A stretch of DNA of 51,400 nucleotides from Candidatus Saccharimonadota bacterium. Lineage in GTDB: Bacteria > Patescibacteriota > Saccharimonadia > Saccharimonadales > 2-12-FULL-41-12. Positions 1-51,400 of the stretch are shown in pieces. The notes beneath the pieces were generated by a model, which was not told the origin of the DNA, did no database searches, and saw only the letters and a list, made by a program, of their open reading frames with translations. Position 1 is the stretch's first letter. The number at the start of each line of letters is the position of its first letter. The DNA lies in the NCBI GenBank assembly GCA_022842995.1, contig JALHOM010000008.1:1-51400 (forward strand). The letters are read 5' to 3'. Made by a program: the position numbers and the translations under genes.

Positions 1-912
1 AGTGAATTCTACAAGGTAGAAGATCCTCGTCTTTTCACGAACAGTGTCGTTAGTGAGCCGTTGGAGGTTGGGTCTGTCATGAAAGCCTTGACTGTTGCTG
101 CGGGAATGGACAGTGGAGCTATATCGCAGAATATGACTTATTACGATCCTGGATTTTATAAAATCGGTGACGCTACAGTACGTAACGTAGAAGAAGATGG
201 CGGCGCCGCGACGCGTTCAACGTCTGACATTTTGAGATACTCGTTAAACACTGGAGCGACCTATCTTCTGATGCAACTGGGTGTCTGTAAAATTAACGAA
301 AAAGCTCGCGTGGCGTGGCATAGCTATCTCGTGGATCGCTTTATGTTTGGTAAAAAAACTGGCATCGAGCAGGGCTATGAGGCCGAGGGCTCTGTGCCAG
401 ATCCTGTAGAAGGCTTTGGCCTGGAAATCCAATACGCCAATACGACATTTGGACAGGGGATCATGGTTTCACCAATTCAAATGTTGTCGGCATTTTCGGC
501 GACAATTAATGGCGGAACTTACTATAAGCCCCATGTTCTGAAATCGGGCGATAGTGCCAATTTTGTTGTGGCTAAGGATATTATTCGGCCTGAACTATCG
601 CCTGTGCTAAGAAGTATGCATGAGAATTCGGTAGTAAAAAACTACACATTCCTTAAAAGAGATGGCTATCGCATCGGTGGAAAAACGGGAACTGCCGAAA
701 TTACGAAACCCGGTGGCGGCTATTATGACGATCGTTTCAATGGGACGTTCGTTGGATACGTCGGTGGTGATCAGCCTGAATATGTTATTATGGTTACGAT
801 AATTGAGCCGAAAAATGGCGGTTATGCCGGTAGGGCGGCCGCAGCACCAATGTTCGGAAAAGTAGCCGATATGCTGATAGGCAATTACGCAGTGAATAAG
901 GTTTCTAACTAA
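1..912 (+). CDS. ftsI: Penicillin-binding protein (FtsI/PBP2-type transpeptidase), 5'-partial
   Basis: Frame is open from base 1; SxxK (SVMK), SxN (SLN) and KTG motifs; lies upstream of mraY-ftsW-murG. Confidence 0.9.
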   Translation, partial: SEFYKVEDPRLFTNSVVSEPLEVGSVMKALTVAAGMDSGAISQNMTYYDPGFYKIGDATVRNVEEDGGAATRSTSDILRYSLNTGATYLLMQLGVCKINEKARVAWHSYLVDRFMFGKKTGIEQGYEAEGSVPDPVEGFGLEIQYANTTFGQGIMVSPIQMLSAFSATINGGTYYKPHVLKSGDSANFVVAKDIIRPELSPVLRSMHENSVVKNYTFLKRDGYRIGGKTGTAEITKPGGGYYDDRFNGTFVGYVGGDQPEYVIMVTIIEPKNGGYAGRAAAAPMFGKVADMLIGNYAVNKVSN

Positions 913-931
913 CGAATAGCAGGAAAATACA

Positions 932-1978
932 GTGATTCCAGAAACGTTGACGATCAATCTCCAAGCAACAAAGTTAGTAGAAATTATGCTCATGGCTTTT
1001 CTTGGTTTTGCGCTCAGCAGCCTTGTTACGCCACTCTATACCCGCTATGCGTATCGTTGGCAGTGGTGGAAGAAGCCGCGAACGACAGCTGTTACCGGAG
1101 AAAGATCGAAAGTTTTCCTTAAATTACATGCTGCAAAACATCGTCGAAATATCCCGACAATGGCCGGTATCATCTTTGTCTTTAGTGTCGTTGTTATAAC
1201 GCTCATGTTCAATCTCAGCCGGGACCAGACGTGGTTGCCACTGGCTGCTTTTGTGGGCGCTGCCGCTATAGGGCTCATCGATGACATTATTAATATTAAG
1301 GGTACAGGAGCAGGGGTCGCCGGATTGCCTTCAAAGCTTAAGTTGCTGCTTATTACTCTCGTAGCACTGATTGGCGGGATTTACTTCTATACCAAACTCG
1401 ACGTTTCCTCAATACATGTGCCTTTTTATGGTGAATTAGGTTTGGGATGGCTTATAATCCCACTGTTTGTGATTACGATAATCAGTACAGCCAATGCGGT
1501 AAATATTACCGATGGATTAGACGGACTGGCTGGTGGTCTGGCCGCAATCGCGTTCGGTAACTATGCGATTATTGCCTTTTTGCAAGGTCGTATTGGCGTG
1601 GCGGGTTTCTGTATGACGATTGTCGGTGTGCTGCTTAGCTATACCTGGTTCAATATACACCCAGCACGCTTTTTTATGGGCGATGTTGGTTCGTTTTGTC
1701 TGGGTACTGCGTTGGGCGTTGTGGCGATGATTACCGATACCGTGCTTATTTTACCAATCATTGGTGCTATCTTTGTCGCAGAGGCGGGATCGAGTTTGAT
1801 CCAAATTCTCTCTAAGAAATACAGGGGAGGAAAGCGAATTTTCAAGATTGCACCCGTCCATCATCATTTCGAGGCATCTGGCTGGCCAGAGACCAAGGTT
1901 ACCATGCGGTTTTGGGTGCTCGGTCAGGTATTTGGATTCCTCGGTATTGTTGTATTTCTTCTCGGTAGCTACGCGTAG
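932..1978 (+). CDS. mraY: Phospho-N-acetylmuramoyl-pentapeptide transferase
   Basis: PTMAG, IGLIDD, NAVNITDGLDGLA, FMGDVGS and APVHHHFE motifs; multi-TM. Confidence 0.97.
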   Translation: MIPETLTINLQATKLVEIMLMAFLGFALSSLVTPLYTRYAYRWQWWKKPRTTAVTGERSKVFLKLHAAKHRRNIPTMAGIIFVFSVVVITLMFNLSRDQTWLPLAAFVGAAAIGLIDDIINIKGTGAGVAGLPSKLKLLLITLVALIGGIYFYTKLDVSSIHVPFYGELGLGWLIIPLFVITIISTANAVNITDGLDGLAGGLAAIAFGNYAIIAFLQGRIGVAGFCMTIVGVLLSYTWFNIHPARFFMGDVGSFCLGTALGVVAMITDTVLILPIIGAIFVAEAGSSLIQILSKKYRGGKRIFKIAPVHHHFEASGWPETKVTMRFWVLGQVFGFLGIVVFLLGSYA

Positions 1979-1995
1979 GCTAGGGGGAGGGGGTT

Positions 1996-3270
1996 ATGGC
2001 AGATTTTCGTTCACGACAAGTCGATAAGCGTCCTAGGAGAGACCGCAGTTCTTCGCAAATGGGGACCGAACCTAGTCGAAAGCATAAGCCAGACTATCTT
2101 CTGTTGATCATTTCGTTACTTCTGTGTGTGGTGGGGCTTATCGTGGTTTACGCAATCAGTCCTGGATTGGCTATTACGAATAATGTCGATAATAACTTTT
2201 ACGTTATTAAACAGTCTGTGGCGATTGTGCTGGGATTGATCGCCTTTACGATTTTTGCGTTATTGAAACTAGAAGTTTTGCAGTATTTTCGCAAGATTTT
2301 AATTGGCCTTGCAGTCGCCGGTGTGATCGCAGTCGAGGTCATGAATGATGGAACTTCGCGCTGGATCCAGATTGGAGGCTTATCTTTCCAGGTCGCCGAA
2401 CTAGTAAAATTAGCCTTGATAATCGGACTTGGCTATTTCTTGATCCAGAGACAGCGAGAAGGGCTTTTGGACGATACGCGAAAGACGCTGTTGCCGCTGA
2501 TGGCCGTTTTGCTATTAATCGGTATAGTTGTCGCGTTTATCGAGAGTGATCTTGGTTCAACGGCTGTTATGGTAGCGATAATGGCAGCCATGGCTTTTGT
2601 TATCGGTTTGCCTCTTAAAAAAATTGGTATAGTTGCCGCAATAATCACAGTAGGGACGGTGTTGGCAGTAGTGTCGACGCCATATAGGCGGGATAGAGTC
2701 TCGACGTTCCTTAATCCGACAAGCGATTGTCAGGACGCAGGTTACCAAGCGTGCCAAGCTCTTATTGCTGTTGGAAGCGGTGGAGTTATTGGTAAGGGCC
2801 TCGGCAACAGCGTGCAGGCTTATGGGTACTTGCCAGAAGCTGCCAATGATTCTATTTTTGCCGTATATGCTGAAAAATTTGGTTTTATCGGCAGTGTTAT
2901 TGTTTTGTTCCTATATGTATTGCTATTCTCGAGACTTAAACGGATTATTGAACGAACAGCAGATGGGTTCTCTCGTTTGATCGTTGTTGGTGTGCTGGCA
3001 TGGATTAGTACACAGGCCATTATAAATATTGGTGCAATGCTCGGTCTTTTGCCGCTTAAAGGTATAACTTTGCCATTTATCAGCTATGGAGGCACGTCAA
3101 TTCTGTTTATTATGGCGGCTCTCGGGATTGTTTATAACATATCGCGGTATACTAATTATGAAACCATTCGTAGCGCCAAAATAGATAGGGGAAACAATAG
3201 CTATGACAATAGTCTTCTGCGGGGGCGGGTCAGCCGGACATATAACACCTCTGCTGGCCGTCGCACGTGA
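1996..3270 (+). CDS. ftsW: SEDS-family peptidoglycan polymerase FtsW
   Basis: RWIQIGGLSFQVAELVK, DLGS, YLPEAANDSIFA and GITLPFISYGGTS motifs; dcw context. Confidence 0.95.
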   Translation: MADFRSRQVDKRPRRDRSSSQMGTEPSRKHKPDYLLLIISLLLCVVGLIVVYAISPGLAITNNVDNNFYVIKQSVAIVLGLIAFTIFALLKLEVLQYFRKILIGLAVAGVIAVEVMNDGTSRWIQIGGLSFQVAELVKLALIIGLGYFLIQRQREGLLDDTRKTLLPLMAVLLLIGIVVAFIESDLGSTAVMVAIMAAMAFVIGLPLKKIGIVAAIITVGTVLAVVSTPYRRDRVSTFLNPTSDCQDAGYQACQALIAVGSGGVIGKGLGNSVQAYGYLPEAANDSIFAVYAEKFGFIGSVIVLFLYVLLFSRLKRIIERTADGFSRLIVVGVLAWISTQAIINIGAMLGLLPLKGITLPFISYGGTSILFIMAALGIVYNISRYTNYETIRSAKIDRGNNSYDNSLLRGRVSRTYNTSAGRRT

Positions 3271-4414
3271 ACTAAGATCTCGTTCGTTGAAAGATCTGCG
3301 CTTGGTGTATGTCGGCGAAAAAGGTGGGAAGCTGTCCTTTATCGCAGAGGATAGTGGTCTGTTTGACGAGTGCTATAGTATTCGTGCCGGTAAATATCGT
3401 CGGTATGCATCTGATAGCTGGTTGACGAAGTTGCTCGATCTGCGGACAAACCTCCTGAATCTCCGAGACGGATTTTGGTTTACGATAGGCATCGTGCAGG
3501 CCAGGCGCCTCATGAAGCGGCTTAATCCGGACGCTGTATTTTTAAAAGGTGGCTTTGTTTGCGTTCCTTTGAGTATGGCGGCAGCTAAAACAGAGGCATT
3601 TATCGTGACTCACGATTCCGACGCTATTGCGGGCTTGTCGAATCGACTGGCCGCTCGCTATGCTGACGTTATTTGCACCGGAATGCCTGAAGAATATTAT
3701 TCATATCCAAAGTCCAAAATGCTTTATACGGGGTTGCCGTTAGATAAAGGATATCGACCGTATTCAACTCATGAAAAACGGTTTTTGAAAGAAAAGTACG
3801 AGCTTAAATCATCATCCAAAGTTGTACTCGTCCTCGGCGGTAGCTTGGGTGCTCGCCGCTTAAACGAATGGTGCTCGAAGGCGCTTGACGCGATCGCGGT
3901 TACTGAGCCCAGCTTGCAGGCAATTATTATGTCGGGTAAAGGTAACGATGCTCAGGTTGCTGCTTTACGAAAAGGGTTGAAAAACCCCGATAATGTTCGG
4001 TTCATTGAGTTTAGCTCTGAGCTATTTCAGCTCATGGCCGTGGCGGACGTCGTCGTGACCCGTACAGGCGCCACCGCGATGGCCGAAGCTGGCGCCATGC
4101 AATGTGCCACCATCACAATTCCGAGTCCCGACCTATCCGGGGGTCACCAGGTTAAGAACGCCCAGATTTTATCAGAAGCCGACGCAACCATTTATATATC
4201 TGAAGATCAGATTGCAGGGAAGGGCGGATCCTCTGACATCCTCAAGGGTGCGATAGTCGACCTCTTGAACGACCGAAGTAGAGCGCTTGAAATAGGGAAG
4301 AAGTTATCGGACTTTTACCCCAGCCAGTCGGCAAGTGTAGCTCTCGCAGATTTGCTCACCAAAAAAACATCCAACAAAGAGGCAAGGTCCTCAGGATCGA
4401 AGGCTGAAAAATAG
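3203..4414 (+). CDS. murG: Lipid II GlcNAc transferase MurG
   Basis: GGGSAGHITP, KGGFV, HDSDA, GGSLGA and HQVKNA motifs. Confidence 0.95.
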   Translation: MTIVFCGGGSAGHITPLLAVARELRSRSLKDLRLVYVGEKGGKLSFIAEDSGLFDECYSIRAGKYRRYASDSWLTKLLDLRTNLLNLRDGFWFTIGIVQARRLMKRLNPDAVFLKGGFVCVPLSMAAAKTEAFIVTHDSDAIAGLSNRLAARYADVICTGMPEEYYSYPKSKMLYTGLPLDKGYRPYSTHEKRFLKEKYELKSSSKVVLVLGGSLGARRLNEWCSKALDAIAVTEPSLQAIIMSGKGNDAQVAALRKGLKNPDNVRFIEFSSELFQLMAVADVVVTRTGATAMAEAGAMQCATITIPSPDLSGGHQVKNAQILSEADATIYISEDQIAGKGGSSDILKGAIVDLLNDRSRALEIGKKLSDFYPSQSASVALADLLTKKTSNKEARSSGSKAEK

Positions 4415-4420
4415 CATGTC

Positions 4421-5323
4421 ATGTTGAAGCGAAAAATAAAAAATCAATCCAGAAGAGAAGGGCAGTTGTCGCAAAAAAAACAACAGTCTTTTCATTATAG
4501 TGCTCGGCGAACGGAAAGCGATAGGCAGTTTGATCGTCAAGAAGTGATGGACGAGCCCGAGAAGCGACCGAAAAAACAGGCCAAAGAAAAATGGCAACTA
4601 AGAATTAGAAGATTTGGTTTGTTGGCGGTGGTTTTGCTTCTCCTATGGATTAACTTCTTGCCTGGATCGGTGACGGTCATGAACCCACAGGCTCTAGATG
4701 CTGATCCCAACGACGTGCGTACGTTTGCGCAAAATGAGGCCAAGAAGAGTCTACTCAATAAAAGTAAATTAACGCTCAAAAGAGACGACCTTTCGCGGGC
4801 CATAAAAGATCACTATGTGGGTTTTAGTGATGTAGATGTCTCCTCTGATTTATTTGGAAAAAACATTGTGCTTGATATTACGTCCTCGCGTCCGGCAGTT
4901 CTGCTTAGTACAGGTAGTAATATCTATATTGTTGGTCAGGACGGCGTAGCCTTGGCCGAGGCGAACAAGAAGAAGGCCAGTTTCGATAGTTCGTCAGTTC
5001 CTCTTGTGCAAGATCAGAGTGCTATTTCGATAGAAGTAGGCAAACAAGCGTTATCGACCGAGCAAGTTACCTTTATTGAAGAGGTTGCCTATCAGCTGGA
5101 AACTGGCGGTTTGCCAATAGCGACGATGATTTTGTTGCCGGGTGGTGGTGAGCTTCAAGTGAGGTTCGGCAAGGTTAATTACTACGGGAAGTTTAGTATG
5201 TATGAAGATGCCCGGAAGAGTAGTGGCACGTTTTTGGCGATGAAAGCCGAGTCGGATAAATCGGGCCCTAAACCACAGGAATATATAGATGTACGGATCC
5301 CTGAACGCGCGTATATAAAATAG
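4421..5323 (+). CDS. ftsQ: FtsQ/DivIB-like cell division protein
   Basis: Basic N-tail, single TM, POTRA-like region, C-terminal YIDVRIPER; follows murG. Confidence 0.65.
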   Translation: MLKRKIKNQSRREGQLSQKKQQSFHYSARRTESDRQFDRQEVMDEPEKRPKKQAKEKWQLRIRRFGLLAVVLLLLWINFLPGSVTVMNPQALDADPNDVRTFAQNEAKKSLLNKSKLTLKRDDLSRAIKDHYVGFSDVDVSSDLFGKNIVLDITSSRPAVLLSTGSNIYIVGQDGVALAEANKKKASFDSSSVPLVQDQSAISIEVGKQALSTEQVTFIEEVAYQLETGGLPIATMILLPGGGELQVRFGKVNYYGKFSMYEDARKSSGTFLAMKAESDKSGPKPQEYIDVRIPERAYIK

Positions 5324-5525
5324 ATGTAAACTAACCCTCTCTTCTCTTCTGTTCGTAAAATGTTCGCATTGCTGGAATGAGGTTAAAATAAAAAAACTAT
5401 ATAAACATACAAAAGTGGGGGAATGTCAAAAAAATATATAAAGTCAGGGAAAAGGGGGAATGTCAAAATTTATTGGACGACGCGTGAAAATCCGTGAAAA
5501 TCACATACCATGTGTGGAAAACTAT

Positions 5526-5560
5526 CTAACGGCTAACGGCTAACGGCTAACGGCTAACGG
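5526..5560. repeat. Heptamer tandem repeat (CTAACGG)x5
   Basis: Counted directly. Confidence 0.95.
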
Positions 5561-5937
5561 CTGATAGTTGATGTGTGAGTGATAAAAAAGATGAAACATT
5601 TTTGAAACGAAGACTCGTGGTTTAGGTTATTCGAGGAACCCCTCCCTCCATGGGGGCTAAATCAATAGTATTGCCAATTATCTATAATTCTCTCACCCAC
5701 GTCGCAAAATATACATTGTGCGACGTTTAATCACTGACTTTTGTTCTGGTGATTTATGCCTCTAAATTTTGGTATTTATTGTTCCCTGCGATTTTCGTGC
5801 GATTAATTTTTGCTCCCACTGCCCGACTCTCTACTATGGCTAGAATATGCTTTACATGCGTCGTGGTTTTTAATAGATTTTATATCGCGCGTGTTCGTAT
5901 TTTGCTCTTATTCAATGTTCGCCAAATGTTCGCTTAT

Positions 5938-6546
5938 TTATAGCCTAAGCAATGGATCTATGTCATGGATAATGATCGACGGTTCCGTAATTGATAAAGT
6001 GGTGCCAAATGATATTTGTCTAGGTATTGAGAAATTTAGTCCTTCGTCTTGAAAATCCGAAAGCGTTCGTGCCCCATCGCCGAGCCACCTCCTTCCGTAG
6101 TAATCTGTTACCCCTTTTTGAATTTGATCATTCGACGGTTCGCCCATGATTCTGATTATTTCTACGCGGGCAGCTAAAATATAGTCCCGCGGTAGCCAGC
6201 GTGGGGTGAAGGATTGGTGGCTAGTATGAACGCCTCTAGGCAGGCTTTTTTGTACGTCACTTGGGGCTTTAACTATCCCCCAGACGTGCGGTACGACAAA
6301 CCCGCCACAGTAACTAGCTAACTCAGCGAGCTGTTCGTCAACCACCCCTAAGAGCTCAGGTATTGGAAGACCTTCTTTAACTGCAAATTTTACTGGTCGA
6401 ACGATATTCGTCCTACCCTCTTGTAATGCTCCCTTTGTGTTGAAATCGTATAAATTAGTAACTAGTTCAGTTGGGTCAAACACTTGGAGTTTTACAGGAT
6501 CAAGTTCGAGGCTCGTTGGCTGAAATTCGACTGAAGGCTTAGACAT
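5938..6546 (-). CDS. Hypothetical protein
   Basis: 202-aa ORF co-oriented with its neighbour; no recognised family. Confidence 0.7.
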   Translation of the reverse strand: MSKPSVEFQPTSLELDPVKLQVFDPTELVTNLYDFNTKGALQEGRTNIVRPVKFAVKEGLPIPELLGVVDEQLAELASYCGGFVVPHVWGIVKAPSDVQKSLPRGVHTSHQSFTPRWLPRDYILAARVEIIRIMGEPSNDQIQKGVTDYYGRRWLGDGARTLSDFQDEGLNFSIPRQISFGTTLSITEPSIIIHDIDPLLRL

Positions 6547-6589
6547 GGCAAAAATTTCTCAAGCGAAGATATCTCAGAGATGATATGTG

Positions 6590-7618
6590 CTAAGCTTCGT
6601 CCAGGGCGTAGGTGGCTTTGCTGACACGCTTGAACTGCTTTTTGCCTTGTAGGTTGAGTAGAATGGTCGTTTCTTTAACGTAGCGGCTTCTGAGAACGCG
6701 CTTGACGATCTCGTCGCGGTGAAGTGGTTCTTGGGCTTCTTTCAGTACCTCGGTGATGATGTCGGCGACTGTTCCCTTTTTGTAGCCCCATTCTTTCAGG
6801 GCGTAGATACCGCGGCCGATCAAGACAAAGCGCTTGTCTTTGATGAGCTCATTATGGATAGCTTGCGTCGTAACGTCTTTGCGCTTGAAGTCTGAATCTT
6901 TGATAGCTTTGGCAATGTCGCTAAAGTGCATGTGTTTGCCGTTTTGCTGCAAAATCACGTAGATCTTGTCGCGAATGTTCTTTGGGTTGACTGTTGGCCA
7001 CTTGATAAGCCCCCACTGCCCGTTAAGGGTTGCAAGATTCTTTGAAGTTGTGGCTAAGGCTTCAGTTTGCTTTACGTCGCTACTGCTCAGCTCTTTGGCG
7101 ATGGCGTCGATAGTCGACGGCTTGCCGAGATCTTTCAGTTTGGCAACGATCTTCCCTGTTGCTTCAGAGGCGGCTTTGTCGTCGATTACTTTCGTAATGG
7201 TTGCGCTGGGGTAAAAATCGTCATTTTCAGCAACAAGGCTGAGGTTTGGGCATAAATCAACAATAAAGCTGATTCGGGACTGATCGATTTTAGTGCTCCC
7301 TTCCCCGCAAATTTCTTGGCTGAGTTTGGCAATTCGTGCCACGTTGCCAAGGGGTTGCAATACTTCTACGAGGGTAGCTTCAAAAGTCTTGAGGCTTTCC
7401 ATCTCTTCGGCTTCGGCGTTGAGGCGCAGACGAGTCATAGTCGCCTTCTCTAGCTGCCTGACGCGTTCACGAGTGATGCCGAGTAGTTCACCTATCTGTT
7501 CGAGGGTTTCTTTTCGGTCGTATAGGCCGTAGCGTCTGGATATAATTTCGCGTTCACGCTCACGGTCGATTGTTTCTAGAATTTCTTTAGTCAGAGTCTC
7601 TACATCTTGTTGGGTCAT
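6590..7618 (-). CDS. Sigma-70 region-4 HTH plus HARE-HTH (RNA polymerase delta-like) domain protein
   Basis: ETLEQIGELLGITRERVRQLE (sigma region 4); C-terminal HNELIKDKRFVLIGRGIYALKEWG wHTH repeats. Confidence 0.85.
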   Translation of the reverse strand: MTQQDVETLTKEILETIDREREREIISRRYGLYDRKETLEQIGELLGITRERVRQLEKATMTRLRLNAEAEEMESLKTFEATLVEVLQPLGNVARIAKLSQEICGEGSTKIDQSRISFIVDLCPNLSLVAENDDFYPSATITKVIDDKAASEATGKIVAKLKDLGKPSTIDAIAKELSSSDVKQTEALATTSKNLATLNGQWGLIKWPTVNPKNIRDKIYVILQQNGKHMHFSDIAKAIKDSDFKRKDVTTQAIHNELIKDKRFVLIGRGIYALKEWGYKKGTVADIITEVLKEAQEPLHRDEIVKRVLRSRYVKETTILLNLQGKKQFKRVSKATYALDEA

Positions 7619-7668
7619 CTGTATGGCCTTCTCTACTTACACATCGATATTCAATTGACTTTAAGTAT

Positions 7669-7697
7669 ACTATATAACCTAAAATCGTCAAAGTCAA
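7669..7697 (-). promoter_or_regulatory. Sigma70-type promoter TTGACT-N17-TATAGT
   Basis: Near-consensus boxes with a 17-bp spacer upstream of the 7618 start. Confidence 0.6.
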
Positions 7698-7894
7698 CTA
7701 TTTTGTGTTTATATTGCTTTTACTGTGAATTTATCGTGTTGTCTAGTTACGCCTTACTAGCCAGACCAGAATTAATCACAATTGTGAATATATAGTACCA
7801 CAAAATAATATCGACTTCCAATATATGCAGAAGCATTTTGACAAGCGCCGTTTCTTATCTGAGAAACAGTTGAAAAAATAGCCCACTAATGTTG

Positions 7895-10183
7895 TTATTT
7901 TTTGCGTCTTACTGTTCGCTTCTTGCGCGCTGGAGCTTTGTCGAGCATGTCACGAGCCATGGCTTCGTCGATGGAATTTGGGTCGGTAGATTTTGGAATT
8001 CGGGCATTCTTTTTACCGTCTGTGATATATGGTCCGTAAGGCCCGTTGACGATCGATACGCCACCGTCGAACTGCTTAATGTACTTGTTCGCCTCTTTTT
8101 CGAGTTTTTGAGCGTAGAGATCGCGGGCTTCTGCCTCAGCAATCGTCAATGGATCAAGTGGCTTTATAGAGACATAGAGCTTGTCTACTTGGATATATGG
8201 ACCAAAACGTCCGATATTGGCTTTGATAGCTTGGCCGTCGGGAGTGGTGCCTACAAGGCGTGGGAGCTTGAACATCTCAAGGGCTTGTTCAAAGGTGACG
8301 GTCTTAAGAGTCGTGCCTTCAGGCAGCGGCGCAAAAGCCGGCTTTTCTTCGCCTTCGGTTTCGCCTTTTTGGAGCATGGCACCGAAGCGACCATAGCGCG
8401 CCACAATCATTTTGCCGGAAGTTGGGTCAACCCCGAGCTCTCGGGCTTTAGAAGTCTCGGCGCGACTTACATCGGCCGATTTTTCGATTAACGGACGAAA
8501 GTCTTTATAAAAATCACCAATTAATTTTTGCCATTTGATGTTCCCGTCGGCTACTTGGTCGAGCTCTTTTTCGGCTTTGGCGGTAAAGTCATAATTAATA
8601 ATTGATGAAAAGTGTGCCACGAGGAAGTCTGTGGCGATTTCGGCGAGATGCGTCGGGAATAATTTCGCGCGTTCTACCCCTGTTGTTTCAGTTGTGGTGC
8701 CTTCTGAAATAGTGCCGTTTTTTAATATAAGCGTATTTAGCTGACGTTCCACTCCTTCAGAATCGCTTTTTTCTATATAGCCTCGACTTTGGATGGTCGA
8801 GATAGTCGGCGCGTAGGTGCTCGGACGGCCGATACCGAGCTCTTCTAGCTTGCGTACCAAAGATGCTTCCGAATAACGTGCCGCTGGCTTGTCGAAGCTT
8901 TGGAGGGCTTGTATTTCGTCGACATCGAGAACTTGGCCAACAGTTACCTTTGGTAAGATGGTGTCGTCTTTGCCCCCGCCGTAGACCTTTAAGTAGCCGT
9001 CAAAAACCATGATCTCGCCTTTGGCGACGAAGAATTTATCGGAGTTATCGATGGCGATTTGGATTTCTGAACGCTGTAATTCGGCGCTAGCCATCTGAGT
9101 CGCCAGGGTGCGCTTCCAGATCAGTTGATAGAGTTTACGTTGTTGTTCGTCATCTCCGGCAGATAAAACGTTGAAATCGGTTGGTCGGATGGCTTCGTGG
9201 GCCTCTTGAGCCGAGGAGTTTTTAGTCTTGAAAGTCCGTCGGTTGTGGTAGTTGGCGCCAAATTCTCCGATGATATATTTTCCGGCGGCTTCGAGAGACA
9301 GCTCGGATAAGTTGGTGCTGTCGGTACGCATGTAAGTGATATTACCGGTTTCATAGAGCCGCTGGGCTAGGGTCATGGTTTGTTTGACGCTATAGCCAAG
9401 TTTTGTCGATGCTTCTTGCTGAAGGCTAGAGGTTGTGAACGGCGGGCTGGGATTGCGCTTACCTGGTTTGGTTATCAGATCAGAAACGCTGAAAGTCTTG
9501 CCATTGATCTCCTCGAAAAAGGCCTTCGCATCGTTAAAATCGGCTATTGAACGAGGCAATTCTGCCTTGAGGGGTTGGCCGTCGACCATAAATACGGCCG
9601 AAACCTTGTATTTAGATGATGCTTCGAAATTCTCTATCTCGCGCTCACGTTCGACGATCAGTCGGACGGCAACAGATTGGACTCTCCCGGCGCTGAGGCC
9701 CGTTTGGACCTTTTTCCAGAGGACGGGCGACAGTTCGTAGCCCACTAATCTATCGAGCACTCTCCGGGCCTGCTGAGCGTCCACCAGGTGAACGTCGACC
9801 GTACGAGGGTTTTTGACGGCTGCTTCGATGGCCGGCTTGGTAATTTCGTGAAAGACAATGCGCTTGGTTTCTTCTGGTTTAAGACCGAGGGCGTGACAGA
9901 GATGCCAGGCAATCGCCTCTCCTTCACGGTCTTCATCACTCGCGAGCCATACTTCGTTGACGGTTTTGGCGATTTTCTTGAGCTCGCTCACGACCTTCTT
10001 TTTATCTGATGGAATTTCGTATGTTGGTTCGAAGTTGTTGTCTTTGTCGATGGACAGGCCCTTTGAAGGCAGGTCGCGGATATGGCCAAAACTACTTTTT
10101 ACGATGAAATCTTTACCTAAGTATTTCTCAATAGTCTTGGCCTTAGCCGGACTCTCTACAATGACGAGATTTTGAGCAGCCAC
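7895..10183 (-). CDS. topA: DNA topoisomerase I
   Basis: LVIVESPAKAKTI, ASDEDREGE, SAGRVQS, ITYMRTDS and C-terminal GRFGPY repeats. Confidence 0.98.
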   Translation of the reverse strand: MAAQNLVIVESPAKAKTIEKYLGKDFIVKSSFGHIRDLPSKGLSIDKDNNFEPTYEIPSDKKKVVSELKKIAKTVNEVWLASDEDREGEAIAWHLCHALGLKPEETKRIVFHEITKPAIEAAVKNPRTVDVHLVDAQQARRVLDRLVGYELSPVLWKKVQTGLSAGRVQSVAVRLIVEREREIENFEASSKYKVSAVFMVDGQPLKAELPRSIADFNDAKAFFEEINGKTFSVSDLITKPGKRNPSPPFTTSSLQQEASTKLGYSVKQTMTLAQRLYETGNITYMRTDSTNLSELSLEAAGKYIIGEFGANYHNRRTFKTKNSSAQEAHEAIRPTDFNVLSAGDDEQQRKLYQLIWKRTLATQMASAELQRSEIQIAIDNSDKFFVAKGEIMVFDGYLKVYGGGKDDTILPKVTVGQVLDVDEIQALQSFDKPAARYSEASLVRKLEELGIGRPSTYAPTISTIQSRGYIEKSDSEGVERQLNTLILKNGTISEGTTTETTGVERAKLFPTHLAEIATDFLVAHFSSIINYDFTAKAEKELDQVADGNIKWQKLIGDFYKDFRPLIEKSADVSRAETSKARELGVDPTSGKMIVARYGRFGAMLQKGETEGEEKPAFAPLPEGTTLKTVTFEQALEMFKLPRLVGTTPDGQAIKANIGRFGPYIQVDKLYVSIKPLDPLTIAEAEARDLYAQKLEKEANKYIKQFDGGVSIVNGPYGPYITDGKKNARIPKSTDPNSIDEAMARDMLDKAPARKKRTVRRKK

Positions 10184-10500
10184 TAACAGCTACCCTCCCA
10201 ATAGAAGGTTGCTCGTGCTTGGTTATAACTGTAATGAACCATGATAGCAGTGAGGATTTTTTGCGGGCCATGAAGACCATTTATTACTATTTTTGGCATA
10301 CTTTCTTCTTGTGCTTACTATAGATTACTGCAAAGCCGAGGGCTATGCAAAGCCGATTGTCGGCCTTTTCTCAGTTGCAGGACGTTGATCTTGCCTGAGT
10401 TTGTTGAGCCGTTTGTTTTTGGGCTCGCAAGGAATAACCCTACCGTATTTGAAATACCTTTGCAAGTCATTAATTGTTACGTTGTGGGTTTACGACGCAG

Positions 10501-11364
10501 TTATTTTGCCGACCATTTACCGAAATTAACAGAGGCGACGCCTTTGATTTCGAGCATTGTTAAGTGGGTTTGAATAATCTGTGGTTCATGCACTCCCGCT
10601 ACGAGCAGTTCGTCAATGGTTGAGGGCTTTTTTGTAACTATGTCTAATATGTATTTTTCTATCTCATTTTCGGGCATGTAGGCTACGGCGTGACTTTGAT
10701 CTTTGATGTTAAGGATTTCTAGAATATCGGCCGTTTCTAGGACGGGGGTGGCGCCCTGTTTGATGAGGCGATTTGTTCCGCTACTCGTCGCACTGGTGAT
10801 GTTGCCAGGGACGGCTAAGACAGGAATCCCGAGATCGAGGGCGTAATGGGCAGTGTTGAGGCTGCCACTCGCTGTTGCCGCCTCTGTAATCAAGATGGCG
10901 TCGGCACAGGCAGCGATGAGCCTGTTGCGCTCTAAAAAGCGGTATTTAAGGATGGTTGCGTCGTCGGGCCTGTGCTCGCTTATGAGTAGTCCACCATTCT
11001 CGATAATTCTCGAGGCTAGGCCCAGGTGCGAGCGAGGGTAGATATGATTGATCCCCGATGGCAGTACGGCAATAGTTTGGCCGCCAGCATCTAGGCAAGC
11101 TCTGTGAGCCAGGCTGTCTATACCTAAAGCTAATCCACTAACGATAATGACCCCTGCTCTTGCGAGCTCACTGGCGAGCTTTGTCGTTACTGTTTGGCCG
11201 TAAGGGCTATATTTCCTGGCGCCGACTATGGCGACACGTGGCCTGCCGGTTTCGAGCAATGAAGTATCGCCCTTCCCTGTTAGTAACAGAGGTGGTTTAT
11301 GAAGCTGATGAATGGCTTCGGGGAGCGTAGCACCGCTTAAGCTTACTATTAATTCTTCTTGCAT
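10501..11364 (-). CDS. dprA: DNA-processing protein DprA
   Basis: VAIVGAR, IVSGLALGIDSLAH, FLERNRLIA and SGSLNTA motifs; C-terminal wHTH; dprA-topA synteny. Confidence 0.96.
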   Translation of the reverse strand: MQEELIVSLSGATLPEAIHQLHKPPLLLTGKGDTSLLETGRPRVAIVGARKYSPYGQTVTTKLASELARAGVIIVSGLALGIDSLAHRACLDAGGQTIAVLPSGINHIYPRSHLGLASRIIENGGLLISEHRPDDATILKYRFLERNRLIAACADAILITEAATASGSLNTAHYALDLGIPVLAVPGNITSATSSGTNRLIKQGATPVLETADILEILNIKDQSHAVAYMPENEIEKYILDIVTKKPSTIDELLVAGVHEPQIIQTHLTMLEIKGVASVNFGKWSAK

Positions 11365-11388
11365 TTATAACAAAATAGTTAATAAGTA

Positions 11389-11417
11389 TTGACATAGTCA
11401 AAGATTTTTGATATTAT
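11389..11417 (+). promoter_or_regulatory. Consensus-like promoter TTGACA-N17-TATTAT inside the inverted repeat ATTGACATA...TATGTCAAT
   Basis: Read directly; a second TTGACA lies on the minus strand. Confidence 0.65.
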
Positions 11418-11483
11418 GTCAATCTGTAAGCTTTGGAGTACTAAAGCTTATGTACCTTCCATACCCCCAATGTTAGATTGTTT

Positions 11484-11726
11484 TAGAGTGCACATGCCTG
11501 CATCGATAATCCCCTGCCCAGCGGGCAACCCGCTAGCCCGGAATTATCTTTCAGCGATCTGCTGCGTTACTTTATCCAATGCTCCCTTCATCGTACCACA
11601 GTACGACTCAGGTCCGCTTGAATAAAGTGCCTCGCATCTCATCTGAATGCAGACATGTGCAGGCTCTACTGGGAAAGGTAAATACCCTCCACCTCCTCCC
11701 GACTGTAGCCGACTCAGGGTTTACCT
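11484..11726 (-). ncRNA. Unidentified structured RNA candidate
   Basis: Helices of 15, 11 and 9 bp plus hairpins; six A-C mismatches on + become G-U pairs on -. Confidence 0.65.
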
Positions 11727-11933
11727 GGGTCCTCTAAAGCATACTAACCCCTTTAACCCCGCGTTCCCCCCTCGTGTTGATTGAGCTGTGGCGGATACGA
11801 CGGAAATACCTATGAGTGGGCTGACGAGTTCAATTGCGAGATTACTTGTCAGAGGCCTTCAAGGTGGGTTGAAGGGTGTTTTAGTGGGCTCGACGCGTTC
11901 GAGCCCGATAATGAACCTCCAGCGGTGCCCACC

Positions 11934-12110
11934 CCCTCTGGAGGTTCTTTATTTTACGCGGGAATTAACGACACTTCGCTCGCGACTACAAAAAGCCAAG
12001 CCCTTGGCTTTTTGCCCTCTGGAGGTTCTTTTTGATTTCAGGACAAGACGACGCTTCGCTCGTGACTACAGAATGGCAAGCCCTTGCCATTCTGCCCTCT
12101 GGAGGTTCTT
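11934..12110. repeat. Tandem array with 80-81-bp period, covarying hairpins and 17-18-nt variable segments
   Basis: CCCTCTGGAGGTTCTT at 11934, 12015 and 12095. Confidence 0.9.
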
Positions 12111-12138
12111 GCGATATGCTCAGGAACAGTACATTTTT

Positions 12139-12168
12139 TTGCAAATAAGCATAAACGTTTGGTATAAT
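12139..12168 (+). promoter_or_regulatory. Promoter TTGCAA-N18-TATAAT with extended -10
   Basis: 11 nt upstream of the ATG at 12180. Confidence 0.55.
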
Positions 12169-12179
12169 ATAAACCTAGT

Positions 12180-12761
12180 ATGTCGGTTGCATTACTAGAA
12201 ACAGGTCCTCAAGTGTCGTCCTGTTTCAGCGACCGCAGGAAACGAAGACAGGCTTGCCTTGACGAAGTTCAACGCATGGGGACTGTTGAGGCGCAGGGCC
12301 GAATTTATACTCGTGGAGAATTCTTTTTAGAACTCGATACTGCAACTCAGTCTGCATTGGCCGGGTTATTTTGTCATGTAGAACAGCATGGATACGGGCA
12401 AGTTTTAAATCAAGGCGTTGTACCGTCTCATATTGCTAGTGAAGGCTTTGCGCTGATGACGACAGAGTTTCGTACCGTCGGCGGGGTGCAAGTATTTTTG
12501 ACGAAGCACGAGATCCCTGATTCTATTGGTATGCGATCTATTTATAACGGAGGTTTTGGCCGTTATGCTAGATGCTCGAAGATTAGTAATGCAAAAGAAT
12601 CAGTTAAGTTTTTAACGTTTTTACCTGATAGGTATCATTACCAATCTTCTGATGATCTGCAGGCTCATTATTTACACGGTTCGCGTATCGTTAGAGAGCT
12701 AGCTGCGGTTGTCGGTATTCGGTTCTTGGACTCAATGCTAAACTACACGATTCACGAGTGA
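12180..12761 (+). CDS. Hypothetical protein (weak ADP-ribosyltransferase-fold resemblance)
   Basis: 193-aa ORF with its own promoter. Confidence 0.65.
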   Translation: MSVALLETGPQVSSCFSDRRKRRQACLDEVQRMGTVEAQGRIYTRGEFFLELDTATQSALAGLFCHVEQHGYGQVLNQGVVPSHIASEGFALMTTEFRTVGGVQVFLTKHEIPDSIGMRSIYNGGFGRYARCSKISNAKESVKFLTFLPDRYHYQSSDDLQAHYLHGSRIVRELAAVVGIRFLDSMLNYTIHE

Positions 12762-12791
12762 ACCGACTAGTAGAATGCCACTAAACAGGCC

Positions 12792-13457
12792 TTATACGAT
12801 AAAGGTGCGGGTTTCTTCGAGAAGTTGGCCGCCACCGAAACAGTATTCGCTGAGGAGGCTATTTGTTTCGGTCATGAGATTAGGCAATTGTTTTTTGTGT
12901 GTTGGGCCGAAAACCGCGAGCACGAAATCAGAAAGTTCCATTTGGGCTGGTTTTTTAGGGCCTATGCCGATCCGTACTCGGCCGAAATCTTCGCCCAGGT
13001 GGCTAATAAGTGATTTAACACCGTTATGCCCTGCCGCTCCGCCGCCTATTCGGGTCCTGATCTGGCCGAAATTAACGTCTATCTCGTCGTAGACAGCGAG
13101 CGTTGCTGATTGTGGTACCTTGTAGAATTTTTGAACCGCTTGAGCTGCCTCGCCACTGTTGTTCATGAATGTGGTTGGCTTAATAAGTACCACCTTGTAG
13201 GAACCGATGGTCTTGGAGGTTTCTTGGCATTTCCAATCTTTTTTAAATGACCAAACTGGAAAGTCTTGCTTATCGGCAAAATAATCCAGCACTTCAAAGC
13301 CGACATTGTGTCTCGTGCCTTCATATTCGTCGCCAACGTTTCCGAGCCCAATGATCAACAAAGTCTTGTTTTGGCCGGTCGATACGCCGACGTCATTAAC
13401 AATCTGGTAATAACCGTTTCCTTCATTCCCAAAAACATTTCTCTGAAATAATCCCAT
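12792..13457 (-). CDS. pth: Peptidyl-tRNA hydrolase
   Basis: LIIGLGN, TRHNVGF, KPTTFMNNSG, YDEID, GGAAGHNGVKS and RVRIGIG motifs. Confidence 0.97.
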   Translation of the reverse strand: MGLFQRNVFGNEGNGYYQIVNDVGVSTGQNKTLLIIGLGNVGDEYEGTRHNVGFEVLDYFADKQDFPVWSFKKDWKCQETSKTIGSYKVVLIKPTTFMNNSGEAAQAVQKFYKVPQSATLAVYDEIDVNFGQIRTRIGGGAAGHNGVKSLISHLGEDFGRVRIGIGPKKPAQMELSDFVLAVFGPTHKKQLPNLMTETNSLLSEYCFGGGQLLEETRTFIV

Positions 13458-13602
13458 GTAGCGCCCCGCTATTTACTAAAAGAGTATACGACACATCTTG
13501 AATAAACTAAATGCCTAAGATGTACCCCTAGTGCTTTAAAAATACTATGAAACATTAAATCAGTGTTGTAAACCATCAAATTTTTATTATACTTATAATC
13601 AA

Positions 13603-14598
13603 ATGCTAGGTGTAGAGGACAAAAACGAGATGGGAAGATTGCGGGAATCATTGCGTCTTCATCAGGCGCACATGGACCCCGTCTATCAGCAACTAGGTGC
13701 CGTTATGGCTGCTTCAGGCACTCCTCAGGGACGTAAAGTCACCGCACTTGCCGATCGGACGTTACGTTACGACGAAGAAACTAGACGGGCCAAAATCGAA
13801 CAGGAAACTCACAGTAGACGCATCAAGTATGCGGCTGAGAATAATTCATGCATTCTAACTGGATTAGTCGAGGGACTGCCAAAATACCACATGTCAAAGA
13901 GCCAAGATCTTTCTGAAAGTTTTTGTTGGTTTACGGTTGGCTCAAATGAGCTCCACAGGGCTAAGATCATACAGTCCCGAATTATTTGGGCTTCGATATT
14001 CAACTACGATCAGCCTCTGAAGTCGTGGCCCTGGAGGATGCGCCCGTTTTTTGTGATCGGCAGGAATGATACAGCGAGATCGGCACTATTAACTCCGGCA
14101 AGGATGCAGGACAGTACAAACCAGGAGAGTGTATACGAGGGCCATTTCGTATCAGAGCCAGCAAAACGTCTTAACAATGTGTCCGTTTACGAAGTCGCCC
14201 TTGGAGCCATTAGTTATAGGATGATGGGCCGACGAATAGCACTCGGTGCATTTGATTTTTATTCACCGGATGAGCTGGAGTTAATGCACGATCAGGTGAG
14301 CGGTAATTATGTAGTCAGTTATAGTTCACCTGGCTCAATGCATTTGACAAGCCGACTTAGTCCTTCTTTTATCGGGCGTTCAAATGCTCTCCGACGTAGG
14401 GGGAGTTGGATAGTGCCGGCGTTAAGTGATGAAGTGTGTAGAGATTTTAAAGTTGCTGAGCATTTACAAGGACTTGCGATTGCTTTTGGGCAGGCAGAAA
14501 GACTCGATGCAGCTTATGTGGAGATATTCAGAGATCAAAAACGACAGCGGGTTGCTGAAACAAGTCAAAGGCAGTACGCTATCTGTTTTGCCCGCTAG
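13603..14598 (+). CDS. Hypothetical protein
   Basis: 331-aa ORF with an upstream -10-like box; no recognised motif. Confidence 0.75.
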   Translation: MLGVEDKNEMGRLRESLRLHQAHMDPVYQQLGAVMAASGTPQGRKVTALADRTLRYDEETRRAKIEQETHSRRIKYAAENNSCILTGLVEGLPKYHMSKSQDLSESFCWFTVGSNELHRAKIIQSRIIWASIFNYDQPLKSWPWRMRPFFVIGRNDTARSALLTPARMQDSTNQESVYEGHFVSEPAKRLNNVSVYEVALGAISYRMMGRRIALGAFDFYSPDELELMHDQVSGNYVVSYSSPGSMHLTSRLSPSFIGRSNALRRRGSWIVPALSDEVCRDFKVAEHLQGLAIAFGQAERLDAAYVEIFRDQKRQRVAETSQRQYAICFAR

Positions 14599-14605
14599 AC
14601 TGTCT

Positions 14606-15973
14606 CTAGTTCTCTTTCGTTGGGCTCTGGCCGTGCTTGTGCGTTACGTGCTTTTCGATAAACCAAAATTGGATCGGCGTGCCGTTGTAGCCGTATTCTT
14701 CGCGCATGCGGCGCTCGAGGTGGCGTTTGTAGCTCCAGTGTAGGAATTTGGTGTGTGAACCAAAGACTTTAAAGGCCGGGATAGGGTTATCGGTTTCTTG
14801 AGTTATGTAGTTAAGCTTAGGGAGGCGGTTTTTGAGCCCGGCGGGTGGATGACGCTCAATAACTCGTTTTAGCCAGCGATTGAGTTCGACGGTCTTGATT
14901 CGCTTACTGCGCTCTTCCATGATTTCAAGCACGAGGTCAAAAATTTTAGTTACATTTTGCCCAGTGACAGACGAAGTAAATAACAGTGAAGCCCAGGGGA
15001 CGAAATCGTATTCGTTGACAATTTTTGGTGCTAGCTCGTCTCTTGTATACGGAGTTTTATCTAAGCTATCCCATTTGCTGACGGTCAAGATTAGCCCCTT
15101 GCCCGACTCTTTGATCATACCGGCGATTTTTTGGTCAAGCTGTACCTTTGGTTCATTGACGTCAATTAGTAACAAACAGACATCTGCTTGTTCGATTGCC
15201 GAGAGGCTCCGAATAACACTGAAATACTCTATGCCCTTTTCTATCTTGCCGCTTCTACGAATGCCGGCGGTGTCTAAGAGTTCTATTTCTTTGCCTTTGT
15301 AGCGGATGATACTGCGATTAATATCGCGGGTAGTCCCGGCTCTGTCGGCCACGATAGCCTGCTGTTTCTTTGAAAGAGCGTTAAAGAGTGCCGATTTACC
15401 GACGTTTGGTCGACCGAGTAGCGCGATCCTTATGCGGTCATCGTCTTCTTTGATGCTGGCAGGAATTAATAATTCGTGCAGATATTCTAGTAGGTCATCA
15501 ACACCGCGCATTTGAGTTACTGATGTCTGGAAGATGGGTTTTATTCCCAGGCGTTCAAAATGTGAGAGGTCCCTTCCCTTTGCTTGGTCGGCCTTGTTAA
15601 CAGCCAAGATGACGGGTTTGCGAGATTTCAAGGCCATTTTTGCGACGCGGCGATCCTCTTCGGTGATGGTGGTTGCTGCTTCGGTCATAACGATGATAAT
15701 ATCGGCGCTGTCGGCAGCTTGGATAATCTGCTCTTGAATGGTAAATTCAAAGTCGTCTTTGGCGTCTTTTAGCCCAGCGGTATCGACAAGCCAAAAGTCT
15801 TTGACATCAGATCCGATGCTAACACTCGCCTTAGCCATGATGCTGTCGCGTGTTGTGCCGGGTTCGTCGGCGACGATGGCTTCGCGCCGTTCAATGACGG
15901 CGTTAAACAGACTCGATTTTCCGACATTGGCACGCCCAACAATGGCCACAATTGGCACTTTATTTTTACTCAT
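14606..15973 (-). CDS. der: Ribosome biogenesis GTPase Der (EngA)
   Basis: Two tandem G domains (GRANVGKSSLFN, GRPNVGKSALFN, DTAG) and a KH-like C-terminus. Confidence 0.97.
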   Translation of the reverse strand: MSKNKVPIVAIVGRANVGKSSLFNAVIERREAIVADEPGTTRDSIMAKASVSIGSDVKDFWLVDTAGLKDAKDDFEFTIQEQIIQAADSADIIIVMTEAATTITEEDRRVAKMALKSRKPVILAVNKADQAKGRDLSHFERLGIKPIFQTSVTQMRGVDDLLEYLHELLIPASIKEDDDRIRIALLGRPNVGKSALFNALSKKQQAIVADRAGTTRDINRSIIRYKGKEIELLDTAGIRRSGKIEKGIEYFSVIRSLSAIEQADVCLLLIDVNEPKVQLDQKIAGMIKESGKGLILTVSKWDSLDKTPYTRDELAPKIVNEYDFVPWASLLFTSSVTGQNVTKIFDLVLEIMEERSKRIKTVELNRWLKRVIERHPPAGLKNRLPKLNYITQETDNPIPAFKVFGSHTKFLHWSYKRHLERRMREEYGYNGTPIQFWFIEKHVTHKHGQSPTKEN

Positions 15974-16012
15974 TGTTGTATATTATACCACTCTTGTTGC
16001 GGATTCGCAAAA

Positions 16013-16675
16013 CTAAACTACCTTTATTTCTCCTGGGAGGAGCTTGCCGAGATGGTAGTCGCCAAAGTGCGTGCGGTTGAGCATGGAAACATGGTAGCCG
16101 AGGGCGGCAAAAGTTCGTCGTATTTGACGGTTACGCCCTTCTGCCATGGTGATTCTGAGCTTTGTCCCTTGGTCGTTTAGCTTCTCTACCTGGAGTTTGC
16201 TCGGCCCGTCTTCGAGTTGGATGCCAAAGTCGCTTATCATCTGGTGATGGAGAGGCTGAAGAGGTTCTTTGAGGGCAATTTCATAAACTTTAATCTTGCC
16301 GTATTTTGGGTGCGTGAGTTGGTTGGCGAGGTCCCCGTCATCGGTTAAAACGAGCAGTCCTGAAGAGTTTTTATCGAGTCTCCCTGCTGGATTAAGTCTT
16401 TGGAATTCTTGTGGCAGTAGCTCGTAAATAGTCTTGGAACCTTGCCCGTCCCGACTGCAGACGTAGCCGGTCGGCTTGTTTAGAAGTAGTAAGGTTTTAG
16501 ATGTGGAGTGAGGCATGACCAGTTTGTCGTTTAGGTAAACTTGGTCGGAAGCCTGGACCTGGTGCCCGGGGCTTGGATTTTGGCCATTAACAACAACCCT
16601 GCCCTCGGAAATAGCGGTGTCGGCTCCACGACGACTGAGTTGAGTATTTTGGGCTAAATATTGATTGAGGCGCAT
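16013..16675 (-). CDS. RsuA/RluB-family rRNA pseudouridine synthase
   Basis: N-terminal S4 domain, NKPTGYV, GRLDKNSSGLL (catalytic Asp), EGRNRQIRR. Confidence 0.95.
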   Translation of the reverse strand: MRLNQYLAQNTQLSRRGADTAISEGRVVVNGQNPSPGHQVQASDQVYLNDKLVMPHSTSKTLLLLNKPTGYVCSRDGQGSKTIYELLPQEFQRLNPAGRLDKNSSGLLVLTDDGDLANQLTHPKYGKIKVYEIALKEPLQPLHHQMISDFGIQLEDGPSKLQVEKLNDQGTKLRITMAEGRNRQIRRTFAALGYHVSMLNRTHFGDYHLGKLLPGEIKVV

Positions 16676-16732
16676 CTTAATTGTCAGTGTAGCGTATTTT
16701 GAAACAGTAGTTTAGGGGGATTGTGCAAACTC

Positions 16733-18499
16733 TCAGAGCGCGATACTGTCGTGATCTTTAGTGGCTACTGGACTGTTGGGTGCTGACATTGGGGTTGGAT
16801 TTGGCACGATCTCGTTGCCGACTAGCTGGGGTGTGACGACGGTGGTCGCGGCCGGCGGCATAACGGCTTCGAGGGCTTTTTCTTTCTCCAGTAGAGCATT
16901 GAGGTCTGGGCCACTGTTTAGGTCATGGAGTGGCTGGATAACGAGTTTTTTCTTGGTGTCGTCGTTAAGCGGATTTGGCGCGGGCTCTTCGGCCGGTGCC
17001 GGCTCTCTTTCGGTGTCTGGTTGCTGAGCTGCTTCTGTCTGCTGTGATGTTGCAGGCGGTGTCGCTTCGACTGCTGGAGCTGGCTCTTCAGGGGAAGCCG
17101 TAGTTGTAGAAGGTAAAACTGGAGCTGATTGTGGCTCGACTGCTGGAGCTGGTTCGGGCGTTGAAGGTAGCGTAATATTCCCGACCAGAGGAGTTGTGTC
17201 GGCTGCTGCTGGTGTAGCGGGCTGCGCAGAAGGCAGACTTCCCTGCTCGGCGGCGGCTTCTTCAGCTTGGAGTGCTTCGGCCAGGTTTGGTCCAACGAAT
17301 GGCTCGGCTGCTGCTGGTGTAGCACTTTCAGCCGATAGAGGAGTTAGATCACCGGCAGATGGCGTTGGGCTAGGTGATGTAATTGGCGTGGCCAAGGTGG
17401 CTGGTTCGGCGCCAACGGCAGTCACTTGGTTTTGGCTCGGCAACTGGACGTTAAATGTTGGCGCTGGTTCGCTTGGCTGGACAATCTCTGGTTGTGCGGT
17501 CGTTGGTTCTGTGGTGACTGAGATTGGATCGGGCATGACCACAGGGTTTTCTGGTTGCGCGACCGTAGTCGTTGGCTTGGCTACAGGAGCTGGCTCGCTC
17601 ACCTCAGGAGTTGCTTGGTCTGAAATAGGAGGCATCGGTTGACTTGTTGACGTAGGGTCAGGGGCGGTTGGTGCTGTTGAGCTAACGGCCGGCGAATCCA
17701 CGACAGGATCCGCAACAGGAACGGCTACCACCTGGTCTTGTACTTGCGATGCTGTAGAATCGTCGGCTGGCACTGCATCCGCTAAAGCTGCTTGGGTGGT
17801 AGGTTGAGGTGGCTGGGTCACTGGTTCGGGAATTTGGCTGACGGGGTTTAGCGGATCATTTTGCACAGTAGAAACCGGATCGGCAACTGGCGAGGTTACT
17901 GGTGCGGCTGGTTCTGTTATCGGGATAACTTCTGGGTTTGGCGCTACGGCAGGTTCGGTTGCTTCGCTGGCAGGTGCTGGGGCTGGGTTTTCGGTTGACT
18001 GCTCGGGTTCGACAGTGGCTACTTGGGTCGTTGCCGGTTCGGTCGTGGCGCTGACGCCAGGAGTTTCTGTTGATACCGGCTCTTCGACCTGGATTACCTC
18101 TGGTGTGATCGGTTCTGGGCTGTCTTCGGTTTTGCCTTCTAATACATCGCGCACGACGCGGGCGACATCTTCAAGGGTTACCTGGGATTTGACTAAATAG
18201 CGGTCGGCGCCTAAATTGTCGGCTCGGGCTTTGTCTTCAGCTTGAGAAAGAGCGGTCATCATAATGACTTTTGTAAACTTCGTTTCTGGAGCATTTCTAA
18301 GGATATCGAGCATGTCAAAACCGCTGATGCGAGGCATCATCACATCAGAAATTATGAGGTCGGGCTTTTCTTTAACAGCAGTCGCCAAGGCTTCTTCGCC
18401 GTCTTTGGCAGTTACAATTTCGTGTCCTTCAGCCAGTAGTCTGGCCCCGTAGATTTCTCGAAGATTATTATCATCCTCGACAAGCATGATTTTTGCCAT
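16733..18499 (-). CDS. Response regulator receiver fused to a ~460-aa Pro/Ala/Thr/Glu-rich tail
   Basis: KIMLVEDD, DLIISDVMMP and YLVK receiver motifs; low-complexity remainder. Confidence 0.9.
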   Translation of the reverse strand: MAKIMLVEDDNNLREIYGARLLAEGHEIVTAKDGEEALATAVKEKPDLIISDVMMPRISGFDMLDILRNAPETKFTKVIMMTALSQAEDKARADNLGADRYLVKSQVTLEDVARVVRDVLEGKTEDSPEPITPEVIQVEEPVSTETPGVSATTEPATTQVATVEPEQSTENPAPAPASEATEPAVAPNPEVIPITEPAAPVTSPVADPVSTVQNDPLNPVSQIPEPVTQPPQPTTQAALADAVPADDSTASQVQDQVVAVPVADPVVDSPAVSSTAPTAPDPTSTSQPMPPISDQATPEVSEPAPVAKPTTTVAQPENPVVMPDPISVTTEPTTAQPEIVQPSEPAPTFNVQLPSQNQVTAVGAEPATLATPITSPSPTPSAGDLTPLSAESATPAAAEPFVGPNLAEALQAEEAAAEQGSLPSAQPATPAAADTTPLVGNITLPSTPEPAPAVEPQSAPVLPSTTTASPEEPAPAVEATPPATSQQTEAAQQPDTEREPAPAEEPAPNPLNDDTKKKLVIQPLHDLNSGPDLNALLEKEKALEAVMPPAATTVVTPQLVGNEIVPNPTPMSAPNSPVATKDHDSIAL

Positions 18500-18593
18500 C
18501 TGCTATTTTTCGTCCTTGTCCTTTTGTTGATGCCTATTGTATGTCGCTCATTATATCATCAAGCTTATGGTTTACCTATCGAAGCCAGACTGC

Positions 18594-19859
18594 CTAAACT
18601 TGCGCTGGTGGTGCGGCGCTTTGCTGGGTTTGAAGATGGGCTGCCTGCTGGGATGTTAAGCGCGGTAAATTGATATAAAATGTGCTTCCCTCGCCAAGTT
18701 TGCTCTCGGCCCAGATAGTCCCGTTATAGAGCTTGACGATTGCCGCACAAATAAAGAGGCCGAGGCCCGTTCCGCCGATAGATCGAGTTGCCGAGTTGTC
18801 GACGCGGTAGAATTTTTGGAACAGATGCGGAATATCTTCTTCGGGTATGCCTGCCCCACTGTCGGCGACGTGCAGCTGGACCACTTCATCGTTTCCAGTT
18901 ATGCCGACGCGAATGGTGCCACCTTCGGTGTATTTGACGGCGTTATCGAAGAGGTTGGTTATGACTTCGCGCATACGATCGGGGTCGATATTGGCATAAA
19001 ACAGTGGTGCGATTGTCCGGCCGACTGCCCCGCCGCCGGCCAGTGGTGAATCTGGTTTTTGGGTACTTTGAGTGCCTTGCAAGAACTCGACATGAAGTCC
19101 TTTCTTTTCAGCGCTGAACTTCATATCTTCAACTAATTGCTCCAGGTAAGCTCCCATTTCTGTAACGACGGGGTGACTGGTGAGTCGGCCGTCTTCGGCC
19201 TTGGCGGAGGTCAAAAGGTCCTGGAAAAGCTGGCCAAGGTGCTGGGTGCTGGCATGGGCTTTTTCGAGGTATTCGCGGGCTTTGGCGTCGATTTTAGAAA
19301 CCTTGTCATTAAGAGCTAGCGCCAAGTAGCCTTCGATAGCAGCCACCGGGGTGCGCATTTCGTGAGAGGCGGTGCTGATAAAGTCGGCGCTCCTCTGTTC
19401 TTCCGTGCGTTCTTTGCTGACGTCGCGTATGACGGCAACGATTCCAACGAGCGTATTGTCTTTAGGGTTTACGACTGGTGAAATTACTAACGATACGTAG
19501 ATATGTTTGTTATTTCGGCTGGTTAATATCGACGCGACTGTTTCGGGCTGGAGTTTAGTGAGTACACTGCTGAAAGGATGATCAGCGTCGGAAATGAGTT
19601 CGCTGGTTTTTTCGTCGGCGATGAGCTTGACGATCAGCCTAGCGTCGAGCCCAAGCGCCTCCTCGGGACTCCATTCTGAAAGTAGGCCGGCGGCTTTGTT
19701 GATGAGCACGATGTGACCTGCTGTATCGGTGGCGATGATCCCATCGGTAATTGACTGGATGAGGATCTCGGCCTGTAGCTCCTTATTCTTGAGGGCGCCA
19801 CTTAATTGGGCCACCTGAGAAGAAGCCGGATCTTGCTGTTTTCTGCCGAAGAGCCCCAT
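18594..19859 (-). CDS. PAS-HisKA-HATPase sensor histidine kinase, no clear TM
   Basis: SHEMRTP H-box, NLFDNAVKY, DSGAGI, LFQKFYR, GGTGLGL. Confidence 0.95.
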   Translation of the reverse strand: MGLFGRKQQDPASSQVAQLSGALKNKELQAEILIQSITDGIIATDTAGHIVLINKAAGLLSEWSPEEALGLDARLIVKLIADEKTSELISDADHPFSSVLTKLQPETVASILTSRNNKHIYVSLVISPVVNPKDNTLVGIVAVIRDVSKERTEEQRSADFISTASHEMRTPVAAIEGYLALALNDKVSKIDAKAREYLEKAHASTQHLGQLFQDLLTSAKAEDGRLTSHPVVTEMGAYLEQLVEDMKFSAEKKGLHVEFLQGTQSTQKPDSPLAGGGAVGRTIAPLFYANIDPDRMREVITNLFDNAVKYTEGGTIRVGITGNDEVVQLHVADSGAGIPEEDIPHLFQKFYRVDNSATRSIGGTGLGLFICAAIVKLYNGTIWAESKLGEGSTFYINLPRLTSQQAAHLQTQQSAAPPAQV

Positions 19860-20029
19860 TACATAGCCCTGCCTTTATTCGGGATAAGATGCATTGACGT
19901 AACAGATAACATCGTTCGGTATAGCCCACTTTTTACCATAATCGTGATAGTTAGAAGTATAGCCCACAAACACCGTAAATGCCACCAATAACGGAGACTC
20001 ATATTTGACAATCATGGTATAATATTACA

Positions 20030-20383
20030 TTGATGAGTGAAGATCTGGATCTCGAGAGGTGTTTGGTTTATGCAGGCGAAGCATACTCTACTTTTTTGCA
20101 ACTGCGGGATAACGGCGAAGAGCAAAGCCCGAGATGTCAGGCATTGGGTATGTATTTCACTGCTCTGATGAAGCGCGTCTCGTTTTTGAAAGATGATGCA
20201 GCCTTAGCTGGTTTAGGTGAGAAGCTTCGTGTACTTGATTCAGTAATTAAAGAAGGTCAAGACGAAGGCCGTCAATTGGAGGCTCTTCATTCCTGGAGAA
20301 GTCAGATATTCGTAGACGCGAAAGCAAGAATGAGTCTCGAGTTAGGAGCGCGTAGTACTAGCGCCAATTCCATGTTGCGATAA
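20030..20383 (+). CDS. Hypothetical protein
   Basis: 117-aa ORF preceded by TGGTATAAT. Confidence 0.55.
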   Translation: MMSEDLDLERCLVYAGEAYSTFLQLRDNGEEQSPRCQALGMYFTALMKRVSFLKDDAALAGLGEKLRVLDSVIKEGQDEGRQLEALHSWRSQIFVDAKARMSLELGARSTSANSMLR

Positions 20384-21053
20384 TTTTGTCATAGCCAGCG
20401 ACTGATTCTGGGCGTGCTTTGTCGTACAGCCCGGCAAGAACAAAGCCTCGAACTTCTTGGCCAAGATTTTTGTACTGCAAGCCGGTCGTGGCCACGATTA
20501 CAACGACATGGTCTTTGGTGTATTCGCCTGAAGTGGCGTTATAGGTGATTTTTGTAGCATCGACACCGTCTAGCTTGAGGGGGGTCTCGGCGGTAATATT
20601 GATATCTTTGCGAGAATTAATCCATTGCTGTCGTATTTCAGGGAGGTTAGCACCCTTCCCTATGGGGATAATAGAGAATGTGCTGCTCATTTTCTCGCCG
20701 TAGGTTTGGCCCAAAGCGTCACAGTGTCCGTCGGTCGGGATTGGGTCGTGCGGTGATGGCATCTCGAACTCATAGCAGGCAGTTACAAAGCGATGCGCCG
20801 GGTCAATTGTCGGGGTTGAAGCGTCAGATGGCGTGCTTGAATTGCTGGTGGCGGCCGTGGGCTTGCTGTCGTTTTTCTTCAGGGTTCCAAGCGAGAATAC
20901 CGCCAGCAAAATCAAAACCAAAATAAGCGTACTAGATATGAAACGCTGGTTGTTATTAAACGACGTCTTTAGCGTTGACTTACGACGCTGTGTTGAAGAT
21001 TTAACGGTAGTGTCATCTGTTGATAGAGTTTTTTGTTTTTCATTTTTTGGCAT
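20358..21053 (-). CDS. Single-TM membrane-anchored protein (possible PsbP-like fold)
   Basis: Basic N-tail, one TM, S/T linker, globular C-domain. Confidence 0.7.
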   Translation of the reverse strand: MPKNEKQKTLSTDDTTVKSSTQRRKSTLKTSFNNNQRFISSTLILVLILLAVFSLGTLKKNDSKPTAATSNSSTPSDASTPTIDPAHRFVTACYEFEMPSPHDPIPTDGHCDALGQTYGEKMSSTFSIIPIGKGANLPEIRQQWINSRKDINITAETPLKLDGVDATKITYNATSGEYTKDHVVVIVATTGLQYKNLGQEVRGFVLAGLYDKARPESVAGYDKIIATWNWR

Positions 21054-21161
21054 GTATTTATTTTTAATTGTTGCTAATGTTTATAACTATACCACTCTTC
21101 TGCTCAAAACTGTTCTAAAAAGTCGATTATATGTTAAAATAACCACAACTTATAAAAAAGA

Positions 21162-21290
21162 GGCCCCTTCGTCTAACGTGAGATCCGCCAGTTGGCGGAT
21201 TGCAAGGCCGGAAGCCCGGATCCAAAGGACCGAGCTGAGGCGGGGTCGACCGCAATTTCAAGGAAATTGACGGGTGACTAGGACACCAGG
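21162..21290 (+). pseudogene. tRNA-Glu-like 5' fragment interrupted by a 100-nt insert in the D-loop
   Basis: GGCCCCTTCGTCTAACG (21162-21178) and TAGGACACCAGG (21279-21290) match the adjacent tRNA-Glu; no T-arm or 3' acceptor follows. Confidence 0.6.
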
Positions 21291-21355
21291 CTGTCCTAAC
21301 ACCCCTCAGCAGATCGTACATTTCCAAATTCAAGGTATAATATACAAAATTACGT

Positions 21356-21430
21356 GGCCGCATCGTCTAACGGTTAGGACACCAGGTTCTCATCCTGGCA
21401 ATCGGAGTTCGATTCTCCGTGCGGTCACCA
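21356..21430 (+). tRNA. tRNA-Glu (CTC)
   Basis: Full cloverleaf: CCAGG-TTCTCAT-CCTGG anticodon arm, GTTCGATTC T-loop, encoded CCA. Confidence 0.97.
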
Positions 21431-21465
21431 AAACAAGAGCCCCACTGTTGTGGGGTTTTTGTTTT
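21430..21465 (+). terminator. Intrinsic terminator after tRNA-Glu
   Basis: AAGAGCCCCAC/GTGGGGTTTTT stem followed by a T-tract. Confidence 0.75.
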
Positions 21466-21571
21466 GGTCGATTTTCACAGAAAATCGAGAACTCCGCAGG
21501 AGTTCGTTCATAAGGAGCTCTCGCAGATGCTTGCATCGAGAAAGCGACGCAATGGTTGCTTTAGCAACGGA

Positions 21572-21587
21572 TCCGTGCGGTCACCAA
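21572..21587 (+). repeat. 16-bp duplicate of the tRNA-Glu 3' end (att-like)
   Basis: TCCGTGCGGTCACCAA is identical to 21416-21431. Confidence 0.9.
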
Positions 21588-21614
21588 TAAATACTAAGAA
21601 ATAATAACTAAGTA

Positions 21615-21643
21615 TTGACAAATTCACTTTACTTTAGTAAACT
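21615..21643 (+). promoter_or_regulatory. Promoter TTGACA-N17-TAAACT
   Basis: 6 nt upstream of the ATG at 21650. Confidence 0.65.
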
Positions 21644-21982
21644 GTGTTTATGTCGCAAGATGTAAGTAAAGTTTGGAAAGATGATAAAGCCCAACAGCTA
21701 GTTGAGGCATTAGTTTCTATATCCAATAAAACTACTATGCAAAACTTCCTCCGTGATGTTATGACCGAAAAAGAAATTGTGGAGATTAGCTCAAGATTTG
21801 AAGCCGCTCGCATGCTTGCAGAAGGTAAGAAATATACTGAAATTATGGCCAAGACTAAGCTAAGCAGTCGCACAGTCGCTCGTATCAGCGACTGGTTACA
21901 GAACGGATGTAATGGTTACCAGGCCGCATTGAAAACTGTGAATCATCACAACTCGCATATTCTGCCAGCCCGTGCTGATTAG
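21644..21982 (+). CDS. YerC/YecD-family TrpR-related protein (likely start ATG 21650)
   Basis: FLRDVMTEKEIVEISSRFEAARML and SSRTVARIS HTH pattern. Confidence 0.88.
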   Translation: MFMSQDVSKVWKDDKAQQLVEALVSISNKTTMQNFLRDVMTEKEIVEISSRFEAARMLAEGKKYTEIMAKTKLSSRTVARISDWLQNGCNGYQAALKTVNHHNSHILPARAD

Positions 21983-22005
21983 CAAGTTACGTTCAAGTAA
22001 ATACT

Positions 22006-22040
22006 AAGCGCCAGCACGTTGCTGGCGCTTTTAGTTATTT
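22006..22040 (+). terminator. Intrinsic terminator or possible attenuator
   Basis: 11-bp stem AAGCGCCAGCA/TGCTGGCGCTT with a T-rich tail. Confidence 0.8.
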
Positions 22041-22068
22041 ATTTTGTCAATTTTTTAAAAGGAATAGT

Positions 22069-22902
22069 ATGAAAGATATTTATACGCCTCCGGAAAAAGC
22101 TTTAGAGCTATTAGAGAACCGTAGGCAAAACTCGCAACTTCAATCTAGAGTTGCTGAATACTTAGGTAATTTACTGCCAACATCTATCTTTGAAGGTGAG
22201 CAACCAGTAGCGTTTCTAGCTCGTTATGTGCCTCGTGCGACTGGTGAGGATAGATTGTTTGCAGAAGTAGCGCAAGAGGCCGGCTTCGTCCCCTATTGGG
22301 CTTCTTATGTGTCGGACCGTTTCACGACACGTAATCCAGAAAAGGTCGAAACAGTTCGTCCGCCTTTACTCTGGCCGAAAGGCCAGAAAACGAGGGGGTG
22401 GGTTGTTGAGGTCGACAAACGCCAAGGGGGCATTGGCGAGCTTGACACCATTTACGGTTACTCGTCATCAGATTATCAACAAGGAATACGCCAGCTAGTA
22501 TTCGGCAATGACGGTTTAGACGAGCTTACGGACAATGCCTTTGATATGGGTAAATGGTACAAAGCTCAAGCCTCGCGATTTGGATATATCCAGGGTAATC
22601 TTGCGCCGTTTTATTACCCGGCTGCAATGGCTCTAGCGACAACTTACGGCGTATTGTATGAAGATTTTGAGGGCGGACCGAACGCAAGTAGCGGGGACTT
22701 GGCGAAATTTAGAAATGAAGTTGTATACCCTTCAATTGATAAGGTTCAAAAGGACTTAGGACTAAGACCTGTAATCGTTCAACTTCCGTTTTATCAAGGA
22801 ATGAACGTAACAGATTTATCATTTTTAGATAAGGATGAAGTGGAGCAGTTTAAGAAGTTTGGTAGTTTGTCGCTTCAATCTGCTAGAGTAGGAATATCAT
22901 GA
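22069..22902 (+). CDS. Hypothetical protein
   Basis: 277-aa ORF overlapping the next start by 4 nt. Confidence 0.8.
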   Translation: MKDIYTPPEKALELLENRRQNSQLQSRVAEYLGNLLPTSIFEGEQPVAFLARYVPRATGEDRLFAEVAQEAGFVPYWASYVSDRFTTRNPEKVETVRPPLLWPKGQKTRGWVVEVDKRQGGIGELDTIYGYSSSDYQQGIRQLVFGNDGLDELTDNAFDMGKWYKAQASRFGYIQGNLAPFYYPAAMALATTYGVLYEDFEGGPNASSGDLAKFRNEVVYPSIDKVQKDLGLRPVIVQLPFYQGMNVTDLSFLDKDEVEQFKKFGSLSLQSARVGIS

Positions 22903-23867
22903 GTAGTTTCGAGCCGATGAAAGAAGGGGATGAAATACGCATTATTGCGCCATCTATTAGTAAGTCACGAAGCAAAGATCAGCGTCGGTCCCAGCGTGCT
23001 AAGGAAAGACTAGAAAGCCTTGGCTATAAGGTTACTTTCGGTAATTACTTAGACGAGCAATATCAATTAGGAACAGCTAAAGCTGAAAGTAGGGCTAGAG
23101 ACTTTAATGAGGCTTACGCTGACAAAGATGTAAAAGCTGTAATGGCATTGACTGGTGGGTGGTCGGCAAATGAGATATTGCCCTTAATTGACTGGCAGAC
23201 AGTTGGAGCAAATCCAAAACCGTTGATTGGCTACTCCGATATAACAGTTTTAATAAACGCCATATATGCAAAAACTGGCATTGAAGGGTATCTTGGTCCT
23301 AATTTCCTAACTTTGAGCAGAATGATTTCTTGGCAATATACCTTAGATAATTTTCAAGCAGTGCTTAGACAAGGGTATCCATTACAGTTAAAACGGAGTC
23401 AGGTATGGGGTTCTAAGCCGTCAGCCCGATTTAAGACTAAGCCATGGAAGGTGCTACAGGCAGGAGGTGCAGAAGCCATATTGATTGGCGGGAACCTTGG
23501 TACTTTTTATCTGTTGCAAGGCACTGAGTATCAGCCAAAGTTTGATAAACCCTTTATTCTGGTGGCCGAAGATGATGACGAAAGCGGAAAAATGACCGCT
23601 CGCGAATTTTCTAGGCGACTTGAATCTATACTCCAACTACCAAATGTCCGTACCAATATACAAGGACTACTTATCGGTCGTTTCGAGCCGAACAGCAAAG
23701 TAACGCCTAAAGTCCTTGCGAGCATAGTAGAGTCAAAGCAGTTAGGCGATATCCCTGTCATAGCCGATGTGGACTTTGGTCACAATGCCCCTACACTAAC
23801 TTTGCCTATTGGCAGAAAAGCGAAGATAAGCACTAATAAAATCAGAATATCTATATGGAGAAATTAA
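22899..23867 (+). CDS. S66 family LD-carboxypeptidase/MccF-like peptidase
   Basis: IIAPS, IGYSDIT (Ser), GGNL, AED (Glu), DFGH (His). Confidence 0.93.
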   Translation: MSSFEPMKEGDEIRIIAPSISKSRSKDQRRSQRAKERLESLGYKVTFGNYLDEQYQLGTAKAESRARDFNEAYADKDVKAVMALTGGWSANEILPLIDWQTVGANPKPLIGYSDITVLINAIYAKTGIEGYLGPNFLTLSRMISWQYTLDNFQAVLRQGYPLQLKRSQVWGSKPSARFKTKPWKVLQAGGAEAILIGGNLGTFYLLQGTEYQPKFDKPFILVAEDDDESGKMTAREFSRRLESILQLPNVRTNIQGLLIGRFEPNSKVTPKVLASIVESKQLGDIPVIADVDFGHNAPTLTLPIGRKAKISTNKIRISIWRN

Positions 23868-24856
23868 CTAAGAAACAGAAAATTGCTGACGCTGAAAACC
23901 TTAGAAAGCAAGCAAAGGAAGTGGCTGAAAAAGGCGATTATATGAGTGCGTCTTTTTTCGCAGTAAAAGCATTGAAAATATTTGGTGAGGTAAACGACAG
24001 CACTGCAATAAAAGAGCTTAAAAAGTTAGCCGTTGCATATACAAGGAAATCAGAAGAAACAATGCAGAGCCGCGAAATTTCAGTGCCTTTGGACAAAGAG
24101 TTAGTGACTTTTCTAGAGAGTATGGTAAACGAACTTACTTCATCTGATTCGCTCTTAGGGAATCTTGAAAAAATTGTAAACACAAAGGAAATGCTTCCCA
24201 GCTTTTCAGCCGTGAAGAAGACTTCGGAAGAAATTGTACCTATAACGGCTCAGCTAGTTACTCACATGTCTATTGGTGACGAAGGACATGTTACTTCCTT
24301 TGATGACTTTGAAACTAGTTGGTTTATTGAAAACTACGGAATGAATATGAATCTTTCCATTAGTTCCATAAATAGAGTATTTTCTGAACTTATTAAAAAG
24401 AAGCAATTTACGCAAGAAAATTTAATGGGCTTAGTAATAAGTAAAGGGATATTCACTGGAGAATTCCTACTGAAACTGGAAGCTGTGCTGGAGAGAAGAT
24501 TTGCAAACGATTACTTGTCAGCCATACATATACTCGTTCCAATGTTTGACAAGGTTTTTATGCACTTTTCAGGTTTGCTCGGACTAGACATATACACATA
24601 TAACGGAAGGCAGACAAGTACTAGGAACAAGACCCTGTCGGTGGAAATACTTAAATCAGAGGAATTTATTAAAGTTTGGGGCGAGGATTTTTGCTATATG
24701 CTTAGTTATTTTCTATACGACCCTAACGCCCAGCGATTCCGACATAAAGTTGCTCATGGTGATATAACGGTGAGCGAGTGTAACTTTACTACTTTTAATA
24801 TCGTTTTCTTCTTTCTGCTCAGAGTGATTATTAAGGTTCAGGTTAATAGTAAATAA
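23855..24856 (+). CDS. DUF4209-like protein with a C-terminal HEPN-type RxxxxH motif
   Basis: SAIHILVP...RFRHKVAHG; visibly AT-rich. Confidence 0.65.
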   Translation: MEKLTKKQKIADAENLRKQAKEVAEKGDYMSASFFAVKALKIFGEVNDSTAIKELKKLAVAYTRKSEETMQSREISVPLDKELVTFLESMVNELTSSDSLLGNLEKIVNTKEMLPSFSAVKKTSEEIVPITAQLVTHMSIGDEGHVTSFDDFETSWFIENYGMNMNLSISSINRVFSELIKKKQFTQENLMGLVISKGIFTGEFLLKLEAVLERRFANDYLSAIHILVPMFDKVFMHFSGLLGLDIYTYNGRQTSTRNKTLSVEILKSEEFIKVWGEDFCYMLSYFLYDPNAQRFRHKVAHGDITVSECNFTTFNIVFFFLLRVIIKVQVNSK

Positions 24857-25058
24857 CCAGTTATATTCTGCTCAGGGGGATATTAATTAGTAGCAACCTG
24901 TAAACTATCACCAGAGGTGCTAATACCCCTGAGAAGTTCATTCCATCTTATGATTTCTGATACTATAATTTTATTGGTGATTATAAGTGCGTCGAACTCC
25001 GATATTGAAAATGCTTAGACATTTTCAATGAATCGGTAGTTTAGTACTCCCTAAGATC

Positions 25059-25817
25059 TTATACTTCCGAAGCTTTGTCGACGATATAGGGCTGTAGTTT
25101 ATATGGCGTTACTCGAACGAAGATATTCGTGAGGAATCGGTTCCACCAGCCATATGTCGTCTCGGCCTTGCCGGCCATCATGGCGTTGTAGCCGTGGAGG
25201 GCGACTTTGTACGGTGACGCTCCTTTTGAAATGTTAGACGCTTGGGCTGCATTGAAGAAATTAGTCTTCGTCACCCCCGGATGCAGCGTGGTCGCCGTAA
25301 CCCCGCTGGAGCGCAGATTATAGGCGAGGGCTCTGCCAAAACTTCGTACAAATGCTTTTGAAGCGTAATAAACTGGCTGTTTAGGACCGGGAAAGAAAGC
25401 TGCTATCGAACCGATATTAAGAATCCTGCCCTGCCCTTTCTTGACGAAATCTCCGCCAAAAAAGTGTGTCATTTCTGTCAGCGCTTCAATATTTAGGCGC
25501 ATCATCGTTGCAGTGCCCTTTGGGTCAGTGTCGAAGAAGTCGCCGACCAGCCCAATACCTGCATTATTTACAAGAATTTCGATCCCTTTATCTTTTAGCT
25601 TGTCGTGTAGGTTGCTTGCCGCTCCTGCCTCGGATAGATCCTGGGCAATAATTTCGACTTCAACCTTATAGTTTTGCAAGATCTCCTGGCGAACCTGATT
25701 GAGCTTCTTTTGATCACGAGAAACAAGCACTAAATCATGTCCTTTTGCTGCCATTATTTTAGCGAGTTCATGGCCAATTCCGCTTGATGCGCCGGTTATT
25801 AATGCTTTTTGCATCAT
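25059..25817 (-). CDS. Short-chain dehydrogenase/reductase
   Basis: TGASSGIG, LVNNAG, YYASK. Confidence 0.95.
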   Translation of the reverse strand: MMQKALITGASSGIGHELAKIMAAKGHDLVLVSRDQKKLNQVRQEILQNYKVEVEIIAQDLSEAGAASNLHDKLKDKGIEILVNNAGIGLVGDFFDTDPKGTATMMRLNIEALTEMTHFFGGDFVKKGQGRILNIGSIAAFFPGPKQPVYYASKAFVRSFGRALAYNLRSSGVTATTLHPGVTKTNFFNAAQASNISKGASPYKVALHGYNAMMAGKAETTYGWWNRFLTNIFVRVTPYKLQPYIVDKASEV

Positions 25818-27247
25818 TTTGTCTCCGGGCTGTTTTTTTGAAATTTACCTCCGTAAAACCAGCCATGTAACGGCGGCGGTATTGCTTGAGGTAGGCTCGC
25901 TTTCGAGATCACGCTCAGATCGGCGGCGTCAAGCACCATGAGCTCGGCTTTATTCGTTGCCGTGCTGTGACATAGTACGATCAACGTTCCGTCGTCTTCT
26001 TTCTTGCCGTTCGGATTGGCTACAAAAATTGGTTCGCCAACCGTCATCCCCGCCTCACTCCAGTAGGTGGCGCTATTCTTGTCGAAGTCATATTTCACGA
26101 TTTCTGCAGCAAGATGCGTGTTTAGTGCCGGTGAGTGAACCCCGTATGCGTATCTGTGCTGTCGGTTGCGGTAAGCATCATTAATATTTGGCAACTCAAT
26201 ATTGATCTTGAAATCTTCCATGCTGGCGCTTGATTCGCCCAGGCCAAGCCGTATGCGTCGGAGCGACGATTTGTGGCTATCTGGAATGCCCGACGTTGTG
26301 AGGTTGTCTATGTAGAAATCGTCTACAATCTTGTTGTCGTCATAGCCGCAAAGATCAATGACTATCGACCCGTCTTCTTCGAAGCTATTGATGGTGTGAA
26401 AGAAAAAGAACGATAGGTCGCTTTGGATTTTTTGTATCTCGCCCGTTTGTCTATCGTAAATATGGAAGATATTTTTGAAAGACGTGTCCCAGTTAAAGCA
26501 TTCGTAGAACGATTTGTTCTTTGGACCGCTTAGTGCCAGTTTGCCGAAGTCGAGTCGCATTGGCTGCTCGATTGCTATCAGGTATCGGTCGGTGTTTCCG
26601 AAGCTGTGGAAATAAAATAATTTGTCCGTGGCAAAAGAGCTGTGTTTTTGGGATGTCAGGTCGTCAGAAAGTGATACGAAGGTGTTTTTGGTCCGTGGTC
26701 CGAACGACGCGGTCATGTTCCATACCTGGAGATCATCGGTATATGAGGGGTGGGCCGCCATAACGCCCCCCTTGCCCGGTGTGAAGGTCGAAAGAGTCTC
26801 TAGGCTGTCGACATCAAACTGGGTGAGTGTGGCTATGTCGCTGGTGGTAAAGTATTTTTCACCGATCTTAATAACATTGACATTGGTATTTGTTGGTGTT
26901 GCTGAAAAATTAGCCATAAATCTGCGGAAAATCGAACGGCACGGATCAGAGGCAGTCCCCCATGCAACGGTAGACACACGTCCCGATGATGTGGCATTAA
27001 GATATTCCTCTGACTCGGTGTAGCGAGATTGATAATAGACATCGCCGTCATCGAATAAGAAGCTATGGAGCATACCGTAGCCGTCAAACCAATGTTGAAG
27101 CGTCGTGTCGCGAAGGTTGAACATGGCCGGTCCGTTGCGGATCAACTTGCCGCGTAACCAAACCGGTAGTGGTCTGCTGGCTTTGAGTTTTGTTAGTTCT
27201 GTATTGCTCGGGTTTGCACTGAATGTGCTTGTTGTGGCGTTTTTCAT
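25814..27247 (-). CDS. Carotenoid oxygenase (RPE65/CCD) family protein
   Basis: HWFDGYGMLH, NTNVN and four iron-ligand His (AHP, YFHSF, FFHTIN, PLHG), EPIFV. Confidence 0.93.
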   Translation of the reverse strand: MKNATTSTFSANPSNTELTKLKASRPLPVWLRGKLIRNGPAMFNLRDTTLQHWFDGYGMLHSFLFDDGDVYYQSRYTESEEYLNATSSGRVSTVAWGTASDPCRSIFRRFMANFSATPTNTNVNVIKIGEKYFTTSDIATLTQFDVDSLETLSTFTPGKGGVMAAHPSYTDDLQVWNMTASFGPRTKNTFVSLSDDLTSQKHSSFATDKLFYFHSFGNTDRYLIAIEQPMRLDFGKLALSGPKNKSFYECFNWDTSFKNIFHIYDRQTGEIQKIQSDLSFFFFHTINSFEEDGSIVIDLCGYDDNKIVDDFYIDNLTTSGIPDSHKSSLRRIRLGLGESSASMEDFKINIELPNINDAYRNRQHRYAYGVHSPALNTHLAAEIVKYDFDKNSATYWSEAGMTVGEPIFVANPNGKKEDDGTLIVLCHSTATNKAELMVLDAADLSVISKASLPQAIPPPLHGWFYGGKFQKNSPETK

Positions 27248-27277
27248 ACATCTCTTTATAAATCAATCTATGTTGAC

Positions 27278-27760
27278 ATGTCAATATTGTATATTAAACA
27301 ACTTAATGGTAATCTACTCTTTATGAAAAATATATCTGCGACAGATGGCTATCATACGTTTGCGCTCCATCATTTCGTTAGAGCGTTAGATAAATACGCC
27401 GATACATATCTAAGCGCGGAACACGGGATAAGTTACTCGAGGTTTCTGTGTTTGGTTGCGATACACGCTAAGAAAGAAACCACTCAGCACGATATTGCCG
27501 AGTGGCTACAGGTGGGCGACGCGGTTGTTTCTCGTGTTCTGAGGCCTCTTGAAAAGCAAAAGTTTGTAGTAATCCGTGAAGATCCTGGACATGGGCTTAA
27601 GAAAAAAGTATCCCTGACTCCTAAAGGTGAAAAACTCGTTCTCGCAGCAGCTTCAGATCTCGAAAAGCAGTATCAGGAATTAGCAAAAATATCGAAGATC
27701 AATGCTCTTGAAGTGCATGATGCAATTTTGCGAATGCACCGAGTGTTGACGGACGAGTAA
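27278..27760 (+). CDS. MarR-family transcriptional regulator (start may be downstream)
   Basis: wHTH pattern TQHDIAEWL...VSRVLRPLEKQKFV...LTPKG; divergent from the oxygenase. Confidence 0.85.
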   Translation: MSILYIKQLNGNLLFMKNISATDGYHTFALHHFVRALDKYADTYLSAEHGISYSRFLCLVAIHAKKETTQHDIAEWLQVGDAVVSRVLRPLEKQKFVVIREDPGHGLKKKVSLTPKGEKLVLAAASDLEKQYQELAKISKINALEVHDAILRMHRVLTDE

Positions 27761-27853
27761 GTAATGCGCCAATAACGATAGCCTCGTATTGGGTTGTTTT
27801 TGATTCGACCCAGAAAGCTCTAACTCAGCCTTCTTTACTGTTGAGTCTACACT

Positions 27854-28486
27854 TTAGCTAATCGAGGAGATCGGAGAATCCAGAATTTCGTAAGTGATTC
27901 CGTCGCGCGTAAGGATCGCTTGGTCATCTCGGCATTCTACTATTTTGATCATTGATTTGTACTCTTGTCGAAATGTATCAAATGCATCTTTATATTTTTC
28001 TCTGTCGACGTGAGGCAACGGGAAAAAGTCGATCAGTCCAAGCCCACTGTAACCTGCTAAGTCTGGTGCTTTGGCCGGGTCGTCGATGGCTTTGGCGGGT
28101 TCTATGGATTGGCAGAGTAATACTGCCCCAGCACTCTCACCGAAATACAGTAGTCCCGACTTTACTCTATTGATGAGTGGCCCGTATAGCTGTTTTTTAT
28201 GAAGCTGATCAAGCAAGTAGAATGTATTGCCTCCTGCGACGTATACTCCATCGACTGAGCCAAGCTTTTCAGACAACCGATAGCTTGCTTCATTCGTGAG
28301 ATCTAGTTCGACAAGCTCGAAACCGAGCATCTCAAGCCTGGTCCGAGATTCTTGCACAAAGTAGGGATTTTCATAAGCATCTCCTGCTGTCGGGATAAAA
28401 CCTAGTCTGGCATTGGTCGGAAGTTGCCCTTCGTCTACTGCCCTTTTTATGGCCTCAACCCCTTTTGAAAGACACAGTATGTACAT
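27854..28486 (-). CDS. Peptidase E (S51) / glutamine amidotransferase-like protein
   Basis: FIPTA, VAGGNTFYLL, GESAGA, PH. Confidence 0.92.
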   Translation of the reverse strand: MYILCLSKGVEAIKRAVDEGQLPTNARLGFIPTAGDAYENPYFVQESRTRLEMLGFELVELDLTNEASYRLSEKLGSVDGVYVAGGNTFYLLDQLHKKQLYGPLINRVKSGLLYFGESAGAVLLCQSIEPAKAIDDPAKAPDLAGYSGLGLIDFFPLPHVDREKYKDAFDTFRQEYKSMIKIVECRDDQAILTRDGITYEILDSPISSIS

Positions 28487-28582
28487 AGTTAACTAGTTTA
28501 GCAAAAAACTATGTCGTGTATCTTTAATTTCATAGTTCAAAGGAAAGCGTGAATTATATTTGACAATTCGCAAGAATATAGT

Positions 28583-29296
28583 ATGATTAATGAAATTATG
28601 CGTGATTCATTTTCTGGTGATATTCTTCGGCGAGGTTCTGTACGCCGAGCTACCAAGAAACTTATAGGTGCTGCGGGATTGTTGACCATTAATGGACTTC
28701 TTTTTGCTGGCTGTGGTGGTGAGGGTGATGTTAACGGTCAGCCTGGCATTGATGTTAAGGCCAATGATTCGCCGTTGTTTCAACTAGCAAATCATAGTGG
28801 CGCTGTAGTTATAGCCCCTCACGAAACACGCTTTACCTCAGTAGCAAGACCTCAAGAAGTCCCTAAGATTAAAACCGATAACCCAATTCGCCGGGTTTAT
28901 CGAGGTTTCGAGCACAATAAGGGTGTAGGAGTTAGGCCTGGAAGAGTCTACTTCTTTGACACCAGGACCGATGTTGACCAAGCAAGTAGTGACGATGATA
29001 TCCTGCCCGTCACGGAACAGTTAAACAACAGCTATGCTTGTGACGTGCACTATATTACCGACCTTGATCCTGTCCGGCACCGAATTGTTGCGTTGTCTAT
29101 AGATCCTGAGGGACGGAAAAATAACTATGGGATGGTAATCTGGCAAAGAGATCGAGCAACTGGTGAAGTGAGTAATCGATTTGCCTTATGCTTTGCCGAA
29201 GGAACCGAAGCTAAAGGGATGGCCGTAGCGGTAGTAGCGTTGTCTGAATCCGCACCGGATGTTGAGCCGTCCCCTGTTGTTACGACCCCGCAATAA
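28583..29296 (+). CDS. Putative lipoprotein (likely start 28598)
   Basis: Signal peptide with lipobox FAGC; promoter TTGACA-N16-TATGAT at 28560-28587. Confidence 0.7.
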   Translation: MINEIMRDSFSGDILRRGSVRRATKKLIGAAGLLTINGLLFAGCGGEGDVNGQPGIDVKANDSPLFQLANHSGAVVIAPHETRFTSVARPQEVPKIKTDNPIRRVYRGFEHNKGVGVRPGRVYFFDTRTDVDQASSDDDILPVTEQLNNSYACDVHYITDLDPVRHRIVALSIDPEGRKNNYGMVIWQRDRATGEVSNRFALCFAEGTEAKGMAVAVVALSESAPDVEPSPVVTTPQ

Positions 29297-29344
29297 ATAA
29301 AAGTCCAATTGCAACTGGGTTGATTAAATGGCAAAATTATTTTC

Positions 29345-29998
29345 ATGAGTATTGAGACCTTTGATAATTTTGAAGGAACGACCGCCGGTGAGGCGGTCCG
29401 TTTAGCGGTGAGATCTTTAGACGGTTTTGCCGAGACTGCAAAAGAAATAATCCAACGACCGAGGCGTCGCGCAGAAAGAGATATCTATGTAGTGGCCAAC
29501 AACTTGTCTGGGCAAGTAGGTGGTCTTTTGGTGCCACGGTCTGTGTCTGTTGGTGTGAACCGATATTCTGCTAGTGTTACATCTGCAAACGTTTCTTTTC
29601 TTCCTGCAGAAAAAATTACGATGCCAGAAGGCTACACTTTCGGGGAATCTGAGGATATTTATAACTTGCGTTTGGGAATTGGTTATAAAAGAGGTTTGCT
29701 TACAAGAGTTTATTTAACGTCGTGGGTATTGCCGATTAGTGATCTTAATCGGCGCGAGTTAGAGGTTTTGGATGCATACGATTACTATATGGCATATAAT
29801 CAATTTAAATTGTTCAGAGACAACTTTTTTGCAATTGACGAGACTGGTATTCATAGAGGTGCTACACATAGAAATTCGAGCAGGCTAAGTGGTGCACGGC
29901 TAGTCACTCAAAGCGAAGCACTTAAACTTACTTGGTTCTTTGGAGCAATAAATATAGCGAAATCTTGTATGGCCGATAGTCCTGGTGATGTTGGTTAG
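29345..29998 (+). CDS. Hypothetical protein
   Basis: 217-aa ORF. Confidence 0.7.
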   Translation: MSIETFDNFEGTTAGEAVRLAVRSLDGFAETAKEIIQRPRRRAERDIYVVANNLSGQVGGLLVPRSVSVGVNRYSASVTSANVSFLPAEKITMPEGYTFGESEDIYNLRLGIGYKRGLLTRVYLTSWVLPISDLNRRELEVLDAYDYYMAYNQFKLFRDNFFAIDETGIHRGATHRNSSRLSGARLVTQSEALKLTWFFGAINIAKSCMADSPGDVG

Positions 29999-30011
29999 AG
30001 TCTGTTAAAAT

Positions 30012-30239
30012 TTGAATCACATGAAAGGTATTTCTCTCGGTAAAAGCTTACTTTTGCTAACTGTTTTTGCAGTTCTGCCCTTTCTCTTGTTTTTGGGTTG
30101 GGCAATCGTGAATGGCAGTGCCATTGCTGGTGTATTTGCGATTCTTTTTGCCCCGGTGGCTTTGGTGACTCTTGCACTCGATATCCGCCAGATATTCTTA
30201 AAAAGACTAAAGACCAAAGATAGAAGAGGCAAGAGTTAG
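30012..30239 (+). CDS. Small two-TM membrane protein
   Basis: Two hydrophobic stretches; C-terminus encoded by heptamer repeats. Confidence 0.55.
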   Translation: MNHMKGISLGKSLLLLTVFAVLPFLLFLGWAIVNGSAIAGVFAILFAPVALVTLALDIRQIFLKRLKTKDRRGKS

Positions 30240-30662
30240 GAGTCAGGAGTCAAGATTCGCCTTACGGCGAAGGAAATCGGATCTAGTAACTAGTATCTAG
30301 CAACTAGTTCCCTGGATTCTCGTAGCTCTCTTTAATCTTTCGTCTTTCGTCTAACGGCTCTTGTCTCATAACTCATGACTCTAGATTTGAAATTTGAAAT
30401 TGGAAAATAGAAATTTGAAATCAGAGTAAAGTTTAAAGACTAAAGATTAAAGGTACTGAAACAGTAGCTACTCTTATCTCCTGTCTCTAAATCAGAAAAT
30501 AGAAAATAGAAAATAGAAATTAGGATTTGGCAGACGTCAAAATAAAGCCATTGCCAACCACAACCGAATAAAACATACTCAGTTAATTCCTAATTCCTAA
30601 TTCCTAATTCCTAATTCCTAATTCCTAATTCCTAATTCCTAATTCCTAATTCCTAATTCCTA
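30202..30662 (+). repeat. Modular heptamer-based dispersed element, copy A, ending in (CTAATTC)x10
   Basis: Exact blocks shared with copies B and C; array spans 30590-30659. Confidence 0.9.
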
Positions 30663-31439
30663 CCCTCTATCATGTCCCAGTCGCGAAAGTGTCTGCGTAA
30701 GTTCTTGTTTGGTTTGGTGCGAAATGTCGATCTGGTTATGCTGCGCGATGATGTAACCTTGGATTATATGTTTAAGATGTATAGCGTCTTTGCGCCAGAG
30801 AAAGTTGATAGTGTGATGGTCTTCTGAGCTCAAGACGCGCACGACAATCGTGACTGAGCCAAAAAACGGCCCCAGAGCGACTTTGACGTTCAAGACATCT
30901 TCTATACGTATACTCATAACCTGGCTGGTGAAGAAGAAATCACGCTTGGTAATGGTTATTTTTGTTCTGTCTACTACGATGTCATCGCGGAATAATGTTA
31001 AGGGGAAAACGGTTTTTGCAGAGGCAAGAACCTCGTTAGATCGAAAGATGGTGGTCTCGAGGTCATCGAGGTGGTCCATTAGATAGAGGGCTTCCAGTTG
31101 AACGGGTTGTTGAACGATGTCTTTAACCCGTTGGCGGAGCAGATCCGGTTGCGGTAGCGTGACTTCTTGGGCTAAGAAAGCCCGAATACCGTGGTCCGTC
31201 CGTGTTGCTAGTTGGCCAACGCGCTGGTATGACTTGGTGACCAACTCACTTCTAAGACTTGGCCGAGAAGATAAAAAAACGGGAGAACCTGCTCCCGTAT
31301 ATAACATTGTTTGTGTCGTGCTCGCTGTCCCTATTGCTGCCATTTGGTGCCTCCCTTGGTCCTTGTGGTAATTTAAGTATAAACCGGCAGTGGTAGCGTA
31401 TGGCGTGATACTGCTCACACTATATGTGTGAAAATTCAT
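30660..31439 (-). CDS. Bacterial PH-like domain protein (true start uncertain)
   Basis: C-terminal FPLTLFRDDIVVDRTKITI...IEDVLNV...GPFFGSVTI pattern. Confidence 0.7.
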   Translation of the reverse strand: MNFHTYSVSSITPYATTAGLYLNYHKDQGRHQMAAIGTASTTQTMLYTGAGSPVFLSSRPSLRSELVTKSYQRVGQLATRTDHGIRAFLAQEVTLPQPDLLRQRVKDIVQQPVQLEALYLMDHLDDLETTIFRSNEVLASAKTVFPLTLFRDDIVVDRTKITITKRDFFFTSQVMSIRIEDVLNVKVALGPFFGSVTIVVRVLSSEDHHTINFLWRKDAIHLKHIIQGYIIAQHNQIDISHQTKQELTQTLSRLGHDRG

Positions 31440-31478
31440 ATATAGTTATGAGTTATAAAACCATAAGAATTATCGCAT

Positions 31479-32147
31479 ATGGCAGGCATAACTCGCGACT
31501 ACAAATCACATTTGGAAGTACGATTTGCCCGTGAACTGGCTCCTGATAAATGGCCAGCATTAGGGCGCAGTGTTTATGAAGTTGCTTCCCGGTCTTGGGC
31601 GTATCATGGGGCGCAGTGTTTATTTTTGGTTAGCCATTGGGATAGTATGCAGCCACGCTACCGTGCTCGCCCTAAGGAGGCTGAAGGTGAGGTTTTGGCT
31701 CCAGAAGTTGGTTCATTATTTAAGGTTCTACAGCATGGCTTAGGCGTAGGCGCGATGCATCGGACTCCTTGCGTTGAAATCAGACAGATTGGGTTACATC
31801 GTTCGTCGTTGATTATTGTGACGGCTCAGGAGAATACTCCCGAAGTCGAGCAAACAATTGAGGCAAAATTGGGCGCAGCAGCCTTGCAGCTAAGGCACCC
31901 GTGGTTTAGGCAGGCGTTTTCGCGGCCCAGAACTCTTGGGATACACACTCCAGATGAGCGTTTAAATTGGATGAAGAGGACTATTAAAGACAACCTTGCG
32001 ACGCGGGATCGAATAAAACAGGAACAAGCCCGTGCTCGCCTTGCCGAGATAGATGCGAAGTCGAGCCAGGGAGGGTTTCCGAGGCGACTGTCGACAACAA
32101 CGCCGGCTGCTTCAAAGGAAGACGCGACAATGTCTCTAGGCGAATAG
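31479..32147 (+). CDS. Hypothetical protein
   Basis: 222-aa ORF. Confidence 0.65.
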   Translation: MAGITRDYKSHLEVRFARELAPDKWPALGRSVYEVASRSWAYHGAQCLFLVSHWDSMQPRYRARPKEAEGEVLAPEVGSLFKVLQHGLGVGAMHRTPCVEIRQIGLHRSSLIIVTAQENTPEVEQTIEAKLGAAALQLRHPWFRQAFSRPRTLGIHTPDERLNWMKRTIKDNLATRDRIKQEQARARLAEIDAKSSQGGFPRRLSTTTPAASKEDATMSLGE

Positions 32148-32261
32148 CTCACAAGGATGATCTTGCATTTTAAAAGTCGCATGGCTTGAGTGCCTATATT
32201 TGATATAGCTTCTGCATGTTAAAATAAAAAAGTTACAATACCTAACTTGTGAAGGAATATT

Positions 32262-32777
32262 ATGGAAGAACAAGAAAATCAGCAACCTAAAGCGACTGAG
32301 ACGCGTCCGGTTGCTAAGAAAAAATCTCCAGTTGTATCAATTTTAACTACAATCATTATTATAGCTATTGCTGGAGCGATAGGTTTTTTCTTGATGGGCG
32401 GTAAAGACGAAAATAATAAAACCGTAGATACGACCACGAATAACTCCACTGTACAGACAACAACAGATAATCCAGAGCAGAAATCCACTGCACAAACCTC
32501 CGATATGGCCTCTGCGCCCACTAAAGAGCAGGTTGCCCTTCATAACAAGCAGTCCGATTGCTGGACTATCGTAGAGGGTGTCGTGTACGATATCACCGAA
32601 TATATTCCGAAACACCCTGGCGGTGAATCAATTTTGGAAGCTTGTGGAACCGATGGAACTAGCTTGTTTGCTGAGCGAAAAACGGCCGATGGCCAAAAAG
32701 TCGGATCAGGTACGCCTCATAGTAATCGTGCTGAAGGCATGCTCAAAGAATATGAAGTTGGCAAACTCGCTAACTAA
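32262..32777 (+). CDS. Membrane-anchored cytochrome b5-like heme-binding protein
   Basis: HNKQSDCWT, VYDITEYIPKHPGG and HS motifs; both His ligands present. Confidence 0.92.
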   Translation: MEEQENQQPKATETRPVAKKKSPVVSILTTIIIIAIAGAIGFFLMGGKDENNKTVDTTTNNSTVQTTTDNPEQKSTAQTSDMASAPTKEQVALHNKQSDCWTIVEGVVYDITEYIPKHPGGESILEACGTDGTSLFAERKTADGQKVGSGTPHSNRAEGMLKEYEVGKLAN

Positions 32778-32857
32778 TATTATTCCCGTATAGTTTTAAA
32801 GAATACTAAAATCACTCCGCGTGAGACTGACTTTGTCGGATTACCACTGGGGTGATT

Positions 32858-33388
32858 TTAAAAATTCTTCAAAAATTCGACGAGTTGTGAAGGAGTTATC
32901 TCGGCTTTGATAATGTAGGCGTCGGCTTCTTTTTCGACGGCAGCCCGCGTTTCATCGTCTTGTTCGAGGTTGGTTGCAATAATAATTTTACTCTTTAAGT
33001 CAGGATTTTTGCGGAGTTCATGTAGGACGTCAATTCCGAGCAGTTGCGGAATGACAATATCTAGCAAAATGATATCGTAGTCACCACTGAGCGCGCGCTC
33101 GAGACCAGCTTTACCGTCGTTGATGATGTCCGCTTCGTAGCCGGCTTTTTGGAGTGCATGCTTATAGAGATCACCAATGAAGGCTTCATCTTCGATGCAA
33201 AGTACCTTCTTGCCGCTACCACTACCGGGGTCTGACGTGACACTTGAAGCAATATCCGAGAACTCCGGTGTTTTATATAAGCTGGGCGTGGCGTCGTCGG
33301 TTACGGGCTTAGGTATGTTGTCGCTGTCTTGTTGCATAGTCTCTTCCATACTACCATTATTTGAGTTATGGGCTATCTTCCTGTTCAC
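32858..33388 (-). CDS. Single-domain response regulator (start probably 33337)
   Basis: VLCIEDE, DIILLDIVIP, YIIKAE. Confidence 0.9.
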   Translation of the reverse strand: MNRKIAHNSNNGSMEETMQQDSDNIPKPVTDDATPSLYKTPEFSDIASSVTSDPGSGSGKKVLCIEDEAFIGDLYKHALQKAGYEADIINDGKAGLERALSGDYDIILLDIVIPQLLGIDVLHELRKNPDLKSKIIIATNLEQDDETRAAVEKEADAYIIKAEITPSQLVEFLKNF

Positions 33389-33413
33389 TGTAAACTGTTC
33401 ACTGTATACTGTC
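33380..33413. repeat. Degenerate heptamer array (CTGT at a 7-bp period, x5)
   Basis: CTGT at 33381, 33388, 33395, 33402 and 33409, directly after the kinase stop codon. Confidence 0.75.
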
Positions 33414-33415
33414 TT

Positions 33416-34942
33416 TTATCTTCGTTGCATACTATGATTTTTGATCCAGCCGTGGGCTACAGGAGTAAATCCATTGCTTGCGCCGGATTTATCGGCCTCA
33501 TCGAGCTGGCTAAATGGCATGAGGGTGAAGCCGATGGTAGTGCCCTCGCCTTCCTTGGATTTGACCCAAATGTTGCCATGATGCGCCGAAATAATTTCTT
33601 TGCACAAGTATAGTCCAAGACCGCTACCGGAAATATGATGTCGATTTCGGTGGTTGCGGTAGAACCGATTGAAGAGGTTAGGAACCACGGAGTCTGGTAT
33701 GCCGACGCCGTCATCGCTCACCGTGGTTAAAACTGCTCCGTCGGTGTCGAGTTTGACTTCGATCCTAATAGGTTTTTTGTCATCTGGTGAGTATTTAATC
33801 GCGTTATCAATCAGATTGGTGATAACTTCGCCGAGGCTAATGTTGTCAATCCCGACTTTTGGTAAATTAGGCGCGACGCTGAGCGAAATTGTTTTACCGC
33901 GTACACTGGCTCTGTTTTGTGAGTTGGCAACGATAGAAGTTATATGCTCTTCCCACGAGGATTCCTGAAGCTGAAGATTAAGTTGGTTTTGGTCAACCTT
34001 CAAGACACTGAGGATGTTGGTCATAAAAGTCGTGAGGTTATCTGTCGAGGCGCCGAGTCGATCTATGTAGGTCTGGGTCTGACTATCGACTTTACCTGCC
34101 ATTTCTTGCTGCAAAGCTTCGACGTAGCCTCTCATGATGGTGAGAGGAGTTCTTATTTCGTGCACCGACAAGGCAATCATGCTGAGGGCGGTTTCTTCTT
34201 GGTCGTATTGGTCGTAATGACTGAAGAAAACTAATAAAGTTTCGATACCGCTGGGATGTTTTTGACGGTAATGAGCGGCAACATCGTAGTAGCTTTTTAC
34301 GGTGCCGTCATTGGAACTGACTTCGACTTTTTGCCATTGAGTAGTGGCGTTAATACTTTTTTGTTTGGTCTGGGCGATCCAGTCAGGTAAGGCAATGGAG
34401 TTGGACTTCATGTTAAGCAAATTAGTGAGCGGAACATCTTTCCAGGTGCCAAGCGAAAATGCACTTATGGCGGCAGTATTGGCGAAGGCGATATTGCCTT
34501 GATCATTTAAGCCCAGTACTGATACCGGCAAAGAGTCGAGAAGGTCGGAATTTTGATCTTTAACCATGGGGATATTGGCCGAAGATAAGTTCGACGATAG
34601 GTCGTAAATTTGCCTCGTGAGATTGGCTACTAGTTCACGACCGACGCCGAGCTTATCGACATTTGGCGCGGCAACTAAATGTTCGTTTGGCGAGATATGG
34701 TAAATCGCCTGCGCCAGATATTGAGTTGGTTTGATCAATAGCGCAGCCAAAACATTGCCCACGATAACAGACGCGATAATCACTACCGAAGTGACAATGA
34801 CGATAACGATCTCCCTGTCGAGCACCGTATTGGCAAGTAAAATATAGGCCGTTCCAGAGGCTAATGCTCCAGTGATTATGAGTCCAAAGACTAAATACAG
34901 GCTGAAGGTTTTTTTGAAGGAATCGAGGTGTCCACCGCTCAT
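33416..34942 (-). CDS. Membrane sensor histidine kinase (2 TM, PAS-like, HisKA, HATPase)
   Basis: VHEIRTPL, NLIDNAIKYS, DDGVGI, SGSGLGL. Confidence 0.95.
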   Translation of the reverse strand: MSGGHLDSFKKTFSLYLVFGLIITGALASGTAYILLANTVLDREIVIVIVTSVVIIASVIVGNVLAALLIKPTQYLAQAIYHISPNEHLVAAPNVDKLGVGRELVANLTRQIYDLSSNLSSANIPMVKDQNSDLLDSLPVSVLGLNDQGNIAFANTAAISAFSLGTWKDVPLTNLLNMKSNSIALPDWIAQTKQKSINATTQWQKVEVSSNDGTVKSYYDVAAHYRQKHPSGIETLLVFFSHYDQYDQEETALSMIALSVHEIRTPLTIMRGYVEALQQEMAGKVDSQTQTYIDRLGASTDNLTTFMTNILSVLKVDQNQLNLQLQESSWEEHITSIVANSQNRASVRGKTISLSVAPNLPKVGIDNISLGEVITNLIDNAIKYSPDDKKPIRIEVKLDTDGAVLTTVSDDGVGIPDSVVPNLFNRFYRNHRNRHHISGSGLGLYLCKEIISAHHGNIWVKSKEGEGTTIGFTLMPFSQLDEADKSGASNGFTPVAHGWIKNHSMQRR

Positions 34943-34962
34943 GTAATCTTAGATACTTTCTG

Positions 34963-36198
34963 CTACGGCGTATAAGTGACTTGCGAGTCGTTTTTAAGAA
35001 GAGTGATCCATGTCTGGCCAGGGTTGAGTCCAATAATCTGCCCGGCGGCGTCTGTGAAGACAATCTGTTCTTTTTCGCTGGCTTTGGTCCAGGTTCCTTT
35101 GGTGACTTGGCCATCCTGAAAGATGGTTACCGACCCGCTGCCGACAACTTGGTAGACCGAATATATCCCGTTGCGTGAATACGGGACGCTCATTGCAACC
35201 AAGACAGTCGGGCTTATTTGGACGCCGGATCTATGGTCGGTATGGGGCTGGCCAGCAAGATTTCGCTTATATGTATTGCTTGCAGCGTCGAAAGTGTATG
35301 ACGTGTTGTATAGTGCGCTCGAGATGGCCATATTAATTGATGAGGCAGTTGGTGTTTGACCTTTTTTCTCGGTTTTTCGGGTAAAGCTTTTTACGTCGCT
35401 AGTAGTATAGCCTCGTTTTTGAGAGGCTTTATCAAGTGCTGCTGTGCTGCTGTAGAGATTGTGTGGTGCGTAGCGGTCCGAGGCACGCTGGAATGCGGCG
35501 CCATTGGCTCCGTGGTCCATGTCTTTAAGCCCGAGACTATTTATTTTTGCCAATCCATCAGCGCTTCCTCCGGCATGAACGAAAACAGGGTCAAACGGGG
35601 CTGACAAAACAGCGTAATAAGGCCTAACGGAGCGGATCGGTCCAATATAATCTGGTTGTGTTTCAAGAAAAGAGGCATTGAAGCGTGTAATCCCGCCCTC
35701 GGAGATGGCTTCAAATACCACACCGGCATCTTTGAGGCCGGCTTGCGGTCGGGCTTCCGGGCTGTTTTCTATCTGTACGGACGTAACTGGTCTTTTGTTA
35801 AGCTCGGGGCTTATTTGGACGCCGGTAAGTCGTGAAGCTTCGGTGGTTGGTTTGGGCGGTGGTGTGGGAGTTGGGGTGGCTTGAACGGCTTGCGTTTTTG
35901 GTGGTTCAGGTGCGGGCTTATTGAATACAAAGGCGTAAGCTCCGCCTCCCCCGCCCAGCAGAACAGCTACAGAGGCTAGCGAGATAATCAGTTTTTGTTT
36001 TTTGGTGAGATGGCTTAACCAGCCGAAAGGATTTCGGGCATGAGGCATACTCACATGTTCGGGGACGACGACAAAGCCGTCTTGTGAGTGGTTAGAAAAA
36101 GCGTCCCTTTCGGAGCTCTGTCCTTCGTGGGGTTGGTTTTGGATTTCTTCTTTTTTATTTTGGTCCTCAAAAATAGGAGGACGGATGTCGTCTACCAT
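34963..36198 (-). CDS. DUF3048-like membrane-anchored surface protein
   Basis: IENSPEARPQAGL, EGGITRF, GPIRSVR, APHNLY; Pro-rich linker after the TM. Confidence 0.85.
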   Translation of the reverse strand: MVDDIRPPIFEDQNKKEEIQNQPHEGQSSERDAFSNHSQDGFVVVPEHVSMPHARNPFGWLSHLTKKQKLIISLASVAVLLGGGGGAYAFVFNKPAPEPPKTQAVQATPTPTPPPKPTTEASRLTGVQISPELNKRPVTSVQIENSPEARPQAGLKDAGVVFEAISEGGITRFNASFLETQPDYIGPIRSVRPYYAVLSAPFDPVFVHAGGSADGLAKINSLGLKDMDHGANGAAFQRASDRYAPHNLYSSTAALDKASQKRGYTTSDVKSFTRKTEKKGQTPTASSINMAISSALYNTSYTFDAASNTYKRNLAGQPHTDHRSGVQISPTVLVAMSVPYSRNGIYSVYQVVGSGSVTIFQDGQVTKGTWTKASEKEQIVFTDAAGQIIGLNPGQTWITLLKNDSQVTYTP

Positions 36199-36219
36199 TA
36201 CTTTATTTTACCATATGGG

Positions 36220-36400
36220 GGATTAGAAATTAGCTGATTACGTTTTATTCATTCGTGGTTGGCGATGTCTTTTTGGTATCTATCATTTTCTAATTTCAAT
36301 TTTCTGATTTAGAGACAAGAGATAAGAGTAGCTACTGTTTCAGTACCCTTAAACTTTAGTCTTTAAACTTTAGTCTTTGAACTTTACTCTGATTTCAAAT
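36220..36400 (-). repeat. Modular heptamer-based element, copy C (inverted, partial)
   Basis: 29-nt exact inverted match (36319-36347 vs 30452-30480) plus the shared right-end motif. Confidence 0.9.
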
Positions 36401-36443
36401 TTACCCTAAAATTGTGACGACCGTCACAATTTTAGGGTAAATT
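36398..36443. repeat. Perfect 21-bp inverted repeat with GACC loop
   Basis: AATTTACCCTAAAATTGTGAC-GACC-GTCACAATTTTAGGGTAAATT. Confidence 0.95.
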
Positions 36444-36538
36444 GTTGATATGTCCAAACCGGCTTATTCCGCTTGATTACAGAGGTTGGCTACATAGAAT
36501 AGATGACTCAACTAAAGAGCCAGAAGAACAAAAGAAAA

Positions 36539-36578
36539 TTACCCAATTTTTGTGACGACCGTCACAAAAATTGGGTAA
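36539..36578. repeat. Perfect 18-bp inverted repeat with GACC loop
   Basis: TTACCCAATTTTTGTGAC-GACC-GTCACAAAAATTGGGTAA. Confidence 0.95.
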
Positions 36579-36606
36579 ATAATGGCACGTAACGTTTGCA
36601 ACGAAA

Positions 36607-38037
36607 TTATTGGGAAAGGGCTTCGAGTTGGGTGGAGATGCGGGAGAGGGAGCGGTCTTTGCGCAAAACAGCGAGGCTGCCGGCGAGTTCGGGGCTGGCC
36701 GGGCTTTGGGTGGTGGCAATTCGGATCAAGCTAAAGAGCACGGCGGGTTTTTGACCGGTTGACTCAAGTAGTTCGTTCAGGCAGTCTTGGATCTTCTCCG
36801 TTGACCATTCGCAGTTTTCGAGGGCGGTTTTGGCTTGGGTCAAGATGTCAATGAGTTCTGTGGTCTCAAGTTTTTTAAGTTGTTTGTGTGACGAAATTAG
36901 TTCGTGGTTGATCTGCAAGTCGATAAAGAAGAAGCGGGTTAGCTCGGGTATTTCGCTGTATTTTTTGAGACGTTCTTGAATCAGGCCGAGTACCGACTTT
37001 TTATAATCGTCATCGTATGCGTCAGATTCTTCGGGCCAGTATCTCGACGTTGCATTGTATAGTGACTCGATATCCATTTCACGGATATGAGCACCACTGA
37101 TCCATTGCATCCTGCGTTCGTCAAACCGGGCGCCAGAACTCTGGACTCTATCGAGTGAAAATTTGGCTATGAGTTCATCGACACTGAATATTTCCTGCTC
37201 TGTTCCGTCGTTCCATCCCAGAGTGGCTATGAAATTCAAGAATGCCGGCAACGGGATGCCCTCGTGGATGTATTCAAGCGTATCCTTAGCTCCGTCGCGC
37301 TTGGAAAGTTTTTTGTTCCCTGCCTCGTTCATAATCGGCGGTACGCTTGCAATCACCGGCGGCGTTATCTCGAGAGCCTCATAAAGGTTGAGGTAGTTTG
37401 GGGTGCTGGCTAAAAACTCTTGTCCACGGATAATATGGGTTATCTGCATCTCGGCATCATCGACAATGTGGGCAAAATTATATGTCGGGAAACCGTCTGA
37501 TTTTATAAGGATAAAGTCATCAATTACCTCTGGTCCGGTCTGGCGATCGCCCATGACTGCATCTGTCCATCGGTATTCTTTTGGATCGGATTTGAATCTT
37601 AAAGGTTTGCTGCCGTCCCAGTCGGTGCTCAAAGTTTCTGGTCGGTGATGACGGTACAAAAAAGCTCGCTTTTCTGCTTGGGCTTGCTCGCGAAAGGCTT
37701 GGACTTCTTCTGTAGTATATGGGTCGACGTATGCCCTGCCCGATTCAAGGAGTTTTAATGCCCATTTTTTATAGATATCGAGGCGCTCGCTTTGCCGGTA
37801 AGGACCGTAATCGCCACCAACATCAGGGCCTTCGTCATAGGTTAGTCCGAGTTCTTTTAGTGAACGCATAAGGTGTTCATCTGCGCCGGCGACTTCCCTC
37901 GCCTGGTCGGTATCCTCGAGACGCAAGATAAAATGTCCGTTACCCTGCCGTGCAAGCAGCCAGGCAAAGAGAGCGGTTCGTACGCCACCAACGTGCATAT
38001 AGCCGGTTGGGCTTGGGGCAAAACGTGTTCGTATCAT
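36607..38037 (-). CDS. gltX: Glutamate--tRNA ligase
   Basis: TRFAPSPTGYMHVGG (HIGH), RLEDTDQ, KLSKR (KMSKS). Confidence 0.98.
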   Translation of the reverse strand: MIRTRFAPSPTGYMHVGGVRTALFAWLLARQGNGHFILRLEDTDQAREVAGADEHLMRSLKELGLTYDEGPDVGGDYGPYRQSERLDIYKKWALKLLESGRAYVDPYTTEEVQAFREQAQAEKRAFLYRHHRPETLSTDWDGSKPLRFKSDPKEYRWTDAVMGDRQTGPEVIDDFILIKSDGFPTYNFAHIVDDAEMQITHIIRGQEFLASTPNYLNLYEALEITPPVIASVPPIMNEAGNKKLSKRDGAKDTLEYIHEGIPLPAFLNFIATLGWNDGTEQEIFSVDELIAKFSLDRVQSSGARFDERRMQWISGAHIREMDIESLYNATSRYWPEESDAYDDDYKKSVLGLIQERLKKYSEIPELTRFFFIDLQINHELISSHKQLKKLETTELIDILTQAKTALENCEWSTEKIQDCLNELLESTGQKPAVLFSLIRIATTQSPASPELAGSLAVLRKDRSLSRISTQLEALSQ

Positions 38038-38114
38038 CTGTTAATCATAGCATAGAGCGGTTTATAAATTACTTAAAAACATAGTAGAATAATACACAAT
38101 GATAGTTCAAAGAT

Positions 38115-38588
38115 ATGCCTAAACCACGACGAGGGGGCTTGGACTCACTAATCCTTCCACCGACAAATCCTAACACCCTTGTTTTTAGGAAGGGTGCGCT
38201 CGGCTTTGATCGTCCATACGTTAGTTTTGGAATTTTGGGCGAGTCTGATCTTATGGATAGATCGTTGCCGCCTGATTTACCAGGCGAGTTTGTGGTGTAT
38301 TTGTGCGAAAAATATTCTCGAGTTGTAGACGGAGGATATGTCGTTGATCACAAGGGCCTTAAGGGGGTTGGAGTTGTAGAGCTTGCTCTGAATTTACGTC
38401 GTGATTTAGGCCAAGCCTTGCCTTCGGTTGGGAACATGTTTAGCGAGCTTCAACGAATACTTGGATCGGCGGTCAACGACCAGTCTTTAAATGGTAAGGT
38501 CTTTGTCGACCAAGAACCTGGTTTCTATCTGGTGCTTGGTGGTAAAGCACTCTTTGGAGCCTCGTCAGAATTGCTCGTCGCTGATTAA
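38115..38588 (+). CDS. Hypothetical protein
   Basis: 157-aa ORF divergent from gltX. Confidence 0.6.
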   Translation: MPKPRRGGLDSLILPPTNPNTLVFRKGALGFDRPYVSFGILGESDLMDRSLPPDLPGEFVVYLCEKYSRVVDGGYVVDHKGLKGVGVVELALNLRRDLGQALPSVGNMFSELQRILGSAVNDQSLNGKVFVDQEPGFYLVLGGKALFGASSELLVAD

Positions 38589-38589
38589 G

Positions 38590-39717
38590 TTATAGACTGC
38601 TGGCGATTTTGAGGAGCTGGTCGGTAGATAGATTGGCATTACCTTCTAGCATGTACCAGACTCCCCCGCTGACCCACGTGGCGTTGGAGTTGTCGTAGAC
38701 GTAAACAGTCTTTCCTTCGTTTTGCCAAGTTTGGAAGCAGGTGTTGCAGTGGTTTTTGGTAACGTGATTGGCGAGTAGTGCAGTTGAGTTCCAGTTGCTG
38801 GCTCGTTGTGTCAGGCTGTAGCCTCGGTCGTCGGTGGTTGATTTGTAGCTTACGCGGACCTTACCTGGTTCGGCTTCTACGCCTCCGTTCACGGCATACC
38901 CTGCAGGCTTGTAGCCGGGTAGACTGGCGCTGACGCCAGATCGTTGGGCCGCGACTTTCATCTCGACCAAAGTTTTATTCTGAAAGCCAAAGAATCCTAC
39001 CAACAACAAAAAGGCTGCGCTCATGGCTGCGAGGTTTGCCGCCTTGTTTTTGAGTCCTACACGGCGCAGGAACGGAACTTTTTTAACGACGGTTTCTTCA
39101 AATGTTCTCAGATGAGCATTGGCATCATCGAGGGCGTGTTCCATGCGGTTGATTTCTTTGTGGACTGCTTGAGTTATTGAAGGCAATGACTGAACTGGTG
39201 GTTTAACGACGGGCAGTTCCACTGCTTTTTTAACGACCGGCTTTGGTTCGCCAAATCGTGACACGTGAGGACTGCGTGATAACATTTGGGCACGAGCTTC
39301 GCGAACGGCCGAATGGCCAGGAACTTTAACGGCCGGCTTCAGGGGCGTAACATCGCTTTTAGGCAGCACGGGTTTTTTGACCGATGGCCGCATGAGGGTT
39401 TTGGATTTTTCTAAGCGACGCTTGGCGTTTTGGGCTGCAGTGCGTGAAGTATAGGGTGATTTTCGCTCGGCGGTCTGGTCGGGTTTAGTTGAATGGGAAG
39501 ATTCGGTGGTTGAATGAGCACTTGCGTGCGCTTTGACGGTCACTTTGCGTTTAACAAAGCCGTCCAAGATTTGTCCTGAGCTTTTGGGCACAGTTTTGGC
39601 ATGATGATTGGGGCTCGGCGCTGGCTCGGGTTGGCTCGTAACAGATTTGGAGTCGTCAATAATCTGCCCGGTGCGGGCGTCGTATTTTCTCCCGTTGAGC
39701 TCGATCGTTGCTCCCAT
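38590..39717 (-). CDS. Single-TM protein with a disordered basic N-terminus and DUF4367-like C-domain
   Basis: SLPGYKPAGY...YSLTQRASNW...NATWVSGGVWY pattern. Confidence 0.75.
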   Translation of the reverse strand: MGATIELNGRKYDARTGQIIDDSKSVTSQPEPAPSPNHHAKTVPKSSGQILDGFVKRKVTVKAHASAHSTTESSHSTKPDQTAERKSPYTSRTAAQNAKRRLEKSKTLMRPSVKKPVLPKSDVTPLKPAVKVPGHSAVREARAQMLSRSPHVSRFGEPKPVVKKAVELPVVKPPVQSLPSITQAVHKEINRMEHALDDANAHLRTFEETVVKKVPFLRRVGLKNKAANLAAMSAAFLLLVGFFGFQNKTLVEMKVAAQRSGVSASLPGYKPAGYAVNGGVEAEPGKVRVSYKSTTDDRGYSLTQRASNWNSTALLANHVTKNHCNTCFQTWQNEGKTVYVYDNSNATWVSGGVWYMLEGNANLSTDQLLKIASSL

Positions 39718-40172
39718 TTTTAGCTACCCCTTCTTTTTGTCATATCCGTCCAAGTGCCAGCTGACATGTCAGTCTCTGTGATTTTCTGCGTACTTGTAGT
39801 TTTACGCATGATCGTGACTTTACGTATCTGTTCTTATTTTTAACTTTGTAAGAATTCGATATTTCTAGAATACTGGTTATGTATTCTTTGATACTAGTGT
39901 AAACCGAATTTTTAACTTATACAAAGTTTTTTTGCTTATCGACTTGCGGTCTAATCCTACGATTGCTGCACCGCACTTTCCGATGCGAGCAAATAACAGG
40001 GGCGGATCACGAAGGATTCTACTTTTGTCGACGAGGAAGCTGTGGGCTTTAGTCTGTAGTATAATTAGTCCGAGGCTACAATAGAAACAAACACCTTACT
40101 TCAGAGTTAAAAAACGTTTCTTGCAGTCGCCAAATAGGATAAACACCGTAATAAATATATGCAGAATTAAGC

Positions 40173-41672
40173 ATGGAATTTCTTGATCCAGTAGCAAAAA
40201 AACGTCGTGGCCAGCGTTTAATGATTGGTTATTTTTTGACGGGAGTGCTGATCTTGACGGCTGCGACCATTATTACCTACTGGTCATATGGTTTTAATGT
40301 AGATCGCAAAACTGGAGAAGTTATACAAAATGGCTTGATTTATATCGATAGTGCGCCCGACAACGCTCGGATTACTTTGCTTTCAAGCGCTGGGACTCAG
40401 CGCGCCACAACCAATACCAAGATGATCCTGGCCGAGGGTGAGTACACGCTAACTATTGCTAAAGATGGATATCGGGATTGGTCACGACAGTTATTGGTCA
40501 AGGGCGGCAGTATCCAGCGCATTACCTACCCGCTTTTGGTTCAGTCGACCATGAAGGAAGATCAGGTTGCCGATCTCGGTCAAGCACGCCCACAGGTGAT
40601 GACGCAGTCTCCGGACAGAAAGTGGCTCTTGGTGTCGCGTCCTGGTTCGTTCAAGCAGTACGCACAGTTTGATCTTGGGAATGTAGCTGCCGACACGATC
40701 TCGCCTGCGCAAACCGTCATTACCTTCCCGGATGGCGTCTTCAAAACACCTGACGGTCAGGCTAAGCTCGAGGTTGTAGAATGGTCAACAGACAATAAGC
40801 ACTTTGTGGCAAAGTACACCTACGGTACTGGCTATGAATATTTGATTTTGAATCGTGATCAACCGGAAAAAAGTATTAGTCTTAACCAAGTTCTCGGCGT
40901 TAACCCGGTGGAAGTATCGTTGCGCGACAAACAAACAAATCAACTCTATTTATTTGATCCGGTATCGGGATTTTTGCAACTAGCCGATGTTAACAGCAAG
41001 GTGATTACGCCTATTTTAAATAGCGTCACGGCTTATAAAACTCACGGCGAGGATGTGATTATTTATTCGCAGAAGATTAGTGATAATTCCCAGAACGTCT
41101 ATATTAAAGATAGCGAACAGACCTATCAGCTCTCTACTCTGCCCCTTGGCAAGACGTTGCTTGACGTCGCTCGGTTCCAGAAGAATTGGTTTTATATTGT
41201 TGGTAGCGATGCCGAAAAGAAGACCTATGTTTACAAAAATCCTGTCGAGAAGTTACGCTCTAGTCCTTCAGTCAGGATTGCGCCGTTATCGGTACTCCGA
41301 ACGATCGAAAACCTAGAACGGATTTCATTTTCTACCAATACGCGTTTTGTGATGGCGCACGGAGGCAAGACTATTGGAATTTATGACGTAGAGATGGACG
41401 AAGTGCACAAGATTTTGCTCAATGAACTGCCCGATCCGGCTACGAAGCCGTCCTGGATGGATGGTCACCGCGTTGTGCTGCATAGTGGTGGAAACGTGAG
41501 GATCTTTGATTTTGATGGCTCTAACTCACAGCAATTAGTGGCGGCTTCGGGTGATGAATCGATCTATTTTGACCGAGATTACACTGTTATTTATACTATC
41601 CGGAAGAGCGATCAGAGTGCCGATAGCTTTAAGTTATACTCTACCGATATCCGAGCTGAAGCAGATAAATAG
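40173..41672 (+). CDS. PEGA-like domain and beta-propeller surface protein
   Basis: N-terminal TM, GLIYIDSAPDNARI, GEYTLTIAKDGYRDW, WS and WMDG repeats. Confidence 0.8.
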   Translation: MEFLDPVAKKRRGQRLMIGYFLTGVLILTAATIITYWSYGFNVDRKTGEVIQNGLIYIDSAPDNARITLLSSAGTQRATTNTKMILAEGEYTLTIAKDGYRDWSRQLLVKGGSIQRITYPLLVQSTMKEDQVADLGQARPQVMTQSPDRKWLLVSRPGSFKQYAQFDLGNVAADTISPAQTVITFPDGVFKTPDGQAKLEVVEWSTDNKHFVAKYTYGTGYEYLILNRDQPEKSISLNQVLGVNPVEVSLRDKQTNQLYLFDPVSGFLQLADVNSKVITPILNSVTAYKTHGEDVIIYSQKISDNSQNVYIKDSEQTYQLSTLPLGKTLLDVARFQKNWFYIVGSDAEKKTYVYKNPVEKLRSSPSVRIAPLSVLRTIENLERISFSTNTRFVMAHGGKTIGIYDVEMDEVHKILLNELPDPATKPSWMDGHRVVLHSGGNVRIFDFDGSNSQQLVAASGDESIYFDRDYTVIYTIRKSDQSADSFKLYSTDIRAEADK

Positions 41673-41747
41673 TTAGATTTCTTTCCTGATAAGCTAGGTA
41701 GTATTTGGCTAAATTAAGGTGAGTTTTTGGGCTAGTGTGCGTAAATC

Positions 41748-43031
41748 TTAGAAGAGATTTTTAATTCGTTGCCACATACTGACAGAATTGCTCGGCAGTT
41801 GCTCTGGCTGTACAACAGTGATGTCTTGCGCTTTTGAACTTGGTTTATTTTGCGCAGGATCGGGGAATATTTGTTCAGCTTGGATGATAAGCCGGTTAGT
41901 AGAAGTCCCTGGTGGGTCGCAGGTAATTAGGGTGACGATTGATTTATCGCTGGCCGCCAGGACAGAAAAATCGGTCGGTGGGGTAACGTATTTGTTGTAG
42001 ACTTTATAGACGTAGCGTTTACCGTCCTTTTGGATGATGAAAGTGTCTTCGTCCTCAAGTGATTTCAGTAAAATAAACGCAAATTTATACTTGCCTTTGT
42101 TTAAGATATTGCTGGAGCTGTGGCCAAAGATAACCGCGTTGCCGATCTCGCCGGGGTTTGGAGTCGTCGGGTAATGAACCACTCCCCTTTCTAGACCTTC
42201 TTGAATCGCTTCTTCTTCGATAGTTTGCACGTCATAGATAACCGGAACTTCAACGTTAATCTTGGGGATGATTATTTTGGATTCTGGGCCAACTGGTCCG
42301 GTTGAATTAGGGTCAACGATAATTGGTGTTGCGCTGACGTTGCCGCTGGGGCGGATAAAGGGTGAAATAAATCGTTCGTTAAAGAAGCTGAATAACAGGA
42401 AAAAAACGACCAGCGCTCCCATGCTGAGGCCAAAGGTTGCGGCCTTTACATGGTGTTGGCGTCGTAAACGCTTGAGTTGAATTGCTGATGAGGCGGTAAG
42501 GTTGCGATGATCGTCATGCTCTGATTTATGGCGTCGATTAGTGATTTTGCTCGAGGCCGCCTTGCGCTTATGGGTATTGGTGCTTGCGCGATGTTGGGCG
42601 TCGGCATGGTGCGACGACCCATGTATGGCGGCAGATGTAGATTTTTGGGCTTCTTTTGATTTTACTTTTTCGGCAGCGTCGGAAGCTTCTTGGGCGGCTT
42701 TTTCTTCTTGTTTGAGCTTGCTCTGGGTCGAATAAAATTCTTGCCAGACTTCGTGCTTTTCTTGGTCGTTCAGTGATTGATAGTACTCGTGCCATGCGGT
42801 CTGGACCTCTGCCACGTCTCTGCCAGAGGTGGTGAGCATCTGCATGTATTTCTGGTGTTTAGAAAGGTGCTCGCCGCTAAGCTGGGTAATTTCTTTTTGC
42901 TCTTGCTCGGCGTCTGGTTCGTGAGAATAAATAGAATCCAGTTTGGCACGAGCCACATTTGCGGCTGCGTCACTGGCATGTGCAGATTTTTTCTGTTTAT
43001 GTGGAGGCGGAGTTATTTCGTCTGGATCCAT
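41748..43031 (-). CDS. Sortase with a long cytoplasmic N-terminal extension
   Basis: IPKINV, GVVHY, FGHSS (His), LITCDP (Cys), RLI (Arg). Confidence 0.9.
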   Translation of the reverse strand: MDPDEITPPPHKQKKSAHASDAAANVARAKLDSIYSHEPDAEQEQKEITQLSGEHLSKHQKYMQMLTTSGRDVAEVQTAWHEYYQSLNDQEKHEVWQEFYSTQSKLKQEEKAAQEASDAAEKVKSKEAQKSTSAAIHGSSHHADAQHRASTNTHKRKAASSKITNRRHKSEHDDHRNLTASSAIQLKRLRRQHHVKAATFGLSMGALVVFFLLFSFFNERFISPFIRPSGNVSATPIIVDPNSTGPVGPESKIIIPKINVEVPVIYDVQTIEEEAIQEGLERGVVHYPTTPNPGEIGNAVIFGHSSSNILNKGKYKFAFILLKSLEDEDTFIIQKDGKRYVYKVYNKYVTPPTDFSVLAASDKSIVTLITCDPPGTSTNRLIIQAEQIFPDPAQNKPSSKAQDITVVQPEQLPSNSVSMWQRIKNLF

Positions 43032-43217
43032 AGTGATACTTGTTGACCATTATAGTATAATTAGTGCGTTCAGAGATAGATATGCGTAAGTTTTAAGAAG
43101 TAAAAATCCAAAAACTCTGACTACATTAAAACAACTAAAGCCCTTTAAAACTTATTTGTGCCGCAGCGAGGGGAAAGCGCCTGTGGCTGAGAACTGCTAC
43201 TTTTAGAACTCTTTTGT

Positions 43218-43305
43218 GCCGCGGTGGTGGAATTGGTAGACACGCCAGACTCAAAATCTTGTGAGCTTTATGCTCGTGCCGGTTCAAGTCCGGCCCGCGG
43301 TACCA
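43218..43305 (+). tRNA. tRNA-Leu (CAA)
   Basis: GGTGGAATTGGTAGAC D-arm, CTCAAAA loop, long variable arm, GTTCAAGTC T-loop, encoded CCA. Confidence 0.93.
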
Positions 43306-43418
43306 ATGATTTCTAAATAATTAATCAGAGATTTTTTGAATTTCGTTGCTCGCACGTTTCTCAAAGTAATTTTATCGTCGGTAACATACCAACCCAGTAG
43401 TTTGGTATAGTTGACTCT

Positions 43419-44075
43419 ATGAGCAATGATCAAGTTATCGATAAAACCATTAGATTTCTGCGAGAGAAGTTCCATACAGAGAGTTCCGGGCATGATTATT
43501 GGCATATGTATCGTGTCTGGACTTTGGCAAAGCACATAGCAAAGTACGAGGACAACGTTAATTTATTTGACCTACAACTAGCGGCGCTTTTACATGACGT
43601 AGCTGATTGGAAATTTGTCGATGGCGATGAAGAAGCCGGGCCAAAGGCAGCGCGCGCGTGGCTGGCTAGCTTGGGAGTAAACGAGTCAACTATTTTACAC
43701 GTTGAAGACATTATTAGAAATGTGTCTTTCAAAGGGGCGAACGTTGAAACAAAATTATCCACAATCGAAGGTCGGATAGTACACGATGCCGACAAATTGG
43801 ATGCGATTGGTGCTATCGGTATAGGCCGGACATTCGCTTATGGTGGAGCAAAGGGTCGCCCGTTGTATGACCCAGACATTAAACCAGAGCAACACGACAC
43901 TTTTGTGGCCTATAAAAATAGCAATAGCCCCACGATTAATCACTTTTACGAGAAGCTTATGTTGCTAAAGGATCGTATGTTCACGCAAACCGGCAAGCAG
44001 ATGGCTGAACATCGACACGAAGTTATGGAGCAGTTTTTAACCGAATTTCACGCGGAATGGGATGGCGTTAAGTAA
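43419..44075 (+). CDS. HD-domain phosphohydrolase
   Basis: GHDYWH, ALLHD, VHDADKLDAIGAIG, HFYEKL. Confidence 0.93.
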   Translation: MSNDQVIDKTIRFLREKFHTESSGHDYWHMYRVWTLAKHIAKYEDNVNLFDLQLAALLHDVADWKFVDGDEEAGPKAARAWLASLGVNESTILHVEDIIRNVSFKGANVETKLSTIEGRIVHDADKLDAIGAIGIGRTFAYGGAKGRPLYDPDIKPEQHDTFVAYKNSNSPTINHFYEKLMLLKDRMFTQTGKQMAEHRHEVMEQFLTEFHAEWDGVK

Positions 44076-44096
44076 GGCTGTTAATCGGAAGTAATT

Positions 44097-44702
44097 ATGG
44101 GCGAATTTAAGCGACGAAGCCATGAGCAAGAGAAGCCATCAGTTGATATTGTGCGGGCTGCACCTGAAGATGCCGAGGCGATTTGCGATATTCGTGATCG
44201 AGCTTGGCTGAAAGCCTATACGGTTGATGCGCCGGATCTTAAGATCACAGAAGAAGATGTTTTGCTGGCTGCAAAGGGTCCAGATGATAGGTTTTTTAAA
44301 AACCGCGTTGAATATTTAAAGAAGCGGCTTGCCGAAGATTCTGGCCAAAACCTCTGGTTATATGTCGCAAAAATTGACGGCAAAGTAGTTGGCTATACCG
44401 ACCCGAGTCTTGATGATCGCGGTCGGAGACGTATTGGTGCAATGTATGTTGATCCTGCTCAACAAGGCAAAGGTGTTGGCGGAAAGTTGATTCGTCAGGC
44501 GCTAGAGGCTTTAGGACGCGACCAAGATATCTACCTTGAAGTTGTTGAATACAATCAAAACGCCATTGGTTTTTATGAACATTTTGGCTTTGTAAAAACC
44601 GGCAACCCCGCACCTCCAGAAGAAGGTCGCCCAGAATACCTTGTCACCTTCCCTGAAATAGAAATGGTCCTAAAAGCCCAAAAAAAATCCCACGTCCCTT
44701 AA
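44097..44702 (+). CDS. GNAT-family acetyltransferase
   Basis: MYVDPAQQGKGVGGKL, NQNAIGFYEHFGF. Confidence 0.92.
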   Translation: MGEFKRRSHEQEKPSVDIVRAAPEDAEAICDIRDRAWLKAYTVDAPDLKITEEDVLLAAKGPDDRFFKNRVEYLKKRLAEDSGQNLWLYVAKIDGKVVGYTDPSLDDRGRRRIGAMYVDPAQQGKGVGGKLIRQALEALGRDQDIYLEVVEYNQNAIGFYEHFGFVKTGNPAPPEEGRPEYLVTFPEIEMVLKAQKKSHVP

Positions 44703-44995
44703 GCTTGTTAAAACCTTCAAAAAACCAATTCTTCACAATTTTAAAAAATTGCACCAAGACTTGCCCGTATTCCTATCTGTTATTTCAAAAATCTGCATTT
44801 TCCTCATCTGTTAAAGATCCGACCTTTTTAAATTTCGCTACTGAAGGAATTATTAAACGTCTAAAAAATCAAGCAAGGAACCTGCTTGATGCGGTGCATT
44901 ATGTCGTTGATAACTCGAAGTAGTTTAGTTATTAGCAATAGTTTTTTGCGCAGGTATGCCGTAGATCTACCTTGTTAGTAATTTTTATCGTAACT

Positions 44996-46279
44996 TTAGC
45001 CTGCTTGTTGCGAAGCAGTGTCTAGTTCTGGGATTGATTGGGGTTTGACGCCCATGGGCTGTAGTTGTGGAATATTAAGGCCAGAGAATACGGGTGCAGG
45101 TTCGGATGGGGGTGTGGTTATCGGGACTTCCTCTTTGAACGGTTTGTTGAGCATGCCAACAAGATAATTTGAAGTTTGTGATGGTGTCCCGAACATGCAG
45201 TAAACGGCATTGGGGTTCGGGTTGAAGCCGAACCGCTTGTCGAATTCCCTGATGGTTCGAGCGGATTCTTTGTTAAAAAGAGCTATTCTTTTTTTGATCT
45301 GTTTAGGATTATTTCCAAATGCTCTTCGCGTTTGTTGCAAGTACCAGCCGTCGTTTGGTCCGATCCTGGTAAGTAGCGGGTGGAACAAATAGTTCTTTTT
45401 TGTTATGGCGGAGCTACCGCTTTTAATGAAGTAACAAGGGTCGTACATCGGGGATTTAGGTACCGTTCTTACAATGTCTACAATTCCTCCTGAACCAGTA
45501 GCGCCTGTCATGAACTCTCTTCCCGCGTACACTCCTGTTGCGCTGAATGGGTTTGGATTCAGTGCTTGCGCGCCATACATGTATACGATTTCGCCACGGT
45601 TTGGTTTGCGGGTTTCATTTTTCACTGTGTCGATTGGGAACGGTTTAATTGTGCGATAACGTCTCCTTTGTTGAGGTATTGGTTGTAATCTAAGCAAGGC
45701 GACGTCGTTGTTTAACCCGCTGGGGTCGTTAGAGGTTATTGCGCCGACTACTTTAGCCAAGGGTGTCAGCATAAAATCTCTTGGGTTGGCAATATAGAGC
45801 TGATCTTTCATCTGATCGTCGAGTCTGATGCTTCCCGTTTTTCCTTGAAGGGCTCCTTCTTTAAGCCTCAAGCAATGAGTTGCTGTCTTCACCACGTCGG
45901 GGACCGTTAAGTCGGTATCGGGGTCTCTGATCGCCTCCATGGTTCCATTGCATACTTGAATGTTCTCAAAGCCATCGGAATGGTAGTTCTTGATAACTAT
46001 TGCAACGGCACTTCTTTTGAGCCTTCGGAAGGTCGCCGGTTCTTGGAATCGGCCTATGACCTCAGCACTTACATGGTTCGTAGGGCGTCCAATCCTGTCT
46101 GCTCCCCCGGGAAGTTCGATATGTATTCCAGCCGGTGCTTGTTGGGCGGCATTTGCAGGGGACTGCCCAAAAAATGCAGCCGCGCCTAACGCGCCTATTA
46201 CGGAGACAAGAGCTCTATATGGAGCATTGTTACGCCTGAGGCTAGGGTCGGCTGAAGGGTTAAGCCTTGGCATATTCAC
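44996..46279 (-). CDS. Secreted trypsin-like (S1-fold) serine protease homologue
   Basis: Signal peptide; CNGT, TATHC, NDVALLRL and KSGSS in chymotrypsin motif order. Confidence 0.65.
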   Translation of the reverse strand: MNMPRLNPSADPSLRRNNAPYRALVSVIGALGAAAFFGQSPANAAQQAPAGIHIELPGGADRIGRPTNHVSAEVIGRFQEPATFRRLKRSAVAIVIKNYHSDGFENIQVCNGTMEAIRDPDTDLTVPDVVKTATHCLRLKEGALQGKTGSIRLDDQMKDQLYIANPRDFMLTPLAKVVGAITSNDPSGLNNDVALLRLQPIPQQRRRYRTIKPFPIDTVKNETRKPNRGEIVYMYGAQALNPNPFSATGVYAGREFMTGATGSGGIVDIVRTVPKSPMYDPCYFIKSGSSAITKKNYLFHPLLTRIGPNDGWYLQQTRRAFGNNPKQIKKRIALFNKESARTIREFDKRFGFNPNPNAVYCMFGTPSQTSNYLVGMLNKPFKEEVPITTPPSEPAPVFSGLNIPQLQPMGVKPQSIPELDTASQQAG

Positions 46280-46345
46280 ACCTCAAAATAGTCTTAAAAA
46301 TACCACAAAACATCCAGATACTATATCACTAAATGCTCAAGCTTG

Positions 46346-47107
46346 TCAAAGGAGCGACGATACGACGGCTTCGTAGAGTTTATGTGGCTGCTGGATGGCC
46401 CAGGCGGCAGTCTTGCCAGATGATGACGTTGGTGTTCGGGATTCACAAACAGCGCCACGACTTACTGCCCATTGACTATCGTTGTGCGAGGTCAGAAGGA
46501 CGGCCTCGGTATGCTGTGAAATAAATATCAGGGCTTGGTGGAAGTTGCGAATCGTTATGTCATTGGTTATTGCTATCGTGCTGCCTAGTTCTATGGCGAG
46601 GCTTCTGAGCTGATCGAAGTTAAGGCACAGGACGGTTGAGCTAGGGCGGTTTAAGAATTTGCTCCACCCAGAAGCAAAGCTTTGGTAAGCGTCTTGATCA
46701 AACACCATGATCCCAGGATATTTGGTGATAAATTTTTCCAGCAGTAAACTGGTTTCGCTGTTTTTACCCAAATCACCGGCGAGCAAAACCCCGTCGGACC
46801 AGTGTGCGATATCTTGAAGTTCGGTGAGAGCTTTTTGGCCAAAGCTTCCGCTCGGCGTCGACGGCGCGTACTCGATATGTGGTAAATCTTTGGTGAGTTT
46901 GCGCAGTGAATCTGGCAGCAGTAAACGTATAGTGCCCGCTCCCGCTGTCTCTGCATGAGAAAACAGAGCAGATACATGACCAAGGTCCCCACCGCCTCCA
47001 CCGACAATCAAAAGCTTGCCTGCTCCATGAGCCGTCTCTGGTCGCGCCCACACGACGTCAGGAAACGCAGGATTGTCTGGCGTTTGGGTATTTTTATCTA
47101 TGCCCAT
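46346..47107 (-). CDS. Degenerate NAD(P)HX dehydratase (NnrD/YjeF C-domain)-like protein
   Basis: GKLLIVGG, AGAGTIRL, DGVLLAGDLG; canonical C-terminal ATP motif not recognisable. Confidence 0.7.
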   Translation of the reverse strand: MGIDKNTQTPDNPAFPDVVWARPETAHGAGKLLIVGGGGGDLGHVSALFSHAETAGAGTIRLLLPDSLRKLTKDLPHIEYAPSTPSGSFGQKALTELQDIAHWSDGVLLAGDLGKNSETSLLLEKFITKYPGIMVFDQDAYQSFASGWSKFLNRPSSTVLCLNFDQLRSLAIELGSTIAITNDITIRNFHQALIFISQHTEAVLLTSHNDSQWAVSRGAVCESRTPTSSSGKTAAWAIQQPHKLYEAVVSSLL

Positions 47108-48141
47108 ATTTCGTTAACGAGTTCAGGACCATATGTTGCTAAACTGCCGGGGCAAAGTACCCTCGATGCAGTGCGCGGGGGTTTTGGCTTCTTAGGGTCG
47201 TATTGTTGAGTCGCATCAAGCTCATGCGAAGGCAGCTCTCTATGGGTGTGAAAATCACTCACGATGGGTAGCATAAGTCCGTGTATTCTTGGTCTTACTA
47301 CTCTTCCGTTAACGAGTAGACTAGACATGCCTTTTTTAATCGCGCCTATGCCGCTTATTGCTGAAGCTATTTGAAATCGGTCTTCCGATCCAGCGGTTGC
47401 GCTGAAAGGATCAACAAGCACAATTTTATCAGGGTGCTCGGTGTTTAATAATTTGATAAAGCCGGAATCGCTGGTTGATGAAGTAGTTTGCTGTTCGCAT
47501 ATCTTCAAGATGAAAAGACCAATATCTCTACCACCTTTCTTTCTGAGAGTGTCGCGAATGTATTTATACGCATCTAGAGTTTTTTTACTCACTTTGGCAC
47601 CCGGTAAAACAGGTATTTCGAGAAAAATGGGATTATGGAGATTTGCTAATAAATCGGTTTTTTCAACCAGGCTAGCCTCTTGCTCATCGGTGCTCAGTCC
47701 GGCGATGACTCTTCTGCCAATTAGCCAGTTTTCGTCTATGAGCCTCTCCTCGAGTGCTATTGGACCTAAGTGGCGTACAACCTGACTGCAGCCGGCATGC
47801 ATGAGTTGGACATATGAGCTGGCGGTGGATTCTACTATTTCGTTGTGCTCATCTGCACTAAGGTCCTTTAGCTCGTCGTCTTTATATGATGATGGATCTT
47901 GGAGCAAAAGTATACTCGAAGGAAAATGTTGACGAATCCGTTGTCGTTCTTCGGATATTCTACTGGCGGTTACTGCCGCCTCTTTCAGGTCTGGGTTGTG
48001 TAATTGCACGGTGTGCTTAATCAGAAATACCCCGGTGCTTAATCGACCTTGAGCGCTTTCAAGAAGCGCTTGGGTAGGCGCATCTGTTTCCGTAAAAGGA
48101 AATATAGATTGTGGTCTAGCGGATTCTGTCGTTGTGTTCAT
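47098..48141 (-). CDS. Hypothetical protein, possibly a degenerate class-I DAHP synthase fold
   Basis: Spacing and partial motifs resemble AroG/F; catalytic motifs are absent. Confidence 0.5.
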   Translation of the reverse strand: MNTTTESARPQSIFPFTETDAPTQALLESAQGRLSTGVFLIKHTVQLHNPDLKEAAVTASRISEERQRIRQHFPSSILLLQDPSSYKDDELKDLSADEHNEIVESTASSYVQLMHAGCSQVVRHLGPIALEERLIDENWLIGRRVIAGLSTDEQEASLVEKTDLLANLHNPIFLEIPVLPGAKVSKKTLDAYKYIRDTLRKKGGRDIGLFILKICEQQTTSSTSDSGFIKLLNTEHPDKIVLVDPFSATAGSEDRFQIASAISGIGAIKKGMSSLLVNGRVVRPRIHGLMLPIVSDFHTHRELPSHELDATQQYDPKKPKPPRTASRVLCPGSLATYGPELVNEIWA

Positions 48142-48168
48142 CTTAATTTAAGTCGTAGGTTAGTCGTT

Positions 48169-48198
48169 AAAAAAGCCGCCTGGGTTTCGCAGGCGGCT
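48169..48198 (-). terminator. Intrinsic terminator in the 5' leader of the 48141 gene
   Basis: 9-bp stem AGCCGCCTG/CAGGCGGCT followed by TTTTT on the minus strand. Confidence 0.85.
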
Positions 48199-48264
48199 CG
48201 CTAACTTTGTTTCGATGTTATTTGCCGTATAAGTAGCCTGCTTTATCGTGAGCTAAAAAAACAA

Positions 48265-48321
48265 TTAGCGGACACGAATCGCCACTAGTTGCATCTTTAA
48301 TGCGTAAAACACAGCTCTCAT
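48265..48321 (-). CDS. Candidate 18-aa leader peptide MRAVFYALKMQLVAIRVR
   Basis: ATG 9 nt after TGGTATAAT; upstream of the terminator. Confidence 0.4.
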   Translation of the reverse strand: MRAVFYALKMQLVAIRVR

Positions 48322-48353
48322 ACTGAATATATTATACCACTTCGAGTCAAGAC

Positions 48354-49145
48354 TTAGGCAATCTCGACAGATATCGGACAGTGGTCAGAGCCGAAAACTT
48401 GGTCGTGGATAGACGCTTTGCTGACGCGATCTTTTAGGCTGCTGGATACCATGAAATAATCTATCCGCCAGCCAACGTTTCTAGCGCGGGCGTTGGCCCA
48501 GTGGGTCCACCAGGTGTAGTGCCCGTTGCCTTGGGTAAATAACCTGAATGTATCTATAAAACCCTGGTCGATCATGTTTTCGAAGCCTTCTCGCTCTTCG
48601 TTAGTAAAGCCGTGTTTACCGACATTTGGCTTGGGATTTGCCAGGTCGTCTTCGGTATGGGCCACGTTGAAGTCGCCGCAAAAAATCACCGGTTTGGTGG
48701 CCTCAAGTTGCTTCATATATTCCAAAAAGGCCTTGTCCCAGGCTTGATGTCGGAGCTTAAGACGACTGAGGTCGCCTTTGCTGTTGGGTGTATAAACAGT
48801 GACGAGGTAAAAATCTTCAAATTCGGCGGCCAGTACCCTGCCCTCTTCGTTGGGGTGGCCGTATTTGTCCTCTAGCTCGTATTTGTCGGCGATGCTTCCC
48901 GGGATATCGTTTATGACGCTGATCGGTTTAACTTTGGTAAAAATTGCTGTGCCGGAGTAACCTTTTTTGGTAGCTGAATTCCAGTATTCTTCGTATTCCG
49001 CCAGTTCCACAGGAGACTGCCCTTGCTCCGCTTTGGTTTCCTGCAAGCAAACAATATCAGGCTGCTCGTCTGCTATGAATTTCTGAAATAATTCTTTGCC
49101 CCATACCGCACGGATGCCATTGACGTTCCAAGAGTAAATTTTCAT
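48354..49145 (-). CDS. xth: Exodeoxyribonuclease III
   Basis: SWNVNGIRA, LQETK, GDFNVAH, GWRIDY, SDHCP; start ATG at 49145 preferred over 49181. Confidence 0.97.
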   Translation of the reverse strand: MKIYSWNVNGIRAVWGKELFQKFIADEQPDIVCLQETKAEQGQSPVELAEYEEYWNSATKKGYSGTAIFTKVKPISVINDIPGSIADKYELEDKYGHPNEEGRVLAAEFEDFYLVTVYTPNSKGDLSRLKLRHQAWDKAFLEYMKQLEATKPVIFCGDFNVAHTEDDLANPKPNVGKHGFTNEEREGFENMIDQGFIDTFRLFTQGNGHYTWWTHWANARARNVGWRIDYFMVSSSLKDRVSKASIHDQVFGSDHCPISVEIA

Positions 49146-49206
49146 ATGTTTATAGTAGCTGTCGTGGCAGCCAAGAAGCAAATTCTTCGTAGATATTCTT
49201 TATCAG

Positions 49207-49944
49207 ATGGGTACGCAGGAGTATAATAGAACTTTAATGACATACAAACGCGTTCTTCTCAAGCTTTCCGGCGAGCAACTAGCCGGCCAATTTGAAACAG
49301 GTATTGATCCAGACTTTGCGCACTGGATCGCCAAAGAGATAAAACAAGTCGCCGACACAGGCACGCAAGTAGTGATCATGGTTGGCGGTGGCAACTTGGT
49401 CCGTGGCGCTAACGTAGCCGGAAACGGCATTCGCCGAGTTACGGCCGACCATATGGGAATGCTGGCGACCATGATTAACGCTTTGGCTTTGACCGATATT
49501 ATGGAGTCTGAAGGTGTAAAAACACGCTGTTTAAGTAATATTTTTGCCGAGCAAGTGGCCGAGCCTTTCGTGCATCGTTTGGCTAACAAGCACCTCGAAA
49601 AAGGGCGTGTAGTAGTGGCTGCTGGGGGGATTGGTAGGCCGTACATGACTACCGATACAGCGGCAGTTGCTTTGGCTTTGGAGCTTGACTGCGAAGCTGT
49701 GCTCAAAGCCACCAAGGTTGACGGCGTCTATGACAAAGACCCTAACAAGCACGATGATGCCGTAAAATTCGATAATCTTGGCTTCGAACAAGCGGTAGCC
49801 GATGCCGATATTAAAATCATGGACAAAGCAGCCATTGGCCTGGCTATGGAACAGGGCATGAAAGTCGTTGTCTTTAACCCCATGGAAGACGGTGCTATTG
49901 CTAAGGTCGTGAATGGCAATGATATTGGAACGACCATCTCGTAA
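49207..49944 (+). CDS. pyrH: Uridylate kinase
   Basis: RVLLKLSGE, VGGGN, DHMGMLAT, TTDTAA, DGVYDKDP. Confidence 0.97.
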   Translation: MGTQEYNRTLMTYKRVLLKLSGEQLAGQFETGIDPDFAHWIAKEIKQVADTGTQVVIMVGGGNLVRGANVAGNGIRRVTADHMGMLATMINALALTDIMESEGVKTRCLSNIFAEQVAEPFVHRLANKHLEKGRVVVAAGGIGRPYMTTDTAAVALALELDCEAVLKATKVDGVYDKDPNKHDDAVKFDNLGFEQAVADADIKIMDKAAIGLAMEQGMKVVVFNPMEDGAIAKVVNGNDIGTTIS

Positions 49945-50243
49945 ACTAGCTATGAGCTAGTAGCTAGCAGTGAGTCATGAGACATGAGTTATGAGTTTAG
50001 ATTCGCCTCCGGCGAAAGGAGATAATAACTTGTAGCTCTCTTTAATCTTTCGTCTATAATTTTTAGGCTTTCGTCTGTCGATTCTTATCTCTTGACTCTT
50101 AACTCATGACTCTAGTTCAGAAATTTGAAATTGGCATTAACCCAAAAAGTCGCTATTGCCAACCACCAATGGATAAAACATACTCAGCTAGTTTCTAGTT
50201 TCTAGTTTCTAGTTTCTAGTTTCTAGTTTCTAGTTTCTAGTTT
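49945..50243 (+). repeat. Modular heptamer-based element, copy B, ending in (CTAGTTT)x8
   Basis: Exact blocks of 24, 16, 15, 12 and 15 nt shared with copy A; array spans 50188-50243. Confidence 0.9.
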
Positions 50244-50815
50244 CGAATCCCATGGATGTCGGCGCTCGAGAAGTCCATAGCGTTAGAGTCTATGGTTATT
50301 CCTGACAGATCAGGATTGTCGCGCAGGCCTCTAAATAGTGTGATGTGCGGGCTGAGTTCAAGGGCCCATTTGAAGTTGATGCTCGACTTCATGAATTCTT
50401 CTGGGTCGTCTACCCCACAGCCTTTCAAAAAAGTTGTGAGATCTAAAAGGGCTTGGTCGTGACTTTTTATTAGGTCGTCGTTGGGTAGTAGCCTGAGTGC
50501 CAAAACCGAGCGATTAATACCAAATAACGATAACTCGGTAGGTGTTAAGGATGTTGGAGATGGTAAATGCTGTTTGGCGGTTTCGATATATAGCGTTAGG
50601 TTTTCCTGGAATACGCTATTGGTCAGATTTGGCATTACCCTACGAATGTCGTGAAAGACATGCTCTGCCACGCCAAAATGAAGTACGGTAACGTGCCACT
50701 TGCTTGGTTCGACTGGACGACCCTTAATGGTATTTTTGAGTGCGTCAGTCAACTCGCCGAGTCTGTCGCGCGTTTCATCTGACGGGATAAGCTCAATATA
50801 TAACCTCGTGTCCAT
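50237..50815 (-). CDS. 2H phosphoesterase (2'-5' RNA ligase-like) family protein
   Basis: Two HxT motifs (WHVTV, PHITL). Confidence 0.8.
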   Translation of the reverse strand: MDTRLYIELIPSDETRDRLGELTDALKNTIKGRPVEPSKWHVTVLHFGVAEHVFHDIRRVMPNLTNSVFQENLTLYIETAKQHLPSPTSLTPTELSLFGINRSVLALRLLPNDDLIKSHDQALLDLTTFLKGCGVDDPEEFMKSSINFKWALELSPHITLFRGLRDNPDLSGITIDSNAMDFSSADIHGIRN

Positions 50816-50852
50816 GAGGGTATTCTAGCAAGATTATTAAGAAATGCGGCTA

Positions 50853-51254
50853 CTATTCAATGTTTTGAAAGCGTCCTTCTTGGTATGGAGGATAGCATAT
50901 TTCATAAAAAACCAAATCAGAGTCTGCAAGCCACTGCATCGTATCCCCAATGCCCACAATAACTTCAGTAGTTATTCCTTGAAAGGAATATGTTTTTTGG
51001 GCGCCTGTTGGCGATGTCACTGTTAAAGTACCGGTGCCGCTGAGATAGCCCTCAATTGTCATTTCTCCGAAAAGGATCTTTTGTTTTGGAGTTTTGTAGC
51101 CTTTTTTGACACTGACTATTCCAAGGTCGCACGAACTGTCGTTGGTGAACACGTAGATATCACAAGAGACCCCTTCTTGTACTTGCTGAGTTTCGATATA
51201 GGCAACGGGGTGAACCTTGCCGTCACGTTCGAAGGTGGTCAATTTTACACTCAT
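50853..51254 (-). CDS. Hypothetical protein, possibly cupin-like
   Basis: CDLGIVSV...TIEGYLSGTGTLTV beta-rich pattern. Confidence 0.65.
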   Translation of the reverse strand: MSVKLTTFERDGKVHPVAYIETQQVQEGVSCDIYVFTNDSSCDLGIVSVKKGYKTPKQKILFGEMTIEGYLSGTGTLTVTSPTGAQKTYSFQGITTEVIVGIGDTMQWLADSDLVFYEICYPPYQEGRFQNIE

Positions 51255-51256
51255 TG

Positions 51257-51400
51257 TTACATGATAACAGAGAGGGCTTCAGTATATTCAATTGCTGGGA
51301 TGTTTGGCGGAGGGAGAGGGATATCTGGATTTTGCTTACAAAATCCATCCTCCGAAGTGCTCGACAGATAAGAAAGCAAGACTTTCTTATCTTCCTGTGC
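51257..51400 (-). CDS. 3' end of a CDS running off the window edge
   Basis: 47 open codons from the window end to the TAA at 51257. Confidence 0.55.
   Translation of the reverse strand, partial: AQEDKKVLLSYLSSTSEDGFCKQNPDIPLPPPNIPAIEYTEALSVIM

What the first reader, a model, noticed from the sequence alone, without database searches (positions are those of the whole stretch)
48142..48345. Candidate ribosome-mediated attenuator with a leaderless Phe-Tyr leader peptide
Seen on the minus strand: TGGTATAAT, 9 nt, then an 18-codon ORF (MRAVFYALKMQLVAIRVR), then GCAGGC (48236-48241), which can pair with the terminator's 5' arm (48189-48194), then a 9-bp terminator with a U-tract about 27 nt before the 48141 start. 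CGCTAA at the uORF stop can pair with TTAGCG next to the terminator. Leader-peptide attenuation of aromatic pathway genes is established in other bacteria. Finding this layout ahead of a possible DAHP-synthase relic in a presumed auxotroph is unexpected. There are only two aromatic codons, so the sensed signal is uncertain.
Basis: partly seen in the sequence, partly recalled or inferred. Interest (0 to 1): 0.65.

Follow-up and report, generated by a model that had tools for sequence, protein, structure and literature searches.

The report
Remodelled aromatic attenuator without its gene
The promoter, 18-codon mini-gene, long RNA hairpin and terminator are all real and sit exactly where related Saccharibacteria carry a Phe/Tyr/Trp-sensing leader-peptide switch for DAHP synthase, but this copy has lost the sensing core and now precedes an orphan gene, so it is most likely a remodelled leftover.

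Summary
Three are more than chance:
- The TGGTATAAT promoter type is strongly intergenic, and in this genome it often starts leaderless genes.
- The 97-nt hairpin is strand-specific (z = -3.4).
- The terminator is strong.

Two are at chance level: the Phe-Tyr pair (15% of background mini-ORFs have one) and the GCAGGC antiterminator (p = 0.17).

Comparison with relatives gives the context. In this Saccharibacteria family, 14 of 30 genomes carry DAHP synthase. Upstream DNA was available for 13 of them, and all 13 show an aromatic-rich mini-ORF (for example MSKRYFNLFWFT...) plus a terminator. In G007 and G042 this attenuator lies directly behind xth and upstream of the orf253 homologue, the same slot as here.

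The window's copy keeps the promoter, a leaderless mini-ORF and a CCGCC-arm terminator. It lacks the aromatic run, the in-ORF antiterminator and the family spacing. Its downstream orf347 is a complete orphan with no detectable DAHP synthase ancestry.

An intact aromatic attenuator exists elsewhere in this genome, before a divergent DAHPS-like gene and trpS.

Verdict: a remodelled or decaying descendant of a real attenuator family. Specific Phe/Tyr sensing is possible but unproven. No RNA data could be obtained.

The parts
48354..49148 (-). xth (exodeoxyribonuclease III family), the upstream gene
   Evidence: Pfam Exo_endo_phos, E 2.5e-33. It is found in all 25 relatives searched.
48345..48350 (-). 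TTGACT box 8 nt before TATAAT; a promoter-associated element in this genome
   Evidence: TTGAC lies 7-8 nt before TATAAT in 7 of 70 intergenic TGNTATAAT sites. The same arrangement follows xth in G005, G002 and G042.
48331..48339 (-). Extended -10 promoter element TGGTATAAT
   Evidence: 23 of 27 TGGTATAAT and 70-73 of 87 TGNTATAAT sites in the genome are intergenic. 25 of them lie 4-14 nt before a long ORF.
48265..48321 (-). Leaderless 18-codon mini-ORF MRAVFYALKMQLVAIRVR plus its stop codon
   Evidence: Read directly. The 9-nt spacing from the -10 falls within the 4-14 nt range of this genome's leaderless genes. The length is what chance would give. Global peptide alignment to the G004 leader gives p about 0.02-0.03. 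An HMM test gave no signal.
48304..48309 (-). TTT TAC (Phe5-Tyr6), the only aromatic codons
   Evidence: an adjacent aromatic pair occurs in 15% of background mini-ORFs. The family leaders have 4-6 aromatic codons including Trp.
48227..48323 (-). Long irregular hairpin (39 pairs) enclosing the start codon and the whole mini-ORF ('region 1:2')
   Evidence: -32.4 kcal/mol, z = -3.4, matched by 0 of 200 shuffles. The opposite strand gives z = -0.4.
48236..48241 (-). GCAGGC, the candidate antiterminator strand; it lies in the 3' half of the long hairpin
   Evidence: It pairs with GCCUGC (48194-48189) in MFE folds when a ribosome masks codons 1-9. The duplex is not better than shuffles, p = 0.17. 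It lies 25 nt after the stop codon, unlike the family leaders.
48169..48198 (-). Intrinsic terminator: AGCCGCCUG / CAGGCGGCU stem followed by U6
   Evidence: -17.4 kcal/mol. It is the only one of 67 perfect-stem terminator-like sites in the genome with a CCGCC arm, which is the arm type of the DAHPS attenuators of G004, G007, G042, G009 and G016. The only DNA similarity to those leaders is CAGGCGG-TTTTTTAA.
47098..48141 (-). orf347, an orphan protein gene in the position that DAHP synthase occupies in relatives
   Evidence: No homologue among 5.8 billion or 1.84 billion proteins. No Pfam or NCBIfam family. The codon score is coding-like only in this frame. Synteny is shown.
46346..47107 (-). 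orf253, a conserved gene weakly YjeF_C-like; it overlaps orf347 by 10 nt and ends the conserved slot
   Evidence: Homologues follow DAHPS or xth in relatives. NCBIfam PRK10565 gives a weak hit, E 0.0075.

Best explanation
The 212-nt spacer descends from the lineage's leader-peptide attenuator for aromatic amino acids. That attenuator guarded a DAHP synthase gene placed between xth and orf253. In this genome the DAHP synthase is gone and an orphan gene, orf347, occupies its place.

The spacer keeps three parts of the old control region:
- the leaderless promoter;
- a short translated frame;
- a strong intrinsic terminator 33 nt before the next start codon.

It has lost the sensing core of the family: the Tyr/Phe/Trp codon run, and the antiterminator strand inside the reading frame.

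Today it most likely does two things. It ends xth and leader transcripts, and it lets only a fraction read through into orf347-orf253. Any remaining control would come from whether a ribosome sits on the first third of the mini-ORF. A ribosome there opens the long hairpin and frees a weak antiterminator. Control by Phe/Tyr supply as such is less likely.

Shown: the parts, their statistics, the synteny, the family switch in relatives, and the lack of DAHP synthase signal in orf347.
Inferred: descent from the family attenuator, transcription start and termination, and leaky read-through.
For: Synteny:
- G007 has xth, leader, DAHPS, orf253.
- G042 has xth, leader, DAHPS, pepE-like, orf253.
- G004, in the same genus, has xth, NUDIX, leader, DAHPS, pepE-like, orf253.
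- The window has xth, spacer, orf347, orf253.

The family switch is real:
- 14 of 30 family genomes have PF00793.
- All 13 with upstream DNA have an aromatic mini-ORF plus terminator.
- Their antiterminator strand lies 15-35 nt before the stop codon. The arm sequences differ between genomes but stay complementary.
- The antiterminator duplex has p <= 0.05 in 10 of 13 leaders.
- The terminator arm is released 1-2 codons after the aromatic run.

What the window keeps:
- a TTGAC-N-TGGTATAAT promoter as in G005, G002 and G042;
- leaderless spacing;
- a T-run 33 nt before the start codon, within the family range of 19-41 nt;
- a CCGCC-arm terminator that is unique in this genome;
- marginal peptide similarity to the same-genus leader, p 0.02-0.03.

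What the window lacks:
- the aromatic run;
- an in-ORF antiterminator;
- the family spacing, with 66 nt from stop codon to terminator arm against 21-39 nt;
- any dependence on codon position.

An intact aromatic attenuator elsewhere in this genome shows what a working copy looks like here.
Against: - The long hairpin is strand-specific and significantly stable. A purely decaying relic should not keep such a structure.
- MFE folds reproduce a coherent 1:2 / 2:3 / 3:4 logic.
- Sequence homology of the mini-ORF to the family leaders is not demonstrated. nhmmer, a peptide HMM and local DNA alignment were all negative outside the terminator.
- orf253 is conserved and lies behind the terminator, so read-through or an internal promoter must exist. 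That leaves room for real regulation.
Confidence: 0.5

Rival explanations
1. The element would be a working four-region (trp/phe-type) attenuator that senses Phe/Tyr-tRNA.
- A ribosome stalled at TTT-TAC (codons 5-6) keeps the 5' strand of the long hairpin occupied.
- GCAGGC then pairs with the terminator's 5' arm, and transcription reads into orf347-orf253.
- With ample charged tRNA the ribosome leaves, the long hairpin re-forms and the terminator acts.
For: - MFE folds with ribosome masks behave exactly this way.
- The hairpin is significant and strand-specific.
- The Phe-Tyr codons lie in its 5' strand, at the same codon positions (5-6) as Tyr-Phe in the G004, G007 and G042 leaders.
- The C. 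glutamicum AroR leader works with only Phe-Tyr-Phe (PMC11802643).
- The lineage uses such switches.
Against: - The two aromatic codons and the 6-bp antiterminator are both at chance level.
- The antiterminator (6 + 3 bp across a 9-nt bulge) must compete with a 9-10 bp terminator of -17.4 kcal/mol.
- Ensemble folding shows no difference between ribosome positions. The terminator arm is paired with probability 0.8 at every codon and 0.6 with no ribosome.
- At equilibrium the terminator always wins.
- The downstream genes have no known link to aromatic amino acids.
- The start codon itself is buried in the hairpin.
Confidence: 0.2
2. The hairpin and terminator are only the 3' end of the xth transcript. 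The promoter-like motif and the mini-ORF are incidental, and the element has no descent from or relation to the attenuator family.
For: - No other terminator follows xth.
- The ORF length, the ATG spacing and the aromatic pair are all compatible with chance.
- No sequence homology of the ORF to family leaders was found.
Against: - TGGTATAAT together with a TTGAC box is a highly specific intergenic signal here. It is conserved behind xth in G005, G002 and G042, where it drives the next gene or leader.
- The attenuator occupies this same slot in G007 and G042.
- The CCGCC-arm terminator is unique in this genome and typical of the family.
Confidence: 0.13
3. The promoter-to-terminator unit is now a free-standing gene. 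It would encode either a roughly 150-nt structured small RNA, comparable to attenuator-derived sRNAs such as rnTrpL, or an 18-residue basic amphipathic peptide acting in trans.
For: - It has its own promoter, a stable strand-specific 5' hairpin and a strong terminator, which is the usual sRNA anatomy.
- Attenuator leaders that act in trans are documented in Sinorhizobium (titles and abstracts of PMC7968998 and PMC7298713, listed).
Against: - No Rfam family matches. The best hits are 17 bits, E above 1.
- There is no second copy in the genome and no conservation in 40 relatives.
- No target or partner is evident.
- The peptide is too short and too charged for a membrane toxin.
Confidence: 0.1

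Closest known systems
Saccharibacteria aromatic leader-peptide attenuators upstream of DAHP synthase. They are uncatalogued. I saw them here in G004, G007, G042, G009, G016, G018, G044, G045, G011, G010, G017, G043 and G008, and in this genome at C6:16345-16480.
   Same: - Same genomic slot, behind xth and before the orf253 homologue.
- Promoter of the TGNTATAAT type placed 6-11 nt before the ATG.
- Short ORF.
- CCGCC-arm intrinsic terminator about 30 nt before the next start codon.
   Different: - No Tyr/Phe/Trp run (two aromatic codons against 4-6, and no Trp).
- The antiterminator is not inside the ORF.
- 66 nt from stop codon to terminator, against 21-39 nt.
- An extra 97-nt hairpin.
- A stronger terminator.
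- The downstream gene is an orphan, not a PF00793 protein.
aroR leader upstream of aroF (DAHP synthase) in Corynebacterium glutamicum. Source: Neshat et al. 2014, as summarised in PMC11802643.
   Same: Ribosome-mediated attenuation of a DAHP synthase operon by a short leader peptide with few aromatic codons (Phe-Tyr-Phe).
   Different: - A different phylum and no sequence relation.
- In the window the controlled gene is not a DAHP synthase.
- Sensing is unproven here.
Escherichia coli pheL/trpL four-region attenuators (Rfam RF01859 Phe_leader, RF00513 Trp_leader)
   Same: - The window's RNA can be drawn as region 1 (holding the regulatory codons) paired to region 2.
- Region 2 alternatively pairs to region 3.
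- Regions 3:4 form the terminator.
   Different: - Rfam score of 17.4 bits against a gathering score of 55.
- A leaderless start with no Shine-Dalgarno sequence.
- Only two regulatory codons.
- The 2:3 helix is weak and at chance level.
Leaderless short-ORF attenuators of Actinobacteria, for example the polycysteine uORFs of mycobacteria. This is from my own knowledge and was not checked here.
   Same: A leader peptide translated from a leaderless transcript gates downstream operon expression.
   Different: The sensed residue, the lineage and the RNA architecture all differ, and no homology is implied.

Membership tests
Saccharibacteria DAHPS-linked aromatic attenuator (two-helix, leaderless design) | Promoter-proximal mini-ORF of about 19-29 codons | tested here: met
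   18 codons, with TGGTATAAT 9 nt upstream. Family ORFs have 19-29 codons.
Saccharibacteria DAHPS-linked aromatic attenuator (two-helix, leaderless design) | Cluster of 4-6 Tyr/Phe/Trp codons including a Trp-Phe core | tested here: not met
   Only Phe5-Tyr6 and no Trp. All 13 relatives and the C6 copy have the cluster.
Saccharibacteria DAHPS-linked aromatic attenuator (two-helix, leaderless design) | Antiterminator strand inside the ORF, 15-35 nt before the stop codon and complementary to the terminator's 5' arm | tested here: not met
   The best duplex starts 25 nt after the stop codon, p = 0.17. The only in-ORF complement is 4 bp, GGCG:CGCC, read.
Saccharibacteria DAHPS-linked aromatic attenuator (two-helix, leaderless design) | Spacing of 21-39 nt from stop codon to terminator arm, and terminator 19-41 nt before the gene | tested here: inconclusive
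   The first spacing is 66 nt, outside the range. The second is 33 nt, inside it.
Saccharibacteria DAHPS-linked aromatic attenuator (two-helix, leaderless design) | State of the terminator arm switches with ribosome position just after the sensor codons | tested here: not met
   In the ensemble proxy the window stays at 0.7-0.8 at all codons. Most relatives drop from 1.0 to 0.0-0.4.
Saccharibacteria DAHPS-linked aromatic attenuator (two-helix, leaderless design) | Controlled gene is a DAHP synthase (PF00793) | tested here: not met
   orf347 has no Pfam hit. Its score against the family HMM ranks 583rd among about 2000 shuffles. hhalign gives P about 0.4.
Saccharibacteria DAHPS-linked aromatic attenuator (two-helix, leaderless design) | Synteny: behind xth and upstream of the orf253 homologue | tested here: met
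   G007 and G042 have the same order.
Saccharibacteria DAHPS-linked aromatic attenuator (two-helix, leaderless design) | Detectable sequence homology to family leaders | tested here: inconclusive
   Negative: no nhmmer hit at E <= 100, the peptide HMM score equals shuffles, and local DNA alignment finds only the terminator arm. Weakly positive: global peptide alignment to G004 gives p 0.02-0.03, and the CCGCC arm is 1 of 67.
Classical four-region leader-peptide attenuator (trpL/pheL type) | Stable 1:2 hairpin containing the regulatory codons | tested here: met
   Hairpin at 48323-48227, z = -3.4. The TTT-TAC codons lie in its 5' strand.
Classical four-region leader-peptide attenuator (trpL/pheL type) | 2:3 antiterminator mutually exclusive with the 3:4 terminator and stronger than chance | tested here: inconclusive
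   It forms in masked MFE folds. However p = 0.17 against shuffles, and it is never favoured once the 3' arm is present.
Classical four-region leader-peptide attenuator (trpL/pheL type) | Rfam Phe_leader or Trp_leader model at gathering score | tested here: not met
   RF01859 scores 17.4 bits against 55. The relatives' leaders also stay below threshold, at 32.4 and 29.6 bits.
Classical four-region leader-peptide attenuator (trpL/pheL type) | Read-through responds to charged-tRNA supply | not testable with these tools
DAHP synthase class I (for orf347, the supposed 'relic') | PF00793 match, or the GPCS(I/V)HD and KPR(T/S) motifs | tested here: not met
   - No family or structure match.
- No signal in six-frame HMM or cross-frame tblastn searches.
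- The single-sequence AlphaFold model has pLDDT 36 and is unusable.

The most novel reading that the evidence does not exclude
After loss of DAHP synthase the attenuator was not discarded but rebuilt. A two-helix, in-ORF design would have been converted into a trp-like four-region switch, made of a long anti-antiterminator hairpin and a new antiterminator. This switch still reads ribosome progress over a Phe-Tyr pair, and it now gates a lineage-specific orphan gene together with the conserved orf253. That would be a case of a regulatory RNA outliving its gene and being recruited to a new one.
Probability: 0.18. Interest if true: 0.6.

Novelty: new member of a known kind. Interest (0 to 1): 0.35.

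Why it matters
Ribosome-mediated attenuation is textbook biology. Saccharibacteria, however, are usually described as unable to make amino acids.

This window adds a different piece to that picture. It shows what becomes of such a switch when its biosynthetic gene disappears. The promoter and terminator persist, the sensor codons and the antiterminator are lost, and a new stable hairpin and an orphan gene appear in the same slot.

If transcript data showed regulated read-through, this would be a natural example of attenuator rewiring in a minimal genome. If not, it is a useful negative control. It shows which features (aromatic run, in-ORF antiterminator, fixed spacing) define the working family.

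Tried and rejected
- **DAHP synthase relic.** All of the following were negative for orf347, so the relic idea rests on position only:
  - Pfam and NCBIfam;
  - PDB sequence search;
  - searches of 5.8 billion and 1.84 billion proteins, which returned only orf347 itself;
  - a family-specific HMM on the protein and on six frames;
  - hhalign;
  - BLASTP against this genome's own DAHPS-like paralogue;
  - cross-frame tblastn.
  The single-sequence AlphaFold model was too poor (pLDDT 36) to send to fold search.
- **Relation of orf347 to the ORF299 and ORF297 orphans** in the same slot of G005 and G002: none found.
- **Repeat or mobile hairpin element:** there is no second copy in the genome.
- **Known RNA family:** nothing above chance.
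- **Conservation of this leader:**
  - no DNA match in 40 relatives;
  - the two Logan contigs are 100% identical;
  - two metagenome pattern scans found nothing.
- **Covariance model of the family:** not built. The MAFFT alignment of the 14 leaders did not put the variable terminator arms in register, and nhmmer had already failed.
- **Type I toxin reading of the peptide:** rejected because it has 18 residues, four of them basic, and no membrane-spanning stretch.

Full report
**What is in the sequence**

On the minus strand the order is as follows.
- The xth gene (Exo_endo_phos, E 2.5e-33) ends at 48354.
- A 212-nt spacer follows.
- A 347-codon ORF, orf347, starts at 48141.
- It overlaps by 10 nt a 253-codon ORF, orf253 (47107-46346).

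- TTGACT lies at 48350-48345 and TGGTATAAT at 48339-48331.
- Nine bases later comes ATG (48321-48319), followed by 18 codons (MRAVFYALKMQLVAIRVR) and a stop at 48267-48265.
- GCAGGC is at 48241-48236.
- A terminator, AGCCGCCUG/CAGGCGGCU plus U6, spans 48198-48169.
- It ends 27 nt before the orf347 start codon.

They cannot both form in one nested fold.

**Which parts exceed chance**

The genome is about 1.1 Mb, and earlier notes of this scan identify it as Saccharibacteria.
- TGNTATAAT occurs 87 times. 70-73 of these are intergenic, against about 17% intergenic DNA.
- 25 of the intergenic sites lie 4-14 nt before the start of a long ORF.
- Leaderless mRNAs are therefore common here, and the promoter of the finding is very probably real.
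- A TTGAC box 7-8 nt before TATAAT recurs at 7 of the 70 sites, this one included.

The RNA from 48323 to 48227 folds into a 39-pair hairpin of -32.4 kcal/mol, with z = -3.4. It encloses the start codon and the whole mini-ORF. The complementary strand gives z = -0.4, so the structure is specific to the transcribed strand. The terminator hairpin is -17.4 kcal/mol.

Other parts are at chance level.
- An ATG at this spacing followed by a short ORF occurs at about 4 of 41 other promoter motifs.
- Two adjacent aromatic residues occur in 15% of background mini-ORFs.
- The best pairing between the leader and the terminator's 5' arm is no better than in shuffles, p = 0.17.

**What relatives show**

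The spacer and orf347 have no DNA or protein match in 40 related genomes. The xth gene is present in all of them, which allows the neighbourhood to be compared.

Downstream of xth, relatives carry one of three things:
- the orf253 homologue directly (G001, G003, G025);
- a variable gene and then the orf253 homologue;
- in G007, a short leader followed by a true DAHP synthase (PF00793, E 1.8e-76) and then the orf253 homologue.

The G007 leader reads TGATATAAT, 9 nt, then ATG for MIKRYFGFFWFTAPKLAVSLVRIKK, then a terminator.

PF00793 is present in 14 of the 30 genomes of the family. Upstream DNA was available for 13 of them. All 13 have a mini-ORF with a Tyr/Phe/Trp cluster followed by an intrinsic terminator 19-41 nt before the gene.

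**How the family switch works, and what I tested**

In all 13 leaders the strand that pairs best with the terminator's 5' arm lies inside the mini-ORF, 15-35 nt before the stop codon. The duplex energies are -10.6 to -19.1 kcal/mol.

The arms differ between genomes (ACCGCC, ACCCCG, GTCCGC, GCTCGG and others), and the in-ORF strand changes with them. The duplex beats shuffles at p <= 0.05 in 10 of 13 leaders.

I folded each RNA up to the terminator loop while masking a ribosome footprint.
- The 5' arm is sequestered (probability about 1) while the A site is at or before the aromatic run.
- It is released (probability 0.0-0.4) one or two codons later in most leaders.

This is a two-helix attenuator. 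A ribosome stalled on the aromatic codons leaves the antiterminator free. A ribosome that moves on covers it, and the terminator forms.

Rfam does not hold this family. The best scores are 32.4 and 29.6 bits to Phe_leader, against a gathering score of 55. Full-text searches found no paper that joins Saccharibacteria with leader peptides or attenuation in a relevant context, and none of the ten top-ranked papers for leaderless plus Saccharibacteria/Patescibacteria/CPR contains the word leaderless.

Earlier agents of this scan reported the same family in other genomes. I reached it independently, from synteny, before reading those notes.

The closest described system is the aroR leader of aroF in Corynebacterium glutamicum. 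Its peptide has Phe-Tyr-Phe (PMC11802643).

**How the window's copy compares**

It shares with the family:
- the slot, since xth-leader-gene-orf253 is identical in order to G007 and close to G042 and G004;
- the promoter type, with TTGAC-N-TGGTATAAT also found behind xth in G005, G002 and G042;
- the leaderless spacing;
- the distance of 33 nt from T-run to start codon;
- a CCGCC-arm terminator.

That terminator arm is the only one of its kind among 67 terminator-like sites in this genome. It is the arm type of the G004, G007, G042, G009 and G016 attenuators.

It differs from the family in these ways:
- it has two aromatic codons and no Trp;
- it has no complementary strand inside the ORF;
- the distance from stop codon to terminator arm is 66 nt instead of 21-39 nt;
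- it has an additional long hairpin;
- its terminator is stronger.

Homology of the mini-ORF itself could not be shown.
- An nhmmer profile of the five nearest leaders does not find the spacer.
- A peptide HMM scores it like its own shuffles.
- Local DNA alignment finds only CAGGCGG-TTTTTTAA.
- A global peptide alignment to the same-genus G004 leader is marginal, p 0.02-0.03.

In the ensemble proxy the terminator arm is paired with probability 0.7-0.8 wherever the ribosome sits, and 0.6 with no ribosome. At equilibrium the terminator always wins.

- With a ribosome on Phe5 or Tyr6, GCAGGC pairs with GCCUGC.
- With no ribosome, or with a ribosome on the stop codon, the long hairpin forms and leaves the arm free.
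- Any ribosome on roughly the first two thirds of the ORF has the same effect as one on Phe5/Tyr6. The design therefore reports ribosome occupancy rather than Phe/Tyr supply specifically.

**The downstream gene**

orf347 has no homologue among 5.8 billion clustered proteins or 1.84 billion representatives, apart from itself.
- It has no Pfam, NCBIfam or PDB match.
- An HMM built from the 13 family DAHP synthases scores it no better than shuffled versions; it ranked 583rd among about 2000.
- Six-frame and cross-frame searches are empty.
- hhalign gives P about 0.4.
- The single-sequence structure model is unusable, with pLDDT 36.

Its codon usage is coding-like in its own frame only: 0.185, against -0.9 and -1.1 in the other two frames. 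It is therefore probably a real gene.

The 'DAHP synthase relic' idea rests on position alone. G005 and G002, in the same genus, carry other orphan ORFs of 299 and 297 residues in the same slot, directly behind the homologous promoter. These two are 37% identical to each other and unrelated to orf347 by sequence.

**State of the pathway**

Chorismate synthase (PF01264) is found in only two of the eight genera of the family. It is absent from the window's genus, including G004, and from G007 and G042, which still keep an attenuated DAHP synthase.

The window's genome has no canonical DAHP synthase. It does have a divergent DAHPS-like gene (PF00793, 41.9 bits) followed by trpS at C6:16523.
- That gene is preceded by an intact attenuator, MKIRNAGNYFWFYFRHSLGGYFDSAIK.
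- Its antiterminator lies in the ORF, 31 nt before the stop codon.
- The spacer from stop codon to terminator arm is 28 nt.

The organism therefore uses such switches, and the xth-linked one is the odd one out.

**Conclusion**

The most economical reading, at about 0.5, is a remodelled descendant of the family attenuator. It would have been left in place when the DAHP synthase of this slot was lost or replaced.
- It now serves mainly as terminator for xth and leader transcripts.
- Leaky or translation-dependent read-through would supply orf347 and the conserved orf253.

The significant, strand-specific hairpin is the main observation this reading does not fully explain. Lesser rivals are a plain xth terminator with incidental motifs (about 0.13) and a free-standing small RNA or peptide gene (about 0.1).

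No sequence variants or orthologues of this leader exist in the collections I could search.

Noticed in passing
L044, about 1320-1460 (G000:C6:16345-16480, outside the window): This genome has an intact aromatic attenuator. A mini-ORF (MKIRNAGNYFWFYFRHSLGGYFDSAIK) is followed by the AGCCGA/TCGGCT terminator. It sits before a divergent DAHPS-like gene (PF00793, 41.9 bits) and trpS. The geometry and the ribosome-mask behaviour match the family.
   Followed up: partly
window 10270-10320 (+), hairpin to about 10375: An aromatic-rich mini-ORF (MKTIYYYFWHTFFLCLL) is followed by a GCCGA...TCGGC hairpin. It lies in the 317-nt gap between two minus-strand genes, with no plus-strand gene behind it. Rfam finds nothing there at gathering score. 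It could be chance, an antisense element or a stranded attenuator.
   Followed up: partly
genome-wide; in the window e.g. 48331-48350 (-) and about 20000-20025 (+): The promoter architecture is unusual. TTGAC(A) lies only 7-8 nt before TATAAT at 7 of 70 intergenic TGNTATAAT sites, against one site at the canonical 17 nt. 25 of the 70 sites sit 4-14 nt before a long ORF, so these genes are leaderless. Only 34% of genes have an SD-like 4-mer.
   Followed up: partly
L007 2345-3244, L009 (reverse complement, about 2345-3238), window 47098-48141: The slot between xth and the orf253 homologue is hypervariable across the family. It holds DAHP synthase, a pepE-like gene, a HAD-like gene, a NUDIX gene, or mutually unrelated orphan ORFs of 299, 297 and 347 residues. 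The orphans are driven by the same conserved promoter.
   Followed up: partly
L038, L041, L042 and the family table: Several genera keep an attenuator-controlled DAHP synthase although no chorismate synthase is detectable in their genomes. These include the window's own genus (G004) and G007, G042, G009 and G016. What DAHP is used for there is unexplained.
   Followed up: no
L030-L043, genes flanking DAHP synthase: In this family DAHP synthase is embedded among peptidase-like genes, which I identified by eye from motifs and did not scan: prolyl-iminopeptidase-like (about 310 residues), peptidase-E-like (about 210 residues), and M20-like upstream. G008 has a chorismate mutase / prephenate dehydratase-like gene downstream.
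   Followed up: no
G000:C2, about 3250-3440 (minus strand, outside the window): A strong terminator (CGCGCTTT/AAAGCGCG) lies 26 nt before a 510-residue ORF and 133 nt after a response-regulator-like gene. There is no obvious leader peptide. It is another candidate leader or attenuator of unknown type.
   Followed up: no
L048 300-440 (minus strand; G000:C1, about 101000-101140): The leader of the genome's only PF00155 aminotransferase gene encodes MSYVGNNKLALALLAGDSLS. A 26-nt spacer, a terminator and a further 26 nt to the start codon follow. This is the same cassette geometry as the aromatic attenuators.
   Followed up: partly
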